Position numbers and translations under genes: made by a program | The notes under the pieces: generated by a model | The model's input: the letters and a program-made list of their open reading frames with translations, nothing else | Databases searched by the model: none | What the model was told of the DNA's origin: nothing | Part shown: positions 1-61,910 of the stretch, one piece after another | Numbering within the stretch: the first letter of the stretch is position 1 | Layout of the letters: each line of letters opens with the position of its first letter | Origin: a virus | Taxonomy: Duplodnaviria > Caudoviricetes | DNA: 61,910 bases | Direction: 5' to 3' (one strand) | Virus record (IMG/VR): IMGVR_UViG_3300000234_000005 | Location: 1 to 61,910 of that record

Positions 1-705
1 GTTGGCAGTGGTTGCTTGCGTGAGGTGTAGCTTACCAATCGTGTGCCGGCTGATCGCATCCGCAGCATCGCTTGTGCGGGTGTATGGGTAGTATGAGACA
101 GTAGAGTCCGAGTTGGTGACTTCAATATCACCAATCCGCGCAGACTCCGATAACCCGGCTGGGTTGGTGTTCTGAATTTCCACTACTGCGGCTTTGACCG
201 GCGCAGGGAATGAGATGTTCACCCATTGTGGAACGGCAGCACCATTTGAGCTCCAGCTCTGCGTATCGCGGTCAGTCCCGCCGTCCATCAGCCTATTCGG
301 TGACCATGTACCATACTGGCTGGACGCGGTTAGCGTTGCACTGGCTAGGTTAATCATCACACCTGTATCGTCCCTGACACGCAGCTCGCCAATCCCTAAG
401 TAATTCGACCCAAATGTGCTTGTGACGTTGATGCGAATGTTTGTGACCGCAACATTATCAGCCGATCCCTTCACGCCGCCGACAGGAGTGTTTACCGTGG
501 ACGGTGTGACAAACGTTGACTCGATAAAGTTCAGTGCATCAATGCCGTTGACCTTGCCTACACCTGGGATGAACAGGTGCGCTTCTGTGCCGTATTTCGC
601 CAGCACGGCAAGTCCGTTGCTGATTGCTTTTGGTAATGCCCCAGAGTTACTATACAGTACTCCAAGCCAGTTATCCCAACTACACCATTTAGTATAGTCT
701 AACAT
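1..705 (-). CDS. Putative virion/tail-associated protein with discoidin (F5/8 type C)-like carbohydrate-binding region; partial, runs off the window start
   Basis: Not in the ORF track. ATG at 705 and 235 open codons to base 1 (MLDYTKWCSWDNWLG...ATLTASSQYGTWSPNRLMDG...WSSNGAAVPQWVNISF...HLTQATTAN). Lies in the late gene block and is GC-richer than its surroundings. Confidence 0.6.
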   Translation of the reverse strand, partial: MLDYTKWCSWDNWLGVLYSNSGALPKAISNGLAVLAKYGTEAHLFIPGVGKVNGIDALNFIESTFVTPSTVNTPVGGVKGSADNVAVTNIRINVTSTFGSNYLGIGELRVRDDTGVMINLASATLTASSQYGTWSPNRLMDGGTDRDTQSWSSNGAAVPQWVNISFPAPVKAAVVEIQNTNPAGLSESARIGDIEVTNSDSTVSYYPYTRTSDAADAISRHTIGKLHLTQATTAN

Positions 706-706
706 A

Positions 707-946
707 TTAAATAGCGTAAGTTACTAGTTGTTTACCGGAAGAACCCGTAACCCAAATAACACCCTTCAACATAGCACTAGTGACTACTCCTTCTGCTGGT
801 AGTTTGAACGCATTAGCTGTAGAAGTAGGGGATGACGCACTAGCAGTCACGTAGATATAACTATTACTATTATTTTGCAGCATATAATCTACATTATTAC
901 TAATCTGTACCCAAGCATCTGTAAGTACAATTGATGAATTAACCAT
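707..946 (-). CDS. Small hypothetical late (virion-associated) protein
   Basis: 79 aa ORF with AAGGA RBS; beta-rich composition; abuts the next gene. Confidence 0.6.
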   Translation of the reverse strand: MVNSSIVLTDAWVQISNNVDYMLQNNSNSYIYVTASASSPTSTANAFKLPAEGVVTSAMLKGVIWVTGSSGKQLVTYAI

Positions 947-975
947 TATTTTAATCCTTATATATTTATTTAATT

Positions 976-1003
976 AGTATATACTTATTTAACATTTTGT
1001 CAA
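976..1003 (-). promoter_or_regulatory. Sigma70-type promoter
   Basis: Minus strand TTGACA-16 nt-TATACT upstream of 707..946. Confidence 0.6.
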
Positions 1004-1008
1004 TTAGT

Positions 1009-1272
1009 TTACATGCCAGCTAGTGACTTAGCTAATCCCTGTCCACCACCTTGTCCCATGCCTTGTGGTTGCTGAGCTTTCATTTGCTCTTGAATAATCA
1101 TAATTGCTTGTTCAATCAGATCTACCGGTACACCAGCATCAACTAATTCTTGTGGTTGCACACCTTGCATCAGCAATTGTACTACTTCTTCTACCGTAAC
1201 TTCTTGAGCACCTGCTCCGGAATTACCTTGTGCTGCTTGTTGTACTTCACCCATCTGCATATCTTCATTCAT
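1009..1272 (-). CDS. Hypothetical Gln/Gly-rich protein downstream of portal
   Basis: 87 aa ORF co-oriented with portal, AAGGT RBS. Confidence 0.65.
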   Translation of the reverse strand: MNEDMQMGEVQQAAQGNSGAGAQEVTVEEVVQLLMQGVQPQELVDAGVPVDLIEQAIMIIQEQMKAQQPQGMGQGGGQGLAKSLAGM

Positions 1273-1283
1273 ATTATTTACCT

Positions 1284-3836
1284 TTACTTAATTACATTTT
1301 GTGGTTTAACTTTCAGCAATCTCTCTTTAGCTATGGCATCAAACGCACTTTTATCTAATGAGGACTTATGCTTCAGTTCTTCGATTTCAAGCTTTCTTGC
1401 GTGCTCTTTATCCTTCCCCATATTCCCCATAGCTAACTTATCTAATGAAGCCATATGCTTCAATTCCTCTGCTCGCACTTTGCTACTCTCTTCTTCACCA
1501 TTCTCAATCCTTAAGAACGCTAAGTCATCCAAGTCCGTCTTACTATGAATACTTCTAGCAGTAGCTTCATCCTTAGCTGCCTTAGCCAATTTAACTTGCT
1601 TATCAATCTCATTCTCCGCAGCAATACTTTCATTGCGAGCAGTCTCACTTTGTAGTTTAGCATTTTCCAATTGCAATCTCTGAATTTCAAGTTGCTTTAA
1701 TTGCTCTTGTACTGGATCAGGTTCTGGCTTAAAGTCCCTAATCTTCTTAGCTTGCTCAGGCATCCGTGACAAATCTAATATCTGAGCCATCAACTCATTA
1801 GTTATTCCAGGGTCAACCGAATTACCAATAGTCTGTAGCAAGAAACTCAATTCTTGCGCCTTAGCTGATTGATCTTCTAGTGTGGCAATAGTCAAATCAA
1901 TATCTATTCTACCCTCCAAGTCATCTTTACGTACAGGTACAAATTCGTCATTAGTTACTCTAACAATTTCTTCTTCTTCCAAGAATTCGGAATTATACGA
2001 CATCCATTTACGCAATAACGGCTTAACCATGTTCTCAGCTATATTACGTACTATGTTCATATTGCGTACCGAAGTAGCATCTTGTACGCCTCTAGCTGCC
2101 GTGGCGGTATTATGAGTAAGGATAAATCTATCTGTTACTGCATACAGTCTATCATCACTATCCACAGTTAGACAGCGCATGAGTACCTTGTCTACTTTTT
2201 CCATAGCAGTTATTTTTACAGTCCTGCATCTTGGCGTCATACTACTTGTAACTTTTTCACCTGTGAGGATTTCTTGTATTTTCGGTATTGTTACTGTACG
2301 ACCTGCTTGTAGATGCTCGTATACAGTATCAGCATCTACTGTGTGCCATTTTCTCAATGAGTGTTTAGTACCTGCTACCTTAATTGTCCATAAGTGCTCA
2401 CCGCCAGATTTTACAAAACCACCATTATTGAAATACATATCATAAGCTTGCTTTGGGTACTGTATTTCATGGGCTTTTGTTACACTAGTAGATTTACCAT
2501 TTGAACCAATAAGCTCATCACCATCTTGAATGTCTCTTAGTTTTTTGAATGAGCCATCAATCATTGGTATATCAGTTTCAATGTCTAACATCGCGCCGAG
2601 GCTGCTACCTGTAATACCACCACTGAAGCTTTTAACCCCAGTTAAACTTTCCATTTCATTATTCATCAATCCAATAAGATCAAATGCAGAATTTGGAATT
2701 ACATTATAACCACCTTGCCAGAAATCTGCTGGCCCACCATTAAACTCGAAGTTTTTACCTTGTAACCACTTCTTCCTATTAATCGGATCTAGCGCACCTT
2801 TACGTACTCCAATTTGACCATTATTACTCTGTGCCATATTATCAATAACACCACGAATAACAGCAGTCTTAATCTTCTGATTATCACCAATTAGTTCAGC
2901 ATTAGCCTCACCATACATCTGAAATGGGATTGCATTAAACGGTACAATAATGAATGGTGGTTTGCCATCCGGATAAGGATTACCTTCTAATCTAATGATT
3001 GTATCACCTACCCATACGCATACAACTGGTTCAGTTACACCATCTTCATCTACGTCATAGTTACCCCAATACTCATACACAACTAACTTTTTTCTGGCTT
3101 CATCTTCAAATTGAAACCTTGTTGGGTCTTGTGGATAGTATGAAGGATCATTGAAATTTGATCCTAGTGACTTATTAACTCTATCTAAGTTCTTATATCT
3201 ACCATCTTTCTTTAGTGTACTAATATCACTCTCATATCTATAAATAACAAACTGACAAGCATCAATATTATCTTGACAAGTAGGGTCTATGAATATGTCT
3301 TCATTTCTACACACCTTAGCAGTAGGTTGGTTTTTATGAACTATTGTATGCTTAGCTTTTTTAGTACCAATGTATTCTTCACCATACTCATTACGCAATA
3401 CTACTTCAGCATCTACTTCAACTTCTTCGTCTTCATAATCCCAACCAGTCTGAATAACTACAGTACCTTCACGCTCTAATACTTTAGTTGCTTTGGACAT
3501 GAAATTAAATCTATCAAACTTTCTACAGAATTGAGTATTTAACAATAATTCATTTTGTTTAGCTGCAGGAGTATCTTCATAGGTAATAGGAAAGCACTTT
3601 ACAATATCATTACTGCTTACGAACGGATCAATAATCTTAGAATGCTGCCATTCCAGTTGCTTCTTAATATCCTTAGATACAATAGCTGATTTGCCTTCTA
3701 CTTCATTACCATAAGGAAGCCCTTCGGTAGCATTTACCCAAATTTTTCTTTTAGCATCCCATTGCAATTTCATATACTCAGAAGATTTTAAATCTGCTTT
3801 AAAACTTCTTAGTAATTTAGCTTTATCAACAGCCAT
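1284..3836 (-). CDS. N4-like portal protein containing a mini-intein
   Basis: Portal-like motifs (DIFIDPTC, VVYEYWG, NPYPDGKPPF, ESLTGVKSFSGG, EEEIVRVTN) and a coiled-coil C-terminus; 850 aa precursor, about 689 aa after intein removal. Confidence 0.9.
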   Translation of the reverse strand: MAVDKAKLLRSFKADLKSSEYMKLQWDAKRKIWVNATEGLPYGNEVEGKSAIVSKDIKKQLEWQHSKIIDPFVSSNDIVKCFPITYEDTPAAKQNELLLNTQFCRKFDRFNFMSKATKVLEREGTVVIQTGWDYEDEEVEVDAEVVLRNEYGEEYIGTKKAKHTIVHKNQPTAKVCRNEDIFIDPTCQDNIDACQFVIYRYESDISTLKKDGRYKNLDRVNKSLGSNFNDPSYYPQDPTRFQFEDEARKKLVVYEYWGNYDVDEDGVTEPVVCVWVGDTIIRLEGNPYPDGKPPFIIVPFNAIPFQMYGEANAELIGDNQKIKTAVIRGVIDNMAQSNNGQIGVRKGALDPINRKKWLQGKNFEFNGGPADFWQGGYNVIPNSAFDLIGLMNNEMESLTGVKSFSGGITGSSLGAMLDIETDIPMIDGSFKKLRDIQDGDELIGSNGKSTSVTKAHEIQYPKQAYDMYFNNGGFVKSGGEHLWTIKVAGTKHSLRKWHTVDADTVYEHLQAGRTVTIPKIQEILTGEKVTSSMTPRCRTVKITAMEKVDKVLMRCLTVDSDDRLYAVTDRFILTHNTATAARGVQDATSVRNMNIVRNIAENMVKPLLRKWMSYNSEFLEEEEIVRVTNDEFVPVRKDDLEGRIDIDLTIATLEDQSAKAQELSFLLQTIGNSVDPGITNELMAQILDLSRMPEQAKKIRDFKPEPDPVQEQLKQLEIQRLQLENAKLQSETARNESIAAENEIDKQVKLAKAAKDEATARSIHSKTDLDDLAFLRIENGEEESSKVRAEELKHMASLDKLAMGNMGKDKEHARKLEIEELKHKSSLDKSAFDAIAKERLLKVKPQNVIK
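2109..2591 (-). mobile_element. Class 3 mini-intein in portal (161 aa, Met at position 1)
   Basis: GSSLGA|MLDIETDIPMIDG...GEHLW...MRCLTVDSDDRLY...ILTHN|TATAARG; W/C/T triad of class 3 inteins; no endonuclease domain. Confidence 0.85.
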
Positions 3837-3846
3837 TTAGTTATCC

Positions 3847-4206
3847 TTATTTTAAGTTTTCAAGTTTATAAATAGTTCTGTAATACACACCTAACAACAC
3901 ATCAGCTAGTGCTTGTAGTACATTATCTTCTTTATTACATAACTTGAATCTATTATCTTCAATCCACTTAGCGTGCATTTTCAGTGTTTCTAGCGACGTT
4001 GATTTAGCATCATTAGTCATTCTAGTAATTTCTTTCAACGGGCCATGCTTACCCTGATATACTTCTGCTAATTCATCAACAGCTTCCAGCACATCATCGT
4101 AGAAAGATTGAAGAATCATATGTTCTTCATAACTTTTACTGCGCAAATGAAATATATGAGCGTAGTCTCTACTTAAAAATACAAGTGCAATTAATTTTTC
4201 CATCAC
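3847..4206 (-). CDS. Ferritin/Dps-like four-helix protein
   Basis: AHIFHL..KSYEEH..L..FYD......DELAE.YQG..G and terminal YKLENLK pattern. Confidence 0.65.
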   Translation of the reverse strand: MMEKLIALVFLSRDYAHIFHLRSKSYEEHMILQSFYDDVLEAVDELAEVYQGKHGPLKEITRMTNDAKSTSLETLKMHAKWIEDNRFKLCNKEDNVLQALADVLLGVYYRTIYKLENLK

Positions 4207-4228
4207 CGAATCCTTTATTTAATACCAA

Positions 4229-4237
4229 CTATTATAC
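4229..4237 (-). promoter_or_regulatory. Late -10 element GTATAATAG (also at 6311-6319 and 11790-11798)
   Basis: An identical 9-mer containing TATAAT lies 20-30 nt upstream of three late genes (starts 4206, 6285, 11764). Confidence 0.55.
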
Positions 4238-4255
4238 GCTATATGAGGCAAGCTA

Positions 4256-4510
4256 TCAATTTTCTTTAACCCATTGTATTAATTTATCTAATTGACTTCT
4301 GGTGTCTTTCCAGATAACCCCATTCTCATTTGCATTATACAGCAAATCTTGTTCATTACCACCAGCAAACGGCACTGGCTCTTTAGCAGGTTGCAATAAC
4401 TCCGCAGGTGGATAACTTTTACTCTGAGGAGTTACTAAGGGAACTGTTGTAGATGCGCACCCAGTCAGTACTAAACTGGTGGACAGCAGGATTACTTTTA
4501 GCAAATTCAT
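4256..4510 (-). CDS. o-spanin (Rz1-like lipoprotein)
   Basis: Start re-assigned to MNLLKVILLSTSLVLTGC (lipobox LTGC, AAGGT RBS); Pro-rich; overlaps the i-spanin in another frame. Confidence 0.8.
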   Translation of the reverse strand: MNLLKVILLSTSLVLTGCASTTVPLVTPQSKSYPPAELLQPAKEPVPFAGGNEQDLLYNANENGVIWKDTRSQLDKLIQWVKEN

Positions 4511-4760
4511 CAATTTTACCTTTATTCTTAACCTTAATACTTTGATTTTTATTTTTAGCATCAATCAATTCTTGGGATAGCTTGAGACTTTTTTCTCTTT
4601 CAGCAATTAACTGCAAATTAGTTTCATTAACTAATGCTGTCTTCTCTTCCGCATAAGCAGCTTGCATCTTAGCGATTTTATTATCATATCGCCAATCTTG
4701 TACTATCCAAGTCCCTGCAACTAATACCAAAGCTAAAGCACCAATCACATAATTATTCAT
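4419..4760 (-). CDS. i-spanin (Rz-like)
   Basis: Start re-assigned to MNNYVIGALALVLVAGTWIVQDWRY; N-terminal TM helix plus coiled coil; directly follows the endolysin. Confidence 0.8.
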   Translation of the reverse strand: MNNYVIGALALVLVAGTWIVQDWRYDNKIAKMQAAYAEEKTALVNETNLQLIAEREKSLKLSQELIDAKNKNQSIKVKNKGKIDEFAKSNPAVHQFSTDWVRIYNSSLSNSSE

Positions 4761-4761
4761 A

Positions 4762-5334
4762 TTACCAGTACCTATACTCTTTAGATAACCAATCACCATA
4801 TTTATTCCCATACTTATACACCCTAACAGAATAATCATAATTGATTTCACAGTTAGATATTTTGCTACCATTCTTAAAGGTAGTATAGCCTCTAGTACAT
4901 TGAGCTAATGCTGCTTCCCAATCAACCTCTCCAGCTTTTTTAATTTCTTTTAATACCCAATTACCACCATTATATATCTGGTAAGTAACCCATAATTTCT
5001 TATGCGGGTTTTGATTATGTGAATCTTTCATTATATAAGCTTGCTGTGTAGTCCAATGAGCACTAGTTAATCCTGCTCTAGTTAGTGGTTTTTGCCAAAG
5101 ACTATACGTTATCTGCGCAGGTGTAGACGACCCATGTGAATCCCTACTTATAATGTCTCTACAGCCACTCTCCTGCTTTAATTGTCCTACCCCATACTGA
5201 GATGGATAATCTAATCCAAAGTACAGGGCGTGAGCCTTACGTACTGGCTGTACATACTGCTCACATCTATCTACCGCATAAGCTTGAGACATAACTAATG
5301 AGAGCACTATAGCCTTCCACACATCAACCGCCAA
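4762..5334 (-). CDS. Endolysin, lytic transglycosylase (SLT)-like, with N-terminal signal peptide
   Basis: GQLKQESG catalytic Glu motif, YNGG motif, N.DY near the C-terminus; lies between holin and spanins. Confidence 0.75.
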   Translation of the reverse strand: MAVDVWKAIVLSLVMSQAYAVDRCEQYVQPVRKAHALYFGLDYPSQYGVGQLKQESGCRDIISRDSHGSSTPAQITYSLWQKPLTRAGLTSAHWTTQQAYIMKDSHNQNPHKKLWVTYQIYNGGNWVLKEIKKAGEVDWEAALAQCTRGYTTFKNGSKISNCEINYDYSVRVYKYGNKYGDWLSKEYRYW

Positions 5335-5587
5335 ATGTATATGCGATAGGCACTATAATGTAAAACGCAATTCTGGCATACGTACCAGCAGGCATTACAG
5401 TAGAGTCCCAATTTACTTTAGGGAATATCAGCTTACCTGCTACGTGAGCATGTAAAATACCAGCACTAACCGTAATAGCCTTAAACAGTAGCAATTGTGC
5501 TGGACTAGTAACATCCAAGTAAGCTCCGGTAATTAACGCTAATATACCCACAACCAGTAAAACTAAATCAAACACATATCTTTTCAT
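5324..5587 (-). CDS. Putative holin (three TM segments)
   Basis: 87 aa, three hydrophobic helices, overlaps the endolysin start. Confidence 0.65.
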   Translation of the reverse strand: MKRYVFDLVLLVVGILALITGAYLDVTSPAQLLLFKAITVSAGILHAHVAGKLIFPKVNWDSTVMPAGTYARIAFYIIVPIAYTFGG

Positions 5588-6285
5588 TTTATACGTCCCT
5601 TACCTGAACCTAATCCCGCTAACAAAGTACCAACATTAGCAAATGCCTCTTCAAGCCAGCCCATTTTTTGTTCATCAATATCACATTCTTCATTAGTATA
5701 TAGTATTAAACCAATACCAAATACTTTTCCTCTTGCGTCAGTAACAGGAAAACAATATAACGATTTTACTTCAAAATCTAATAGTTGTTGGTATACCCCG
5801 CGCAGGTCACTTATTTGTTGCAGATCATCTATTTTTGGTATTGCCATGTACTGCCTATTAAACATCTTGTCGTTGACAGTGCTTATGTAATTTGCAGGCC
5901 AATTCTGAACTTTATTCATTATAGAAGTAGCATCACCGCTCAACTTCTCATGTGTCATTGATAGTTTTAGTAAACTAGTATTAGTAATAGAGCGAGTACC
6001 ATTATGATATTGCACTACACAAACCCTATCTGCATTTACAGTATTTTTTATATCATTTAACAACGGACTAATATTAGTTTCATTTTTAATTTGCCCAGTG
6101 TAATCTGACTCTTTGCTTATCTTCAATTCTTTAGCCAGTTCTTTCGTGCTACTTACCAACTTAACTAAGAAGCTTGTGATAGTAGCTAGTGCTACGGTAC
6201 TAAGGGTAATTATGATTAACGTATAACCAATCCAAGCAGTTTCTGGATTATTTACTATAAACCCTAACGAATGTACAACTTCCAT
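5584..6285 (-). CDS. Membrane-anchored GAF-like protein (holin/antiholin-like)
   Basis: One N-terminal TM helix followed by a soluble ADRV....YHNG...LYCFPV.D..G..FG domain; first gene of the lysis cassette. Confidence 0.5.
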   Translation of the reverse strand: MEVVHSLGFIVNNPETAWIGYTLIIITLSTVALATITSFLVKLVSSTKELAKELKISKESDYTGQIKNETNISPLLNDIKNTVNADRVCVVQYHNGTRSITNTSLLKLSMTHEKLSGDATSIMNKVQNWPANYISTVNDKMFNRQYMAIPKIDDLQQISDLRGVYQQLLDFEVKSLYCFPVTDARGKVFGIGLILYTNEECDIDEQKMGWLEEAFANVGTLLAGLGSGKGRIK

Positions 6286-6403
6286 TTTTCTTTCTCGTAA
6301 TTAATAGCAACTATTATACCTAATTTGCTGCTGTTTATCAAACTATTCGGGGCTTTAATACCCTTAATGAACCACCACGGTATAGACTATTAGGCCTACC
6401 TTT

Positions 6404-7000
6404 TTAATGTCCTGCAAGCATCGCAGTTCTAGCCGCGTCCATCTCAGCCCTAGCTACATCTAGTGCGGCTTGAGCTGCTTCACGGTCTTGCGCAATCTCA
6501 ATGGCTTTTTCAGCTCGTCTCTTGATACCCAAGTACGTTCCGATCAGTAAATGCACAAATGATGCCTTACCAGTGATCTTGGCAGATAGTGTATCCGGTG
6601 TCTCGTCATAACGGAGGATGGCGTCTAGCAGTGCGGTTTGCTCCAACGTTGCAGTACCAGCCTGATACGCCTCTGCCGCTGCGAGCTGTATTGCCCAAGT
6701 TTCACGCTCTGCCTGTGGAGCGTCACCCGTCAGGCTGATCATCGCCTTGTTGTACGTCGAGTTGATGGTGCTGATGGCAGACGCTTTGACGGATTCAAGC
6801 GGAGGCAATGGCGGTTCGACAAGAACCGGGCGACCATCGGAGCCAATATCAATGTGCTTGCCTGCTGCAAGTCCTGCCCGCAGTGCAGAGTGTTCATCCA
6901 CGGTCAATTCGACCGTGTCTGTAGGCCATGTGCCAGCGGCTTCATAATCGCCCCGCATGTCGGCAGGGTAAAATCCAGAGGTGGTGTGACTATAATACAT
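6404..7000 (-). CDS. Tail fibre assembly chaperone
   Basis: MYYS.TT.GFY...WP.D.VE.....H..L......GK.I.....GRPVL pattern; directly downstream of the fibre gene. Confidence 0.8.
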   Translation of the reverse strand: MYYSHTTSGFYPADMRGDYEAAGTWPTDTVELTVDEHSALRAGLAAGKHIDIGSDGRPVLVEPPLPPLESVKASAISTINSTYNKAMISLTGDAPQAERETWAIQLAAAEAYQAGTATLEQTALLDAILRYDETPDTLSAKITGKASFVHLLIGTYLGIKRRAEKAIEIAQDREAAQAALDVARAEMDAARTAMLAGH

Positions 7001-7011
7001 AATTGATCTCC

Positions 7012-9564
7012 TTAATACCCAACGGCTAACATGAATACGTTATTCCCAGTTCTACCTCCATTGCTGTCCCACGCGGACACCAGAACGGATGTTAATGTTG
7101 TACTGCTAATATTTGAGAATTGCGGAGATGAGGCTAGAGTGCCTATGCTACCAACACTACCAACTGCTGAAGGGAAAGCGATTGGGTATGTCCACGTTAC
7201 AGACCCGCTACCTGAACACTGAACAATACCCCACTGGATAATTAACCCGCCCGGTAGCTTCTGATACCCGTTTTCCGCTCTGGACACAGCATATCTGGTA
7301 GCCTGTGATACGAGTACGCTACCTCCTATAACATTGAACTCCCCATTCCCTCGGGACGCTAATATTACACTATCGCCCCCAGGTAAATTGAGCACCGTGC
7401 CGTTAGCTGCTGAATACAACCCAATCGACGGAGCGAAAATAAATTGATTTGCGTTTGCAGAAATGGTATACGAAACACCATCACTGTTGAAGAAATAAAT
7501 CAAATCTCCAGAAACTCCACTGCCTACTGGAAGGGTGATCGTGGCTCCGTTGTGGACTTGAATGGCTTTTCCGTAAACAGAAGGTAGAAGGGTTTGAGTA
7601 GCTGCAGTTGGGATTACTCCGTTAAGACTACCAATACCTTGATACGCCGATATTCTGCCTCCAACAGTCAACGGTACATTAATATTAACAGCAGTATCAC
7701 TACTTGAAATGACGTTATTAGCCTTAACACGAAGATCTAATTGTCCATCATTAGGTGAAAACATACCGGTATTATGACCGACATTCTCGACAAAAGAATA
7801 CCCACCCGAAATACCAGCACTTTGAGGTGCGTTTACTTGGCCTGTGACACTCAAAACCCCAGTGATAGTTGCATCAGTATCACTTCTCAAAAATTGTGTG
7901 CTATTCAGCCCATCAAGCAGATCAGCATCTAAGCCACTACCTGCCCCATCGGTTGCTTCGTTCCAGGCTTTTACCCAAGCTTTCCATGTGCCTAGGTTCT
8001 TACGGCGAGTATAATTATTATCAGTTGATGAGTCATAAAATTGCTGTAAGGCAGTATCTACGTCGAAATACTGGTGCATAACCACATCACCAACACCTGC
8101 CCCGGGTGGGGTATTGGTTACAGTTGTCGATAACCGATACATACCGCTTACTGTTGCATCATTCAGGTCCCCTGAATAGTCAGGCGCAATAATTCGATAG
8201 AATGCAGAGCTATCCAAGCCATCAAGTAAATCAGCATCAAGACCAGATCCTGAGCCATCAACAGTTTTAATATCTATCAGCAACTGAGCTGGTGTGGTTG
8301 CTGCTTCAACAAACGCTGTAGAAGCTACCTGAGTGGTATTAGTGTTAGCTGCTGCGGTAGGTGTAGTAGGTGTTCCGGTAAACGCCGGAGAGGCTAGTGG
8401 AGCCTTAGTATCTAACTGTGTTTGAATAGCACTAGTCACACCATCTATATACCCAACCTCAGTCATAGTAACTGCAGTAGGCCAGTCACTAATCTGACTA
8501 ACGGTATGCGTATGTACAGTCGGCGCCTTACCATTTAATTGGGTTTGTATTGCACTAGTTACTCCGCTAACTAAGTTTAACTCACTAGCGGTAGCAGTAG
8601 TTACTCCTAAATCGGCTAGCGTACTAACCGAATTAGCTAACACAAATGCGGTTGTTGCTATCTGGTCAGTGTCAGTACCCAGAGCTGCTGTAGGTGCAGT
8701 TGGAGTGCCTGTAAGTACAGGACTAGCTAAACTTGCATATAAGCTATTAGCTCTAGCGGTATTTAGGTATTGTGCATGTGGATCACCAGTACTCAATCCT
8801 GATAGTGAACTATGATCAATTACTGGTTTAATTCTATTAGCCCATTCAGTACCGGTATAGTATAGTTCATGCGTAGTAGCAGGTGCTACAATACTAACAT
8901 CACTTAAATTATCTAATGTGTGAGTATGGGAAGTACTGGATTTTCCATTTAACTGTGTTTGAATATTACTGGTAGCACCATCTACATAATTAAGTTCAAC
9001 TGCAGTAATTGCAACTGGCCAATCACTAATATTACTAATTGTGTGTGTATGCCCGTCTGGAGTAACTGTAACTGCAATACTAGCATCAGCAGAACCATCA
9101 AATAATACTGAACCAGTAACTGGCCCGGTTAATGCAATTGTTCTACCAGTAGTCAATTTACCCGCAGAAGCAATTACAGGTATTTGAGTTGTTGTTAACT
9201 TACCAGTATTATCTAGGGTTGCAATCCCACTAACCGCACCAGCACTATTTTTAAATGCCTCAGTGGTATTCATATCCCCTGCAACAACTCTACCAGACAC
9301 ACCAGTACTATTTGCCCATCCTACTGGAACTGTACCATCTTGAGCACGTACTACTGTTATGCTAGTAGCAGTATGGGCTGTAACTTTTACAATTTCCCAT
9401 TGATTTTCAACACTGCCTTTTGGTGCTGTTAAAGTTACGTAAAACCAATCACCTACAGCCAGTACAGGAAATCCTGCATTACTATTAATTGAGATAGTAG
9501 TGGCTACTGAAGTAATATCTCCTACAGTAACTGTATACAGATTGTTAGCATATACCTGAGCCAT
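7012..9564 (-). CDS. Tail fibre protein
   Basis: Repeated fibre motifs (LASP..TGTPT.PTAA x2, VTS.IQTQL..K-like x3, GSGLDADLLDG x2) and C-terminal NGYQKLPGGLIIQWG domain. Confidence 0.9.
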   Translation of the reverse strand: MAQVYANNLYTVTVGDITSVATTISINSNAGFPVLAVGDWFYVTLTAPKGSVENQWEIVKVTAHTATSITVVRAQDGTVPVGWANSTGVSGRVVAGDMNTTEAFKNSAGAVSGIATLDNTGKLTTTQIPVIASAGKLTTGRTIALTGPVTGSVLFDGSADASIAVTVTPDGHTHTISNISDWPVAITAVELNYVDGATSNIQTQLNGKSSTSHTHTLDNLSDVSIVAPATTHELYYTGTEWANRIKPVIDHSSLSGLSTGDPHAQYLNTARANSLYASLASPVLTGTPTAPTAALGTDTDQIATTAFVLANSVSTLADLGVTTATASELNLVSGVTSAIQTQLNGKAPTVHTHTVSQISDWPTAVTMTEVGYIDGVTSAIQTQLDTKAPLASPAFTGTPTTPTAAANTNTTQVASTAFVEAATTPAQLLIDIKTVDGSGSGLDADLLDGLDSSAFYRIIAPDYSGDLNDATVSGMYRLSTTVTNTPPGAGVGDVVMHQYFDVDTALQQFYDSSTDNNYTRRKNLGTWKAWVKAWNEATDGAGSGLDADLLDGLNSTQFLRSDTDATITGVLSVTGQVNAPQSAGISGGYSFVENVGHNTGMFSPNDGQLDLRVKANNVISSSDTAVNINVPLTVGGRISAYQGIGSLNGVIPTAATQTLLPSVYGKAIQVHNGATITLPVGSGVSGDLIYFFNSDGVSYTISANANQFIFAPSIGLYSAANGTVLNLPGGDSVILASRGNGEFNVIGGSVLVSQATRYAVSRAENGYQKLPGGLIIQWGIVQCSGSGSVTWTYPIAFPSAVGSVGSIGTLASSPQFSNISSTTLTSVLVSAWDSNGGRTGNNVFMLAVGY

Positions 9565-9565
9565 A

Positions 9566-10639
9566 TTATATATCCTTAACTTTTAGCTTAAATTCATTTT
9601 GCTTAATTCTATGTTCTTTAGTTGTAGCAGTCAGTGTAACTTTATAAGTAACCCCATTCTTGCCACCGCTAATCCATAGTTTTAATTCACCACCTTGTAA
9701 ATTGTGCATACTAACTTGTAACCCGTCTACATCAGTAGCATCATTCGGGAATGTCTGTATACTTACAGCCTCTACCCAATCCTGCCCCATCAACCATTCA
9801 TTATAAGTAAAATCATAATCATAACTATCTGCTGGTTGTTTTTTAAATACTTCCATAATTTTTATCTCTTCTGGTATTACGATATACCTATAATCCGCTG
9901 GAACGATATAAGCTCTTTCTGGAGGAGCTTTATCAAACAGTATACTTTTAATATCAAATAGCGCGTTAATTTGAATAGGTATAGTGTTTGGTTTTACTCC
10001 AAATGCACCACCCATCCTAGACCCACTATTGCCGTATGCAACATGTATATTAAATGGTAGTGTTTTTGCTCTTAGTATAGTTGGGTTATTAAAAATAACA
10101 TTTGTACTAATATCTATATTTAATTTTTTAATACTAGCAAGCGCAGTAGTACAAGTAATTCTACTAGCTACTGCGGTGCTTGTACTAACTTTACTAAATA
10201 ATATACTATTGCAATTATTTTTAATATAAAGAGAACTGCTTAAATTTTTTACAGCTGCTGCACTGGATAAAGCAGTAATTGCTACTGCACTACAGTAATG
10301 AAGTGGTTTATTAGCACCAATATAACTTAATACCCTATTATTTACAGGTACAGGTAATAAAATTACACCCGCTTCTATCGGAATAACTTTAACTAAGGCA
10401 GCAGTCATGCTAATTTTTGGGGAATTGATATTGAAATTAGTACTATCTTTTTTGATAAGTACTGCTGTACTTCTGATACCCCCAATAATTCCTGTAGGAA
10501 TTAAATATCTAATAGCTAGAAATTTACTAGTAGCGCACGCAATTCGTATATTTATTACATTAGGGTATAGACTAGTATTAGTCATACCTCCCAAACTATT
10601 TATACTACTAGTATTTATTCCTTGGCTGTTAACAGACAT
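9566..10639 (-). CDS. Virion structural protein (fibre-adaptor-like C-terminal domain)
   Basis: C-terminal FKKQPAD..DYDF.Y.EWL...KLWISGG.NG.TYKVT domain; located in the tail block. Confidence 0.6.
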   Translation of the reverse strand: MSVNSQGINTSSINSLGGMTNTSLYPNVINIRIACATSKFLAIRYLIPTGIIGGIRSTAVLIKKDSTNFNINSPKISMTAALVKVIPIEAGVILLPVPVNNRVLSYIGANKPLHYCSAVAITALSSAAAVKNLSSSLYIKNNCNSILFSKVSTSTAVASRITCTTALASIKKLNIDISTNVIFNNPTILRAKTLPFNIHVAYGNSGSRMGGAFGVKPNTIPIQINALFDIKSILFDKAPPERAYIVPADYRYIVIPEEIKIMEVFKKQPADSYDYDFTYNEWLMGQDWVEAVSIQTFPNDATDVDGLQVSMHNLQGGELKLWISGGKNGVTYKVTLTATTKEHRIKQNEFKLKVKDI

Positions 10640-10644
10640 TTATA

Positions 10645-11064
10645 TCAGTCTACAGAAATTACAATAGAGCCAATTGGAAATGATGCAATATCATTTACTT
10701 CATAAGTTTTTGGTTGCGATAAATCTGAATAAGCTATCATATTACCGCCAGTTGCCGCATCAAAGATACCGCAGTGAGTGATTGTTACTGAGCTGGTAGC
10801 TGCAGGAAAGTTTACTACTTTTAAATTGCTGGTAGTTCCTACAGTTGGAACTGCGAATGCCGTACCTACTGCACCGCCTTGCGCTAAATCCTGTCTAGCA
10901 TACCATGTATTAATAGTAGAGCTAACTTCGTTAACAATAACATCTTCGCCCGGAGGGCCTTGAAACAATGCTACATATAGCTGTGTCGGAACAACTACTG
11001 ACTGCCCTAGGAAAAATCCATTGATAATTCTATTTTCTACTACGTTACTTGCAGAACCTGCCAT
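10645..11064 (-). CDS. Small virion structural (tail-associated) protein
   Basis: LYVALF...YARQ...FP.AT...ITHCGIFDAATGGNM...FPIGSI pattern, common in phage tail regions. Confidence 0.7.
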   Translation of the reverse strand: MAGSASNVVENRIINGFFLGQSVVVPTQLYVALFQGPPGEDVIVNEVSSTINTWYARQDLAQGGAVGTAFAVPTVGTTSNLKVVNFPAATSSVTITHCGIFDAATGGNMIAYSDLSQPKTYEVNDIASFPIGSIVISVD

Positions 11065-11092
11065 TTATATGTCCTCTTAATTTATTCTTAAT

Positions 11093-11764
11093 TTACACAA
11101 AACATCTTTCATGTAATCTGTTTGGATTAGCCCATTCAAATAATGTATCTGTATGTTGTTCTATTTTAGCACAACTGTCTTCAAATTTCTTTCTATAAGC
11201 AAAACTTTCATCACCTGCCTCAGTAACACTTTTGACTGTACTATAGCCTCTATAAGCTATATACATTAATAATGCTTCCTGAAATATAACAGGTAATGGT
11301 ACTTCGCTGGTATATCTAATAATGTCTGGAGCTGTAGTATAATGAAATTGTAAAGTAACTCCTGTGCTAGGTATTTCTCCTAGAACTAAGTACTTGTTGA
11401 TAGCTAATGATTTTACATATACATCTTTATAAGCTTTTGTCTTATACAAATATTCAGTATTATAATCATCAGTCGGTACTTCCTCACCAATACTATTAGT
11501 AATTCTTATCAAAGCTAATGAGTTATCAGGTAATGCTACGGAGTCATCGCTAGTACTTGGTGATAACACAAATACATCATCAATATTAACTTGAATTGGG
11601 AATCTTTTGTATAATTCTAATACACCTTGATTAACAAATCCAAGTACTGCATCAATATTTTTTTGTTGTTCCGCAGTACGATCATTTTCAACACCAATAT
11701 CACTTAGCGCGGTTTGTCGTAAATCGCTAGTTACACTAAGTTCTATTAACGCAGAAGCTCTCAT
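11093..11764 (-). CDS. Head-tail adaptor, N4 gp67-like
   Basis: VNQGVLELYKRF and LP..FQEALLMYIAYR motifs; adjacent to TerL as in N4-like phages. Confidence 0.7.
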   Translation of the reverse strand: MRASALIELSVTSDLRQTALSDIGVENDRTAEQQKNIDAVLGFVNQGVLELYKRFPIQVNIDDVFVLSPSTSDDSVALPDNSLALIRITNSIGEEVPTDDYNTEYLYKTKAYKDVYVKSLAINKYLVLGEIPSTGVTLQFHYTTAPDIIRYTSEVPLPVIFQEALLMYIAYRGYSTVKSVTEAGDESFAYRKKFEDSCAKIEQHTDTLFEWANPNRLHERCFV

Positions 11765-11804
11765 ATCAATACCTAAATTAATTTATACTCTATTATACCA
11801 CATG

Positions 11805-14800
11805 CTAGAATATAGTACTACCACCATACTTAACATTTTTATCCTCTTCCCATTCACTTTGCCACATAAAACCATCTTTATCAACTTTAGTAGCCCATTC
11901 TTCATCAGGAGATGTATCAGGAGAGAAGGTATCCATCTCACTTAATTGATTCATTGTGTCTATACAATTATGTACTACTATACCGTTGGCTATAAAATTA
12001 TGAGTATTAGCTACTTCTAGATTGAATGTCGGAATTAATCTTTTGTCCTTTTTTTCGCAGAGAGATATTAAGTTGGCATTCTTTGCAACAGCTTGATTTT
12101 TTTCTATGCCACAAAAATGTACCGCCACACCATTCACAAGTGAATTTTTTCTGTCTAGCAGGGTCTGCTTGTATTGCTTGAAATTCACATGCGCGGTCGC
12201 AATAGGAAGTCCTGTTAACGAATCTAGCTGTAATTGGTTTTTCACACCACCCACATTTTTTATCGTAGTATTGAAGTATTTTTTCCCTGCTTCGATATAA
12301 GTTTTGTCTTGCATGTTCTTTACCTGCTTCTGTTTTATGCCATTCGTTAGCCAATGACCTAATTTTTGCCAGATGCTCTTTTTGTTTTTCCATGTCTCCT
12401 TGAAATCCGTGATGGCTGCTATGTAAGCTTGCAGAAAGTAACTCCAAGTTAGATAAGTTGTTATTATCTTTATTTTCATCTTTATGATGGACATGAAATC
12501 CCTTAGGCTGCTGCCCGTTCGCTTGTTGCCAAACATACTGGTGCAGCCACTTTCTTTTTCCGTCAGGGAATAATGTTGTGCTTTGATAGTATCCTGACTT
12601 TTTACGTGTCCATTTTCTTTCTTCGTATTCTTGTTGTTCCATGATATAACCTCGTCCTCTGGTAGCAATAAGGCAGCAGGTATATACCCCGCTGTGGTCA
12701 ATACAGGATGTTTATCAGACATAGTTAATTCACTACCATCCGAAAATACATAAGTATTGACCTCTTTAACACCAGTCATCATAACTGCTTCAACAGGTTG
12801 TGTCAACATATCAATATCAAACGTCAGTATTTCATCTCCGATCTCCACATCAGATATTTTTTTGTACGTACCATTAGCCATAGAAACTAAGGTATCACCT
12901 GCTACGCAGTCATCGTGCTTAAGTGCTTTATGACCACCAGCTAACGTATATTTACTTAGCTCATTAACTAATTCTTCTAGCAATTCATTAAAAAATACTT
13001 TATGGCTTATTAATTCTGGCTTAGGAAACCATATCTTATTTTGCTTAAACTTAGGCTGCACCCCTGTAATAAATCTAGTAGTCTTATCACTAGCTGGTCT
13101 AATGCCTGCTTCTTTACTACCCTTCTTCTTAGCTAACTGAAACCATACATTCTTACTCATCATCATATCAGTAAGAATACTCAAGAATCCACCTTGCTGT
13201 CCACTAGTCTCAATACCAACACTTAATGGCTTCCACTTATGCACATATCTAAACAAGTCCTCAAGGTTGTCTTGCATACCTTGTCGCTTGCATTGTCCAT
13301 CAACTAGGAACCAACTCTCATCACTACCAATAGCCCATACACTGATAACACTAAAGTCAGCACTTTTCTTTGTACTAGTAGCAAAATCCGTACTTATGTA
13401 AAAGTTATAATGATCCTTATGTTTTAGCAGTACATCAGGTTCATACCATCTAATATCATCTTCATCAACTAACAACGTAGTTAAATCGGTAACTTCTAAC
13501 ATATATTCTGTATAGAAGTTTTGTGCCATGCCTGCTGACTTATATTGGTTATACATCTTAGAGGTATAATCAAAACTAAATCTATCAGGCCACACACTAT
13601 CATATTCTATTTCTGTACAAGGAAATTTAGAGCATAATGGAAATTTTTCAATTCTATATTCCCCACTATTTTTTAATTTATGAAGCAGATCAGCTTCACT
13701 TAATGGAGTACCAATATAAATAATTTTGTGCTTCATTGGATTTAGTGCTGGAAGAGCAGAACTAAACCAATTCATTTCAATAGTGCTTCTTAGTGCTTCT
13801 GATGTCATTACTTCAGATGGCAGAATATCATCCGCTACCAGTATACTAGGACGATGCCCTCTCTTACTACGAATACCACGCCAGTTAGTTGACATACCGC
13901 GACCAGTAATAATAGTTTCAACATTATTTTTATTTACCAGCTCAATTTCATTATCTACACATCTCTGAATGGTAAGTAAGTTTTTCAAAAAGTTGCTATT
14001 TTCAATTTTAGATTGCACATTCTTAAAAAATGCTTTTACGTTACCTTCTAAGCTAGCTCCTAAAAATACTATAAATGGAACCATACCAAAATTTGGCCAG
14101 TGCCCGATAACACTTATATATATTATCGCGTACTCTAGCAGGGTACTGTTGTGGGTAATTTGATACCCTGTTGTAAGGAACAGGTGCTCTTCATTATCAA
14201 CAGTAATACACTGAGTTGGTACAGTTGCAACTTTACGTACTTCTTTTATTTTTTGATAATCTCTAATATGCTCAGCTTTAAATTCAACTTTATTTGCTTT
14301 TCTTTTAAGCTTAAACACATTGAAGTTTCTGTGCTTTATGTACACTCTATAATGCCCAGCATGGCCATTATCTCTGTAAGATAGCTTAGCAGACATTCCT
14401 AATGACCTAACTAGCTCAACCACATCTTTAGCCAGTACTTCATTACAACTGGAAAAACTAGAAGCTAACCCACTTTCTACAGTACCATCTGTATCCATTA
14501 AACCTCTTAATAACTCTAGCCTTTGCGTGATAGAGCCTAATTTATACATAGCAGGTATAAACTTGTTATGTGTATTAACATTCAACCCTAATGCTTTTAT
14601 TTTTGAACCAATACCCAGTATACTTCTAAATTGACTGGTACGTGCAGGTGTGGAATTTACGCCTTTATCATATGGGATATAACTAAATAATTCATCGGCA
14701 TCATCATTGTGTGAAGTTACTCTTGAAGCCCCACTCAATTTATCAACGTTACCATCACCAATTATTACCCCTAGAGTGTATGGATCTATAGGTAAATCTT

Positions 14801-15356
14801 TCTCTGGGTATTTTACCGGTTCTGGTAAACGCACATAATATTTTTGTTCTTTACCGTTTGGGTTATGGTAACTTACTTTACGAGTGTACCACTGAGTATT
14901 ATTAATATATTCTGTGCCTAATATACTTTTTACTTTTTTATCTCTGTTACTAGTAAACACTTCCCATAAGTGGTCCTTGCAAGCAGTAATTACGTTACCA
15001 TCTGCAAATTCAATCTCGTAAGTATCATCATTAAATACATCGCTTTTGTTTATTACACTAGTTAGCTCTCCTGAATGATCATATATTTTATCCCCTATTT
15101 GAATATCTTTAATAGTGACAGGACCATTAATCGTGTACACCAGCTCATCTAATGCTAAAGCTTTTCCAAGTCCACGTGTGCATTCAATAATTATATTCCA
15201 ATCTTTTTTCTTACTACTGAATAGTCCATCTGCAACCTTATAATGAACTTCAGGAGATGTGTTTTCTTCTAACCCAGCAGCTCTAATAAATGCAATAAAT
15301 TTTAGCGCTTCTTCACTAGGTACATAAATAGCTGTTTGTGTAATATCTGTAATCAT
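11805..15356 (-). CDS. terL: Terminase large subunit (N4-like) with two inteins
   Basis: YVPSEEALKF..FI N-terminus; Walker A RGLGK|ST; Walker B ILVADD; IGTP; nuclease DFATS..K.ADFS and HDD|CID. 531 aa after removing 338 and 314 aa inteins. Confidence 0.95.
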   Translation of the reverse strand: MITDITQTAIYVPSEEALKFIAFIRAAGLEENTSPEVHYKVADGLFSSKKKDWNIIIECTRGLGKALALDELVYTINGPVTIKDIQIGDKIYDHSGELTSVINKSDVFNDDTYEIEFADGNVITACKDHLWEVFTSNRDKKVKSILGTEYINNTQWYTRKVSYHNPNGKEQKYYVRLPEPVKYPEKDLPIDPYTLGVIIGDGNVDKLSGASRVTSHNDDADELFSYIPYDKGVNSTPARTSQFRSILGIGSKIKALGLNVNTHNKFIPAMYKLGSITQRLELLRGLMDTDGTVESGLASSFSSCNEVLAKDVVELVRSLGMSAKLSYRDNGHAGHYRVYIKHRNFNVFKLKRKANKVEFKAEHIRDYQKIKEVRKVATVPTQCITVDNEEHLFLTTGYQITHNSTLLEYAIIYISVIGHWPNFGMVPFIVFLGASLEGNVKAFFKNVQSKIENSNFLKNLLTIQRCVDNEIELVNKNNVETIITGRGMSTNWRGIRSKRGHRPSILVADDILPSEVMTSEALRSTIEMNWFSSALPALNPMKHKIIYIGTPLSEADLLHKLKNSGEYRIEKFPLCSKFPCTEIEYDSVWPDRFSFDYTSKMYNQYKSAGMAQNFYTEYMLEVTDLTTLLVDEDDIRWYEPDVLLKHKDHYNFYISTDFATSTKKSADFSVISVWAIGSDESWFLVDGQCKRQGMQDNLEDLFRYVHKWKPLSVGIETSGQQGGFLSILTDMMMSKNVWFQLAKKKGSKEAGIRPASDKTTRFITGVQPKFKQNKIWFPKPELISHKVFFNELLEELVNELSKYTLAGGHKALKHDDCVAGDTLVSMANGTYKKISDVEIGDEILTFDIDMLTQPVEAVMMTGVKEVNTYVFSDGSELTMSDKHPVLTTAGYIPAALLLPEDEVISWNNKNTKKENGHVKSQDTIKAQHYSLTEKESGCTSMFGNKRTGSSLRDFMSIIKMKIKIITTYLTWSYFLQAYIAAITDFKETWKNKKSIWQKLGHWLTNGIKQKQVKNMQDKTYIEAGKKYFNTTIKNVGGVKNQLQLDSLTGLPIATAHVNFKQYKQTLLDRKNSLVNGVAVHFCGIEKNQAVAKNANLISLCEKKDKRLIPTFNLEVANTHNFIANGIVVHNCIDTMNQLSEMDTFSPDTSPDEEWATKVDKDGFMWQSEWEEDKNVKYGGSTIF
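11967..12908 (-). mobile_element. Intein in TerL nuclease motif (314 aa) carrying an out-of-frame HNH gene
   Basis: KHDD|CVAGDTLV...MSDKHPVLT...TFNLEVANTHNFIANGIVVHN|CIDT. Confidence 0.9.
12007..12642 (-). CDS. HNH homing endonuclease with zinc fingers, nested in an alternative frame of the TerL intein
   Basis: LHQYVW...HVHHKDENKDNNNLSNLELL...H...H plus CxxC motifs; own RBS (GAGGT 6 nt before the ATG); frame differs from terL. Confidence 0.88.
   Translation of the reverse strand: MEQQEYEERKWTRKKSGYYQSTTLFPDGKRKWLHQYVWQQANGQQPKGFHVHHKDENKDNNNLSNLELLSASLHSSHHGFQGDMEKQKEHLAKIRSLANEWHKTEAGKEHARQNLYRSREKILQYYDKKCGWCEKPITARFVNRTSYCDRACEFQAIQADPARQKKFTCEWCGGTFLWHRKKSSCCKECQLNISLRKKGQKINSDIQSRSS
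14148..15161 (-). mobile_element. Class 3 LAGLIDADG intein in TerL Walker A (338 aa, Ala1)
   Basis: RGLGK|ALALDELV...DHLW...LGVIIGDG...LLRGLMDTDG...TQCITVD...ITHN|STLL. Confidence 0.92.
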
Positions 15357-16069
15357 GTTTCTTCAAATTCTCCGTTAATTACTTTCATAGCCCCAAAGTC
15401 TTTAGTGCTATAAGCCCCAGACTCAATGAGTCTTGCCTGTTTTGCAGCCAGCATTGATAATTGCTCCATTAAGTTAGTGACACTACTATCTTCTTTAACC
15501 CCAATATCTAATTCAATCTTCATAGCTCCTTCACTCTTAGTAGCCGCTAACAATTCTTTAGCAGCATTAATCTTATCCCTATCAAGCTTTGATGTTTCCA
15601 TCAGTTCTGCTAACACACCAATAGCTTTATACCTATGACCGACGAACATCAAATCTAACGGTACTTGAGACAAAGTTAGTATGTCAGTAACTAATTTGCT
15701 TTTTCTGTACCTAGAAGCGGCGCTAGTGAGTTCTTTATACCCGTTAGTGTCAGAAGTTAAACTAAAGCGCTCAATGACAAATTCCCTATTACAAAATGTT
15801 CTCTTGTATGCTTCAGTATAATTATCTTCTTGAGCAATTAAGTACGCACAAAATCTAATGGCATTAATATAGTCTGAGATACTGGTCTTATGTTTAACCA
15901 TTACTCCTTCATAAGTAATCATAGTAGTCAACAATGGTTCACCTTGAAACTCTGGCTCACTATTAGTTAAATTAATTAAATCTACTATTTCATCCGTTAC
16001 CGTATTCTTCCTACTAGGAATTATATTTTGTAGCTGCTCCAGCGTAACTAGTTTATTATTCATATTCAT
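15353..16069 (-). CDS. terS: Terminase small subunit, N4 gp69-like
   Basis: DYINAIRF......NYTEAYKRTF...ASRYRKSKLV..I motif; overlaps the terL start. Confidence 0.75.
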   Translation of the reverse strand: MNMNNKLVTLEQLQNIIPSRKNTVTDEIVDLINLTNSEPEFQGEPLLTTMITYEGVMVKHKTSISDYINAIRFCAYLIAQEDNYTEAYKRTFCNREFVIERFSLTSDTNGYKELTSAASRYRKSKLVTDILTLSQVPLDLMFVGHRYKAIGVLAELMETSKLDRDKINAAKELLAATKSEGAMKIELDIGVKEDSSVTNLMEQLSMLAAKQARLIESGAYSTKDFGAMKVINGEFEET

Positions 16070-16274
16070 TACTCATACTTAATTTCTTTTTCATACTATT
16101 AATTTTATTTGTTAACACGATAGCTTGTGTTATTTTTTTATTCTTTAATTTTTCAAATACCCAGTACCACATTGGCATACCTAACTCAAAATTAAGTTCC
16201 CATAATTCTGTTTCCATATCTAACAACTTATCTTCATCACTCCGTAGATTTTTTGTGCTTACAGCAAAAATCAT
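16056..16274 (-). CDS. Hypothetical protein
   Basis: 72 aa ORF overlapping the terS start. Confidence 0.35.
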   Translation of the reverse strand: MIFAVSTKNLRSDEDKLLDMETELWELNFELGMPMWYWVFEKLKNKKITQAIVLTNKINSMKKKLSMSNEYE

Positions 16275-16385
16275 TTTTTATTTCATCATACTTGTTTTTA
16301 ACTTCTTCCATATCTAACAGTCTATCATACTTATGTACTATTTCATTTCTTTTTATACCCACTACCAGTTTTGTCATATTTATTT

Positions 16386-17444
16386 TTAACTACTTTCAAA
16401 TTTAGCTTGGGGTGTATACTTATTTCCTTTGTACCTAAATTCATCTTTTATACTTTCATTATCTGTAAACCTATTTAAGTTATTTACGCTTACTAGTTGG
16501 TATCCTTTATGTGTTCTTAAATATCCTTGTTTTACTACTGTATCAACTATTTTATAGATACTTTTACCATTTAAGTTTAATATTCTAGCTGCTGTATTTT
16601 GTGAAACAAAAGATCCTGCCAGTCGCCCACTATCAGCAAAATAGGCATTTATTTTTATACCCTGAGTTTCTTTTATAGCTTCGGCATTTCTTGTCATATT
16701 TTCTTTAAAAGTTATAACTTGAATATTAGAAAATAGATAAGGTTTTTTAGGGTCTATCCTGTCAATGGAAGGCACTAAATTTTTATCATATCCACTGTTT
16801 TTGTATTTTTCATATAACTGGGCGTAGTTATTATTAGAGATAATCCATTTTTTAAACTCCTCGTAAGTGTACGCCGGTGCTGGATGACCTCTAGTTTTTG
16901 AGTGTTCTATTTGATTACTATATATTCTGTATGGCAGTTGACTAAAAGAGTTGGCCGTTTCCTTGGTGCATATTTTACATTTATGGTTTAGTTTATCTTT
17001 TTTACTACTATTACAAGTAAATTCATTACTTGGTTTTAATTCTTTGCATGAATAGCATTCCTTATATATTATTTCATTTTTACTATTTACTATGGAGTCA
17101 AAAGCGGTTATAGCCTCATCTACATCTAATGAGAATAATTCGGTATACCCAGAAAAGGAATGTTTAGGATAATGTCTTTTATCTTTAAATTTGTTATGAA
17201 AAGCAGTCTCTTTTATAAACACGTCGTCCACTTCCACATCCCTTAGTAATTTAGCATACGCGCAATTGCCTTTGTGCGCTATTATATAACTTTCCATTAT
17301 ACTAATAAAACGTTTATGACTACTATCCCCACTACTTTTACCACATTTTACATAACTTCCTGTAGAATCCTCAAACAAAATGAGGTATAAGCGTTCTTTT
17401 TGTTTTTTAGTGCTTATTGAATTGGTGCTAATCTTGAACTTCAT
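16386..17444 (-). CDS. Composite free-standing endonuclease (T5orf172/GIY-YIG-like domain, zinc finger, PSIDRID nuclease, NUMOD-like tail)
   Basis: LYLI......YVKCGKS...GYTELF; CYSC..CKIC; VPSIDRIDPKKPY..NIQVI; F.S...AARIL. Confidence 0.6.
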   Translation of the reverse strand: MKFKISTNSISTKKQKERLYLILFEDSTGSYVKCGKSSGDSSHKRFISIMESYIIAHKGNCAYAKLLRDVEVDDVFIKETAFHNKFKDKRHYPKHSFSGYTELFSLDVDEAITAFDSIVNSKNEIIYKECYSCKELKPSNEFTCNSSKKDKLNHKCKICTKETANSFSQLPYRIYSNQIEHSKTRGHPAPAYTYEEFKKWIISNNNYAQLYEKYKNSGYDKNLVPSIDRIDPKKPYLFSNIQVITFKENMTRNAEAIKETQGIKINAYFADSGRLAGSFVSQNTAARILNLNGKSIYKIVDTVVKQGYLRTHKGYQLVSVNNLNRFTDNESIKDEFRYKGNKYTPQAKFESS

Positions 17445-17713
17445 TAGTGTAATACCGAATATTTTCTACAATTAGCTACAATAGCTAAGTCATTATTATC
17501 TAATATAAACCATTCTCCGCGTAATCTTTTATCTAAGAATAACTCATGGAAGTAAGTTTCCATATACAAATAATTAGCACACCTTTTTACAAACTGTACT
17601 TTAATATCAAATGGATTACCCGTCTGTAAATCCGATAATCTTTTTTTCATTGGCTGACAAGTAACTCCTATTTTATACAATCCATTAGATTCAAGTACAT
17701 ATAATTTACCCAT
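17444..17713 (-). CDS. T5orf172/GIY-YIG family protein
   Basis: LYVL....YKIGVT.....RL..LQTGNP...E...H......RLRGEWF. Confidence 0.8.
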   Translation of the reverse strand: MGKLYVLESNGLYKIGVTCQPMKKRLSDLQTGNPFDIKVQFVKRCANYLYMETYFHELFLDKRLRGEWFILDNNDLAIVANCRKYSVLH

Positions 17714-17716
17714 TAA

Positions 17717-18415
17717 CTAATCCTTTATATTGTAAATATTTGCTGCTACAACCATTCGCATTTGCTTCGGTAGCGCTCTAACACTAGCGAGTACGGCATC
17801 AAGTATTAGCTGTTGTTCTTTAGTATAGCTAACTGGAACTATTTCCTCAGCATAATCACCAGCATTAGTTATCATATCTAACACTACATTCTTATTTTTA
17901 AGCCACGTTATAATACCTAACAAGCTATCGCTTGGTTTTGGAAAATTACCTTCACCAATATCAATTTTACCGCCTGCTTCAAGGGTAGCTATAATATCTA
18001 ACCTTCCTGCCTTCAATATATTTCTAACATGAGCTAAATTACTCTTAGAAGCCCCAGTCTTTTTCAGCGCATCACTCTGTAGACTTCCTTTCTCACAATA
18101 CCTCTGCGCTTTAATAGCTAATTGAGTAGGTGTTTGATGTCTACGCACTTCGGACGACAGCATTTCTTTTTCTACTTCCTCTAAAGTCAAATTATTAGAT
18201 AACTTATTAGCAAGTATCGTATCAATAGCTAACTCTGTCAGCGCTCTAAACCTATGGCGACCATCTACTATTTTCCCTCTATATAAAGTAACAGGAACTT
18301 TCTGACCATTGAGATTAATATCCTCTTTCAGTGCGCAGAACTGGTCTTCCGTCATCAATGGATGCGTCTTAGACAATTCATGCAGCGATACATCTTCAGT
18401 TCTTAAAATATCCAT
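17717..18415 (-). CDS. ParB N-terminal domain protein
   Basis: LKEDI..NGQ.VPV.L...IVDGRHR.RA motif. Confidence 0.75.
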   Translation of the reverse strand: MDILRTEDVSLHELSKTHPLMTEDQFCALKEDINLNGQKVPVTLYRGKIVDGRHRFRALTELAIDTILANKLSNNLTLEEVEKEMLSSEVRRHQTPTQLAIKAQRYCEKGSLQSDALKKTGASKSNLAHVRNILKAGRLDIIATLEAGGKIDIGEGNFPKPSDSLLGIITWLKNKNVVLDMITNAGDYAEEIVPVSYTKEQQLILDAVLASVRALPKQMRMVVAANIYNIKD

Positions 18416-18444
18416 TACACCTTATTTAATTTAACATACCAACA

Positions 18445-18473
18445 AGTATAGACTTTTCTTACACTTTAGTCAA
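18445..18473 (-). promoter_or_regulatory. Sigma70-type promoter
   Basis: TTGACT-17 nt-TATACT, 30 nt upstream of the ParB-like gene. Confidence 0.7.
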
Positions 18474-18778
18474 CAGCACTTATACCTCATAGCTAAAAAG
18501 AGCAATTTCTTACTAGAACGCTGTAATGAGCTTCTAGCAGAGTTTAAACCTGAAAAAAAGTTTAAGCTTACACTTTTTGGCTAGCTCCTCTTTTTACTTC
18601 TTTTATGTATTTATATATATATATAGTAAAAAATTCAGGTAGGTACAAACAGCTTCTACGCAGATAATGTTGTCGTAGGGTGGTTTTCGCTCTTTTCATT
18701 TTAGGACATTTTCAAGTAGGTGTAAGGTAAAGTGTAAGGTCAATGTAGGTATGAGTAAAACTAATGAAGGCATGTATG

Positions 18779-18873
18779 AAAATTATTATATTTAATACAG
18801 ATGGCATACAAAAAAATTATTATATTTGATACGGGTGTATACAAAAAAATTATTATATTTAATACGGGTGTAT
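18779..18873. repeat. Three tandem 33-34 bp repeats (AAAATTATTATATTTRATACRG...)
   Basis: Directly visible; each unit contains TATAAT on the minus strand; located in the strand-switch region. Confidence 0.85.
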
Positions 18874-18947
18874 TCTCTCTCCCGCAGAAATCCAACAGCC
18901 GGGGTACCCCCCCCTAGGTAGTGCCAATTGAGGGATCTTTAAAGCCA

Positions 18948-18975
18948 GCTCACTTCGTTCGCATTAACTTGGACA
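18948..18975 (+). promoter_or_regulatory. Candidate hairpin (virion RNAP-type) early promoter, copy 1
   Basis: GCTCACTTCGTTCGCATTAACTTGGACA; the template strand folds as GCGAAC-GAA-GTGAGC; near-identical copy at 19598. Confidence 0.55.
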
Positions 18976-19010
18976 ACTTCGTCCATCACAACGTATCGGA
19001 GGATACAACC

Positions 19011-19295
19011 ATGACCACAGCTACTACTACCGCACTTGCCACAGCAGCATCAGCACGCCGTCCTCGTGAGGGCATGTTTGCAGCACTCTCGACAACTGTG
19101 AAGGCCTTAGCAGCAGTCACCACAAACGTCGCATTGGCTGGCAGCGAGTCTGCAGCAGGCCTCACCCTGTCTGCGTCTGCGTTCAAAGTTGCAGCCTTTG
19201 ATGACTTGATTGATAAGTACGGCAGCATTGAGGCGTTGGAGGCATTGGAATCCCAAACCAATGCCTATCTGGCGAGGATGAAGGCCAACCTCTAA
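19011..19295 (+). CDS. Early hypothetical protein (94 aa, Ala/Thr-rich)
   Basis: Start re-assigned to ATG 19011 after a GGAGG RBS. Confidence 0.75.
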   Translation: MTTATTTALATAASARRPREGMFAALSTTVKALAAVTTNVALAGSESAAGLTLSASAFKVAAFDDLIDKYGSIEALEALESQTNAYLARMKANL

Positions 19296-19303
19296 CCGTC
19301 CTC

Positions 19304-19329
19304 TGACCTAAGCAAGTCATTAAACTGCT
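19304..19329 (+). ncRNA. Small H-type pseudoknot motif, copy 1
   Basis: TGAC-CTAAGCAA-GTCA-TTAAAC-TGCT; second copy at 20789 has a compensated stem. Confidence 0.55.
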
Positions 19330-19359
19330 AAACCATCCCTCAACCAAGGAGATAGTGCC

Positions 19360-19410
19360 ATGCGCATCTATATCATTGCCGATGACGGTACAGTGGAATT
19401 CCTCCGCTGA
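19360..19410 (+). CDS. 16-aa early peptide (MRIYIIADDGTVEFLR)
   Basis: Strong AAGGAG RBS; followed by a terminator. Confidence 0.45.
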   Translation: MRIYIIADDGTVEFLR

Positions 19411-19422
19411 TGCACCCTAAAT

Positions 19423-19463
19423 AAGTTCTCATAACCTACGGGTTGTGGGGACTTTATTTTTTT
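19423..19463 (+). terminator. Rho-independent terminator
   Basis: 14-bp stem with TACG loop followed by a T-run. Confidence 0.8.
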
Positions 19464-28814: not shown

Positions 28815-28917
28815 TAGAAAATTAACAGCAATTATTAATCGGTCATGGGTTCGAATCCCATTAGTAATTTATTACTATAGCTCAGTTGGTAGAGCACTTA
28901 GTTAACAATATTTTCTG
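28815..28917 (+). ncRNA. ACAGCAA-motif RNA 3: circularly permuted tRNA mimic (YrlA-like Y RNA)
   Basis: Closing stem TAGAAAAT/ATTTTCTG, motif TAACAGCAA, then T arm (28845-28861), loop-closed acceptor stem (28862-28877) and D arm (28880-28895). Confidence 0.8.
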
Positions 28918-28930
28918 TAGGACAATCACT

Positions 28931-30340
28931 ATGAACACTTTCGTATCCGCCATTGGCAAACCTGAATCTGGCAAAACCACCACAACTAATGATGCAATCA
29001 CTCGCAAAAGCTCCATGAGCCATCTTGTAGACTTCTTCTACTCAATGGGCGCATCTCGTAACAAAACCCCTCTCGAACGCTTTCAGGCGTTTCTACCAGC
29101 ATATCAATCCGAACCTAATCTAACTCTTCGCACACTTCTATACTTGCGCGACGTACGGGGCGGTATGGGTGAGCGTAATTATTTCCGTGAACTCCTAATC
29201 GAACTAACTCGACTTAATCAGGAAGACGCTCTAAAACTAATCCCACTAATTAAAGAAGTTGGTCGTGCTGATGATCTATTTTCATTTGTAGGAACACCCC
29301 TCGAACTTGAAGCTCTTACTGAATTTGTTACTCAACTTAAAGCTGGTAACAAGCTATTCTTCAAATGGACTCCACGCGAAAATTCATCTAAGCGCCAAAT
29401 TGCCAGCAAACTCCGCAAACAACTTGGCATGACACCTAAGCAATATCGCAAATTCTTAGTTGAGAACACCACAGTAGTTGAAACTCCTATGTGTGCTCGT
29501 AAATGGTCTGATATTGTATATTCTCATGTCCCAAGCCAAGCTGCTCGTATTTACTCGAAAGCATTCCTTAATCGTGATGCAGAACGCTATCAGTCATACT
29601 TAAAGGATGTAACTAATGGCAAATCAACTATTAATGCTTCAGCTATCTACCCTTATGAAGTAATCAAAGGAGCTAACACAGCCGATGCTACTGAGCAAAC
29701 TAGAATTGTAACCCAGTGGAATGCACTACCTAATTATCTACCAGAAATTAACGTATTGCCTATGATTGATACTTCCGGCTCGATGGATTGTCCTGCAGGC
29801 AAGACTTCCGTAACTTGTCTCGAAGTTGCCATATCCCTAGGACTTTATGTTGCTAGTAAGTCTAAAGGAGCATTCAAAGATGTTTACATGGAATTTTCTA
29901 ATGAATCAACTCTTCACAAAGTTGAAGGAGACATCATTACTAAAATCAAATCACTTAAAAGTATTATTGCCAATACTGACCTAATTGCCGCAATCATGAG
30001 TATCCTTAGTTTCGGTATCAAGAATAAAGTACCTAATGAGGAAATGCCCAAAATATTGTTAATTTTCAGTGACATGCAATTTGATGCTCACTCATTCAGG
30101 TACACAACTAATAAAGAAATCGGACTAATGTACAAAAAGGCTGGATATTCTATCCCATCTATTGTATATTGGAATCTTAACGATCGCTCAAATGTACCCG
30201 TCAAACAGGACAAGAAGGATGTAGCGTTAGTTTCAGGATTTAGTCCAGCCTTAATGAAGACTGTTCTCGAATCTATTGATGATCTAACACCTGAGGCAAC
30301 TATGTTCAGGGCAATCATGAACCCTCGTTATCAAGTTTAA
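28931..30340 (+). CDS. Ro60/TROVE-related protein with C-terminal vWA domain (DUF2828-type), 469 aa
   Basis: Start re-assigned to ATG 28931 (AGGA RBS); LRDVRGGMGER, GRADDL, KWTPRE, YSHVPS, IYPYE, MIDAS motif DTSGSM, SDMQFD, WNL, VSGFSP. Confidence 0.85.
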   Translation: MNTFVSAIGKPESGKTTTTNDAITRKSSMSHLVDFFYSMGASRNKTPLERFQAFLPAYQSEPNLTLRTLLYLRDVRGGMGERNYFRELLIELTRLNQEDALKLIPLIKEVGRADDLFSFVGTPLELEALTEFVTQLKAGNKLFFKWTPRENSSKRQIASKLRKQLGMTPKQYRKFLVENTTVVETPMCARKWSDIVYSHVPSQAARIYSKAFLNRDAERYQSYLKDVTNGKSTINASAIYPYEVIKGANTADATEQTRIVTQWNALPNYLPEINVLPMIDTSGSMDCPAGKTSVTCLEVAISLGLYVASKSKGAFKDVYMEFSNESTLHKVEGDIITKIKSLKSIIANTDLIAAIMSILSFGIKNKVPNEEMPKILLIFSDMQFDAHSFRYTTNKEIGLMYKKAGYSIPSIVYWNLNDRSNVPVKQDKKDVALVSGFSPALMKTVLESIDDLTPEATMFRAIMNPRYQV

Positions 30341-30347
30341 CCCGCAT

Positions 30348-30428
30348 TAGGATAGCTACAGCAACCCATTAACAAAGGTGTGAGTTTCGACAGGTCTCAC
30401 CATAAACAAAAAGTAGGAAGCTATCCTG
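30348..30428 (+). ncRNA. ACAGCAA-motif RNA 4 (downstream of the Ro60-like gene)
   Basis: Closing stem TAGGATAGC/GCTATCCTG, motif TACAGCAA, inner hairpin GTGAG/CTCAC with a TTCGA-containing loop. Confidence 0.65.
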
Positions 30429-30476
30429 TTTACGTTGGTTAAACTATCTGTAAATTCAGATACCAGTTTTATATTT

Positions 30477-30511
30477 GCGGATGTGGCGAAATCGGTATAC
30501 GCAAGAGACTT
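30477..30511 (+). pseudogene. 5' half of a tRNA-Leu interrupted in the anticodon loop
   Basis: GCGGATGTGGCGAAATCGGTATACGCAAGAGACTT then unrelated sequence; no 3' half found nearby. Confidence 0.65.
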
Positions 30512-30565
30512 CATCTTTTACATGAAACTAGTAATTATATAATTTATTTACAGGAGTATATATTT

Positions 30566-30730
30566 ATGAGAGAACTAACATGTAAGAATTGTGGTAATCC
30601 AAGAGAAGTTGGCAGAAGACTGTGCGCTAAATGTAATAGTCAGAGAGTGAACTCTTACCCTAGATATAAATGGACTAACTTATCTTTTTCTTTATTTCTT
30701 GTATTTATTTTTTCTTCAATATTTTCTTGA
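30566..30730 (+). pseudogene. Truncated zinc-finger (endonuclease N-terminus-like) ORF
   Basis: AGGAG RBS; MRELTCKNCG...LCAKCN, then a T-rich tail that looks like a junction with an oppositely oriented gene fragment. Confidence 0.4.
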
Positions 30731-30906
30731 ATAAAAACGTAATCAACTGCATCTTTTAATGTCATTTCCATAGTAAATTTCTCTTATAAATAATTTATAT
30801 ATCTATTATAGCAGAAACCTCAATAAACATCTTGAGTTTTTTGTAATGTATGTTAATATTTACATATTAAAATAATTAATTTATTTAATGACATTATCAA
30901 TTATTT

Positions 30907-30985
30907 GGGAGCTTAGCTTAATTGGTTAAAAGCAGTCGATCCATAATCGACAGAGTCTCGGGTTCGAATCCCAGAGCTCCTACCA
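30907..30985 (+). tRNA. tRNA with CAU anticodon (Ile2-like or Met), atypical anticodon loop
   Basis: Cloverleaf with stem GTCGA/TCGAC and loop TC-CAT-AA (U32, C33); bulged T stem; CCA end. Confidence 0.8.
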
Positions 30986-31025
30986 CATTCATATTTTCTA
31001 CGTTTAATTTAAACGTAACTTTTTT

Positions 31026-31070
31026 GCCCTTTTAGTGTAGTGGATTCGCGCACAGAGCTTCTACCTCTTT
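31026..31070 (+). pseudogene. Truncated tRNA-Arg(UCU)-like fragment
   Basis: D arm GTGT/GCAC and AGAG-CTTCTAC-CTCT present; T arm and 3' acceptor strand missing. Confidence 0.45.
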
Positions 31071-31082
31071 AGGCCAGAATAT

Positions 31083-31170
31083 TTAGTCCTATAATACCTC
31101 ACCCGTCTTCTAAGCGGCCATTAAACGAGTAAATGTAGTATGTTGGTTCAAACCCAATCTACAGGACTAA
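31083..31170 (+). ncRNA. Non-canonical tRNA-like RNA (acceptor stem, T arm and UCU anticodon hairpin, no D arm)
   Basis: TTAGTCCT/AGGACTAA closing stem, ATAC/GTAT and CTC/GAG stems, CCGT-CTTCTAA-GCGG, TTGG-TTCAAAC-CCAA. Confidence 0.5.
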
Positions 31171-31213
31171 GTGTTTTAGCTACCTGCACTTTCAACAAAC
31201 AACGAGAAATCTC

Positions 31214-31471
31214 ATGGCTCTTTTTAATGTTCATGTTCAGCTCAATACCATTATGGTTGTCGAGGCAGGTGATGACGAAAAAGCAATCGAAGTCGCCCAA
31301 AATCATTGGGATGACGCCGTGCATGATGCCAACACCAAACCTGATGTGCATGTAACGGGTGAAGTATCAAGTACACTTGACTTGTGTGATGGATGGACGG
31401 AAGACTGTATTCCTTATGGCGGTGATGGCTGTACTAGTTTAAAAGACATAATTACGCCTAAAAGCAGTTAA
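31214..31471 (+). CDS. Hypothetical acidic protein
   Basis: 85 aa, GAG RBS, GW...CIPYGGDG motif. Confidence 0.65.
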   Translation: MALFNVHVQLNTIMVVEAGDDEKAIEVAQNHWDDAVHDANTKPDVHVTGEVSSTLDLCDGWTEDCIPYGGDGCTSLKDIITPKSS

Positions 31472-31533
31472 ACATATTTAATTACTTATGTTATACACTA
31501 TACACCATTCAAAATTAAGTAAGAGTACTTTCT

Positions 31534-31815
31534 ATGTTTGCTGTTTTAAACGCTATGCCCGACGATTATCTTTATGAAAAACATGTCTGCTTTTACACAG
31601 AGCCTTTAAATTCTTTTAAAAGCCAAGACTGTCTTCAGTTAATAGAAATTGTATTGGTAGGGTATCGTCACCCTGAAGCTCCTGATGTCGCCATCATCGA
31701 ATGTCTCGAAAGAAGATACTGTCATGAACAACCAAGAACCAATCTAAAAGCGGCTCCATTAGTTTTATTAGAAGCAGCTCAAAAACTTAAATTTAGTACA
31801 AACGAAGATAGCTAA
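31534..31815 (+). CDS. Hypothetical protein
   Basis: 93 aa ORF in the co-oriented run. Confidence 0.55.
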   Translation: MFAVLNAMPDDYLYEKHVCFYTEPLNSFKSQDCLQLIEIVLVGYRHPEAPDVAIIECLERRYCHEQPRTNLKAAPLVLLEAAQKLKFSTNEDS

Positions 31816-31866
31816 TTATTGACAAATAATTTTTTTAGCTGCACAATGTACATATAAACGTTTTAC

Positions 31867-31945
31867 CTGTGTGTACGTCAATTGGGAGACTACCCCCTTC
31901 TTTGGAAGCGGGAAGCTGCTGGTTCAAGTCCAGTCGCACAGACCA
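31867..31945 (+). tRNA. tRNA-Pro(UGG), irregular or possibly degenerate
   Basis: Acceptor CTGTGTG/CGCACAG-A-CCA, loop TT-TGG-AA, T arm intact; extra Cs and a mismatch in the anticodon stem. Confidence 0.7.
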
Positions 31946-31950
31946 ATTTT

Positions 31951-32027
31951 GCGGATATAGCCCAATAGGCAGAGGCATGAGACTTAAAATCTCACAAGTG
32001 TGGGTTCGAATCCCACTATCCGTACCA
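31951..32027 (+). tRNA. tRNA-Leu(UAA) with short variable loop
   Basis: TGAGA-CTTAAAA-TCTCA, GTGGG-TTCGAAT-CCCAC, ACCA end. Confidence 0.9.
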
Positions 32028-32106
32028 CTAAAAGACATGAAGGCGAACTAGCTAGCATAACTAAGTAGTGCTACAAGGCTTCATTCACTGCAAATTTTGC
32101 TACTTA

Positions 32107-32417
32107 CTTAACTGTAGGGGCAAATCGCCAGTTGTATCCAATACCACGTATCGTGTAATCGTGGGGCGTCAACACACGCACGAAACGTTTCTTGGACAAC
32201 GTAAACCAAGACCTTGCTAGATAAGGTACATGAATAAGTGAAGATTCTAGCCTAACTTTACATAATATAGAACCCGCCCTGCTGAACATTCCTTATCCCC
32301 TTGGAATGAATGCACACTGCGGCGTAAAGTGGAAAAAATGTTTTGCTGTTTGGATTTTTTTCTGGTCATATAAAACGCCCTATACCGTCAGGTGATGGTC
32401 ATGTTCGTACAGTTGAG
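32107..32417 (+). ncRNA. Unidentified ~310-nt structured RNA with tandem pseudoknots
   Basis: Terminal stem CTTAACTGTA/TACAGTTGAG, nested helices and three consecutive H-type pseudoknots; no convincing ORF; followed by a terminator. Confidence 0.65.
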
Positions 32418-32440
32418 GGGCTGTTTCTAACATGTTATTT

Positions 32441-32470
32441 AAAGACTCAGAAATGAGTCTTTTTATTTTT
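32441..32470 (+). terminator. Rho-independent terminator ending the tRNA/ncRNA cluster
   Basis: AAAGACTC/GAGTCTTT stem and T-run. Confidence 0.8.
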
Positions 32471-32553
32471 ATGACAATTGAAATATGCTCATTGATTTCA
32501 AGAGTTCATCTCAATTATTAACAAAAGTATCAAACATTTACTTATAAACTAAC

Positions 32554-32925
32554 ATGAATCAATACTTCAACTTTTTTAACTTAACCACTTTCTTCTTTGG
32601 TATGCTATGGCTATTTATCGGTGCATACAACCAAGTAGCCCCTGACTGGGATTACAGTATCAGTATCATTATGGGCTTATGGGCATACATCACAGCACCA
32701 TTAGCTATTAATTGGCTAAAAACTAAAGAACCCAAATTAGTTATCAGTGCTTTACTACTTACTTATTTAGGTGTTGATGGTTGGTATTTTTTGTACTGGA
32801 GCTATGTAAACCCTTCAGCACTATTCATGAGAGAAGTACAGTGGTTTCCTTCTCTACTGCTTTATACCCTAGCAGGAATTATCTGGGGAGCTTCTTCACT
32901 TTTTACCAAAGAGGTGAGAAGCTAA
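32554..32925 (+). CDS. Integral membrane hypothetical protein
   Basis: Four hydrophobic segments, APDWD motif. Confidence 0.7.
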   Translation: MNQYFNFFNLTTFFFGMLWLFIGAYNQVAPDWDYSISIIMGLWAYITAPLAINWLKTKEPKLVISALLLTYLGVDGWYFLYWSYVNPSALFMREVQWFPSLLLYTLAGIIWGASSLFTKEVRS

Positions 32926-33267
32926 TCCTTCCCCCAATCCCATAAATCCTTGTGCAGCTTGTGCTAAAGAAGGCTGTGATCTACTTTTAGTAGTACCAGC
33001 AACTTTAGCTGCTTGATAGCCCGGAATCAGTGCTACTAATCCTAAACTAGCCAAAGGATCTTCTTTTGCCAATTCTCTTGCAAAAGCTCTATGCTCGTAT
33101 TTAGCAATTGTATCTTGCGAAGCTTGATCCTTGGTATGTTCTCTCATTTCATACAGACTAGCATGGGGCATAGTTGCTAATTCATCGCCACTATATGCTT
33201 TATTCCCGTCTTGCACAGAATCTCTACCATTTATCTTACCTGCATATCTTATATTATCCATTATCAA
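32896..33267 (-). CDS. Hypothetical protein on the late strand
   Basis: 123 aa convergent ORF (YEHRAFARE...IPGYQAAK); AGGA RBS upstream of the start. Confidence 0.65.
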   Translation of the reverse strand: MIMDNIRYAGKINGRDSVQDGNKAYSGDELATMPHASLYEMREHTKDQASQDTIAKYEHRAFARELAKEDPLASLGLVALIPGYQAAKVAGTTKSRSQPSLAQAAQGFMGLGEGLASHLFGKK

Positions 33268-33334
33268 TTCCTACTTCAACTATTACCAATAATACATTAT
33301 TTTACCTGTATATTAATAATTTAACAAGAGCATA

Positions 33335-33529
33335 TTGAACCTACATGAGTACCTAATTATGAAATACACTCCCGAACAGCTCAAAGAAATGGCTTTAGCT
33401 TTTTTATTTGAGTATAATTCAAATAGCCCAAAAGCAGACATAATGTTAATGATTTTATCTCAAGCAACAGGAATGCACCCACAACAAATTATTGCTAACA
33501 TTCAATTCTTAGCTCGTCAGGAAGTTTAA
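33335..33529 (+). CDS. Hypothetical protein
   Basis: Short ORF; true start may be the internal ATG (MKYTPEQL). Confidence 0.5.
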   Translation: MNLHEYLIMKYTPEQLKEMALAFLFEYNSNSPKADIMLMILSQATGMHPQQIIANIQFLARQEV

Positions 33530-33530
33530 T

Positions 33531-33743
33531 ATGAAATTAAAACCAGAAGTACCAACTACTTTTACTGTAGAACTTACTAAAGATGAAATTACACTTATTC
33601 GTGAAATTACACAAAATGCGTTAAATATTAATGAAGATGAAAATCAAAGTAAGACTAGGCTTTCATTATTTATTGGTGCATCCAAAATCTTAGGATTTGA
33701 CATGAATGATGATGGAAGTATTAATAGGACTTCAAAATTATGA
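33531..33743 (+). CDS. Hypothetical protein
   Basis: 70 aa, coupled to the upstream ORF. Confidence 0.6.
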   Translation: MKLKPEVPTTFTVELTKDEITLIREITQNALNINEDENQSKTRLSLFIGASKILGFDMNDDGSINRTSKL

Positions 33744-33833
33744 TTAAACTTTTTTTCAATAATGTTCAAGTACCGCATGAAAGTAATGGAATTAGTAATA
33801 TTATAACTATTAAATGTATTCAAGCTAAATTAA

Positions 33834-34166
33834 ATGAAAATCAAAACTTCTGAACTATCTGGGATAGCCCTTGATTGGGCTGTGGCTAAATGCGAAGGAC
33901 TTGAAAAAGTTTTTTATCAAGAGGATGAATCATGCCTTGTAAAGTTCCAACCATCAACTAATTGGTCGCAAGGAGGGTCAATTATTGAACGTGAACAAAT
34001 CAATATTACTACTTTACACACATATAAATTCCAATGGCAGGCTTATTCAGACACCCCAAACTCGCATATGCTAAATGCTGCTCCTCTTATCGCAGCTATG
34101 CGTTGCTATGTTCAATTAAAACTTGGTGATGAAATAGATGTTCCTGACGAGTTTATTAGCAAATAA
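33834..34166 (+). CDS. NinX/DUF2591-like protein
   Basis: SELSG.ALDWAVAKCEG...PSTNWSQGG.IIERE.I...PLIAAMRCYV..KLGDE. Confidence 0.8.
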   Translation: MKIKTSELSGIALDWAVAKCEGLEKVFYQEDESCLVKFQPSTNWSQGGSIIEREQINITTLHTYKFQWQAYSDTPNSHMLNAAPLIAAMRCYVQLKLGDEIDVPDEFISK

Positions 34167-34171
34167 TTATT

Positions 34172-34678
34172 ATGCTAAATCATCTAAAATCAAGATTCTT
34201 TTTTCATAATATTCCATTTGATAAAGAATCAGCCATATTTTATTTATATGATTTCGGTGGAAATCTATCAGGCTACCAAAAATACACCCCTTCAGCGCCT
34301 AAAAGCAGATCAAATAATGGTAGATATTTTACTTATGTATCCCCAAACAGGATTGCTGTATGGGGATTGCAGTATGCCTATCCTACCAAACTAATGATAA
34401 TTACTGAAGGGGTATTTAAATCTTGTAGATTCAATAACTACAACATTAATTCTATTGCTGTATTGGGTAATAACCCATTACAACTACGTGAGCAACTTAA
34501 ACTACTATCTCTTCAATACAAAATAGTAATTATTCCTGATCCAGATAAGGCAGGAACTAAACTTTTACAATTTAGTGACAATTTTATTATTCCTACAAAA
34601 CCAGTAGATGATATGAATGAATCTGAATTTGAATCACTACTTCAACAAATTTATAACTTAACCGAGGCTAAACCATGA
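34172..34678 (+). CDS. Stand-alone Toprim-domain (primase-like) protein
   Basis: ITEGVF, IAVLG, D.DKAG motifs. Confidence 0.7.
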   Translation: MLNHLKSRFFFHNIPFDKESAIFYLYDFGGNLSGYQKYTPSAPKSRSNNGRYFTYVSPNRIAVWGLQYAYPTKLMIITEGVFKSCRFNNYNINSIAVLGNNPLQLREQLKLLSLQYKIVIIPDPDKAGTKLLQFSDNFIIPTKPVDDMNESEFESLLQQIYNLTEAKP

Positions 34679-34836
34679 ACGCTAAAACTGTAACTTGCAC
34701 CTGCCAACACCCACAACAAGATGCTATCCACGGCAAAAATCACCGTGTAGCTAACCTTACTACTAAAGCAGCCCCTATTGACAAAGTAGTAGTTCGTTGC
34801 ACAGTATGCAACAAAGAAACAACTATTAACAAATAA
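34675..34836 (+). CDS. Small zinc-ribbon protein (53 aa)
   Basis: GAGG RBS; CTC...QD.IHG...RV.N...RCTVC; below the ORF-track cutoff. Confidence 0.6.
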   Translation: MNAKTVTCTCQHPQQDAIHGKNHRVANLTTKAAPIDKVVVRCTVCNKETTINK

Positions 34837-34838
34837 CT

Positions 34839-35927
34839 ATGAACATATCCGAACTATCAGAAGCTATTGCCCGTGACGAAATTCGTGTTAAAACCGAAAT
34901 CGTCGACGGTCAAGAATTCCGTATTGTCTGCTATATGATCGCTTCTCCCGACCTTTGGGACGTTCCAAATGCACTTGAGTGTCGTGGTATCACTTTTGAC
35001 TCTGAAGGCAACTGCGTCTGTCGTACGATGGAGAAATTCTTTAACATCAACGAAAATAAACATAGCCAACTAAGTGATCTTGATTTCAATCATGCTTTAG
35101 CATTTGACAAACTTGATGGTTCTATGATTTCCATCGTGCGAGTAAATAACAAACTCTATTGCAAAACTAAGAAATCATTCTATTCTTCAGTAGCACTATC
35201 AGCCCAAAAATATTTTGATACCCAACCTAATCTTCAAGCACTATCCAATTATATGATTGATAGGGGTTGGACTCCAACATTTGAATATGAGTCACCAGAA
35301 ACTCAAATTGTTATTCAGCAAACTGAACAAAAAATGAGTTTACTATTAGCTAGAAATATTGTTTCAGGTACATACCTGCCAAATGATGACTTAGTTATTT
35401 TAGCTAATTGGCAGCATACTCCAATTCCTGGATGGTCAAACGTAACTAACATCCTCAATCTAATTGCATTAGCTAAGGAAGCAGTTGGTGTTGAAGGTTG
35501 GGTCATACAGTTACAATCTGGAGTTCGTGTCAAACTCAAGACTGATTGGTATCTCAAACTTCATCGTTTAACGGATTATACTGAACGCAGTATTTTCGAT
35601 TTAATTATTGCCGAAGAAATTGATGATCTCATGCCTTTACTCGAAACTCGTGAAGGTGCAGTAGATAAAATAAACTCAATTTCACATCGTATCGCATATC
35701 TAATGAAACAAGCTGCAATTGATACTGCGCACCTAATCCAACTTTGGCATAGAGATAATTTATCTTTACCAGATATTGGTAAATGCTATTCACAGCACTC
35801 AGCATTTTCGTTAGCTATTATGGTATACAAAAATAGAGAACCTGATTTCAAAACTTTCATAATTAAAAACTATCGTAACCAATTCACCACCACTCCTTTA
35901 TTTTGGGGATTTGAAGTTGAAGCATGA
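34839..35927 (+). CDS. rnl1: RNA ligase 1 (T4 Rnl1/gp63 family)
   Basis: ECRG, KFFN, motif I KLDGS, TPTFE, EGWV, KLKT.WY...H. Confidence 0.9.
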   Translation: MNISELSEAIARDEIRVKTEIVDGQEFRIVCYMIASPDLWDVPNALECRGITFDSEGNCVCRTMEKFFNINENKHSQLSDLDFNHALAFDKLDGSMISIVRVNNKLYCKTKKSFYSSVALSAQKYFDTQPNLQALSNYMIDRGWTPTFEYESPETQIVIQQTEQKMSLLLARNIVSGTYLPNDDLVILANWQHTPIPGWSNVTNILNLIALAKEAVGVEGWVIQLQSGVRVKLKTDWYLKLHRLTDYTERSIFDLIIAEEIDDLMPLLETREGAVDKINSISHRIAYLMKQAAIDTAHLIQLWHRDNLSLPDIGKCYSQHSAFSLAIMVYKNREPDFKTFIIKNYRNQFTTTPLFWGFEVEA

Positions 35928-36561
35928 GGAACAACTAATGAATAACTGGCTTGACACCTCTTGGAGTAGTACCAAATTTGCTTATTGGTTACGTAATGTA
36001 CCATTTAACCATCCTGACCCAAAAGTGTACGTAGAAGCCAATAACAATTCAATGCTGCGCTACCCTTTTCGTTATTGGCTTAGTACTATTGCAATTGATA
36101 CGTTGCAAGATATTTTATCTATGCCAATTGATTTTTTCAATAACATTAAGTATTATATCAATAACCGATGGATCACTAAAACACATACTTTATCATCACC
36201 ACAGCTTAAAGTCGGTCAATGGCACGAATTAGATGATCGTATTCTTTACACTGTCATGGATTCTTTTGTAGAATTTTGTCTTAATGAATTATTGTATAGT
36301 ACGGACACTAGTTATAAAACTAAAGAAGAAAAGTTACTTGAATTTTTCAATACCACTAGATTACAATCAAATTCAGGTGATAAATACGCAGAAGTTATTC
36401 AAGAATTTGAAACAATTTACTCTTGGTGGACTGCTATTCGACCACTTCGAGAATACATTTACATAAATTCTTCTTACTACGAAACTATTGAACAGTATAA
36501 TAAAGAAGACGATGAAATGTTACTTCGCCTTATCAAAATTCGTTCAAACTTATGGAGTTAA
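35911..36561 (+). CDS. Hypothetical phage protein
   Basis: GQW.E.D.RIL...Y.WW...RP...D.EML.RLIKIR..LW pattern. Confidence 0.7.
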   Translation: MKLKHEEQLMNNWLDTSWSSTKFAYWLRNVPFNHPDPKVYVEANNNSMLRYPFRYWLSTIAIDTLQDILSMPIDFFNNIKYYINNRWITKTHTLSSPQLKVGQWHELDDRILYTVMDSFVEFCLNELLYSTDTSYKTKEEKLLEFFNTTRLQSNSGDKYAEVIQEFETIYSWWTAIRPLREYIYINSSYYETIEQYNKEDDEMLLRLIKIRSNLWS

Positions 36562-36562
36562 A

Positions 36563-37504
36563 ATGCAAGCTTTAGTAGCTATTGGAATCAGTGCATCTGG
36601 TAAATCTTATTATGCCCAATTTATTTCTGATTACCATGAAATCAATCGTGATAACATCCGTAAAGACATTCTTAAATCTAAAGGTATTACCTTTAGTTGG
36701 TCAGCATGGAATTGGAAATGGGAAAAAGAAGTAACTACCATTCAACATCAGTTAATTGAAGAATGTGCCAAAAAAAATATCCCCATCTATATTTCTGATA
36801 CCAATCTTAATCCAGAACGTCTTCATGAACTATACAAATATCTTACCAAACTTGATTTTAACGTCAAGTTTAAGATTTTTGAATCTGACTTAGCCACAGC
36901 CATTGAACGTGATAACGCTAGAATTAATGGTGTTGGAATCTACGTTATTGAACAACAACGAGTTAAATACCAGCAACTGATGGAACGACTTTCCAATGAA
37001 AATTGGTTTAAGGCTAATTTAATTACCCCTGCTCCTGTACTTCTGCAACAACACAAACATGAACACCACAAAATCAACACCTTATTAGTTGATATTGATG
37101 GTACTATTGCTCATATGAACAATCGAAGCCCATTTGATTGGTCTAAGGTTGGTGAAGATACCCCTGACGTTCTTTTGTGTAACTTTCTTAACTATTACCT
37201 ATCTGATAGCCATAATCATATCATTTTCTTAAGTGGCCGTGATCGTATTTGTGAAACAGATACTCGTGATTGGATTAGTAAATATATTCCACATACTTCT
37301 TTCAATCAAAATTGTAAACTATTTATGCGAGCTAATAATGATACTCGCAAAGATTACATTATCAAGCATGAACTCTTTTTTGAACATGTTGATTCTAACT
37401 ACAATGTAATTGCAGTATTTGACGACAGGCCCCAATGCTGCAGGTTATGGAATGACATCGGACTAAAGCTTTGGAGTACTGGTAATCAGTTGTTAAACTG
37501 GTAA
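36563..37504 (+). CDS. pseT: Polynucleotide 5'-kinase/3'-phosphatase (T4 PseT family)
   Basis: Start re-assigned (GGAG RBS); GISASGKS, NRD.IR, SDTNL; HAD domain DIDGT, SGR, FDDR. Confidence 0.92.
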   Translation: MQALVAIGISASGKSYYAQFISDYHEINRDNIRKDILKSKGITFSWSAWNWKWEKEVTTIQHQLIEECAKKNIPIYISDTNLNPERLHELYKYLTKLDFNVKFKIFESDLATAIERDNARINGVGIYVIEQQRVKYQQLMERLSNENWFKANLITPAPVLLQQHKHEHHKINTLLVDIDGTIAHMNNRSPFDWSKVGEDTPDVLLCNFLNYYLSDSHNHIIFLSGRDRICETDTRDWISKYIPHTSFNQNCKLFMRANNDTRKDYIIKHELFFEHVDSNYNVIAVFDDRPQCCRLWNDIGLKLWSTGNQLLNW

Positions 37505-37532
37505 CTAATCCAATAAGTAAATTACAAATCTT

Positions 37533-37597
37533 CTGCATTTTATTCTCCAAACGAATAAGGTGTAGCGCTAGCAGAGCCTCCTCCACTCGTGGCTAGC
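37533..37597 (+). ncRNA. Candidate two-hairpin small RNA with a CCUCC loop
   Basis: 13-bp hairpin with G.U pairs, then a GCTAGC-closed hairpin exposing CCTCCTCCA. Confidence 0.35.
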
Positions 37598-37650
37598 AAC
37601 TATTCCTTTTAAAAATAAAATTTTAAATAATCTAAAATGAAGAATCAATA

Positions 37651-37875
37651 ATGGGCATGTATAGCACTATAACTAATAAATATTCTCCACAACCTTGCAC
37701 AAATTGCAATAAAATCAATGTCGCTGGTCAATGGTGGTACTTAGGTAACTACTTCGGGATTAGTGGTTATTTTTGCCCAAAATGCAATAATTTAGTAAGC
37801 CATAATAGCTATGGCATACCTAATTACCCTGAACAATATGAACTAATTAAAAATAAACAAAGTAAACAACCATGA
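37651..37875 (+). CDS. Small zinc-finger protein
   Basis: CxxC...CxxC motifs. Confidence 0.6.
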   Translation: MGMYSTITNKYSPQPCTNCNKINVAGQWWYLGNYFGISGYFCPKCNNLVSHNSYGIPNYPEQYELIKNKQSKQP

Positions 37876-38198
37876 AACCTTTTAATTTAGATGAAGCCTT
37901 AGCCGGTAAGCAAGTAGTAGATAAACATAATAACAAAGTAGAACAACTAAAACTTTATGATACCGGCAATGGATTCAAGTTAGTATATACAATAAAGGCA
38001 GAATTATACGCCTGCACTATTGATCTTGCTTTAACTACCTTATTCATGGCTACGGTTTTAACAAACTATTGTGTATCATTACTTAAACAAGACAATGTAT
38101 ACTTCTTAGGGTGTCCATATCTAGCTCATGAATACCCATTAGATGAAGCTTTTACTGCTGGCTTTGTTAAAGCAATTCAGTTTACCGTTGATGAATAA
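37872..38198 (+). CDS. Hypothetical protein (MKPFNL..ALAG..V family)
   Basis: Recognisable phage N-terminal motif; coupled to the upstream gene. Confidence 0.65.
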   Translation: MKPFNLDEALAGKQVVDKHNNKVEQLKLYDTGNGFKLVYTIKAELYACTIDLALTTLFMATVLTNYCVSLLKQDNVYFLGCPYLAHEYPLDEAFTAGFVKAIQFTVDE

Positions 38199-38255
38199 AA
38201 TTGAAGTAAAATCTTGTTTTAAATCTTTCTATCCACGATATTTATAGAGGCTACC

Positions 38256-39311
38256 ATGCGCAAACTTGCACGTATTGTACAAATTGATTCCATTCTCCCC
38301 CACACCAATGCAGATGCTCTTGAACTAGCAATTATTGGCGGATGGCAAGTCATTGTCAAAAAAGACCAATTTAACTCTGGTGATATGGCTATCTATTGTG
38401 AAATTGACAGCTTTATACCAACCAAGGTAGCTCCATTTCTAACTCGTGATGGCCATGAACCTAAACTATTTAAGGGTGTTCAAGGTGAACGTCTACGCAG
38501 TGTCAAATTACGCGGCGAACTTTCTCAAGGACTTCTTATCTCATTAGATAGCTTACTTCATTTTATTAATCCACATACGACAAACTTAGTGGTTGATGAT
38601 GATGATGTAACCGAACTTCTTGGAATTCAGAAGTGGGAAATTCCTGAAAATCCACAATTAACTGGACAAGCTAAAGGATCATTTCCATCATTTATTCCTA
38701 AAACTGACCAAGAACGGTGTCAAAACCTCATTAAAGAAATTCAGCAATCGTTTGAAACCGAAGAAGTATTTGAGCAAACAATTAAACTTGACGGTTCAAG
38801 TATGACCGTTTACTGTAATAATGGAGAAGTGGGTGTATGCTCACGTAACCAAGACTTGAAAATCAATGATGAAAATGCAGAAAACTCGTTCATCAAAACC
38901 TCATTTACGACAGGTATTGGTACTGCACTATTGTCACTTTATGCTCACTTAGGGCGCAATCTTGCAGTACAAGGCGAACTTATGGGGCCGGGTATCCAAG
39001 GTAATAAAGAAAACTTCACCAACCACCTATTTTTTATCTTTGATATTTTTGATATTGACACACAACGTTATTTACTACCTGAAGAACGTTATAAATGTCT
39101 CAATGACTTAGAAGTATTTGGCTACACAAGTAATCATGTTCCTACACTTGGAGCATGTAAACTAGAAACATCAAAAATTGATGAAATTTTACTAGCTGCA
39201 GAAGGTCCTTCCTTATTCGCTAATCAACGCGAAGGTATTGTATATAAAAGTACTACACGGGATTTTTCATTTAAAGCAATTTCAAATAAATGGCTGCTAA
39301 AAAATGAGTAA
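38256..39311 (+). CDS. RNA ligase, DRB0094 family
   Basis: MRKLA...NADALE...GWQV, KLRGELSQG, FP.FIPKTDQER.QN, KLDGSS, QGELMGPGIQGN, REGIV, SFKAISN. Confidence 0.9.
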   Translation: MRKLARIVQIDSILPHTNADALELAIIGGWQVIVKKDQFNSGDMAIYCEIDSFIPTKVAPFLTRDGHEPKLFKGVQGERLRSVKLRGELSQGLLISLDSLLHFINPHTTNLVVDDDDVTELLGIQKWEIPENPQLTGQAKGSFPSFIPKTDQERCQNLIKEIQQSFETEEVFEQTIKLDGSSMTVYCNNGEVGVCSRNQDLKINDENAENSFIKTSFTTGIGTALLSLYAHLGRNLAVQGELMGPGIQGNKENFTNHLFFIFDIFDIDTQRYLLPEERYKCLNDLEVFGYTSNHVPTLGACKLETSKIDEILLAAEGPSLFANQREGIVYKSTTRDFSFKAISNKWLLKNE

Positions 39312-39339
39312 CCTCTACAAAATCTATTGGTAACATACT

Positions 39340-39561
39340 ATGATTAACTCACAACTACTCCGCAACATGCCTTCTAATGACCAAATAGGAAGTCTTCTTT
39401 ACTCTTTGGCATACCGTTGCAAACAAACTACTCCCTACCTACAACGCGAACTGCACTACCTCCGTAATCAAGGCTTAGTTACACAAGACTGTCTTGGTAT
39501 GTTGTGGCGACGCACGATTTCAGCGGATCAACTCCTAGCGCATGAACATTCTATGGATTAA
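39340..39561 (+). CDS. Hypothetical protein
   Basis: 73 aa ORF in the operon. Confidence 0.5.
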   Translation: MINSQLLRNMPSNDQIGSLLYSLAYRCKQTTPYLQRELHYLRNQGLVTQDCLGMLWRRTISADQLLAHEHSMD

Positions 39562-39575
39562 TCATACATCTAACT

Positions 39576-40178
39576 ATGAAACTCCTCGGAAACCTCCCCA
39601 GTCAGACTTACCTAGCCTTTAGCGGTGGTTCTGATAGTACGGCAGTACTCAAGTTTTTACTTCGCTCTCGTGACGTTACCTTAGTTCACTACGTACATAA
39701 TTCAGATTTTGCCGAAACCGAATATAATTTTACTTTAGATATTGCATCCAAATATAACTGTAAACTAATTGTCGGCAAACAAGTATCTCAACGTCTACCT
39801 AAACAATCCCTAGAAGAATACTGGCGAATCGGACGTAACGCTTTTTTACACAGTATCAATAACTCGGTTATGACTGCTCACAATCTAAATGACAATGCTG
39901 AATCTTGGCTGATGGGGGCAATTACAGGAGTGCCTAAACTCATTCCTTATTGTAATAATAACATCATCCGCCCCTTCATGCTATTTACGAAGGAGGAGCT
40001 TGCTAAGCACTTAAATGGACAAACCTATCTAACTGATCCATCTAATACTGATAACTCTTTAACGAGGGCCTACGTTCGAAATGTATTACTTCCAAACGTA
40101 TTGCAAATCAACCCAGGATTCCTTACAATGACTAAACGAATGGTTACCAAAAAGTACAACAATGATTATTCCAAATAA
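39576..40178 (+). CDS. tilS: tRNA(Ile)-lysidine synthetase-like PP-loop ATPase (catalytic domain only)
   Basis: AFSGGSDS, TAHNLND.AE, IIRPF, DPSN....TR..VR. Confidence 0.8.
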   Translation: MKLLGNLPSQTYLAFSGGSDSTAVLKFLLRSRDVTLVHYVHNSDFAETEYNFTLDIASKYNCKLIVGKQVSQRLPKQSLEEYWRIGRNAFLHSINNSVMTAHNLNDNAESWLMGAITGVPKLIPYCNNNIIRPFMLFTKEELAKHLNGQTYLTDPSNTDNSLTRAYVRNVLLPNVLQINPGFLTMTKRMVTKKYNNDYSK

Positions 40179-40353
40179 AAACTATGACAAAAAAGAACCC
40201 ACCTCTCGTTTTGAAGATGGTTTAAATAAACGACCTAAGGAAGATTATCGTCGTAAGCCTAAGAATATTAAGCAACTCAATTCTTGGCTTTATGAAGAGG
40301 AAGAACAGGAAGAAGAATATGAGCAATTTGAATACTACTCCGACAATAACTAA
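40162..40353 (+). CDS. Hypothetical protein
   Basis: 63 aa, basic N-terminal and acidic C-terminal halves. Confidence 0.5.
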   Translation: MIIPNKNYDKKEPTSRFEDGLNKRPKEDYRRKPKNIKQLNSWLYEEEEQEEEYEQFEYYSDNN

Positions 40354-40458
40354 TAACTTATCTATAATCGAATTATTACTAGCTATATTTGCTTTATGGG
40401 CTATATTACCAGCATTTATTATTTATTTTTATATCTTAATTACAATAGCAACAAATCT

Positions 40459-40710
40459 ATGAAACTACCTAACAAGCATTTCTCCGACTACACCGAAATT
40501 GAAGCTACTTTAATTGATTCTGGTTTACCAATTACTTTAAAAGTACACTACTCCTACGAACCTGCATTTCCCGGCAGTATCAGAAATGGTGAGCAACTTA
40601 GTGAACCTGAACCCGCCGGGGTAGTTATTAGCGACATTACTATTAAGCTATCTGAAGCAGTAACTACCGCATTGTCAGAAGAAATCTATAATTACTTAAC
40701 TAATCTGTAA
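40459..40710 (+). CDS. Hypothetical protein
   Basis: Probable start MKLPNK; YSYEP......G..L.EPEPA motif. Confidence 0.55.
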   Translation: MKLPNKHFSDYTEIEATLIDSGLPITLKVHYSYEPAFPGSIRNGEQLSEPEPAGVVISDITIKLSEAVTTALSEEIYNYLTNL

Positions 40711-40791
40711 CCAGCGCAGCAAACCATCCTTAATTGACTTTTAGTACATTACCATTTACTATTTAGCCTTCTTAATTTTATGGATAACTAA

Positions 40792-40935
40792 ATGTCTAAC
40801 CCAACTATTGATGAAATTCTCGACGGAGAATGGTATAAAGAACCCGCCTTTGATTACTTAGACGACGATACAGAATGGGATTTCCTTGATGAATATCCAA
40901 TTCTTGATGATGATGATGATGATTTAGACGACTAA
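40792..40935 (+). CDS. 47-aa highly acidic protein
   Basis: MSNPTIDEILDGEWYKEPAFDYLDDDTEWDFLDEYPILDDDDDDLDD; below the ORF-track cutoff. Confidence 0.55.
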   Translation: MSNPTIDEILDGEWYKEPAFDYLDDDTEWDFLDEYPILDDDDDDLDD

Positions 40936-40953
40936 TAATCAAAGGTACACTAC

Positions 40954-41679
40954 ATGGCAGTTCGTAAAAGACAAAAAGCAGGACAAACCAAACAAGCTTC
41001 AAATGTATTTGAACATCTTAATCTCGAATTAAAAGAAATTAAACCTTTAACACATAATCAAGAATTAGCCTTTAGCGGCTTTGAAAATGACAATTGCATG
41101 TTATTGCTAGGTAAACAAGGTACAGGCAAATCTTTTATTGCTATATACAAAGCATTATTAGATGTGGTTCAAGGCAGATCAAATAAAGTAATTATTATTC
41201 GTAGCCCAGTAGCCTCGGCTAATATCGGCTTTTTACCGGGTACTGAAGAACAAAAGGCGGAAGTTTATTTTGCTCCTTATATTGATATAATTAACAATTT
41301 ATTTGGTAGAGGGGATGCGTGGGCTATTTTAACTAAGCATGACCTCATCGAATGCAAATTAACTGCATTTATTAGGGGATTAACTATTGATAATGCCACT
41401 ATAGTATTTGATGAAATTCAAAATGCAACTTTGAACGAGGCTATTACTATTGTTACTAGGGCAGGTAAAAATACCAAAATTCATTTTTGTGGTGACATTG
41501 CCCAATGTGATATTACTAAAAAACATGAAAGAGTAATAAATAAATTTTTAGCTATCTTAAATATAATGCCAGAATTTCGTTCTGTGTATTTTACTATTGA
41601 TGATGTTGTTAGATCAGGACTAGTAAAATCTTTTTTACTAGCCCAACATAAACTATATAAAGACGAAGTAATTATTTAA
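40954..41679 (+). CDS. phoH: PhoH-like ATPase
   Basis: GKQGTGKS, IGFLPG, FIRGLT, DEIQN, TRAG, GDIAQ.D, VVRSGLV. Confidence 0.92.
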   Translation: MAVRKRQKAGQTKQASNVFEHLNLELKEIKPLTHNQELAFSGFENDNCMLLLGKQGTGKSFIAIYKALLDVVQGRSNKVIIIRSPVASANIGFLPGTEEQKAEVYFAPYIDIINNLFGRGDAWAILTKHDLIECKLTAFIRGLTIDNATIVFDEIQNATLNEAITIVTRAGKNTKIHFCGDIAQCDITKKHERVINKFLAILNIMPEFRSVYFTIDDVVRSGLVKSFLLAQHKLYKDEVII

Positions 41680-41770
41680 TTACTTTTTTATTTAATTAAG
41701 TATTCCAAGAAATTGGATACTTATCATCTTTCTTCCTTATTTTTAATATCCCCTTAATTGGGGATTTTTT

Positions 41771-43132
41771 ATGGATATTTCAATGACTTCTGAAAAAACT
41801 ACTCTCGACAATTTCATGACTGCCTTATGGGAACGCCATCCTTCGTCATACTCCGAAAAGGAAAATAGTATTTTTGCCCTTTTCCGTAACTCACTAAACT
41901 TTTGTCGTAAATTTAACCTACCTCTTGAATTGTCCAAAGAGTACTTGGTTGACATCTCAGTAAAAACCCCAACTTCAATTAAGATGTATAAATCACTTGA
42001 TAATCTTTTAGAAATTACCAATGACGGCGAAGGTAAAGCCTCTGTAATGAGACTCAGCAAATTTCTAATTTATACTGGACGATTTACTGAAATAGAAATT
42101 AAAAAACACGTTGAAGTATTTAATTCGCTGATAGGCAATTTTAACTACTATGAGCTTACCATAGCTGACCCGGATGGTTGGGTGGACGTATATGAAAATG
42201 GAATTAATTTTACTTCTTGCATGGTATGCAATCGAGAAGATAGGTACTTGGATAAAAGACTATCTAATCATAATCACCCTGTTAGAGCTTACTGCCATCC
42301 AGATAACACCATTAGATTAGCTTACTTAGCTAATAAGCAATGGCAACCGGGAGTTGTTGACTTTAAAGTAACCGCTAGAGCAATTGTTAATTACGCTGAA
42401 GATGTTAAGGGTAACTTATCTAAATCTTATTGCAGTACATACGGAGATGAAGCATTACAAACAATGCTCCAAAAAGCAAAATTTGAAGTAGATTGTGATA
42501 TGTTTTTGGGCCAATATTTAATTAAACTGCCTTTTAATGATACTTATATAGTTCCTTACTTAGATGGAAGTAATACAGCTCTTGAAGAGCACCATAATAA
42601 ATGGGTAATTGCTGACGGCGGTGCTCACTACGCCAATTCATCTAAAGGTTTTGTTAAGCTGTTGAAAATTTGTCCAACTTGCGGCTATGAGCATGAAGAG
42701 GAGGAAACATACGGCCCTAATGATGAATTTTGCGGTAATTGTGTTGAAGACTACATGGTATATGGGTATATAGGCAAATATATGCAAGATTATATTTTAA
42801 TAGATTCAGAACATTACGAGTATAAATATAATTATTATACAACAGACGCTCTTGAGGCTTACGGTTTAGTTTTAATTGACGGCGAGGTTTACCTCGTAGA
42901 TGAAACAGAATTAACATCTCGTGGGTATGTGCATAATGATGACTGCGTTGAACTTGATATTTCATTCAACGATAACAATTATGCTCATACTGATGATATT
43001 ATTTACGTATGGGATATTGAAGGCAACAAATTAACTGTTCATGAAGATATGGATCTTACTAACATGATATTATTCGCATCCAAAGAAGAATACTTGCTCA
43101 ATAGCCAAATTAAAGAAACTGAAAATGAATAA
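41771..43132 (+). CDS. Conserved hypothetical phage protein
   Basis: SCM, HPVRAY, VPYLDG motifs and Cys-rich acidic C-terminus; paired with the downstream peptidase. Confidence 0.7.
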   Translation: MDISMTSEKTTLDNFMTALWERHPSSYSEKENSIFALFRNSLNFCRKFNLPLELSKEYLVDISVKTPTSIKMYKSLDNLLEITNDGEGKASVMRLSKFLIYTGRFTEIEIKKHVEVFNSLIGNFNYYELTIADPDGWVDVYENGINFTSCMVCNREDRYLDKRLSNHNHPVRAYCHPDNTIRLAYLANKQWQPGVVDFKVTARAIVNYAEDVKGNLSKSYCSTYGDEALQTMLQKAKFEVDCDMFLGQYLIKLPFNDTYIVPYLDGSNTALEEHHNKWVIADGGAHYANSSKGFVKLLKICPTCGYEHEEEETYGPNDEFCGNCVEDYMVYGYIGKYMQDYILIDSEHYEYKYNYYTTDALEAYGLVLIDGEVYLVDETELTSRGYVHNDDCVELDISFNDNNYAHTDDIIYVWDIEGNKLTVHEDMDLTNMILFASKEEYLLNSQIKETENE

Positions 43133-44060
43133 ACTATTTAACATCTTATCATACAATAGGCGGCACAACTCTCCGGGCGAGCAATTTATTATCAATAAAT
43201 ACATCACTCCCCTTAATCCTATTGTATTCTCTAATGATAATAATGAACCTATGGCTTATGCAGTAGTTGTAGGACATTTTACTGGTATTCTATGGTCTTG
43301 CCATACAGATACTGTTCACACAGCTACCGCCCCGCTTGCCCACATAATCAGTAAAAACATTATAGCACCCACTTCAATAACTAGCAGTAATTCAAAATAT
43401 AAATCAGAATCATTATCACTAAACTATAAAAAAGACACTAACTGTCTCGGTGCAGATGATGGAGCCGGTATATGGCTACTACTTGAAATGATCGAAGCAG
43501 GCGTACATGGCACATACATCTTTCATCGTGGCGAAGAGTGTGGTGGTATTGGATCAAGCTATATGGCAAAATATGAAACCGAATTTCTATCCCAATTCAC
43601 TCATGCTATTGCATTTGACCGTAAGGGAACTAATTCTATCATCACACATCAGCTAGGTAGATGCTGTTCTGACGGATTTGCTAAAGAATTTGGTGATTAC
43701 TTATATAATTTATCTGACACTCTAATTAATTTAAAATTAGACGATACAGGCTTATTTACCGATACAGCAAATTACATCGGAATTATTCCTGAATGCACAA
43801 ACATCAGTATCGGATATTATAACGAGCATACGTCTGTAGAATGGCTTGATATTAATTATCTCCAAACCCTTCGTGATACAATGATCAAATTTGAAAATAT
43901 TGCATTATCCGTATATCAATTTCCTATTGAACCATTTGACCCATACGACTATTATAAAATTGATTCAGTACCTATTCTTCAAACTGAAGCAGATATTCGA
44001 GATCTAGTTTACAATAACCCAGAAGACGCTATTAAACTAATTAGCTATTACACTATTTAA
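43125..44060 (+). CDS. Zn-dependent M20/M28-like peptidase/hydrolase
   Basis: HTDTVH, LGADDGAG, GEECGGIGS, AFDRKG, FTDT, NISIGYYNEH. Confidence 0.8.
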   Translation: MNKLFNILSYNRRHNSPGEQFIINKYITPLNPIVFSNDNNEPMAYAVVVGHFTGILWSCHTDTVHTATAPLAHIISKNIIAPTSITSSNSKYKSESLSLNYKKDTNCLGADDGAGIWLLLEMIEAGVHGTYIFHRGEECGGIGSSYMAKYETEFLSQFTHAIAFDRKGTNSIITHQLGRCCSDGFAKEFGDYLYNLSDTLINLKLDDTGLFTDTANYIGIIPECTNISIGYYNEHTSVEWLDINYLQTLRDTMIKFENIALSVYQFPIEPFDPYDYYKIDSVPILQTEADIRDLVYNNPEDAIKLISYYTI

Positions 44061-44069
44061 GGTATTTCC

Positions 44070-44507
44070 ATGAGCACTGTATTTTACGCCCCTAAAGAAA
44101 CAAATGCTGGAGTATGTTTTGCTAAATATACTCCAGAATTGTTGCAAAAATATCCAAATCGTATTTGGGTGTTTGGCGATAATCTTTTAAAAGTTGGTAA
44201 TGGTGGTCAGGCTATTGTCCGCAATGAACCTAACACTATCGGCCTAGTAACTAAACGATTACCTTCCCATGCCCAAGAAGCTTACATGACAGGATCCGAA
44301 TCTGACTATGAGGCTGTTGATAAAGATTTTCTTAATATCCAATCTCTCTTAGACTCTGGTAATACAGTTATCTTTCCAGCAGGCGGTCTTGGTACTGGTT
44401 TATCCAGACTTCAAACTCACGCACCTAAACTACTAGCCTATATTGATTCACAAGTATCAAATATGATTAAAACGAATTATGAAATGGTTCGTAAATTTAT
44501 TCGGTAA
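44070..44507 (+). CDS. Conserved phage protein (possible macro-like fold)
   Basis: VFGDN....G.GGQA..R..PN.IG..TK and FP..GLGTGL. Confidence 0.6.
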   Translation: MSTVFYAPKETNAGVCFAKYTPELLQKYPNRIWVFGDNLLKVGNGGQAIVRNEPNTIGLVTKRLPSHAQEAYMTGSESDYEAVDKDFLNIQSLLDSGNTVIFPAGGLGTGLSRLQTHAPKLLAYIDSQVSNMIKTNYEMVRKFIR

Positions 44508-44529
44508 TTAAACTACAAAGGTAATTATT

Positions 44530-44895
44530 ATGACTATTCTAGCCTCTAAAATTTTTGATTCTCGTGACGTTATCGCACGAATTGAAGAACTCCAAGAAGA
44601 TACTAAGCTAATTAATTCTGAAGAAGAAGAAGAATTATTTGATCTTCTTAACCTGCAAGATGAATGCCAACATTCCCCAGACTGGAATTATGGTGAAACC
44701 ATTATTCGAGAAGATTATTTTACTGAATATATCAAAGAATTAATTGATGATTGTTACTCAATTCCCCCAGAACTAACTTCTGGAGATTGGCCTTGGAGAC
44801 ATTTCCAACTAGACTACGAAGCTGCTGCCGAAGAAGCTAAATTAGACTATATTGAATGTGGAGTGGCTGATTATAACTATTTTATACGCGGGTAA
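44530..44895 (+). CDS. Acidic ArdA-like (antirestriction) protein
   Basis: Very acidic; IREDYFTEY..ELI.D and DYEAAAEEAKLDY resemble the ArdA C-terminal domain. Confidence 0.5.
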   Translation: MTILASKIFDSRDVIARIEELQEDTKLINSEEEEELFDLLNLQDECQHSPDWNYGETIIREDYFTEYIKELIDDCYSIPPELTSGDWPWRHFQLDYEAAAEEAKLDYIECGVADYNYFIRG

Positions 44896-44910
44896 TTACT
44901 ATTAAGCACA

Positions 44911-45327
44911 ATGAAAACTAGCCTAACACACTACTACATGGATATTGCCAAACGCACAGCGCAACTATCGCATTGCAAACGTCGACAAGTTGGAGCAATC
45001 TTAGTATCTGCTGATGAATCAAGTATTATTTCGTATGGTTACAATGGCACTCCTTTTGGCTACGATAACTGCTGTGAAGATTCTCATAATAATACCTTAC
45101 CAATAGTAATTCACGCAGAAATTAATGCCATCACTAAAGCAGCTCGTCTTGGCCATATTACTGAAGATGCTTTTTTATTCGTAACCCTATCCCCTTGCAT
45201 AAATTGTGCATTAGCTATTGCTCAATCTGGCATCAAACAAGTGTATTATCACGAAAAATATAAATGCACCGAAGGTATTCTTCTCTTAGCTAACTCAAAT
45301 GTACAAATAACTCAAACAAACTACTAG
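44911..45327 (+). CDS. dCMP deaminase
   Basis: S.C.RRQVGA, GYNG, HAE.NAI, TLSPC..C. Confidence 0.9.
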   Translation: MKTSLTHYYMDIAKRTAQLSHCKRRQVGAILVSADESSIISYGYNGTPFGYDNCCEDSHNNTLPIVIHAEINAITKAARLGHITEDAFLFVTLSPCINCALAIAQSGIKQVYYHEKYKCTEGILLLANSNVQITQTNY

Positions 45328-45380
45328 TAAAAATACCTTATATGAAAGGCATTATATTAATTCCCCAAAGGCCATAACTG

Positions 45381-47294
45381 ATGAACAACCAAATTAGCGC
45401 TACAATTATCGCAGATTCCGTAAACAATAATAACAACAGAATTACTACTTTTGAAATCGAATTCCACAGATTTATATTACCAGAACTGCTTACTCACAGA
45501 CTATTCTCACGTAATACATCAAGCTCTCGTGCTATTCCTGTACTAACTCAAATTAAACAAGTATGGAGTAACCCTGCAACACCTATTTATTGGGGACGTA
45601 ATCAAGCAGGTATGCAAGCTAATTCCGAACTTACCGGTATTAGCAAATGGTTTGCTTGTACCTTATGGAATACCGCATCTAAATTCGCAGCTACTCTAGC
45701 CTATTTAACAGCAAAAGCTAAACTACATAAACAAATCACTAATCGCATTCTTGAACCTTTTGTATTAGTTAAAATGGTACTGACTGCAACAGAATTTGAT
45801 AATTTCTTTCACCTACGTTGTCACAAAGATGCACAACCAGAAATTAAAGAATTAGCAGACAAAATGTATTCAGCTATGCAAAACTCCACTCCAACTAAAT
45901 TACGAGCTAATGAATGGCACTTGCCTTATGTTAGTATAATGGATAATTTCTTATCTAATCAGCTAGAGTATTACACCAATAACTATGAACTTCAGCTTTC
46001 ACTAGAAGATGCTAAACTAATCAGTGCATCAGCTTGTGCTCAAGTTAGCTATCGTGCATTAGATATGACATTAGATAAAGCTAAACTTATTTATGACCGT
46101 CTTGTAGGAAATCAACCACTACATTGCTTTGACGAAAAAACTGAAGTATACACAGAAGAAGGATTTAAGTTATTTAAAGACCTACACGATACTGACAAAG
46201 TACTAAGTGTTGATAAGCATACTTTAAAACCAATAGGTTTTGAAATTCCTTCAGCTATACAAAAAGGGTTTCATACAGGCACAATGTTTTCAGTAGATAA
46301 TAATTCAATATCTATGAATATTACTGATAAGCATAACATTATTGCCTCTACTGTGCGTACAGCTAGTGATAGAAAAAACCCTGTATTTACAGACTTTTTA
46401 GCAGATACACCCGCAACGGAAAAATCTACTAAACAATTGCGTATTTTGCAAGAAGCTATATTGCCTACAGTATTATCATTAGATATTAATACTGACCCAG
46501 AAATTACCGCAAAAGGAAACTTAATAGGTATGTATATTGGAGATGGCTATAAAATTGATAACACTATTGGATTTCACTTTAAAAAGCAAAGAAAAATAGA
46601 TTATGTAGTACATAAGCTAATCACATTAAATTTGCCTTACAGTGTTTGTAAAAATGCTGATGAAACTACTACAATCAGAGTATTTAAATCCGACCTATGT
46701 ACTACTATATTAAATACTTGTGGAACTTCTACTCACAATAAAGCTATAGGCAAATGGCCTGTAGAAATGTACCCACACATTTTCGATGGTCTTAAAAACT
46801 CTGATGGAAGTGTAAAAAGAAATACTTGGGTGTACAGCACTATGAGCGAAACTTTATTTAAAGATTTCTTAAACTACTCAGTACTAGCAGGTATTAACGT
46901 AAACGCTAATAATCCTTATAAAGAGCTTTATAAACTACACGTTCGAACTAAAACAACCGTCAGAGTTAATGATTCTCGTACTCCGAATAGTGCTATTAAT
47001 GCCGTAAACGTAGTTAATATGCCTGTTTTTTGCTGTACAGTATCTGGTGGAGCCTTGGTAGTACGCAGAAATGGGTATACCCTAATTAGTGGGAACTCAT
47101 CCCCATTTGAACATCAAGCTACTCCTATGGAACAACCAACCCAAAATATCTACGAAGGAAAAGTACATATTGTAGACGGTATTACTCATATTGATACTAA
47201 CGCAAACGCTTGGTCAGGCAACCTAAAAGGCTGGATTCAACTTCGTCACTTAATTCCTAATAATACTTGTCACACATATATTCAAAATGATTAA
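45381..47294 (+). CDS. thyX: Flavin-dependent thymidylate synthase with intein (313 aa mature)
   Basis: ELLTHRLFSRNTSSSRAIP, NRILEPF, AQPEI, H|SSPFEHQA. Confidence 0.9.
   Translation: MNNQISATIIADSVNNNNNRITTFEIEFHRFILPELLTHRLFSRNTSSSRAIPVLTQIKQVWSNPATPIYWGRNQAGMQANSELTGISKWFACTLWNTASKFAATLAYLTAKAKLHKQITNRILEPFVLVKMVLTATEFDNFFHLRCHKDAQPEIKELADKMYSAMQNSTPTKLRANEWHLPYVSIMDNFLSNQLEYYTNNYELQLSLEDAKLISASACAQVSYRALDMTLDKAKLIYDRLVGNQPLHCFDEKTEVYTEEGFKLFKDLHDTDKVLSVDKHTLKPIGFEIPSAIQKGFHTGTMFSVDNNSISMNITDKHNIIASTVRTASDRKNPVFTDFLADTPATEKSTKQLRILQEAILPTVLSLDINTDPEITAKGNLIGMYIGDGYKIDNTIGFHFKKQRKIDYVVHKLITLNLPYSVCKNADETTTIRVFKSDLCTTILNTCGTSTHNKAIGKWPVEMYPHIFDGLKNSDGSVKRNTWVYSTMSETLFKDFLNYSVLAGINVNANNPYKELYKLHVRTKTTVRVNDSRTPNSAINAVNVVNMPVFCCTVSGGALVVRRNGYTLISGNSSPFEHQATPMEQPTQNIYEGKVHIVDGITHIDTNANAWSGNLKGWIQLRHLIPNNTCHTYIQND
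46125..47096 (+). mobile_element. LAGLIDADG intein in ThyX (324 aa)
   Basis: PLH|CFDEKTEV...ITDKH...IGMYIGDG...DGLKNSDG...VFCCTV...VRRNG...SGN|SSPF. Confidence 0.9.
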
Positions 47295-47448
47295 CTTTTT
47301 TGACCCTAAATTATTCAATTATTTAATCATGATTCTTTATGTTCTCAATGCTTTATCTTGGGCTTTATGTAAGCAGTATGGCGACATGTGGTATTGGCTC
47401 AGCGCATTATCAATCACAGCAGCAGTAACTTGGGGCTATTCCCGTTAA
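47287..47448 (+). CDS. Small membrane protein (53 aa)
   Basis: Two hydrophobic segments; overlaps the thyX stop. Confidence 0.5.
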   Translation: MINFFDPKLFNYLIMILYVLNALSWALCKQYGDMWYWLSALSITAAVTWGYSR

Positions 47449-47469
47449 CTTAACTAACAGAGGTCTATC

Positions 47470-47865
47470 ATGGCACGTTTTAATGCCTACACTCTTCTAA
47501 CTACTAACCCAGAACTAATGAGTCCCTCAGCGACCTTCTCCGTTAGTTCTATGGCCAATCTCCTATCAATGTACGAACCTGAAGTTCATTCTTCACAATT
47601 CTACGATAGAATTACTTACCGAATCCGCAAACTTAATCAACTATTAATGACTCGTAGTTTGCGATTAGTAACCCATACTACTAACCCACCAACTTATTCA
47701 GTAGTTCAACTAACTAATGAACATCCTTATTTGAAATCTCAAATTACTATGGCGCATAGATCCGTTATTAGAAATTCAACTGCTGTTAGCGGTATTGTTA
47801 ATTATACCATTAGCAAACCTCCGATTACAGAACTCGAATATAAGTTAATTAAGTACATGTACTGA
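47470..47865 (+). CDS. Hypothetical protein
   Basis: 131 aa, GAGGT RBS. Confidence 0.65.
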   Translation: MARFNAYTLLTTNPELMSPSATFSVSSMANLLSMYEPEVHSSQFYDRITYRIRKLNQLLMTRSLRLVTHTTNPPTYSVVQLTNEHPYLKSQITMAHRSVIRNSTAVSGIVNYTISKPPITELEYKLIKYMY

Positions 47866-47873
47866 GATTCATT

Positions 47874-48446
47874 ATGCAAACATCCCCTGATAAAAATGTT
47901 GAAGCTATTCGTACTATGCTCCTACAACGCTCTGAAATTGGTTTAGCCAAGTACGGAACTACTACTGCTGATGACACTACTACCACCTTAGAGCAATGGC
48001 TACAGCACTTATTAGAAGAAACTCTTGACAGCGCTGTGTATATTGTAACTGCAATAAACAAACTTAATGCTGCTAAAAATATTCAAACATCTGCCAAGGA
48101 ACTAGCTGTCCACGAATTTGATTATTCTACACTTTCCGAAGCAGATCCTCCACAAATGTATGCAGCCTTATTCCAAAGTTCTTCTGAAGAAATTAATTCC
48201 TCTATTAATCCGTGGTACTCTAGGCAACCAGTAACATTAGTAATTAATAGCAATAAAGCTATTAATACAGCCCCTATTACTTTTCTTCCTGTCACTAGTG
48301 CAATAACAATTACCCATTGTGCTCTTTTTAATTCTGCGACAAGTGGTGAGATTATTGAACTTACAGAATTAGTTACGCCAAAAACTTATCAAGTAAAGGA
48401 TATTCCATCATTTCCGATTGGTTCAATAGCAATTTACTCTGATTAG
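47874..48446 (+). CDS. Fusion of an all-helical MazG-like phage domain to a paralog of the virion protein at 10645..11064
   Basis: N-terminal RS..G..KYGTT...WLQH..EE.LD.A.Y; C-terminal ITHC..F..AT.G...PKTY.V.DI.SFPIGSI shared with the late gene. Confidence 0.7.
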   Translation: MQTSPDKNVEAIRTMLLQRSEIGLAKYGTTTADDTTTTLEQWLQHLLEETLDSAVYIVTAINKLNAAKNIQTSAKELAVHEFDYSTLSEADPPQMYAALFQSSSEEINSSINPWYSRQPVTLVINSNKAINTAPITFLPVTSAITITHCALFNSATSGEIIELTELVTPKTYQVKDIPSFPIGSIAIYSD

Positions 48447-48486
48447 TGTATTTCCTAATTAACATATTTTAACCGAGCATAAACAG

Positions 48487-50832
48487 ATGATTCTCGAACA
48501 AACAAACACTACTACAAATAACACAAATTTAGCTTCTACAACATTCTCTATTAATGAAAGTCCTATTTTTTTCCAAGTACTTTCTCAAAGCTTGTATCAA
48601 TATAAAGAACGCGCAGTATTACGAGAATTGGCAGCTAATGCGTGGGATTCCCATGTAGTAGCTTCATGTACTGATACCCCAATCAGAGTTCAACTACCAA
48701 CCGCATTAGAACCAGAATTAGTTATTACTGACTGTGGTATTGGTATGAGTAAGGAAGATTTAGAAACTTATTACTTCTCTTACTTTAGTTCTTCTAAACG
48801 TCACAGTAATGACCTGATCGGAGCTTTTGGATTAGGATGCAAAACACCATTCATCTTCTCCGAAACCTACACAGTTACAACAACTAAAGATGGTATTACT
48901 ACCGTAGCATTAGCTTTGTTAGATACTGGCATTCCAAAAGCCATGTACCTATCCAGTACTCAAACTAATGAGCCTAACGGTACATCTATCACTATTCCTG
49001 TATCTGATGCAAGCGTACAAGCTAATCTTCAAAAAGAAGCTATTACACTATTTAATGCTTGGCCAACCAAACCAATTATTACTAAAGGTAGTTCACATTC
49101 TTTTACTATTCCGATCATAACACCCAATTTGATTAACGATTTTGTTAAAATCACTCTTGAAGGATATTCTTATTTAGAACAATTTAAAATCCGTACAATA
49201 TCAATTGGACTATTTGAATATGAAATATCCCCTGCTATTTACCACGCATTAGAAAGTAAATACCATTATGAATTAGCAAGTATTAATAGCAAATTTAAAG
49301 GTATTTATGGATCTAGCTTAGCGTATTTAACATTTATTTCAGCTCCCGGCGAGCTTGTATTATCGCCATCTAGGGAAGTAATTGAAAATACTCCTAAAAA
49401 TATTGATATTCTATTTAATTATATATCAAGAACAGTTGAAACAATAACTAAAGAAATTGATGATAATATTGAAAATTACTACGATGACATTTATGAATTT
49501 TATAGTAATATGCCTACCACATATACAGAATATGCTAAAGCTAAAAAAATCTTTTATACTAAATATCCAGAAAGTCTATCCAGTACGCTAAATTCATACT
49601 TTAGAAATGTTACTTCACCAATAACCCATAATATCAATGTAAAATTCAAATTAGCACAATTTATTGTATTTTTTCCAGACGACGCAAATTTTATTTCAAA
49701 CTATGTAAAAAATATTCCTGCCTATGGTTTAAATCATAATAAAAATAGAGTATATACATCCATACGATATAATGGCTATTTAAATATACCGGCAGCTTCC
49801 TTACTAGGGACTTTTGAAGAACTTGATAACTTATATATAGTAAACGCAACTGCCACTAAAATAGCCCGCTGGATTAACTATAACACATCGACGTTATATA
49901 CTTTGCCAGATAATACTGTAATAGATTTGACTAGCGTTATATTTATAAAGGATGCCGATGCTTTTGCGGCTGTTTGCAAATTACTGGAAGGATACCATAC
50001 AGTATTAGATGAAAATTTATTTACTGTACCAAAAGCTGATAAGACAACCAATTCTACCAAAACAATCGCAGATTTAACTGTTGTATTCGAAGAACTCTAT
50101 AACTCATCAGATACTGTATATTCTACTAAGAATATATCAGCTAAAGAATTTTACTCAACAAATATTCCTGATGATACATATACCATTATTATTAATGGCG
50201 AGGATATACAAGACAGCTGGGTAGAATTTGTTTCAAAAACCTTAATTGGTAATAAAGTAATTGTGTTTAAAAAATTACATCAGCCAGAACTTAAATCAAA
50301 GCGATTTGAGAAATATTCTGCTAGCAAATCAACTAAGCATATGGTTACTTCACATCACTTTAATCCAAATCATTTAACTGATGAATATACTAAAGCAATA
50401 ACCGAGGCATACCAATCTCATATTAGCTTACTTGAAAAAGTCTATAAAATTTCAAATTTGGTAAATTTATGCTATAACTACAAACATTCTACTGGTTCAA
50501 GTATTAATGTTAAGTCTTTACTAGCTGATCCTTCTATTCGATTAGCTAATAAACTAATCAGCAAAACTGAACGCGCAACATTGATAAATTTGCTTAAAAG
50601 ACATCATATTGTTATTAGTAATCTTCTTATTGATCAGTTATTTAGCACATACTCATACCAATTTGAAAGTCTTTTCCCTGGAATAGTTTATCTTAAACCA
50701 AAATGGAACGCACATATCAACAACTCTATTATTAATATGTGGAAACACTCTAATAATAATCAACGCTTATGGCTATTGCAAAATTCAACTATTCTCGCTA
50801 CTATGCAAACTATCCTTTCTCAATCATCCTAA
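48487..50832 (+). CDS. rIIA: rIIA-like protein (GHKL ATPase N-terminus)
   Basis: LY.YKERAVLREL..NAWDSH, D.GIGMS, SSKR.SN..IGAFGLGCK, NGT.I.IPV. Confidence 0.88.
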   Translation: MILEQTNTTTNNTNLASTTFSINESPIFFQVLSQSLYQYKERAVLRELAANAWDSHVVASCTDTPIRVQLPTALEPELVITDCGIGMSKEDLETYYFSYFSSSKRHSNDLIGAFGLGCKTPFIFSETYTVTTTKDGITTVALALLDTGIPKAMYLSSTQTNEPNGTSITIPVSDASVQANLQKEAITLFNAWPTKPIITKGSSHSFTIPIITPNLINDFVKITLEGYSYLEQFKIRTISIGLFEYEISPAIYHALESKYHYELASINSKFKGIYGSSLAYLTFISAPGELVLSPSREVIENTPKNIDILFNYISRTVETITKEIDDNIENYYDDIYEFYSNMPTTYTEYAKAKKIFYTKYPESLSSTLNSYFRNVTSPITHNINVKFKLAQFIVFFPDDANFISNYVKNIPAYGLNHNKNRVYTSIRYNGYLNIPAASLLGTFEELDNLYIVNATATKIARWINYNTSTLYTLPDNTVIDLTSVIFIKDADAFAAVCKLLEGYHTVLDENLFTVPKADKTTNSTKTIADLTVVFEELYNSSDTVYSTKNISAKEFYSTNIPDDTYTIIINGEDIQDSWVEFVSKTLIGNKVIVFKKLHQPELKSKRFEKYSASKSTKHMVTSHHFNPNHLTDEYTKAITEAYQSHISLLEKVYKISNLVNLCYNYKHSTGSSINVKSLLADPSIRLANKLISKTERATLINLLKRHHIVISNLLIDQLFSTYSYQFESLFPGIVYLKPKWNAHINNSIINMWKHSNNNQRLWLLQNSTILATMQTILSQSS

Positions 50833-50843
50833 GAGGACTTCCC

Positions 50844-51794
50844 ATGACCTATGTTCCCCATATTATCACTCCTAAAGCTATCACCGTAATTATTGATGGA
50901 ACCCCTAATTCTATCACTTCTGATCATGCCAATTTTCAACAAGTTGGTGACATGCTTACAACTGGTGACTTTAACACGCTACGTATTATTGAACTAATGA
51001 AACCCATCGTTGAATTCAATCAAGCTATTACAAATTCTAGCTTCTACCGAGATCCAGATGGATTTATCTATCTAACTGTCGCAGGTTATCCTTTCCGACT
51101 ACCTGAACAACTCGAAGCTGAAGTCTTACGAGTCAACAAAGCAGCAGGCAATCTTCAACCATTAGCTAATTTTGTTACTAAACTAGCAGCTAACCCTTAC
51201 AAAGATGTTCATGAACAACTATTCGGTTTTTTGCAAGTTTGTGGACTAGCGCTTACCGTTGATGGTGATTTCCTTGCTTATAAAAATGTAAACGAGAACT
51301 TTACAGATATTTATACCGGCACAATCGACAACTCTCCCGGACAAACTCCTGAAATGCCTCGTCACGCAGTTGAAAAAAATCCCGACAGGACTTGTTCTGC
51401 AGGACTTCATTTTGCAGCATGGGGCTATCTAAAGAATTATCACTACGGTAAAAAAACCGTCGTCCTCAAAATTAACCCTGCTGATGTCGTATCAATTCCA
51501 ACTGACTACAACAACATGAAAGGCCGTGCTTGTAAATACTACGTCCTAAAAGAAGTAGAACAACCAGAAGAATTGAAAAATATCACTGTATTTAACTCTT
51601 CTGAATTTCCTCAAGAATACATCATTGACGAAGATGATTATGACGAAGAGGATTACGACTATGAAGATGACTACGATGATTATTACGACTTTAGAGACGA
51701 CGAATATGAAGATGACTTCGACGAAAAAGAACTTCTTCTTCGAGAAGCTTTGGATCTAGTAGCTGATTATTTCGCAAACAGCAATAATAAATAA
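50844..51794 (+). CDS. rIIB: rIIB-like protein
   Basis: Start re-assigned (GAGG RBS); DG.FLAYK.V, DNSPG...EMPR, TCSAGLH, INPADVVSIP.DY...KGR.CKY. Confidence 0.9.
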   Translation: MTYVPHIITPKAITVIIDGTPNSITSDHANFQQVGDMLTTGDFNTLRIIELMKPIVEFNQAITNSSFYRDPDGFIYLTVAGYPFRLPEQLEAEVLRVNKAAGNLQPLANFVTKLAANPYKDVHEQLFGFLQVCGLALTVDGDFLAYKNVNENFTDIYTGTIDNSPGQTPEMPRHAVEKNPDRTCSAGLHFAAWGYLKNYHYGKKTVVLKINPADVVSIPTDYNNMKGRACKYYVLKEVEQPEELKNITVFNSSEFPQEYIIDEDDYDEEDYDYEDDYDDYYDFRDDEYEDDFDEKELLLREALDLVADYFANSNNK

Positions 51795-51869
51795 TACGCC
51801 ATTATCAATATTCAATAGCCATACTTCAATTTATTGTTTTAATGGCTACAACAACTTAAGGAATATATA

Positions 51870-54800
51870 ATGGCAACAATGCTAGAATTAACCAAAGCTA
51901 AACTTGACCAACATCAAGCTTTAGCACCAAAACTAAATGCTATTACTGCCAGTGTAGTAGAAGCTATTCCTTATCCAACCGTTAATTATCGCATGAAAGC
52001 TACTATTGCTATCTCTCACATCATGCAATTTGCATCACAATTTCGTCGCAATATTGTATTATGGGATGATACTTCAGTACCAATCAATTCAATTGGCGTA
52101 ATTCTCTGCGATAGTGGAGCGGGTTAATTTTAGCCCCCTTAAGCAGTGATGCTTATTGAATAATTCTCTTAATTGCTGGAAACCCCTTAGAGCCTTTCTA
52201 TAGCCTTATGGTGATAAACAAGGAAAGGATTGGGCAATCAGCAGCGAAAACTCGAAAAAATTAATAGAACTTTAAGTAGTCGTATGCTATAATGTGTACA
52301 TAAATACTTAAAGGAGACTATTATGTCAAGAATAAACAATACAATTAAAACTGAAGGGAATACTACTACTATCCTTATTACAAAGAATGATGATGTAACC
52401 TATTTAAGAGAAGTAATAATTGATACGGAAGAATTACCAAAACTAAAAGGAAAGATGTACATATCAGTTTATGGCAAAACTCATGAATATCCGGTAATTC
52501 AGAAAATCAACATTGCACATATTATAATGCAACACGTATCTAATAAAGAGTACGTAGTTGATCATATAAATGGAAATACCTTAGATAACAGAAAAGAGAA
52601 TCTAAGGGTACTGTCTCAAGCAGATAATGCCAACAATAGGACATCAAATAGTAGATGCAACACAAGCATAGCAGGAATCGCCAGACGTTCTAACGGTAAC
52701 TATGAATACTTTAGAGCTACTGTAAGTGATAGGATCACTCCCGTAGACTCAAAGGCCAAAAGCCAAACTAAAAGGTATTCAAAGCAGTTTAATATAAACA
52801 AACTTGGAGAAGAAGAAGCTCTTAGACAGGCCAAAGAATGGCTTGAAGAAAAAAGAAAAGAGTTCAATTACGTTCCAAGGTCTTGATACGTTTGACGTTC
52901 AACGACTATCCCTAACGGGAGTAGACTCAAGTGAGTCGAAATAGAGAAATTCTTATCTTTTCTAGGATTACAAGTCGATATTCTTGTTGTAAAAACGTCA
53001 AAGACGAAAACTTGCAACAATGGTTAACTGATAAGAATAAGATATAGTCTGGTCTTACATGAAAGTGTAAGCAGTATTAATTTACGGGGAGAGCCTAACA
53101 AACTCTCCTGAACACAAACGAAGGATTCTTCCCACAGAGCCGCTAAGCGTTGTTTCTCTTCAGGCTACGATATTCTCCATAAGGAAATGGAATCGCGTGC
53201 TCGTAAATTAGCTATTGAGCGTGCAGCAGCAGCAGATGAAGAACTTCCTGACGAATATGAAATCTATCGCAAGTACCTAGATCCAATCCCACCAGTAGAA
53301 ACCTCTGTAACTACCGGTCCAGGCTTAATCAAGCTACTAAACGATACTGATGCACACTCTCTTGGAGCTAACTCCCTCTACTCTGGTGAATTTGGTGACG
53401 AGCTATCCTATAACCAAGATATGGTTGAGAACATTAAAATTCTTTCTGAACTATATGATCTCGGTTTTAAAGAAGCCACCTACACAAAAAATATTGAGTT
53501 CCGTAGCAAAGCTATCAACGGTCAAGCTGTCAGCGCACTATTAATCGGTTCACCAACTTACATCCTCTATGATGAGCAAACTAAGCGCAAATTTCAAATT
53601 GCCTTCATGTCCAAACTCGCTCGTAGATCATGGTTTTGTTACGCACCAGAGCGCATCCCAGACACTGATTTCACTACCTCTAATGATCCTATCACTGCTA
53701 TGATTGCAGAGCGTGAATCCATCGAGACTCGCTCCAAACAAGCTCGTGTAATGATTGATGACCAAATCAAATCTGTCACTAAATTTAATTTATCACACAC
53801 AAGCGAAATCTCAGTAACTGATGAAGTATTTTCCCTATTTGAAATATACAAGCGCTATAACTCCGAATTAGCTGATTCAATTCCTAACAAAGAATCTACT
53901 TCAGCCCTAATCCGTAGACACTTGCAATGGAAAGCTCTCAAATTAGCTGGCGCATTTGCTATCATGGATTGTTCTAATTCCATCAAAACATCCCACTATA
54001 TTGAAGCAATTCAATTTAGCGAGTTGCTCAGCAATGATATGGAAAATTTCGAGCAAAGCCTAAACAAATCTTACTACGAACGATTCTCAGATTATGCCAA
54101 AACTCTTGTAACTACAGATGGTACTGCAACCATCAGCGCACACGACATTAAACGTCATGGTTTTCTGTCTACTGTCTCTAAAACCAAGCTTTTCGAAATG
54201 ATTAGTTTATGCGCTGGCTATGATAAAGAAGGTATTTATTCAATTATCGAACAAGGTAACGCAGTGGAGTACAAACCCATCGTCAAAACCGATATTTTAC
54301 AAGTATCGTTTAAGCCGATAGATAATACTACCTTAAACAAAGCTATTGCTTATGGCGACCCTAAGCTAATTACCGAAGCTAAGACCTTCATCGCATCTAC
54401 TGCAGTACACAACTTTGAAACTGCTGAAGTTACCTTTGCAGACTTATCTCAATTACTATCGGACGACTACGCTTATTCTCCCTTTAAATTCCTGAACGGA
54501 ACTCGTGATCGTAACGGAATTATCGGCGGAACTAAGTGGATTACCTACGATATTGATAATTCTCTAATCAGCGCATCCGAAGCCCATTTCATGTTATCTG
54601 ATGTTAATCATCATATCGCATTATCAAGTGACCCCGATAACGAATTTAAGTTTCGTGTACTAATTGAACTTGATTCCGTAGTCACATTAGATGCAATAAC
54701 TTGGAAGCAATTCTTTCTATTAATTGCCAATGATTTAGCTTTAGTAGTAGATCCACTACCACAATCACAAATCTTCTTTTCCTACGCTAATCGCACCATA

Positions 54801-55139
54801 TACTCAAATACCGATGCAGAGCCTCTTACAGTTCGTGATTACGTTATGAAAGCTACTGCTATCGTATCTAACAAAGAATCCTTTACAAAGCCTACTACGG
54901 CCCAATCAAAGACTTTATTAGCTGATCCGGTAACTACTTTTTCTTATGCTTATCAATCTGAAAATGGTGCTGGTTCTCGAAATATGATTCGTGCAGCTTA
55001 CCACGCTCGTGATCTTGGTACTTCCCTAGATGAAACTATTGAACTTATGTACGACATAAACCAATATTGGGAGAATCCCTTAAATAAAGACAGGTTTGAG
55101 AAAACTATTATTGCACAAGTAAACCGGATGTTTAACTAA
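51870..55139 (+). CDS. N4 Dns/gp43-like primase-ATPase; two exons (51870-52124, 53121-55139), 757 aa
   Basis: Splicing restores Walker A DSGAG|KDS; C-terminal DID primase motif, KFRVL and PriCT-like GSRNMIRAA. Confidence 0.8.
52125..53120 (+). mobile_element. Group I intron in the primase Walker A motif (996 nt) with HNH ORF
   Basis: Exon ends in U and intron ends in G; P AATTGCTGGAAA, Q AATCAGCAGC, R TCAACGACTA, S AAGATATAGTCT. Confidence 0.9.
52323..52886 (+). CDS. Intron-encoded HNH homing endonuclease (AP2-like C-terminus)
   Basis: VVDHINGNTLDNRKENLR...N..N; KQF...KLGEEEA...A; own TGCTATAAT and AAGGAG signals. Confidence 0.9.
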   Translation: MSRINNTIKTEGNTTTILITKNDDVTYLREVIIDTEELPKLKGKMYISVYGKTHEYPVIQKINIAHIIMQHVSNKEYVVDHINGNTLDNRKENLRVLSQADNANNRTSNSRCNTSIAGIARRSNGNYEYFRATVSDRITPVDSKAKSQTKRYSKQFNINKLGEEEALRQAKEWLEEKRKEFNYVPRS

Positions 55140-55930
55140 TGAATTTATCTACCAACACCATTCATTACCGCACAATCAACCCGGACGGTACTGCTTTTGT
55201 AGTAGGAGATATACATGGATGCTATGATGAATTATTTTTAGCTTTAAAAGCCATCGGTTTCGATTTTACTACTGATACACTATTTAGTTTAGGGGACATA
55301 GTAGATCGAGGCACAAATGACCTTAAATCTATGTCTTTACAACTAGAGCCTTGGTTTAAGCAAGTGTTGGGCAATCACGAAGCTTTACACCTAGAAGATT
55401 ATCGTATTCATCCTTCTAATGGTACTCTTTGGTCTTATTCTGTTGAGCAAAATTCACCAGAACTATATCAACAATTTCTTACTCGTTGTAGTCAATTGCC
55501 AAATGTAATTATTATAGATAATAAGTATGCACTTATCCATGCTGCACTGCCCATGATCTCATACTCAGGATTAGATGAAATAACAGATATTAAGCAAATT
55601 CTTCATGAATATGAGTTTACTACTAACTTATATCGACCAGACCCTACTTTATGGGATATTTCCATATTTCATTCTTCATACATACCACCATTACCTGGAA
55701 TTGATCAAGTATTTCATGGGCATTATATACAACCTAATATTACCGTAAAAGGCAAATCTGTTTATTTAGATACTGGTTTTATGTCTCCTGAATATTCTAA
55801 TTCAGATATAAACAGTATCTCATTTGCTATTTTAAACAAGGGCAGAAAACCAATTTATTTAACTGTAGTTATAGATTTTGCTATTCAAAGGGTAATAGAC
55901 ATACATGAAGATATAATTTATATTAATTAA
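55139..55930 (+). CDS. Metallophosphoesterase (lambda NinI/PrpA-like Ser/Thr phosphatase)
   Basis: GDIHG, GDIVDRG, GNHE, HGH, DTG. Confidence 0.88.
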   Translation: MNLSTNTIHYRTINPDGTAFVVGDIHGCYDELFLALKAIGFDFTTDTLFSLGDIVDRGTNDLKSMSLQLEPWFKQVLGNHEALHLEDYRIHPSNGTLWSYSVEQNSPELYQQFLTRCSQLPNVIIIDNKYALIHAALPMISYSGLDEITDIKQILHEYEFTTNLYRPDPTLWDISIFHSSYIPPLPGIDQVFHGHYIQPNITVKGKSVYLDTGFMSPEYSNSDINSISFAILNKGRKPIYLTVVIDFAIQRVIDIHEDIIYIN

Positions 55931-55989
55931 CTAATTTATGTACAAATAATAACAATTAGCCCGACTAACTGTGAATAAAGGAAACAACT

Positions 55990-56793
55990 ATGATAGATTC
56001 ATATTATGATGGATCAGATTTATTATCTGCAGACAATGGCTCTACAGATTATTTTCGCATTTCGCCTTCATCTATATCAAATTTTTTCTCTTATCCTCGT
56101 TCTTGGTGGGGAGAAAATTTCTTACAGGAACAAGGATTTCAAGGATCAACTTCAACGACTTTGGGTACAATCGTCCATTATTTTGCAGAATTAGCAGCTA
56201 ATAATGTACAATCTTCTAATCCCGAACAAGAAGTAGAGAACTATTTAAGCACTATTCACCATGAATGTGATAAGGACGAAATTAGGGCTTACTGGGCAGA
56301 AATGTCTAATACTCTTATTAATGGATGTGTAACCCATACTAAATACCATTCTACAGAACAGTTTATTTTTCATAAACTACTTTCAGGAATTTACGTAGGA
56401 GGTACATATGACGCTTTAGTATATAATGAGTTGGGAGAATTAGTCTTAAGAGACTACAAAACAGCAAGTACTAAACCTTCTGCATTCCCCCATAATTATC
56501 GTATGCAATTACATACTTACGCATATATATTACGAAGTAAAGGTATAGATGTAAAATATGTTGAATTATGCTATGTAACTCGCGCTACAAAAACATTACC
56601 CCCTAGATATTTTAACTTTACAGAATTTATTACTGGCGATGATATGCTAAAAATTGAAGGTCAATTATCTGTTATCAGTAACTCCGTTCAACTATGGAAC
56701 AACCAACCTGAACTTCGTTGGGCACTAGCACAAGATTGGCGACTAAAATCTCAATTCTCACCTCAACCTAAACTATTCAAACTTAAGGATTAA
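55990..56793 (+). CDS. PD-(D/E)XK nuclease
   Basis: ISPSS, GTIVH, E...GGTYD...DYKT...Q...Y. Confidence 0.82.
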   Translation: MIDSYYDGSDLLSADNGSTDYFRISPSSISNFFSYPRSWWGENFLQEQGFQGSTSTTLGTIVHYFAELAANNVQSSNPEQEVENYLSTIHHECDKDEIRAYWAEMSNTLINGCVTHTKYHSTEQFIFHKLLSGIYVGGTYDALVYNELGELVLRDYKTASTKPSAFPHNYRMQLHTYAYILRSKGIDVKYVELCYVTRATKTLPPRYFNFTEFITGDDMLKIEGQLSVISNSVQLWNNQPELRWALAQDWRLKSQFSPQPKLFKLKD

Positions 56794-56797
56794 CCTA

Positions 56798-61910: not shown

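What the first reader, a model, noticed from the sequence alone, without database searches (positions are those of the whole stretch)
11967..12908. Dual-coding intein: HNH homing endonuclease hidden in another reading frame of the TerL intein
Seen: the TerL frame stays open through the whole 314-aa intein, but its central ~210 residues show no recognisable domain. The same nucleotides, same strand, shifted frame, encode a 211-aa HNH/zinc-finger protein with its own GAGGT RBS and stop, placed between intein blocks B and F. Known: intein endonucleases are normally in-frame. Inference: 636 nt are constrained in two frames, and the nuclease is translated independently of the essential TerL precursor. 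Out-of-frame nucleases in phage insertion elements have some precedent but are easily missed by annotation.
Basis: partly seen in the sequence, partly recalled or inferred. Interest (0 to 1): 0.8.

Follow-up and report, generated by a model that had tools for sequence, protein, structure and literature searches.

The report
Terminase intein with out-of-frame HNH gene
A phage DNA-packaging gene carries a self-splicing protein insert (an intein) whose middle stretch also encodes, in a shifted reading frame, a complete HNH nuclease gene of its own; the layout is real and kept by selection, but this kind of layout has been described before.

Summary
terL (11805..15356, minus strand) carries a 314-aa intein at 11967..12908. 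A 211-aa HNH_3 ORF (12007..12642) lies between its splicing blocks, two bases out of step, behind a GAGGT ribosome site.

Both frames are under selection, unequally. Against relative L004, changes in the overlap fall on HNH codon position 3 (41 of 65). Identity there is 53/67 in the HNH frame and 19/67 in the terL frame. The terL frame is only kept free of stops: P about 0.001 under synonymous shuffling, while free-standing homologues carry 3-19 stops in that frame.

Assembly error is excluded: contigs from other samples show no indels, and one joins exactly across the intein (an intein-free allele).

The same design occurs in at least four terL lineages. A sister lineage in Vibrio phages has the intein split by the HNH gene.

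It is not new in kind. Brucella phage terL has an annotated nested HNH (noted in print in 2015), and 2025-26 preprints describe out-of-frame endonucleases in inteins. This scan's index lists 55 notes in at least 50 genomes matching my search words; the eight shown all describe this layout. What may be unreported is this nuclease family in this role. Translation, splicing and homing are inferred.

The parts
11805..15356 (-). terL (large terminase) precursor ORF, 1183 aa, with two inteins
   Evidence: ORF. Pfam Terminase_6C (23.9 bits, cut-off 22.6). The extein is 55.6% identical to Alteromonas phage AD45 and about 39% to N4-like phage terL.
11967..12908 (-). Intein 2 (314 aa), Cys1 ... His-Asn followed by Cys+1, inserted in the nuclease-domain motif HDD|CID
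   Evidence: Boundaries. All 23 of 23 nearest terL relatives in IMG/VR read HDD[AC][IVL]D without an insert. A metagenome contig joins 11967 to 12910, skipping 942 nt. Pfam Intein_splicing spans aa 824-1130 but scores 31.0 bits, below the 35.8 cut-off.
12643..12908 (-). Intein N-terminal splicing part (blocks A and B: CVAGDTLV ... SDKHPVLT), read in the terL frame only
   Evidence: Against L004, differences by terL codon position are 25/13/43 and amino-acid identity is 56/88. It aligns to Hint and intein N-terminal regions.
12007..12642 (-). Nested HNH_3 / zinc-ribbon endonuclease ORF (211 aa plus stop), frame +2 relative to terL
   Evidence: Pfam HNH_3 E 6.4e-15. phrog_15471 'HNH endonuclease' E 2e-23. 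All invariant HNH and Cys columns are kept. AF2 mean pLDDT 89.3. Best PDB match is I-HmuI 1u3e.
12649..12653 (-). GAGGT Shine-Dalgarno-like site, 6 nt before the HNH ATG
   Evidence: Read from the sequence. The 20-nt block GAGGTTATATCATGGAACAA is identical in L004, while the surrounding DNA is about 65-70% identical.
11967..12041 (-). Intein C-terminal splicing part (blocks F and G: RLIPTFNLEVANTHNFIANGIVVHN). Its first 35 nt overlap the 3' end of the HNH ORF.
   Evidence: Aligns to the C-termini of solved mini-inteins (RecA, DnaB), residues 289-314, at weak E-values of 0.06-0.5. Conserved in P0021, P0022 and P0025.
11964..11966 (-). Cys+1 codon of the C-extein
   Evidence: Intein-free relatives have Ala or Cys at this position.
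12778..12806 (-). Sigma-70-like promoter match TTGACA-17-TATGAT inside the intein N part, about 135 nt upstream of the HNH ATG (a lead only)
   Evidence: Matches 11 of 12 positions. It is one of 5 such sites on both strands of the window. L004 has TTGACA-17-TAAAAT at the same place. Total promoter-like sites in the region are not above shuffles (5 against 4.9).

Best explanation
Intein 2 of terL is a cis-splicing class-1 type mini-intein that was invaded by a free-standing-type HNH_3/zinc-ribbon homing endonuclease gene. The gene sits at the usual endonuclease site, between splicing blocks B and F, on the same strand but two bases out of step.

I propose it works as follows. Ribosomes translating terL read through the nuclease gene in the terL frame. 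That produces about 210 residues of unconserved, probably unstructured linker between the two halves of the Hint fold. The halves associate, the intein splices out, and intact TerL results. The nuclease is made separately by internal initiation at its own GAGGT-N6-ATG. It would cut intein-free terL alleles near the HDD|[AC]ID codons, so that repair copies the intein and nuclease in.

Selection therefore acts on the HNH amino-acid sequence and, in the terL frame, only against stop codons. Those stops are removed mostly by codon choice in the HNH frame: no NTA codon stands before a purine-initial codon.

Shown here: both ORFs, their frames, the selection pattern, the stop avoidance, the recurrence in other phages, the intein-free alleles and the correctness of the assembly. 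Inferred: translation of the HNH ORF, protein splicing, and cleavage or homing at terL.
For: Anatomy.

Selection switches frame at the HNH ATG. Comparing the window with L004, differences upstream fall at terL codon positions 25/13/43 (56/88 aa identical). In the overlap they fall at HNH codon positions 14/10/41, with 53/67 aa identical in the HNH frame and 19/67 in the terL frame. A second lineage shows the same: L016 against L017 gives 9/4/22 by HNH position in the overlap, while differences in the flanks fall at host position 3.

Population variants: of the 24 listed inside the ORF, 17 are synonymous in the HNH frame and 8 in the terL frame. In the catalytic half, 14 of 14 are synonymous in the HNH frame.

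Stop avoidance: P(open) is about 0.001 for the window and 0.0002 for L002. Of 40 loci, 13 are nested with 0 stops in the HNH+1 frame, 26 are free-standing or split with 3-19 stops, and one (L020, 69 stops) is a 29-residue match inside a large unrelated ORF. NTA before a purine occurs 0 of 55 times in four nested lineages, against 23 of 72 before a pyrimidine (Fisher 5e-7). In free or split homologues the counts are 72 of 195 and 41 of 137 (p = 0.2).

Fold: the HNH frame gives mean pLDDT 89.3. In the terL-frame model, residues 91-250 score 21-36.

Homologues: the terL-frame middle has only 5 hits among 1.84 billion representatives, all host-frame translations of relatives.

Mobility: 23 of 23 nearest terL relatives lack the intein. 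A contig joins exactly across it in runs X2/X3. HNH-deleted derivatives exist: P0025 and a 363-nt deletion in X6.

No assembly error: 0 gaps across 11965-12734 in contigs of X2/X3 and X6.
Against: There is no expression data. No RNA run holds the stretch, and nothing shows that the HNH ORF is translated or that the precursor splices.

Pfam Intein_splicing and Hint hits on the window's terL fall below their curated cut-offs (31.0 against 35.8; 27.8 against 29.7). PDB sequence matches to inteins are weak (E 0.015-0.5). The AF2 model of the intein is poor overall (mean pLDDT 38.4 from a 10-row alignment), so it does not confirm an intact Hint fold.

Block B reads S-D-K-H where relatives have T-D-N-H.

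In the C-terminal zinc-ribbon half, the listed population variants are 3 synonymous and 7 non-synonymous in the HNH frame, so that half is less constrained. That list was also cut: 37 further variants across the whole laid stretch 11700-13200 were not shown.

The intein-free joint rests on one contig per run with only 29 letters on the shorter side. X2 and X3 look like one data set.

The codon-usage score is below the gene norm in both frames (0.074 and 0.017, against 0.275 +/- 0.058), so it does not separate them.
Confidence: 0.85

Rival explanations
1. The HNH ORF is a silent relic. A nuclease gene once landed in the intein, is no longer translated, and the stretch now serves only as a spacer that must stay stop-free in the terL frame.
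For: Derivatives with the HNH part deleted exist (P0025; a 363-nt deletion in X6), so the nuclease is dispensable for terL. The C-terminal half shows 7 non-synonymous against 3 synonymous population variants in the HNH frame. There is no expression evidence.
Against: The ORF is intact and keeps every invariant catalytic and Cys column. Identity to L004 is 53/67 in the HNH frame against 19/67 in the terL frame, with differences on HNH position 3. In the catalytic half, 14 of 14 population variants are synonymous in the HNH frame. The SD+ATG block is identical in L004. A relic would drift and collect stops.
Confidence: 0.06
2. This is a sequencing or assembly artefact. Two compensating indel errors hide an ordinary in-frame HNH intein.
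For: One database protein (P0009) has an intein block-B region and the HNH domain in a single frame, so in-frame forms, or frameshifted reads, do exist somewhere.
Against: Contigs from other samples (X2/X3, X6) cover 11965-12734 with substitutions but 0 gaps. The same frame offset (host = HNH+1) is seen in 13 of 40 loci from independent assemblies and in a GenBank phage genome. The HNH ORF has its own SD, ATG and stop, and starts where free-standing homologues start. The context-specific avoidance of NTA codons cannot be produced by errors.
Confidence: 0.01
3. The nested HNH is not a homing nuclease. It is a packaging helper of the terminase, like the HNH proteins that assist cos cleavage, and is kept next to or inside terL for that reason.
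For: Free-standing homologues often lie beside terminase genes, for example directly upstream of terS in Acinetobacter phage BP10. The 2015 brucellaphage paper raises this association (PMC4422536, passages read).
Against: All 23 of 23 nearest terL relatives have neither the intein nor the nested gene. Intein-free and HNH-deleted alleles occur in the same or similar metagenomes. The family is HNH_3 and the best structural match is the homing endonuclease I-HmuI. On the tree, nested and free forms are interspersed, needing at least 3 changes. This fits a mobile element better than a fixed packaging factor.
Confidence: 0.05
4. The nuclease is made as a fusion by programmed ribosomal frameshifting from the terL frame into the HNH frame, rather than by internal initiation.
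For: Both frames are open across the junction. P0009 shows that a fused reading is possible.
Against: I did not look for a slippery heptamer or stimulatory structure. A conserved SD at proper spacing plus an ATG is present. Homologous free-standing genes begin at the same Met. The one hairpin upstream (12694..12674) is not conserved in L004 (by eye, on the alignment).
Confidence: 0.03

Closest known systems
Brucella phage Tb/Pr (Perisivirus) terL intein with a nested out-of-frame HNH gene (GenBank NC_019446.1; Virol J 2015, PMC4422536)
   Same: The host gene is also terL, with an intein and a complete HNH/zinc-ribbon ORF on the same strand in another frame while the terL frame stays open. The record annotates terL as 'intein present' and gp08 as 'putative HNH endonuclease' nested inside it. 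[quoted passage not shown]
   Different: The nuclease family and layout differ: PF01844 with the HNH motif near the C-terminus after the zinc ribbons. It matches the window's protein only at motif level (38% over 37 residues). The frame offset is +1, not +2. The phage group and host are unrelated.
Non-canonical actinobacteriophage inteins with the homing endonuclease in a separate frame or strand (Gosselin, Arsenault & Gogarten, bioRxiv 10.1101/2025.01.02.630785)
   Same: The concept is the same: the endonuclease is encoded between the splicing blocks in 'frame 3' relative to the intein, many cases are in terL, and the proposed origin is invasion of an intein by a free-standing endonuclease gene (abstract and sections 8 and 15 read).
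   Different: Their same-strand out-of-frame nuclease is endonuclease VII-like, and HNH appears there only in frame. The hosts are actinophages. They give no codon-context or population-variant evidence of the kind obtained here.
Fractured genes: split inteins with a free-standing endonuclease gene between the halves (Dassa et al. 2009, PMC2677866)
   Same: A free-standing endonuclease gene with its own control elements sits inside an intein of a phage gene. The window's sister lineage in Vibrio phages 1.238.A and 1.245.O has exactly this arrangement at the homologous terL site, with an HNH of the same family.
   Different: In the window the host frame is not broken, so one polypeptide and cis-splicing are expected. 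Dassa's loci carried GIY-YIG or Vsr-like nucleases (passages read).
ShiLan 'hidden HNH' insertion in a phage DNA methylase (Arsenault et al., Genes 2025, PMC11855218)
   Same: An out-of-frame HNH ORF sits inside an insertion that stays open in the host frame (abstract read).
   Different: That insertion has no splicing domains, whereas this one lies between intein blocks A/B and F/G.
[quoted passage not shown]
   Same: [quoted passage not shown]
   Different: The host is a cellular gene (dnaX). Neither 'HNH' nor 'terminase' occurs in its text.
I-HmuI (PDB 1u3e), an HNH_3-type homing endonuclease of a phage group I intron
   Same: It is the best structural match of the AF2 model of the nested ORF (Foldseek E 0.014, probability 1.00, 30% identity over 93 columns).
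   Different: I-HmuI is intron-encoded and has different DNA-binding modules. The window's protein has two C-terminal CxxC...C zinc-ribbon units.

Membership tests
Intein (Hint-fold protein-splicing element) | An in-frame insertion, with exact boundaries, that is absent from orthologous alleles | tested here: met
   All 23 of 23 nearest terL relatives read HDD[AC][IVL]D without an insert. A contig in X2/X3 skips 942 nt at 11967/12910.
Intein (Hint-fold protein-splicing element) | Splicing residues: Cys/Ser1, block B TxxH, C-terminal His-Asn, and Cys/Ser/Thr at +1 | tested here: met
   The window has Cys1, SDKH (TDNH in L004, P0021, P0023), VVHN and Cys+1. The block names and motif definitions are recalled, not taken from a call.
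Intein (Hint-fold protein-splicing element) | A profile or structure match to Hint or intein splicing domains | tested here: inconclusive
   Pfam Intein_splicing scores 31.0 bits against a 35.8 cut-off, and Hint 27.8 against 29.7. PDB phmmer E-values are 0.015-0.5. The AF2 model has mean pLDDT 38.4. In L002, which has the same design, Intein_splicing passes at 52.3 bits.
Intein (Hint-fold protein-splicing element) | Protein splicing activity | not testable with these tools
   This needs expression of the precursor.
HNH_3 homing endonuclease | HNH_3 profile match with the catalytic His/Asn residues present | tested here: met
   Pfam HNH_3 scores 55 bits against a 24.8 cut-off. H52, H53, N61, N65, H74 and H78 are invariant across 16 sequences. 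Mean pLDDT is 89.3 and the best PDB match is I-HmuI.
HNH_3 homing endonuclease | Sporadic, mobile-element-like distribution | tested here: met
   The element is absent from 23 of 23 nearest terL relatives. Nested, free and split forms are interspersed on the tree. An intein-free allele occurs in the metagenome.
HNH_3 homing endonuclease | Site-specific cleavage of the empty allele, and homing | not testable with these tools
   This needs a cleavage assay and a co-infection assay.
Non-canonical intein with an out-of-frame, same-strand endonuclease gene (Brucella phage terL; Gosselin et al. 2025) | A complete endonuclease ORF between blocks B and F, on the same strand in a different frame, with the host frame open throughout | tested here: met
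Non-canonical intein with an out-of-frame, same-strand endonuclease gene (Brucella phage terL; Gosselin et al. 2025) | The endonuclease frame is under purifying selection | tested here: met
Non-canonical intein with an out-of-frame, same-strand endonuclease gene (Brucella phage terL; Gosselin et al. 2025) | The same nuclease family as the described cases (endonuclease VII-like, or PF01844 with a C-terminal HNH) | tested here: not met
   The window's nuclease is HNH_3 with an N-terminal HNH motif. The Brucella gp08 is PF01844 and similar only at motif level. So this is a different nuclease family inside the same design.
Fractured gene / naturally split intein (Dassa et al. 2009) | The host frame is broken by a stop before the endonuclease gene and restarts after it | tested here: not met
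   There are 0 stops in the terL frame in the window. The feature is met in Vibrio phage loci L001 and L065, which have 14 stops in that frame and separate N and C ORFs.

The most novel reading that the evidence does not exclude
One HNH_3/zinc-ribbon endonuclease family may have been caught at every stage of the route by which inteins gain nucleases and become split:
- free-standing beside terminase genes (Acinetobacter phage BP10);
- nested out of frame in an unbroken intein (this window, L004, Highwayman, the L015 family, L052);
- breaking the intein into a fractured terL (Vibrio phages 1.238.A and 1.245.O);
- possibly fused in frame (P0009);
- decaying towards a mini-intein (P0025, the X6 deletion);
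- lost altogether (intein-free allele in the same metagenome).

Nesting arose or reverted at least three times. It is always in the one frame (host = HNH+1) where stops can be purged by avoiding NTA/NTG before purines. That would make this family a natural, testable series for the 'splicing first, nuclease later' model and for the origin of split inteins. It would also supply a simple codon-context statistic for finding such overprinted genes.
Probability: 0.45. Interest if true: 0.5.

Novelty: new member of a known kind. Interest (0 to 1): 0.3.

Why it matters
Gene callers report only the long terL ORF, so nested nucleases like this one are routinely missed. In Acinetobacter phage Highwayman and Vibrio phage 1.238.A the HNH ORF is not annotated at all.

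The case gives clean, quantitative evidence that an essential phage gene tolerates about 210 residues of unselected sequence inside an intein, provided no stop appears. It also shows that selection achieves this by context-specific codon choice in the overlapping gene.

With its split sister allele in Vibrio phages, it offers a concrete pair for testing how contiguous inteins turn into split inteins, which are useful protein-engineering tools. It does not change the known picture of inteins, because the design itself is already described.

Tried and rejected
Searches and tests that gave nothing or could not discriminate:
- megablast of terL against phage records: no match.
- tblastn of the intein in the terL frame against phages: only Tetrasphaera phage TJE1 terL at 23.5%.
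- The search for related loci with the intein N part in viral contigs: 19 pattern matches, none confirmed.
- The metagenome scan with the HNH protein found 20 loci, none above 50% identity. A full-length dN/dS against a close relative was therefore not possible. The closest DNA, L004, stops 70 codons into the HNH ORF.
- The codon-usage log-odds score did not separate the two frames (0.074 against 0.017).
- My first codon-context script tested the wrong stop context (third-base T before AA/AG/GA) and showed nothing. It was corrected.
- The intein AF2 model was too poor to confirm the Hint fold, so I ran no fold search on it.
- The promoter scan was not above shuffles overall. The terminator-like hairpin at 12694..12674 is not conserved in L004 (by eye).
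- No RNA holder was listed for the stretch, so nothing can be said about expression.
- The tree places the window's HNH with the very long branch L019, and I do not trust that pairing.
They may list more nuclease types.

Searches behind the statement that HNH_3 in this role is not in print. The held library is incomplete, so this is weak evidence.
Full report
WHAT IS THERE. Its terL extein is 55.6% identical to Alteromonas phage AD45 and about 39% identical to N4-like (Schitoviridae) phages. terL is a 1183-aa ORF on the minus strand, 11805..15356. It carries two insertions. Intein 1 (aa 66-403, window 14148..15161) has in-frame LAGLIDADG matches. Intein 2 (aa 817-1130, window 11967..12908) begins CVAGDTL and ends VVHN, followed by Cys. 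Inside intein 2, on the same strand, a 211-aa ORF runs 12007..12642. It starts 2714 nt into terL, so it is in frame +2. It is preceded by GAGGTTATATC-ATG. It matches Pfam HNH_3 (E 6.4e-15, 55 bits, cut-off 24.8) and phrog_15471 'HNH endonuclease' (E 2e-23). The terL-frame translation of the same 639 nt matches no Pfam family.

IS THE OPEN terL FRAME MORE THAN CHANCE? I held the HNH protein fixed and resampled or permuted its synonymous codons 20,000 times each. The terL frame stayed stop-free in 0.12% and 0.11% of trials, with 4.6 and 4.1 stops expected. The third frame has 26 stops. Natural controls are stronger. Across the 40 loci I examined that carry a relative of this HNH (duplicates between collections not removed), 13 have the ORF nested in a long host ORF, all with 0 stops in the HNH+1 frame. 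Another 26 free-standing or split homologues have 3-19 stops in that frame. One locus (L020) is a 29-residue match inside an unrelated 1509-aa ORF. The mechanism of avoidance is visible. A stop in the host frame needs an HNH codon NTA followed by a purine, or NTG followed by A. In four nested lineages (window, L002, L015, L052), NTA occurs 0 of 55 times before a purine-initial codon but 23 of 72 times before a pyrimidine-initial codon (Fisher 5e-7). In eight free or split homologues the counts are 72 of 195 and 41 of 137 (p = 0.2). For the window alone the counts are 0 of 12 against 7 of 21 (p = 0.03).

WHICH FRAME DOES SELECTION READ? The closest DNA relative is IMG/VR locus L004. It has the same terL site, lacks intein 1, and its contig ends 70 codons into the HNH ORF. 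It aligns to the window without gaps. Upstream of the HNH ATG, differences fall 25/13/43 on terL codon positions 1/2/3, and 56 of 88 residues are identical. From the ATG onward they fall 14/10/41 on HNH codon positions. There, 53 of 67 residues are identical in the HNH frame and only 19 of 67 in the terL frame. The 20-nt block GAGGTTATATCATGGAACAA, which includes the SD and the ATG, is identical in both. A second, unrelated terL lineage behaves the same way. In L016 against L017, differences in the overlap fall 9/4/22 by HNH position, while in the flanks they fall at host position 3. Variants in metagenome contigs laid on the window tell the same story. Of the 24 variants listed inside the ORF, 17 are synonymous in the HNH frame and 8 in the terL frame. 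In the catalytic half (12421-12642), 14 of 14 are synonymous in the HNH frame and 12 of 14 change the terL-frame residue. In the zinc-ribbon half the HNH frame shows 3 synonymous and 7 non-synonymous changes, so constraint there is weaker. The table was cut; 37 further variants across the whole laid stretch 11700-13200 were not shown.

FOLD AND HOMOLOGUES. Sixteen aligned homologues keep all HNH catalytic columns and the CxxC...C units. AF2 on that alignment gives mean pLDDT 89.3. The best PDB match is the homing endonuclease I-HmuI (1u3e; E 0.014, probability 1.00), and no PDB match reached E 0.001. The intein in the terL frame, from a 10-row alignment, gives mean pLDDT 38.4. The N-terminal part scores about 41-68 and residues 91-250 score 21-36. 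This fits an unstructured linker, but the model is too poor to confirm the Hint fold. A full scan of 1.84 billion representative proteins with the terL-frame middle (213 aa) found only 5 hits. All are host-frame translations of relatives. P0021 is L004-like, and its frame is open right through to ...VVHNC-IDLLNQLSEM. P0022 and P0023 are fragments. P0024 is Vibrio-phage-like. In P0025 most of the HNH region is deleted.

NOT AN ARTEFACT. Logan contigs from four runs were laid on 11700-13200. X1 may be the source sample. X2 and X3 give near-identical contigs and probably count as one data set. X6 comes from another study. Contigs of X2/X3 (11965-12270 and 12247-12734) and of X6 (12244-12721, with 15 substitutions) have 0 gaps. 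The only indels listed are a +2/-2 pair at 12914 and 12923, in the extein of one X6 contig. With the recurrence of the same frame relation in independent assemblies, this removes the compensating-frameshift explanation.

MOBILITY. All 23 of 23 nearest terL relatives in IMG/VR (64-77% identical over the nuclease domain) read HDD[AC][IVL]D with no insertion. In X2/X3 one contig joins 11967 to 12910, skipping 942 nt. With the G>A change listed at 12909, this is exactly an intein-free ...HDD|CID... allele present beside the intein-containing one. It rests on one contig per run with 29 letters on the shorter side, so it is suggestive rather than firm. In X6 a contig skips 363 nt (121 codons, 12271-12633). 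That removes the HNH motif while keeping the terL frame (27 letters on the shorter side). P0025 is a comparable deletion derivative.

RECURRENCE. The same design, with the host frame always HNH+1, occurs in four verified terL lineages:
- the window and L004 (Terminase_6C);
- Acinetobacter phage Highwayman, L002 (Terminase_3/3C; Intein_splicing 52.3 bits; P(open) 0.0002; the HNH ORF is not annotated);
- the L015 family (phrog_38 terL);
- L052 (Terminase_3/6N).
L062 is a further case whose host fragment I could not name. On a maximum-likelihood tree of 28 HNH proteins, nested and free forms are interspersed. Well-supported branches force at least 3 changes. Highwayman's nested gene is sister (100/98) to the free-standing gene upstream of terS in its relative BP10. 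In Vibrio phages 1.238.A and 1.245.O the homologous terL site holds the same HNH family, but the terL frame is broken: 14 stops, with an N-terminal ORF, the HNH ORF and a C-terminal 'hint domain' ORF. This is a fractured gene in the sense of Dassa et al..

MECHANISM. Shown here: two overlapping ORFs, purifying selection on the HNH protein, stop-only selection on the terL frame, a conserved SD+ATG, sporadic distribution, and presence/absence alleles. Inferred: the precursor is translated through the overlap, the two Hint halves fold around a roughly 210-residue linker and splice in cis, the nuclease is made by internal initiation, and it cuts empty alleles at the HDD|[AC]ID site to drive homing. 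The rivals are a silent relic, an artefact, a packaging-helper HNH, and a frameshift fusion. They are scored in their own section and together get about 0.15.

WHAT IS KNOWN. The design is in the record. GenBank NC_019446.1 (Brucella phage Tb) annotates terL as 'intein present' with a nested 'putative HNH endonuclease'. [quoted passage not shown] That nuclease is PF01844 with a C-terminal motif, is offset +1, and resembles the window's only at motif level. [quoted passage not shown] They list HNH only as in-frame. Related cases are the ShiLan hidden HNH (PMC11855218, abstract and one passage) and the cyanobacterial dnaX intein (bioRxiv 2026, abstract and passages). This scan's own index lists 55 earlier notes holding my search words in at least 50 genomes; the eight shown all describe this layout. 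Two of them gave me the Brucella lead, which I then checked. In the searches I ran, I found no paper describing an HNH_3-type out-of-frame nuclease in terL inteins of phages of Gram-negative hosts. The library is incomplete and supplements were closed.

VERDICT. The feature is well characterised and under selection, but it is a new member of a known kind. Interest is 0.3.

Noticed in passing
window 14148..15161 (-): The first terL intein (338 aa) lies in the P-loop (GLGK|ALALDEL...QITHN|S). It has an in-frame LAGLIDADG domain (Pfam LAGLIDADG_3 32.9 bits, Hom_end 22.8 bits) and starts with Ala rather than Cys or Ser. It is absent from relative L004 but present at the same site in Vibrio phage 1.238.A.
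   Followed up: partly
L001 215..3943 (Vibrio phage 1.238.A, NC_055735.1) and L065 (1.245.O, NC_055736.1): terL is fractured at the site homologous to the window's intein 2. There is an N-terminal ORF ending in an intein N part, an unannotated 236-aa HNH_3 ORF overlapping both neighbours, and a 109-aa ORF with the intein C part plus the C-extein, annotated as 'hint domain protein'. This looks like a naturally split terL intein. The two phages differ at 15 of 1251 nt here.
   Followed up: partly
L015 2076..2807 (-) and L016 2082..2726 (-): The first inteins of these terL genes sit at two different insertion sites. They carry ANTISENSE NUMOD4+HNH_3 ORFs (244 and 215 aa; Pfam above the cut-offs) while the terL frame stays open. 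L053 has the L016-type intein as a mini-intein without the antisense ORF. The 2025 preprint reports antisense LAGLIDADG and VSR-like genes but not antisense HNH.
   Followed up: partly
window 12271..12633, run X6; protein P0025: A metagenome contig skips 363 nt (121 codons). This removes the HNH catalytic region but keeps the terL frame. A database protein from a relative has a similar deletion and has lost the nested ATG (EVIKC instead of EVISW). These look like decay towards a mini-intein.
   Followed up: partly
window 11967/12910, runs X2 and X3: A contig joins exactly across intein 2, giving an intein-free terL allele in the same metagenome as the intein-containing one. Support is one contig per run with 29 letters on the short side, and X2 and X3 look like one data set.
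   Followed up: no
window 12778..12806 (-): There is a near-consensus sigma-70-like promoter (TTGACA-17-TATGAT) inside the intein N part, about 135 nt upstream of the nested ATG. L004 has TTGACA-17-TAAAAT at the same place although the encoded residues differ. It may drive separate transcription of the nuclease.
   Followed up: partly
protein P0009: This 176-aa database protein has an intein block-B region (33% identical to the window's intein N part) and the HNH domain (52% identical) in ONE frame. It is either a true in-frame fusion or a frameshifted read.
   Followed up: partly
L002 2896..3543 (Acinetobacter phage Highwayman, OZ038341.1): A 215-aa HNH_3 ORF nested out of frame in the terL intein is not annotated in the record. 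Its closest relative is the free-standing HNH upstream of terS in phage BP10, whose terL has no intein.
   Followed up: yes
window 2109..2591 and 59505..61910: First-reader notes on this same window report a mini-intein in the portal gene, and two inteins plus a group I intron in a helicase. If correct, this phage is unusually rich in intervening elements. I did not check them.
   Followed up: no

Follow-up and report, generated by a model that had tools for sequence, protein, structure and literature searches.

A probable YrlA-type Y RNA with a sealed tRNA-like body upstream of a Ro60-fold protein gene in a phage

The DNA analysed here, referred to throughout as the window, is a virus record of 61,910 bases with a completeness estimate of 71%. 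A segment of it that ends just before a protein-coding gene contains the T and D arms of a tRNA in inverted order, and raises the question of whether it is debris of tRNA genes, a leader element of the mRNA that follows, a free-standing tRNA decoy, or an RNA partner of the protein encoded next to it. The role of the tRNA-like domain in bacterial Y RNAs has stood as a question since 2014, and here such a domain sits on a different handle. Our analysis indicates that the segment probably encodes a phage YrlA-type Y RNA, in which a handle carries a sealed tRNA body as its cargo and which is a likely partner of the downstream Ro60-fold protein.

Anatomy of the tRNA-like RNA

The RNA can be divided into two modules. 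The first would be a handle, made up of the 8-bp terminal stem (P1) and the adjacent single-stranded ACAGCAA, with a TA dinucleotide between the 5' strand of P1 and the motif; a terminal stem followed by ACAGCAA is common to all four units of this kind in the window. The ring protein, whose gene follows directly, is likely to dock on the handle. The second module, the presumptive cargo, would comprise the T arm, a sealed acceptor-like stem (AS) of seven pairs and the D arm, an order abbreviated below as T-AS-D, with all of the elbow nucleotides. The coordinates of these elements, the sister units and the neighboring gene are collected in Table 1.

Table 1. Features of the tRNA-like RNA and its surroundings. 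R2 denotes the covariance model described in the text; tRNA numbering is by analogy.
Feature	Position	Strand	Remarks
Sister unit 1	28695-28753	+	ACAGCAA at 28705, other interior; R2 20.6 bits, E 0.097
Sister unit 2	28761-28808	+	Short, one stem mismatch, ACAGCAA at 28770; R2 16.6 bits, E 0.57
tRNA-like RNA, whole unit	28815-28917	+	~103 nt; third of four handle units around the Ro60-like gene
Terminal stem P1, 5' strand TAGAAAAT	28815-28822	+	Pairs with 28910-28917 (8 bp)
Handle motif ACAGCAA	28825-28831	+	11-nt form ATTAACAGCAA at 28821-28831; presumed protein-binding site
Short linker TTATTAAT	28832-28839	+	8 nt; V or anticodon-like hairpin at the corresponding place in relatives
Variable-loop-like CGGTC	28840-28844	+	tRNA positions 44-48; G46, C48
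T arm ATGGG-TTCGAAT-CCCAT	28845-28861	+	4/5 stem pairs with compensatory changes in relatives
Closed acceptor-like hairpin (AS) TAGTAAT-TT-ATTACTA	28862-28877	+	7 complementary pairs, TT loop
TA	28878-28879	+	tRNA positions 8-9; between AS hairpin and D arm
D arm GCTC-AGTTGGTA-GAGC	28880-28895	+	3/4 D-stem pairs with compensatory changes in relatives
A26	28896	+	Directly 3' of the D arm
3' junction CTTAGTTAACAAT	28897-28909	+	13 nt; weakly supported element
P1, 3' strand ATTTTCTG	28910-28917	+	Next base is T, giving a CTGT end (28915-28918)
Shine-Dalgarno-like AGGA	28919-28922	+	Precedes the Ro60-like gene
Start codon ATG of Ro60-like gene	28931-28933	+	
Ro60-like protein gene	28931-30340	+	469 aa, presumed partner; helical ring and vWA domain with DxSxS in the fold model
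Sister unit 4	30348-30428	+	Directly after the gene's stop codon; ACAGCAA at 30358; R2 29.7 bits, E 0.0017

Re-reading of the sequence located CGGTC, the T arm, the acceptor-like hairpin, TA, the D arm and the A that follows it exactly where a preliminary description of this DNA had placed them. That description closed the acceptor stem with a TT loop; the seven complementary pairs are present, but as a 2-nt loop cannot close, the hairpin is effectively one of 6 bp with a 4-nt loop, the form in which RNAfold draws it. The nucleotides of the tRNA core are all there at the level of sequence, numbered by analogy with tRNA: U8, A14, G15 with C48, G18-G19, G46, T54-T55-C56, a purine at 57, A58 and the pair G53-C61. 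The set of tertiary contacts U8-A14, R15-Y48, G18/G19 with T-loop positions 55/56, and T54-A58 is satisfied by T28878, A28884, G28885 with C28844, G28888-G28889 and the T loop TTCGAAT; C48 (28844) could form a Levitt pair with G15 (28885).

The anticodon loop and a free CCA end are absent, as had been reported. The same description had the molecule opened at the anticodon; its permuted order stands, but there is no anticodon arm at all, and 8 nt separate ACAGCAA from the variable loop. 'Circularly permuted tRNA body' is a fair description of the acceptor, D and T parts. Lacking both an anticodon arm and a free 3' end, the cargo could neither decode nor, as transcribed, be charged. Neither ARAGORN nor the Rfam tRNA model (RF00005) called a tRNA at 28815-28917 in its native order. 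The un-permuted RNA, in which the D-side half is joined before the T-side half, had been suggested as a check; ARAGORN called it as a tRNA with a 7-bp acceptor stem, a D arm and a T arm, which bears out those three parts, but did so only when introns were allowed, and both the anticodon arm and the label that it supplied are contrived. Weak pairing of the 3' junction is possible either with 28835-28838, as a four-pair 'anticodon stem', or with TAAC at 28823-28826; the best RNAfold structure pairs 28823-28826 with 28901-28904, and the centroid structure is without those pairs.

The claim that the 3' end of the RNA abuts the ribosome-binding site (RBS) of the gene is borne out by the positions, the last base of P1 lying 1 nt from AGGA and 13 nt from the ATG. 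A scan of 27700-30700 for promoters and terminators returned 11 promoter-like sites against 10.7 expected and no terminators, and was uninformative on the transcription unit. An Rfam scan of sister units 1 and 2 at E<=10 gave nothing but a chance snoRNA match. There are tRNA genes near the unit, and RNA-repair genes lie at 34839-39311, encoding an Rnl1-type ligase, a polynucleotide kinase-phosphatase and a second ligase; a gene for a PP-loop enzyme is also present.

Comparative evidence for a structured RNA

Folding energy alone does not set this RNA apart, with an RNAfold z-score of -1.52 that is not significant and 17 of 200 shuffled sequences folding equally well. The case that it is more than chance is carried by comparative evidence. 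The Rfam YrlA model RF02553 aligned to the RNA over model positions 1-114 with a score of 43.2 bits (E of 3.2e-8 for 701 bases and 6.7e-10 for the whole record). This score misses the RF02553 gathering cut-off of 69 bits, and a default Rfam scan at gathering level does not report the RNA; mismatch marks in the alignment show that the inner helices of the model are poorly matched. A second covariance model, R2, was built from 14 relatives with the window excluded. Searched against both strands of the 61,910 bases, it gave five matches at E<=1, the best of which was 28813-28921 with 56.8 bits and an E of about 1e-8.

Covariation was assessed in an alignment, A2, of eleven T-AS-D units from relatives. 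RNAalifold on A2 drew 17 pairs, in the terminal, T and D stems, with compensatory changes in 12 of them. Pairing was found in 99.5% of the pair cells of A2, compared with 75.1% in shuffles (none of 500 as high) and 33-45% when the partners were slid, and 46 cells were changed on both sides, compared with 13.7 in shuffles. Within P1, five of the eight pairs have both-side changes among the 11 relatives, while U-G, A-U and G-C at its base are invariant. The handle of A2 has an invariant C, G, C and A, and CTGT is invariant too.

A search of sequencing runs for this stretch listed ten DNA entries and none of RNA, and four of the DNA runs were used to read natural variants. Closer relatives are provided by contigs about 93% alike from two metagenome runs, in which the 103 nt have four changes, none of them in stems. 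One of these contigs has A in place of G28853 in the T loop, the sole change in the T arm, which keeps a purine at this position; the variant G28901A converts a G-U combination with T28835 into A-U. Sister unit 2 is the most variable among these near relatives, with 12 changed places and six insertions. Two intact, adjacent tRNA genes at this place in close relatives would have pointed to a remnant of tRNA genes, and the ~93%-alike contigs have none.

The Ro60-like protein and related phage loci

The preliminary description had called the neighboring protein Ro60-like, which holds at the level of the predicted fold. Pfam assigned DUF2828 and DUF7788 to the 469-aa protein and gave no TROVE match, and phmmer against PDB sequences returned no match at E<=1. 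PHROGs placed it over its full length in phrog_850, 'RNA-binding protein' (E 3e-125). An AlphaFold2 model built from 25 sequences reached a pLDDT of 75.6 and a pTM of 0.72. In a Foldseek search of the PDB with this model, ranks 1-13 were all Ro60 proteins, from Thermus phage phiLo, Xenopus, Deinococcus and human (E 2.4e-8 to 1.8e-5), followed by vWA domains; the TM-scores of the Ro60 matches were moderate, at 0.35-0.60. The MIDAS residues D280-x-S282-x-S284, T349 and D381 are invariant in the 25 sequences. By tblastn the protein was found in 711 of 50,697 phage records. Among these are mycobacteriophages in which the copy is annotated as 'Ro-like RNA binding protein' and carries the two Pfam domains DUF2828 and DUF7788. 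The FelixO1 homologue, with 37% identity to the window protein, is encoded directly upstream of tRNA genes. The literature that we found on DUF2828 concerns plants and a tardigrade genome; the family is still a DUF in Pfam, and the phages that have it include laboratory phages of E. coli, Salmonella, Listeria, Staphylococcus, Campylobacter and Mycobacterium.

The surroundings of homologous genes were surveyed in 80 viral loci encoding proteins 40-48% identical to the downstream protein, with up to 2.5 kb of DNA per side. In these loci the 600 nt upstream of the gene contain 3.5 handle units per kb, compared with 0.7 per kb on the rest of that strand and 0.34 per kb on the opposite one. The stems of these units vary in sequence yet pair, and the interiors span about 50 to 237 nt. 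A covariance model, R1, gave 148 matches at E<=0.01 in 581,835 bases from 92 sources, every one on the strand of the gene. Of the 80 loci, 24 contain full T-AS-D units, scoring at least 60 bits with R1, as does mycobacteriophage MiniLon; R1 was built from 11 rows, 10 of which come from nine of these 24 loci and match by construction. As only 24 of the 80 loci have one within the 2.5 kb per side, the T-AS-D cargo is optional. Three pairs of adjacent tRNA genes also scored against the models, at L089:908-1016 (43.8 bits, R1), L088:1581-1696 (35.4 bits, R1) and 31863-32003 of the window (19.8 bits, R2); they are without the handle and were excluded by eye.

The AS hairpin is retained in relatives with unrelated sequence, among the rows that could be sensibly parsed, with 7 bp in L072, L076, L073 and L011, 6 bp in L008 and L044, and 5 bp in L015b and phage phiM12. 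L015a, L005, MiniLon and FelixO1 were misparsed, and seven rows of the L025 type, with 4-bp T stems, were unparsed (L025, L026, L054, L037, L053, L045 and L046). Most relatives escaped strict regular-expression searches for T and D arms, and the covariance model was used instead. The distance from the motif to the G run of the T stem is 18 nt in the window, compared with 26-40 nt in 19 relatives. Several relatives have a complete hairpin between the motif and the T stem, which in four sequence groups consists of a 5-bp stem and a 7-nt loop of the form CU-NNN-AA.

A blastn search of 28300-30400 against named phages gave no match. Handle units were sought in 11 of these phages in the DNA within 2 kb of the homologous gene. 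They are clear in eight (FelixO1, MiniLon, Aeromonas LAh_8, Bacillus FADO, Campylobacter Los1, Staphylococcus S-CoN_Ph1, Listeria LP-048 and phiM12) and doubtful in two (Ci1 and ValKK3); Serratia BF has none within this distance. T-AS-D units on an ACAGCAA handle are present in MiniLon, phiM12 and FelixO1. The Rfam YrlA model matched only MiniLon (37.7 bits) and phiM12 (35.2 bits) among the named phages, both partially. The RNA of the window is of moderate interest alone, and of higher interest as part of a phage-wide family of handle RNAs.

Known systems and competing explanations

The closest known system is that of the YrlA RNAs, which have the T-AS-D order and, in the available text of Chen et al. 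(2014, PMC4201824), are neighbors of Ro60 genes in 254 bacteria and 22 phages. The full-length alignment to RF02553 and that source agree with the preliminary description in assigning this order to the YrlA architecture. As far as YrlA is described there, both RNAs have a T arm, a closed acceptor-like stem and a D arm in the same order, with tRNA-like core nucleotides, and both combine a protein-binding end with a tRNA-like end. YrlA genes lie on the same strand as a Ro60-type gene and within 4 kb of it; the window RNA ends 13 nt before the ATG of a protein that is Ro60-like by fold only. A 5' GNCGAA motif is described for YrlA as the likely Ro60 site (PMC4201824, in the part available), whereas GNCGAA(N0-1)G was not found in 28815-28844 of the window RNA, which has ACAGCAA there instead. 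The window RNA also lacks a V arm, and its partner has DUF2828 and DUF7788 domains rather than TROVE, although the 22 YrlA phages may include some of the DUF2828 type, as far as the source text goes. Judged from its sequence, the RNA appears to be of a known kind, published in 2014, in a variant distinguished by ACAGCAA in place of GNCGAA, the missing V arm, the sub-cut-off Rfam score and the DUF2828-type partner.

A second precedent is the Ro60 protein of Thermus phage phiLo, a structure of which has been solved, and which, in the available portion of a 2025 report (PMC12135203), binds host PNPase and also two Y-like RNAs whose genes lie upstream of its own. The two systems share a phage protein of Ro60 fold and Y-like RNAs (Yrl1 and Yrl2 in phiLo) encoded just upstream, and the phiLo structures (PDB 9KOP and 9L5Y) are the best structural matches to the window protein. 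The phiLo RNAs differ in being selected by a CGAA motif and in forming a stem-bulge-stem, with a tRNA-like domain not mentioned in that portion of the report, and the phiLo protein has 14% identity to the window protein in the structural alignment.

On these models we infer the expression, processing, binding and function of the RNA as follows. The units would be transcribed together with the gene, cut apart in U-rich spacers and then trimmed as far as the stem that the protein protects. Host tRNA enzymes might modify the T and D loops, as happens in Salmonella YrlA; TruB and DusA are the enzymes given for YrlA in the accessible text of PMC4201824. The ring protein would grip the handle, leaving the tRNA-like end to stabilize or protect the RNA or to recruit a host factor such as PNPase, which has been demonstrated for bacterial and Thermus-phage Ro60 particles. 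The nearby tRNA genes, two RNA ligases, kinase-phosphatase and PP-loop enzyme point to a possible function of the particle in counter-defence or RNA surveillance in the infected cell. The preliminary description proposed that the RNA might tether anticodon nucleases or modification enzymes to the Ro60-like protein. Its further statement that such an RNA would be uncleavable and never charged is partly at odds with the M. smegmatis YrlA, which, in the part of Chen et al. available (PMC4201824), is cleaved by RNase P and receives CCA.

A less likely alternative is a role in cis, with the RNA serving as leader of the Ro60-like mRNA, either as an operator through which the protein shuts off its own translation or as a tRNA-like signal for 5' processing or stabilization. 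The spacing of 1 nt from P1 to AGGA and 13 nt to the ATG speaks for this, as do the lack of a promoter-like or terminator-like site between the RNA and the gene and the situation in related loci, where the last unit ends no more than 35 nt before the start codon in 53 of 75. Such abutment of the RBS would allow autoregulation. In those 53 loci, however, the abutting unit is mostly of the short hairpin type rather than the tRNA-like one (38 short and 15 long), and T-AS-D units are found in L005, L008, L011, L015 and L042 at 0.4-1.2 kb upstream with other units in between, and in MiniLon and FelixO1 downstream of the gene. As T-AS-D units also lie far from the gene, or beyond it, in these genomes, the RNA is unlikely to be only a leader element; a leader function and a partnership with the protein can hold together.

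More doubtful is a tRNA decoy that acts independently of the Ro60-like protein and soaks up host tRNA-binding enzymes or tRNA-directed nucleases, its position beside the gene reflecting only the tRNA cluster. The complete set of tRNA-elbow core nucleotides would suit such a decoy, as would the tRNA and RNA-repair genes among its neighbors, but the same handle is found on units without any tRNA part and tracks the Ro60-like gene across distant phages, and in the absence of an anticodon loop there is no site for anticodon nucleases. It is highly improbable that the RNA is a chance remnant, formed where the 3' half of one degenerate tRNA gene precedes the 5' half of its neighbor: adjacent tRNA genes do yield such model matches (the pairs in L089, L088 and the window given above), but here the 'halves' pair through a 2-nt turn without CCA, spacer or leader, no further tRNA halves flank them, the whole is enclosed by a covarying stem with ACAGCAA, and 24 of 80 loci as well as three named phages repeat the layout on stems of unrelated sequence.

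In layout, the handle has a counterpart in the Class I RNAs of dictyostelid amoebae (RF01414). As set out in the available part of Kjellin et al. (2021, PMC7919456), these have a short stem that links the two ends and has G as its first base, a 3' CUGU in which the C is paired to the 5' G, and beside the stem an unpaired 11-nt motif with T, C, C, A and A at places 3, 6, 9, 10 and 11. G 28817, the 11-nt form ATTAACAGCAA and the CTGT end of the window RNA fit the same layout. Class I RNAs differ in being 42-65 nt long and eukaryotic, without a tRNA-like part and, in the text consulted, without a known link to Ro60. RF01414 (cut-off 41.5 bits) found nothing significant in the window; its best match, at 28762-28807 in sister unit 2, scored 12.2 bits (E 1.05), a level also reached in eight of 14 control genomes. 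The likeness may be convergent, and we claim no membership of Class I for the handle. A literature search found no paper that defines an ACAGCAA handle, and the literature retrieved for ACAGCAA with Ro60 was without phage or bacterial Y RNAs.

A broader and distinctly more tentative proposal is that the DUF2828-type ring proteins form an undescribed, phage-wide branch of the Ro/Y system that would read a universal handle (a G-stem, ..U..C..CAA and a 3' CUGU, the Class I layout) bearing exchangeable cargoes: sealed tRNA bodies, permuted tRNAs with anticodon-like loops, T arms alone, or large folded domains. The tRNA-bodied units might then deliver tRNA-binding enzymes of the host, or defence factors directed at tRNA, to the ring protein in the service of counter-defence, such as the reported block of Ppl by gp130 of the Felixounavirus Bas63. 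According to the available text of the PhageMaP preprint (2024, PMC11482910), gp130 is enough to counter Ppl defence when plasmid-borne or moved into T7, is Ro60-like in structure and is encoded directly upstream of tRNA genes; that text makes no mention of whether RNA was cloned with it. At least one activity of the protein may therefore not need phage RNAs. If such RNAs are partners of the Ppl-countering homologue, handle, tRNA body and ring protein would become genetically dissectable in a tractable phage. The FelixO1 homologue has the same placement upstream of tRNA genes, and homology of gp130 to the window protein is taken from its description in the preprint. The authors of PMC11482910 guess, in the part of the text available, that Y RNAs may be among the annotated tRNA genes; by contrast with the annotated genes under suspicion in Bas63, the handle units of FelixO1 lie between its tRNA genes and are unannotated, and if such RNAs are partners of the Ro60-like protein, dozens of unannotated small RNA genes would be hidden in phage tRNA clusters.

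tRNA-like interiors of handle units

In four units from related loci (L011, L015 and L072; Table), the variable loop is preceded by a hairpin whose stem has 5 bp and whose 7-nt loop takes the form CU-NNN-AA, in which NNN reads TGT, TCT, GAA and GCA. This is the format of an anticodon arm, and because the hairpin has this format all four resemble complete tRNAs that are circularly permuted, with the break between positions 26 and 27. A further unit (L072:2070-2168) carries, within the handle (the terminal stem and adjacent ACAGCAA), D, anticodon-like and T arms arranged as in a native tRNA, with the handle stem occupying the place of the acceptor stem.

Distribution of handle units and other RNAs

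Coordinates of handle units and group I introns.
Feature	Location	Strand	Remark
Unit with anticodon-arm-like hairpin	L072:2286-2407		hairpin 5' of variable loop
Unit with anticodon-arm-like hairpin	L015:1249-1371		hairpin 5' of variable loop
Unit with anticodon-arm-like hairpin	L011:1379-1502		hairpin 5' of variable loop
Unit with anticodon-arm-like hairpin	L015:1381-1503		hairpin 5' of variable loop
Extra handle unit	window 28695-28753		stem and ACAGCAA as in 28815-28917, interior different
Extra handle unit	window 28761-28808		stem and ACAGCAA as in 28815-28917, interior different
Extra handle unit, 3' of Ro60-like gene	window 30348-30428		stem and ACAGCAA as in 28815-28917, interior different
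FelixO1 handle unit	L082 3713-3779		unannotated
FelixO1 handle unit	L082 3880-3937		unannotated
FelixO1 handle unit	L082 4334-4401		unannotated
FelixO1 handle unit, last of four	L082 4418-4550		unannotated; T arm, closed acceptor-like hairpin, D arm
Group I intron	window 21855-22156	+	82.3 bits
Group I intron	window 22699-22943	+	74.8 bits

The unit 3' of the Ro60-like gene contains a hairpin of GAGTTTCGA type and a AAACAAAAAGTAG stretch, both of which recur in related loci. In Salmonella phage FelixO1, the four units lie 3' of ORF86, interspersed among annotated tRNA genes, and some of the small ORFs in the opposite-strand annotation overlap them. Listeria phage LP-048 (L091) carries a ROOL RNA match approximately 1 kb upstream of its Ro60-like gene (469-1020; 90 bits against a cut-off of 99.1, E 7.5e-17), followed by three handle units at 1662-1927.

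The window handle (28821-28831 and 28915-28918) fits the layout of dictyostelid Class I RNAs, namely a 5' G, an 11-nt motif and a 3' CUGU, as given in their published description (PMC7919456); the Rfam model of these RNAs (RF01414) does not score this handle.

Neighboring genes

An AAA ATPase gene and a directly following tRNA (window 26607-27829) lie upstream of the unit array, an arrangement also found in Aeromonas phage LAh_8 (L086 1-430); this ATPase is a possible partner of the Ro60-like protein's vWA domain. The region 6-11 kb downstream (window 34839-40178) encodes an Rnl1-type RNA ligase, a polynucleotide kinase-phosphatase, a second RNA ligase with an OB fold and a PP-loop (TilS-like) enzyme.

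What the first reader, a model, noticed from the sequence alone, without database searches (positions are those of the whole stretch)
32107..32417. Unidentified ~310-nt RNA: long closing arm around a chain of pseudoknots, at the end of the tRNA cluster
Seen: nested long-range helices 32107-16/32408-17, GCCAG/CTGGT (32127/32362) and ATCCAA/TTGGAT (32136/32350). They enclose three consecutive H-type pseudoknots: CCACG/CGTGG with TCGTGT/GCACGA; ACGTT/AACGT with TCTTGG/CCAAGA; and CCTT/AAGG with GCTAGA/TCTAGC. Further hairpins follow (CATTCC/GGAATG, CACT/AGTG, ACCGTC/GATGGT), then a terminator. G.U pairs favour the plus strand. The pseudoknot ring recalls tmRNA, but there is no T arm, CCA end or evident tag frame. 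Large structured RNAs next to phage tRNAs are known (GOLLD, ROOL), but I cannot assign this one to either.
Basis: seen in the sequence. Interest (0 to 1): 0.72.

Follow-up and report, generated by a model that had tools for sequence, protein, structure and literature searches.

The report
Fused passenger RNAs after phage tRNAs
The flagged stretch is real non-coding RNA at the end of a phage tRNA operon, but it is two separately conserved RNA modules joined by a deletion, not one closed 310-base molecule; it belongs to the long-known, still unexplained class of stable RNAs that phages such as T4 and T5 carry among their tRNA genes.

Summary
Three consecutive compact pseudoknot-type complementarities is more than shuffles give (0 of 500; criteria set after the fact). 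No Rfam family reaches threshold and ARAGORN finds no tmRNA.

The one relative with DNA in hand (L088, IMG/VR) changes the picture. There, module A (window 32123-32181) and module B (32182-32464) lie 375 nt apart, with two tRNA genes between them. The 10-bp closing arm has no partner in L088, and ATCCAA/TTGGAT carries a mismatch. The "closed 310-nt RNA" is therefore a lineage-specific fusion.

Both modules are strongly conserved. The module B core is 156/159 identical and module A 57/59, while shared protein genes are 51-76% identical and fourfold sites 26-62%. All three pseudoknot candidates persist in L088, one through a compensatory C-G to U-A change.

Best reading: passenger RNAs matured from a tRNA operon transcript, like T4 RNA C/D and the T5 stable RNAs. 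Function unknown. This is a new, narrowly distributed family of a known kind. The scan has flagged the same kind, though not this sequence, on other phage DNA before.

The parts
31819..31847 (+). sigma-70-like promoter (TTGACA, 17 nt, CACAAT) heading the tRNA/RNA transcription unit
   Evidence: Best promoter-like match in 30300-33000, 10 of 12. Consensus match only; not shown to be active.
31867..31945 (+). tRNA called Gln(UUG), with an enlarged (10-nt) anticodon loop
   Evidence: ARAGORN. Rfam tRNA 35.9 bits with a 10-nt loop insert. The L088 counterpart is a normal tRNA-Pro(UGG), 66/76 identical.
31951..32027 (+). tRNA-Leu(UAA)
   Evidence: ARAGORN, Rfam 65.8 bits. 75/77 identical to L088 809-885.
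   Evidence: No counterpart in L088, which has five tRNA genes here instead. The best complement to the 3' arm anywhere upstream in L088 is 9/10 and lies inside tRNA genes.
32123..32181 (+). module A: conserved ~60-nt element with pseudoknot candidate 1 (CCACG/CGTGG hairpin whose loop pairs with the downstream ACACG stretch)
   Evidence: 57/59 identical to L088 1432-1490. Contigs of 3 of the 4 laid runs (X4, X5, X11) align to 32119/32121-32181 with unlike sequence on both sides. The pseudoknot is retained in L088 despite two loop substitutions.
32182..32261 (+). module B, variable 5' domain: hairpin CTTGG/CCAAG, hairpin ACCTTG/TAAGGT, hairpin GTGAAG/CTTTAC; pseudoknot candidates 2 and 3 (or a GCUAGA/UCUAGC loop-loop contact)
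   Evidence: 70/80 identical to L088. C32212-G32226 becomes U-A. 32259 and 32260 change one-sidedly and keep pairing. C32251U keeps a G.U. Both pseudoknots are retained in L088.
32262..32420 (+). module B, highly conserved core (hairpins CATTCC/GGAATG, A-run/U-run hairpin, ACCGTC/GATGGT, CGCCC/GGCG)
   Evidence: 156/159 identical to L088. Few variant sites in four runs. Only sub-threshold Rfam match: CyVA-1, 23.5 bits against a gathering score of 41.4.
32421..32470 (+). tail and intrinsic terminator (stem 32441-49/32454-62, GAAA loop, T run)
   Evidence: Terminator scan. Two stem pairs covary in L088: C-G to U-A and U-A to C-G. The loose end at 32443 in run X9 shows the L088-type stem.

Best explanation
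The flagged 310 nt are the non-tRNA tail of a phage tRNA operon: promoter ~31819, two tRNAs, then ~440 nt of RNA, terminator at 32441-32470.

This tail is not one conserved molecule. It consists of two modules that relatives keep apart. Module A is ~60 nt (32123-32181) and holds one hairpin-type pseudoknot. Module B is ~260 nt (32182-32440) plus the terminator. It has a variable 5' domain with two more pseudoknot or kissing-loop candidates, and a nearly invariant 160-nt core.

In this phage a clean 375-nt deletion abutted A and B. The deleted stretch held two tRNA genes, another small RNA and two hairpins. A lineage-specific spacer happens to supply a 10-bp complement to the 3' part.

Shown: the gene layout, the split arrangement in a relative, the conservation levels, the covarying terminator, and the absence of a conserved reading frame.

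Inferred: the modules are cut out of the precursor by the enzymes that mature the neighbouring tRNAs (RNase P at tRNA 5' ends, 3' processing nucleases). Module B is protected at its 3' end by the terminator hairpin. Both accumulate as stable trans-acting RNAs, as T4 RNA C/D and the T5 stable RNAs do.

Guess: their task is tied to tRNA or translation upkeep or counter-defence. The same 12-kb region carries a Ro60-like DUF2828 protein, an AAA ATPase and an Rnl1 RNA ligase.
For: Layout:
- ORF-free gap after tRNA-Leu, promoter-like site and terminator.

Relative L088:
- Window 32123-32181 matches L088 1432-1490, and window 32182-32464 matches L088 1866-2150. So A and B are contiguous in the window but 375 nt apart in L088.
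- That L088 interval holds tRNA-Ala and tRNA-Gly.
- Loose ends at 32181 and 32185 in runs X4, X5, X9 and X11 fit the split arrangement. The letters before 32185 in X4 read like the L088 tRNA-Gly 3' end plus hairpin.

Constraint:
- ATPase 75.5% aa and 76.6% nt identity; 53% identity at 103 fourfold sites.
- Rnl1 51% aa identity; 26% at 66 fourfold sites.
- tRNA-Leu 75/77, module A 57/59, module B core 156/159, module B 5' domain 70/80.

Structure:
- 3 pseudoknot candidates against 0 of 500 shuffles reaching 3. All 3 are retained in L088.
- One compensatory pair (32212/32226) and four one-sided changes that keep pairing (32152, 32251, 32259, 32260). Two compensatory pairs in the terminator.

No conserved coding frame:
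- The 29-codon plus-strand frame from 32306 gets a stop through G32353A in L088 and in all 4 laid runs.
- The minus-strand 40-codon frame loses its ATG in X9 through A32368G.

Precedent:
- T4 rnaD and rnaC sit at the end of the T4 tRNA cluster, with roles unknown (PMC3014915, passage read).
- The T5 record annotates eight 'stable RNA with unknown functions' or 'tRNA-like' RNAs among its tRNAs.
Against: - No expression data of any kind.
- Only one relative with DNA in hand, plus variant tables from four runs, so covariation rests on very few events. The RNAalifold model was fitted to the same two sequences.
- Module B alone is not more stable than shuffles (z -0.23 and -0.86).
- As drawn, pseudoknots 2 and 3 have no loop-1 nucleotide, which is sterically doubtful (my own knowledge of H-type geometry). 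Nested hairpins with loop-loop contacts explain the same complementarity.
- In the core, 2 of 8 variable sites (32370, 32372) break a predicted, weak UAUA/UAUA helix.
- Near-identity of the core could come from recent exchange of the tRNA region between phages instead of selection on an RNA.
- No sequence similarity to T4 rnaC/rnaD: local score 21 against a shuffle mean of 23.8. The core model finds nothing in the T5 or T4 tRNA regions beyond 12.5 bits. The analogy is therefore positional only.
Confidence: 0.6

Rival explanations
1. First reader's reading, restricted to this lineage. After the deletion, the fused A+B transcript became one functional closed RNA of ~310 nt, held by the 10-bp arm, GCCAG/CUGGU and AUCCAA/UUGGAU around a chain of three pseudoknots. 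A variant: A and B normally associate in trans through the two inner helices, as the pieces of two-piece tmRNA do.
For: - The 311-nt stretch folds better than shuffles only when taken whole: z -2.56, against -0.23 for module B alone.
- GCCAG/CTGGT is unchanged in L088.
- The window alone has G at 32353, which makes ATCCAA/TTGGAT perfect. L088 and all 4 laid runs have A there.
- Runs X1-X3 hold 88-95% of the sampled words of the queried stretch 31850-32480, which spans the junction, so the window's version may exist in more than one sample.
Against: - The 5' arm lies in a spacer with no homologue in L088.
- A 10-bp helix with one G.U is expected about 0.5 times by chance in 400 nt (my estimate).
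- ATCCAA/TTGGAT has a C-A mismatch in every relative seen.
- In L088 the inner helices would have to bridge two tRNAs that are excised.
- There is no variation within the fused lineage to test with.
Confidence: 0.12
2. No RNA function. The stretch is debris of a shrinking tRNA array (decayed tRNA-like pieces and spacer). It looks conserved because the tRNA region was recently exchanged or gene-converted between related phages, for example by homing-endonuclease-driven co-conversion as at the T4 segB locus.
For: - The window has 4 tRNAs where L088 has 10 in 11 kb, so the array is being remodelled.
- In L088 the first 16 nt of the module A element equal those of its tRNA-Gly, which hints at a tRNA origin.
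- The whole tRNA region, spacers excluded, is more alike than the genes.
- T4 and T5 carry homing endonuclease genes inside their tRNA clusters.
- Module B has no exceptional folding energy.
Against: - Conservation is patchy at the scale of tens of bases, and in a way that follows function. tRNA-Leu is 97%, module A 97% and the core 98% identical, but the module B 5' domain is 87.5%, the tail 78%, and the spacers cannot be aligned.
- The variable 5' domain changes in ways that keep pairing.
- The same blocks recur with different flanks in four runs from at least three studies.
Confidence: 0.15
3. The core is a divergent member of a catalogued family (the CyVA-1 motif), or of another known class: tmRNA, HDV-like theta ribozyme, or type III antitoxin.
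For: - CyVA-1 (RF02965) matches 32326-32415 over its full length at 23.5 bits, E 0.007 for the 453-nt search. It matches the same place in L088 at 22.6 bits.
- The loop word GUUUU.C.GUUU is shared with that consensus.
- At an 80% threshold, ARAGORN calls a permuted tmRNA in L088 1419-1846.
Against: - CyVA-1: the score is far below the gathering score of 41.4. Non-canonical pairs are marked in the outer stem and in the second hairpin, and the insert is 27 nt where the model has 15. Scaled to the whole window, E is about 1.
- tmRNA: no T arm. The tag-like frame MHTAA is hit by substitutions at 32320 (L088) and 32325 (laid runs), the latter removing its stop. ARAGORN at default finds nothing. The relaxed call spans a complete tRNA-Ala and reuses the tRNA-Gly arm, so it is an artefact.
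- Type III antitoxin: no tandem repeats.
- HDV-like families: nothing at E<=10.
Confidence: 0.05

Closest known systems
Phage T4 small stable RNAs rnaC (species 1, 139 nt) and rnaD (species 2, 119 nt)
   Same: Non-tRNA RNAs encoded at the 3' end of a phage tRNA cluster that, as here, begins with tRNA-Gln then tRNA-Leu. Function unknown (PMC3014915, passage read). About 260 nt in total, similar to module B.
   Different: No sequence similarity and no hit with the core model. T4 rnaC carries a canonical T-arm-like hairpin, as read; the modules here do not.
Phage T5 stable RNAs (RNAI, RNAIII, RNAIV, RNA2H, RNAX) and 'tRNA-like' RNAs (RNA1, RNA2, RNA3)
   Same: Annotated 'stable RNA with unknown functions' scattered among tRNA genes, 73-719 nt long and often directly abutting a tRNA. 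Same genomic niche and presumably the same maturation route.
   Different: No similarity found with the core model. The best T5 hit is 12.5 bits, at a terminator and not at any of these RNAs. The blastn search of the phage collection matched only tRNAs in the 40 rows listed.
tmRNA (one-piece and permuted two-piece)
   Same: A run of H-type pseudoknots next to tRNA-like sequence. In L088, module A ends in ACCA and lies upstream of module B, as the acceptor piece does in permuted genes.
   Different: No T arm, no G3.U70 acceptor stem, no conserved tag frame. No ARAGORN or Rfam tmRNA match. The ACCA is seen only in L088, not in the window or in the loose ends of the laid runs.
CyVA-1 RNA motif (Rfam RF02965; Weinberg et al. 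2017, PMC5737381, one passage read)
   Same: Full-length sub-threshold alignment to 32326-32415. Shared loop word in the first hairpin.
   Different: 23.5 bits against a gathering score of 41.4, with mismatched stems and a long insert. CyVA-1 RNAs average 78 nt, while this core is 160 nt.
HDV-like theta ribozymes beside phage tRNAs (Kienbeck et al. 2024, PMC10879173; abstract and one methods section read)
   Same: Pseudoknotted RNAs placed directly 3' of phage tRNAs, proposed to mature tRNA 3' ends.
   Different: By that paper's definition the cleavage site lies within 5 nt of the tRNA end. Here the conserved modules start about 95 nt after tRNA-Leu, and 20 nt after tRNA-Gly in L088. No HDV-like Rfam family matches. 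By eye, pseudoknot 3 has no room for P3. The paper's descriptor is in a supplement I could not see.

Membership tests
tmRNA | tRNA-like domain: acceptor stem with a T arm and a 3' CCA | tested here: not met
   ARAGORN at default finds none in the window. No Rfam tmRNA family at E<=10 in 32028-32480. No GTTCRA-type T loop in the sequence. CCA follows module A only in L088.
tmRNA | conserved tag reading frame with a resume codon and a stop | tested here: not met
   The only Ala-Ala-stop frame (32310-32327, MHTAA) changes to Val in L088 (C32320T). It loses its stop in the laid runs (T32325A).
CyVA-1 (RF02965) | score at or above Rfam's gathering score (41.4 bits) | tested here: not met
   23.5 bits in the window and 22.6 bits in L088.
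GOLLD / ROOL / other large Rfam RNAs | covariance-model match | tested here: not met
   At E<=10, nothing in 32028-32480 except CyVA-1 and one E 9.9 hit on the minus strand.
Phage tRNA-cluster stable RNAs (T4 rnaC/rnaD, T5 RNAI etc.; a kind, not a homology family) | non-tRNA RNA gene inside or at the end of a phage tRNA transcription unit, on the tRNA strand | tested here: met
   Promoter, two tRNAs, modules A and B, terminator, all on the plus strand. Same niche in L088. T4 and T5 annotations.
Phage tRNA-cluster stable RNAs (T4 rnaC/rnaD, T5 RNAI etc.) | accumulates as a discrete stable RNA in infected cells | not testable with these tools
   Needs RNA data from an infection. The host is unknown.
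Phage tRNA-cluster stable RNAs (T4 rnaC/rnaD, T5 RNAI etc.) | sequence or structure homology to the T4 or T5 RNAs | tested here: not met
   Local alignment to T4 rnaD+rnaC is no better than shuffles. Core model: no hit at those RNAs.
Type III antitoxin RNAs (ToxI-like) | tandem array of ~34-45-nt sequence repeats, each forming a pseudoknot | tested here: not met
   Tandem Repeats Finder returns 0 rows in 31800-32600 at minimum score 30. The repeat requirement is from my own knowledge.
Y RNA / YrlA (partner of Ro60-like proteins) | Rfam Y_RNA or YrlA match, adjacency to the Ro60-like gene | tested here: not met
   No such match in 32028-32480. The DUF2828/DUF7788 gene is 1.7 kb upstream. L088 keeps the modules in an 11-kb contig that shows no counterpart of that gene.
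HDV-like theta ribozymes | match to the theta ribozyme descriptor, with the cleavage site within 5 nt of a tRNA 3' end | not tested
   The descriptor is in a supplementary figure (closed). Only Rfam HDV-like families were tried, with no match.

The most novel reading that the evidence does not exclude
The deletion that removed two tRNA genes created a new composite RNA. Modules A and B, which in relatives are separate molecules (or two pieces that pair in trans through GCCAG/CUGGU and AUCCAA/UUGRRU), are here one ~360-nt transcript. Lineage-specific changes close it into a single fold around three pseudoknots: a new 10-bp 5' arm, and A-to-G at 32353 that perfects the inner helix. That would be a caught-in-the-act case of a larger structured RNA being born by fusion of smaller passenger RNAs in a tRNA operon.
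Probability: 0.1. Interest if true: 0.6.

Novelty: new member of a known kind. Interest (0 to 1): 0.35.

Why it matters
Phage tRNA clusters have been known since the 1970s to carry stable RNAs that are not tRNAs, and none has a known function. This locus adds a family with unusually clear evidence of constraint: the core is 98% identical between phages whose synonymous sites are largely randomised. It also shows that such RNAs are modular and can be split, moved and fused along with tRNA genes.

The neighbourhood offers testable partners. It contains a Ro60-like DUF2828 protein, an AAA ATPase and RNA ligases.

The family is narrow: two IMG/VR contigs and a handful of soil, biofilm and cave metagenome runs. 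The host is unknown, so the practical value for now is as one more catalogued member. It also warns that long closing helices seen in one genome need a relative before they are believed.

Tried and rejected
Searches for more homologues that found nothing useful:
- blastn (distant mode) of 31800-32600 against 50,697 phage records. 118 records matched and 0 covered 80%. In the 40 rows listed, every match lay in query 110-230, the tRNAs.
- nhmmer of the RNA against 80 DUF2828 loci: no hit at E<=10.
- A two-sequence profile against all loci: only L088.
- Flanking 93-aa and 123-aa proteins: no relative in viral contigs, none in the phage collection, only itself among 5.8 billion proteins.
- Exact-word scans:
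  - A 21-mer of module A, which turned out to hold the two window-specific bases: 0 hits.
  - A 20-mer of the core in metagenome contigs: 0 hits.
  - A 17-mer of the core in viral contigs: 7 loci, of which only L088 is real.
  - A second 17-mer: L088 plus 2 GC-rich coding chance hits.
  - A 19-mer of module A: L088 only.
  - A 20-mer in genome contigs: 1 chance hit inside a transporter gene.
- ATPase alignment as bait: only L088 in viral contigs. Three distant loci in metagenome contigs, none with the RNA.
- Translated spurious frames as bait. The plus-frame piece found no candidate. The L088 minus-strand 77-aa frame gave 37 proteins at E<=1 among 42 candidates. All align over residues ~41-70, the antisense of tRNA-Gly. 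Six sequences were read and none is a module B homologue.
- Core covariance model R1: only the window and L088 among 86 sources (906 kb; next best E 0.55). Nothing at E<0.09 in 36 whole virus records, with one handle not held. Nothing at the T4 or T5 stable RNAs.

Other rejected ideas:
- Target search by complementarity. The longest exact complement elsewhere in the window is 12 nt, which is chance level.
- A small protein: rejected (see the For line).
- Relaxed ARAGORN calls (tmRNAp, intron tRNAs, mitochondrial tRNAs) are scattered and overlap true tRNAs. I treat them as artefacts.

Sequencing runs: no RNA holder listed. In the four laid runs, no contig covered 32034-32111 or anything beyond 32527. 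I draw nothing from that alone.

Papers: the supplements of PMC10690425, PMC5737381 and PMC10879173 could list this RNA or the theta descriptor, and I could not see them. They do not show that it is unpublished.
Full report
WHAT IS THERE. The window is an IMG/VR phage contig of 61.9 kb, estimated 71% complete. It carries two group I introns, four tRNAs, a Ro60-like DUF2828/DUF7788 protein, an AAA ATPase and an Rnl1 ligase. The finding lies in an ORF-poor gap, 32028-32553. This gap follows tRNA 31867-31945 and tRNA-Leu(UAA) 31951-32027 on the plus strand. A promoter-like site (TTGACA, 17 nt, CACAAT; 31819-31847) precedes the tRNAs, and an intrinsic terminator (32441-32462 plus a T run) ends the gap. 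The stretch is therefore the 3' part of a tRNA transcription unit.

CHECK OF THE OBSERVATION. One hairpin is a base off the position I first assumed; it sits at 32384-89/32394-99. The region has 3 non-overlapping candidates. 0 of 500 dinucleotide shuffles reach 3 (mean 0.2), 2 of 392 other 311-nt windows of the contig reach 3, and the minus strand has none. The 311 nt fold with z = -2.56 on the plus strand and -0.86 on the minus strand. Rfam at gathering thresholds finds nothing here. At E<=10 the only notable match is CyVA-1, at 23.5 bits against a gathering score of 41.4. ARAGORN finds no tmRNA.

RELATIVES. Most searches failed; they are listed under Tried and rejected. A 17-mer of the core found one true relative in IMG/VR, L088, an 11-kb contig. 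Its proteins are 51-76% identical to the window's and lie in a different gene order. Public runs also hold relatives. I laid four of them, labelled soil, biofilm and cave metagenomes.

THE RELATIVE SPLITS THE RNA IN TWO. Window 32123-32181 (module A) aligns to L088 1432-1490. Window 32182-32464 (module B) aligns to L088 1866-2150. The two modules touch in the window, but in L088 they are separated by 375 nt. That interval contains a hairpin, tRNA-Ala, a ~170-nt non-tRNA stretch, tRNA-Gly and another hairpin. The best complement to the conserved 3' arm anywhere upstream in L088 is 9 of 10 and lies inside tRNA genes. ATCCAA/TTGGAT acquires a C-A mismatch in L088. All four laid runs carry the G32353A change that causes this mismatch. 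Contigs of the laid runs break at 32181 and 32185, with foreign sequence beyond. The letters before 32185 in X4 read like the tRNA-Gly end and hairpin of L088. The split layout is therefore the common one, and the window's layout is most simply a clean deletion. A 10-bp helix with one G.U is expected about 0.5 times by chance in 400 nt (my estimate). I conclude that the closing arm, and with it the single closed 310-nt RNA, is not a conserved feature.

BOTH MODULES ARE UNDER STRONG CONSTRAINT. The figures below compare the window with L088:
- The ATPase gene is 76.6% identical in nucleotides, and 53% at 103 fourfold sites.
- Rnl1 is 26% identical at 66 fourfold sites.
- Two other shared genes are 37-62% identical at fourfold sites.
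- tRNA-Leu is 75/77 identical and module A 57/59.
- The module B core (32262-32420) is 156/159 identical, its 5' domain 70/80, and the tail with terminator 39/50.
- The four runs add only six more variable sites in the core.

No reading frame explains this conservation. The 29-codon plus-strand frame gets a stop in every relative, and the 40-codon minus-strand frame loses its start in X9. Recent exchange of the tRNA region is a possible alternative. However, conservation varies over tens of bases in step with the modules, and the flanks differ among the lineages.

STRUCTURE. All three pseudoknot candidates persist in L088 under the same criteria:
- Pseudoknot 1: two adjacent loop substitutions shift the register against the downstream ACACAC stretch and keep the pairing.
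- Pseudoknot 3: stem 1 shows a compensatory C-G to U-A change (32212/32226), and stem 2 shows a C-to-U opposite G.
- Pseudoknot 2: it loses only a terminal pair.

RNAalifold on the two sequences gives a nested alternative. It has hairpins CTTGG/CCAAG, ACCTTG/TAAGGT and GTGAAG/CTTTAC; the last has two one-sided changes that keep pairing. In this model, pseudoknot 3 stem 2 becomes a loop-loop contact (GCUAGA/UCUAGC). A second 6-bp loop-loop complement (CCCCUU 32297-302 with GAGGGG 32415-420) appears, but both strands are invariant, so it is untested.

Weaknesses of the structural case:
- The model is fitted to the data it is judged on.
- Module B alone is not unusually stable.
- Pseudoknots 2 and 3 as drawn have no loop-1 nucleotide.
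- Two variant sites break the weak UAUA/UAUA helix.
- The terminator covaries at two pairs, which shows only that the terminator is real.

WHAT IT IS LIKE. T4 ends its tRNA cluster, which like this one starts with tRNA-Gln then tRNA-Leu, with rnaD and rnaC, "small, stable RNA". A review states their roles are unknown (PMC3014915, passage). The T5 record lists eight stable or tRNA-like RNAs of unknown function among its tRNAs. The present modules occupy the same niche. They share no detectable sequence or model similarity with those RNAs. Membership in tmRNA, CyVA-1, type III antitoxins and Y RNAs was tested and not met. Theta ribozymes could not be tested properly because the descriptor is in a closed supplement.

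In L088 the module A element looks tRNA-derived. It is 74 nt long, its first 16 nt are identical to those of the L088 tRNA-Gly, 6 of 7 acceptor-like pairs can form, and it ends in ACCA. Neither the window nor the loose ends of the runs share the ACCA, so I leave its origin open.

MECHANISM AND ODDS. Most likely (0.6), modules A and B are passenger RNAs released from the tRNA precursor by the tRNA-processing nucleases. They are probably stabilised by compact pseudoknotted folds and, for module B, by the terminator hairpin. They would act in trans on an unknown partner. The gene layout and the conservation are shown; processing, stability and trans action are inferred. A lineage-specific functional fusion gets 0.12, no RNA function 0.15, and a known family 0.05.

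NOVELTY. The sequence family is uncatalogued and narrow: 2 IMG/VR contigs, and 14 listed runs of which 3 hold most of the stretch. The kind is old. Earlier notes of this scan describe several other unidentified, often pseudoknotted RNAs in phage tRNA clusters on other DNA, and none shares sequence with this one. Interest: modest.

Noticed in passing
window 31867-31945: The first tRNA of the operon has a 10-nt anticodon loop (UUCUUUGGAA), is called Gln(UUG) by ARAGORN and scores only 35.9 bits. Its L088 counterpart is a canonical tRNA-Pro(UGG). A 291-nt contig that matches 31854-31946 with one difference is present at high depth in runs X4 and X5. It could be an odd decoder or a damaged gene.
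   Followed up: partly
It also has a T-arm-like GGGGTTCAAATCCCC hairpin. This stretch is part of what the window has lost.
   Followed up: no
L088 1419-1492: A 74-nt element around module A. Its first 16 nt are identical to those of the tRNA-Gly at 1773-1788, and it ends in ACCA. Neither ARAGORN (default) nor the Rfam tRNA model calls it a tRNA. At an 80% threshold, ARAGORN strings it together with tRNA-Gly as a 'permuted tmRNA', which I take to be an artefact.
   Followed up: partly
L092 1-840: Upstream of a 52%-identical homologue of the AAA ATPase lies 840 nt without called tRNAs. It holds several T-arm-like hairpins, two of them followed by ...ACCA (around 540-570 and 720-750), which look like unconventional tRNA-like RNAs.
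   Followed up: no
window 21855-22156 and 22699-22943: Two group I introns above Rfam's gathering score (82.3 and 74.8 bits), 540 nt apart on the plus strand, near or within ORFs 20844-21965 and 22213-22710.
   Followed up: no
L088 2172-2199: A perfect TTGACA, 16 nt, TATAAT promoter lies directly after the module B terminator in L088. So the RNA unit ends at the terminator and a new unit starts. The window has no such site in the same place.
   Followed up: no
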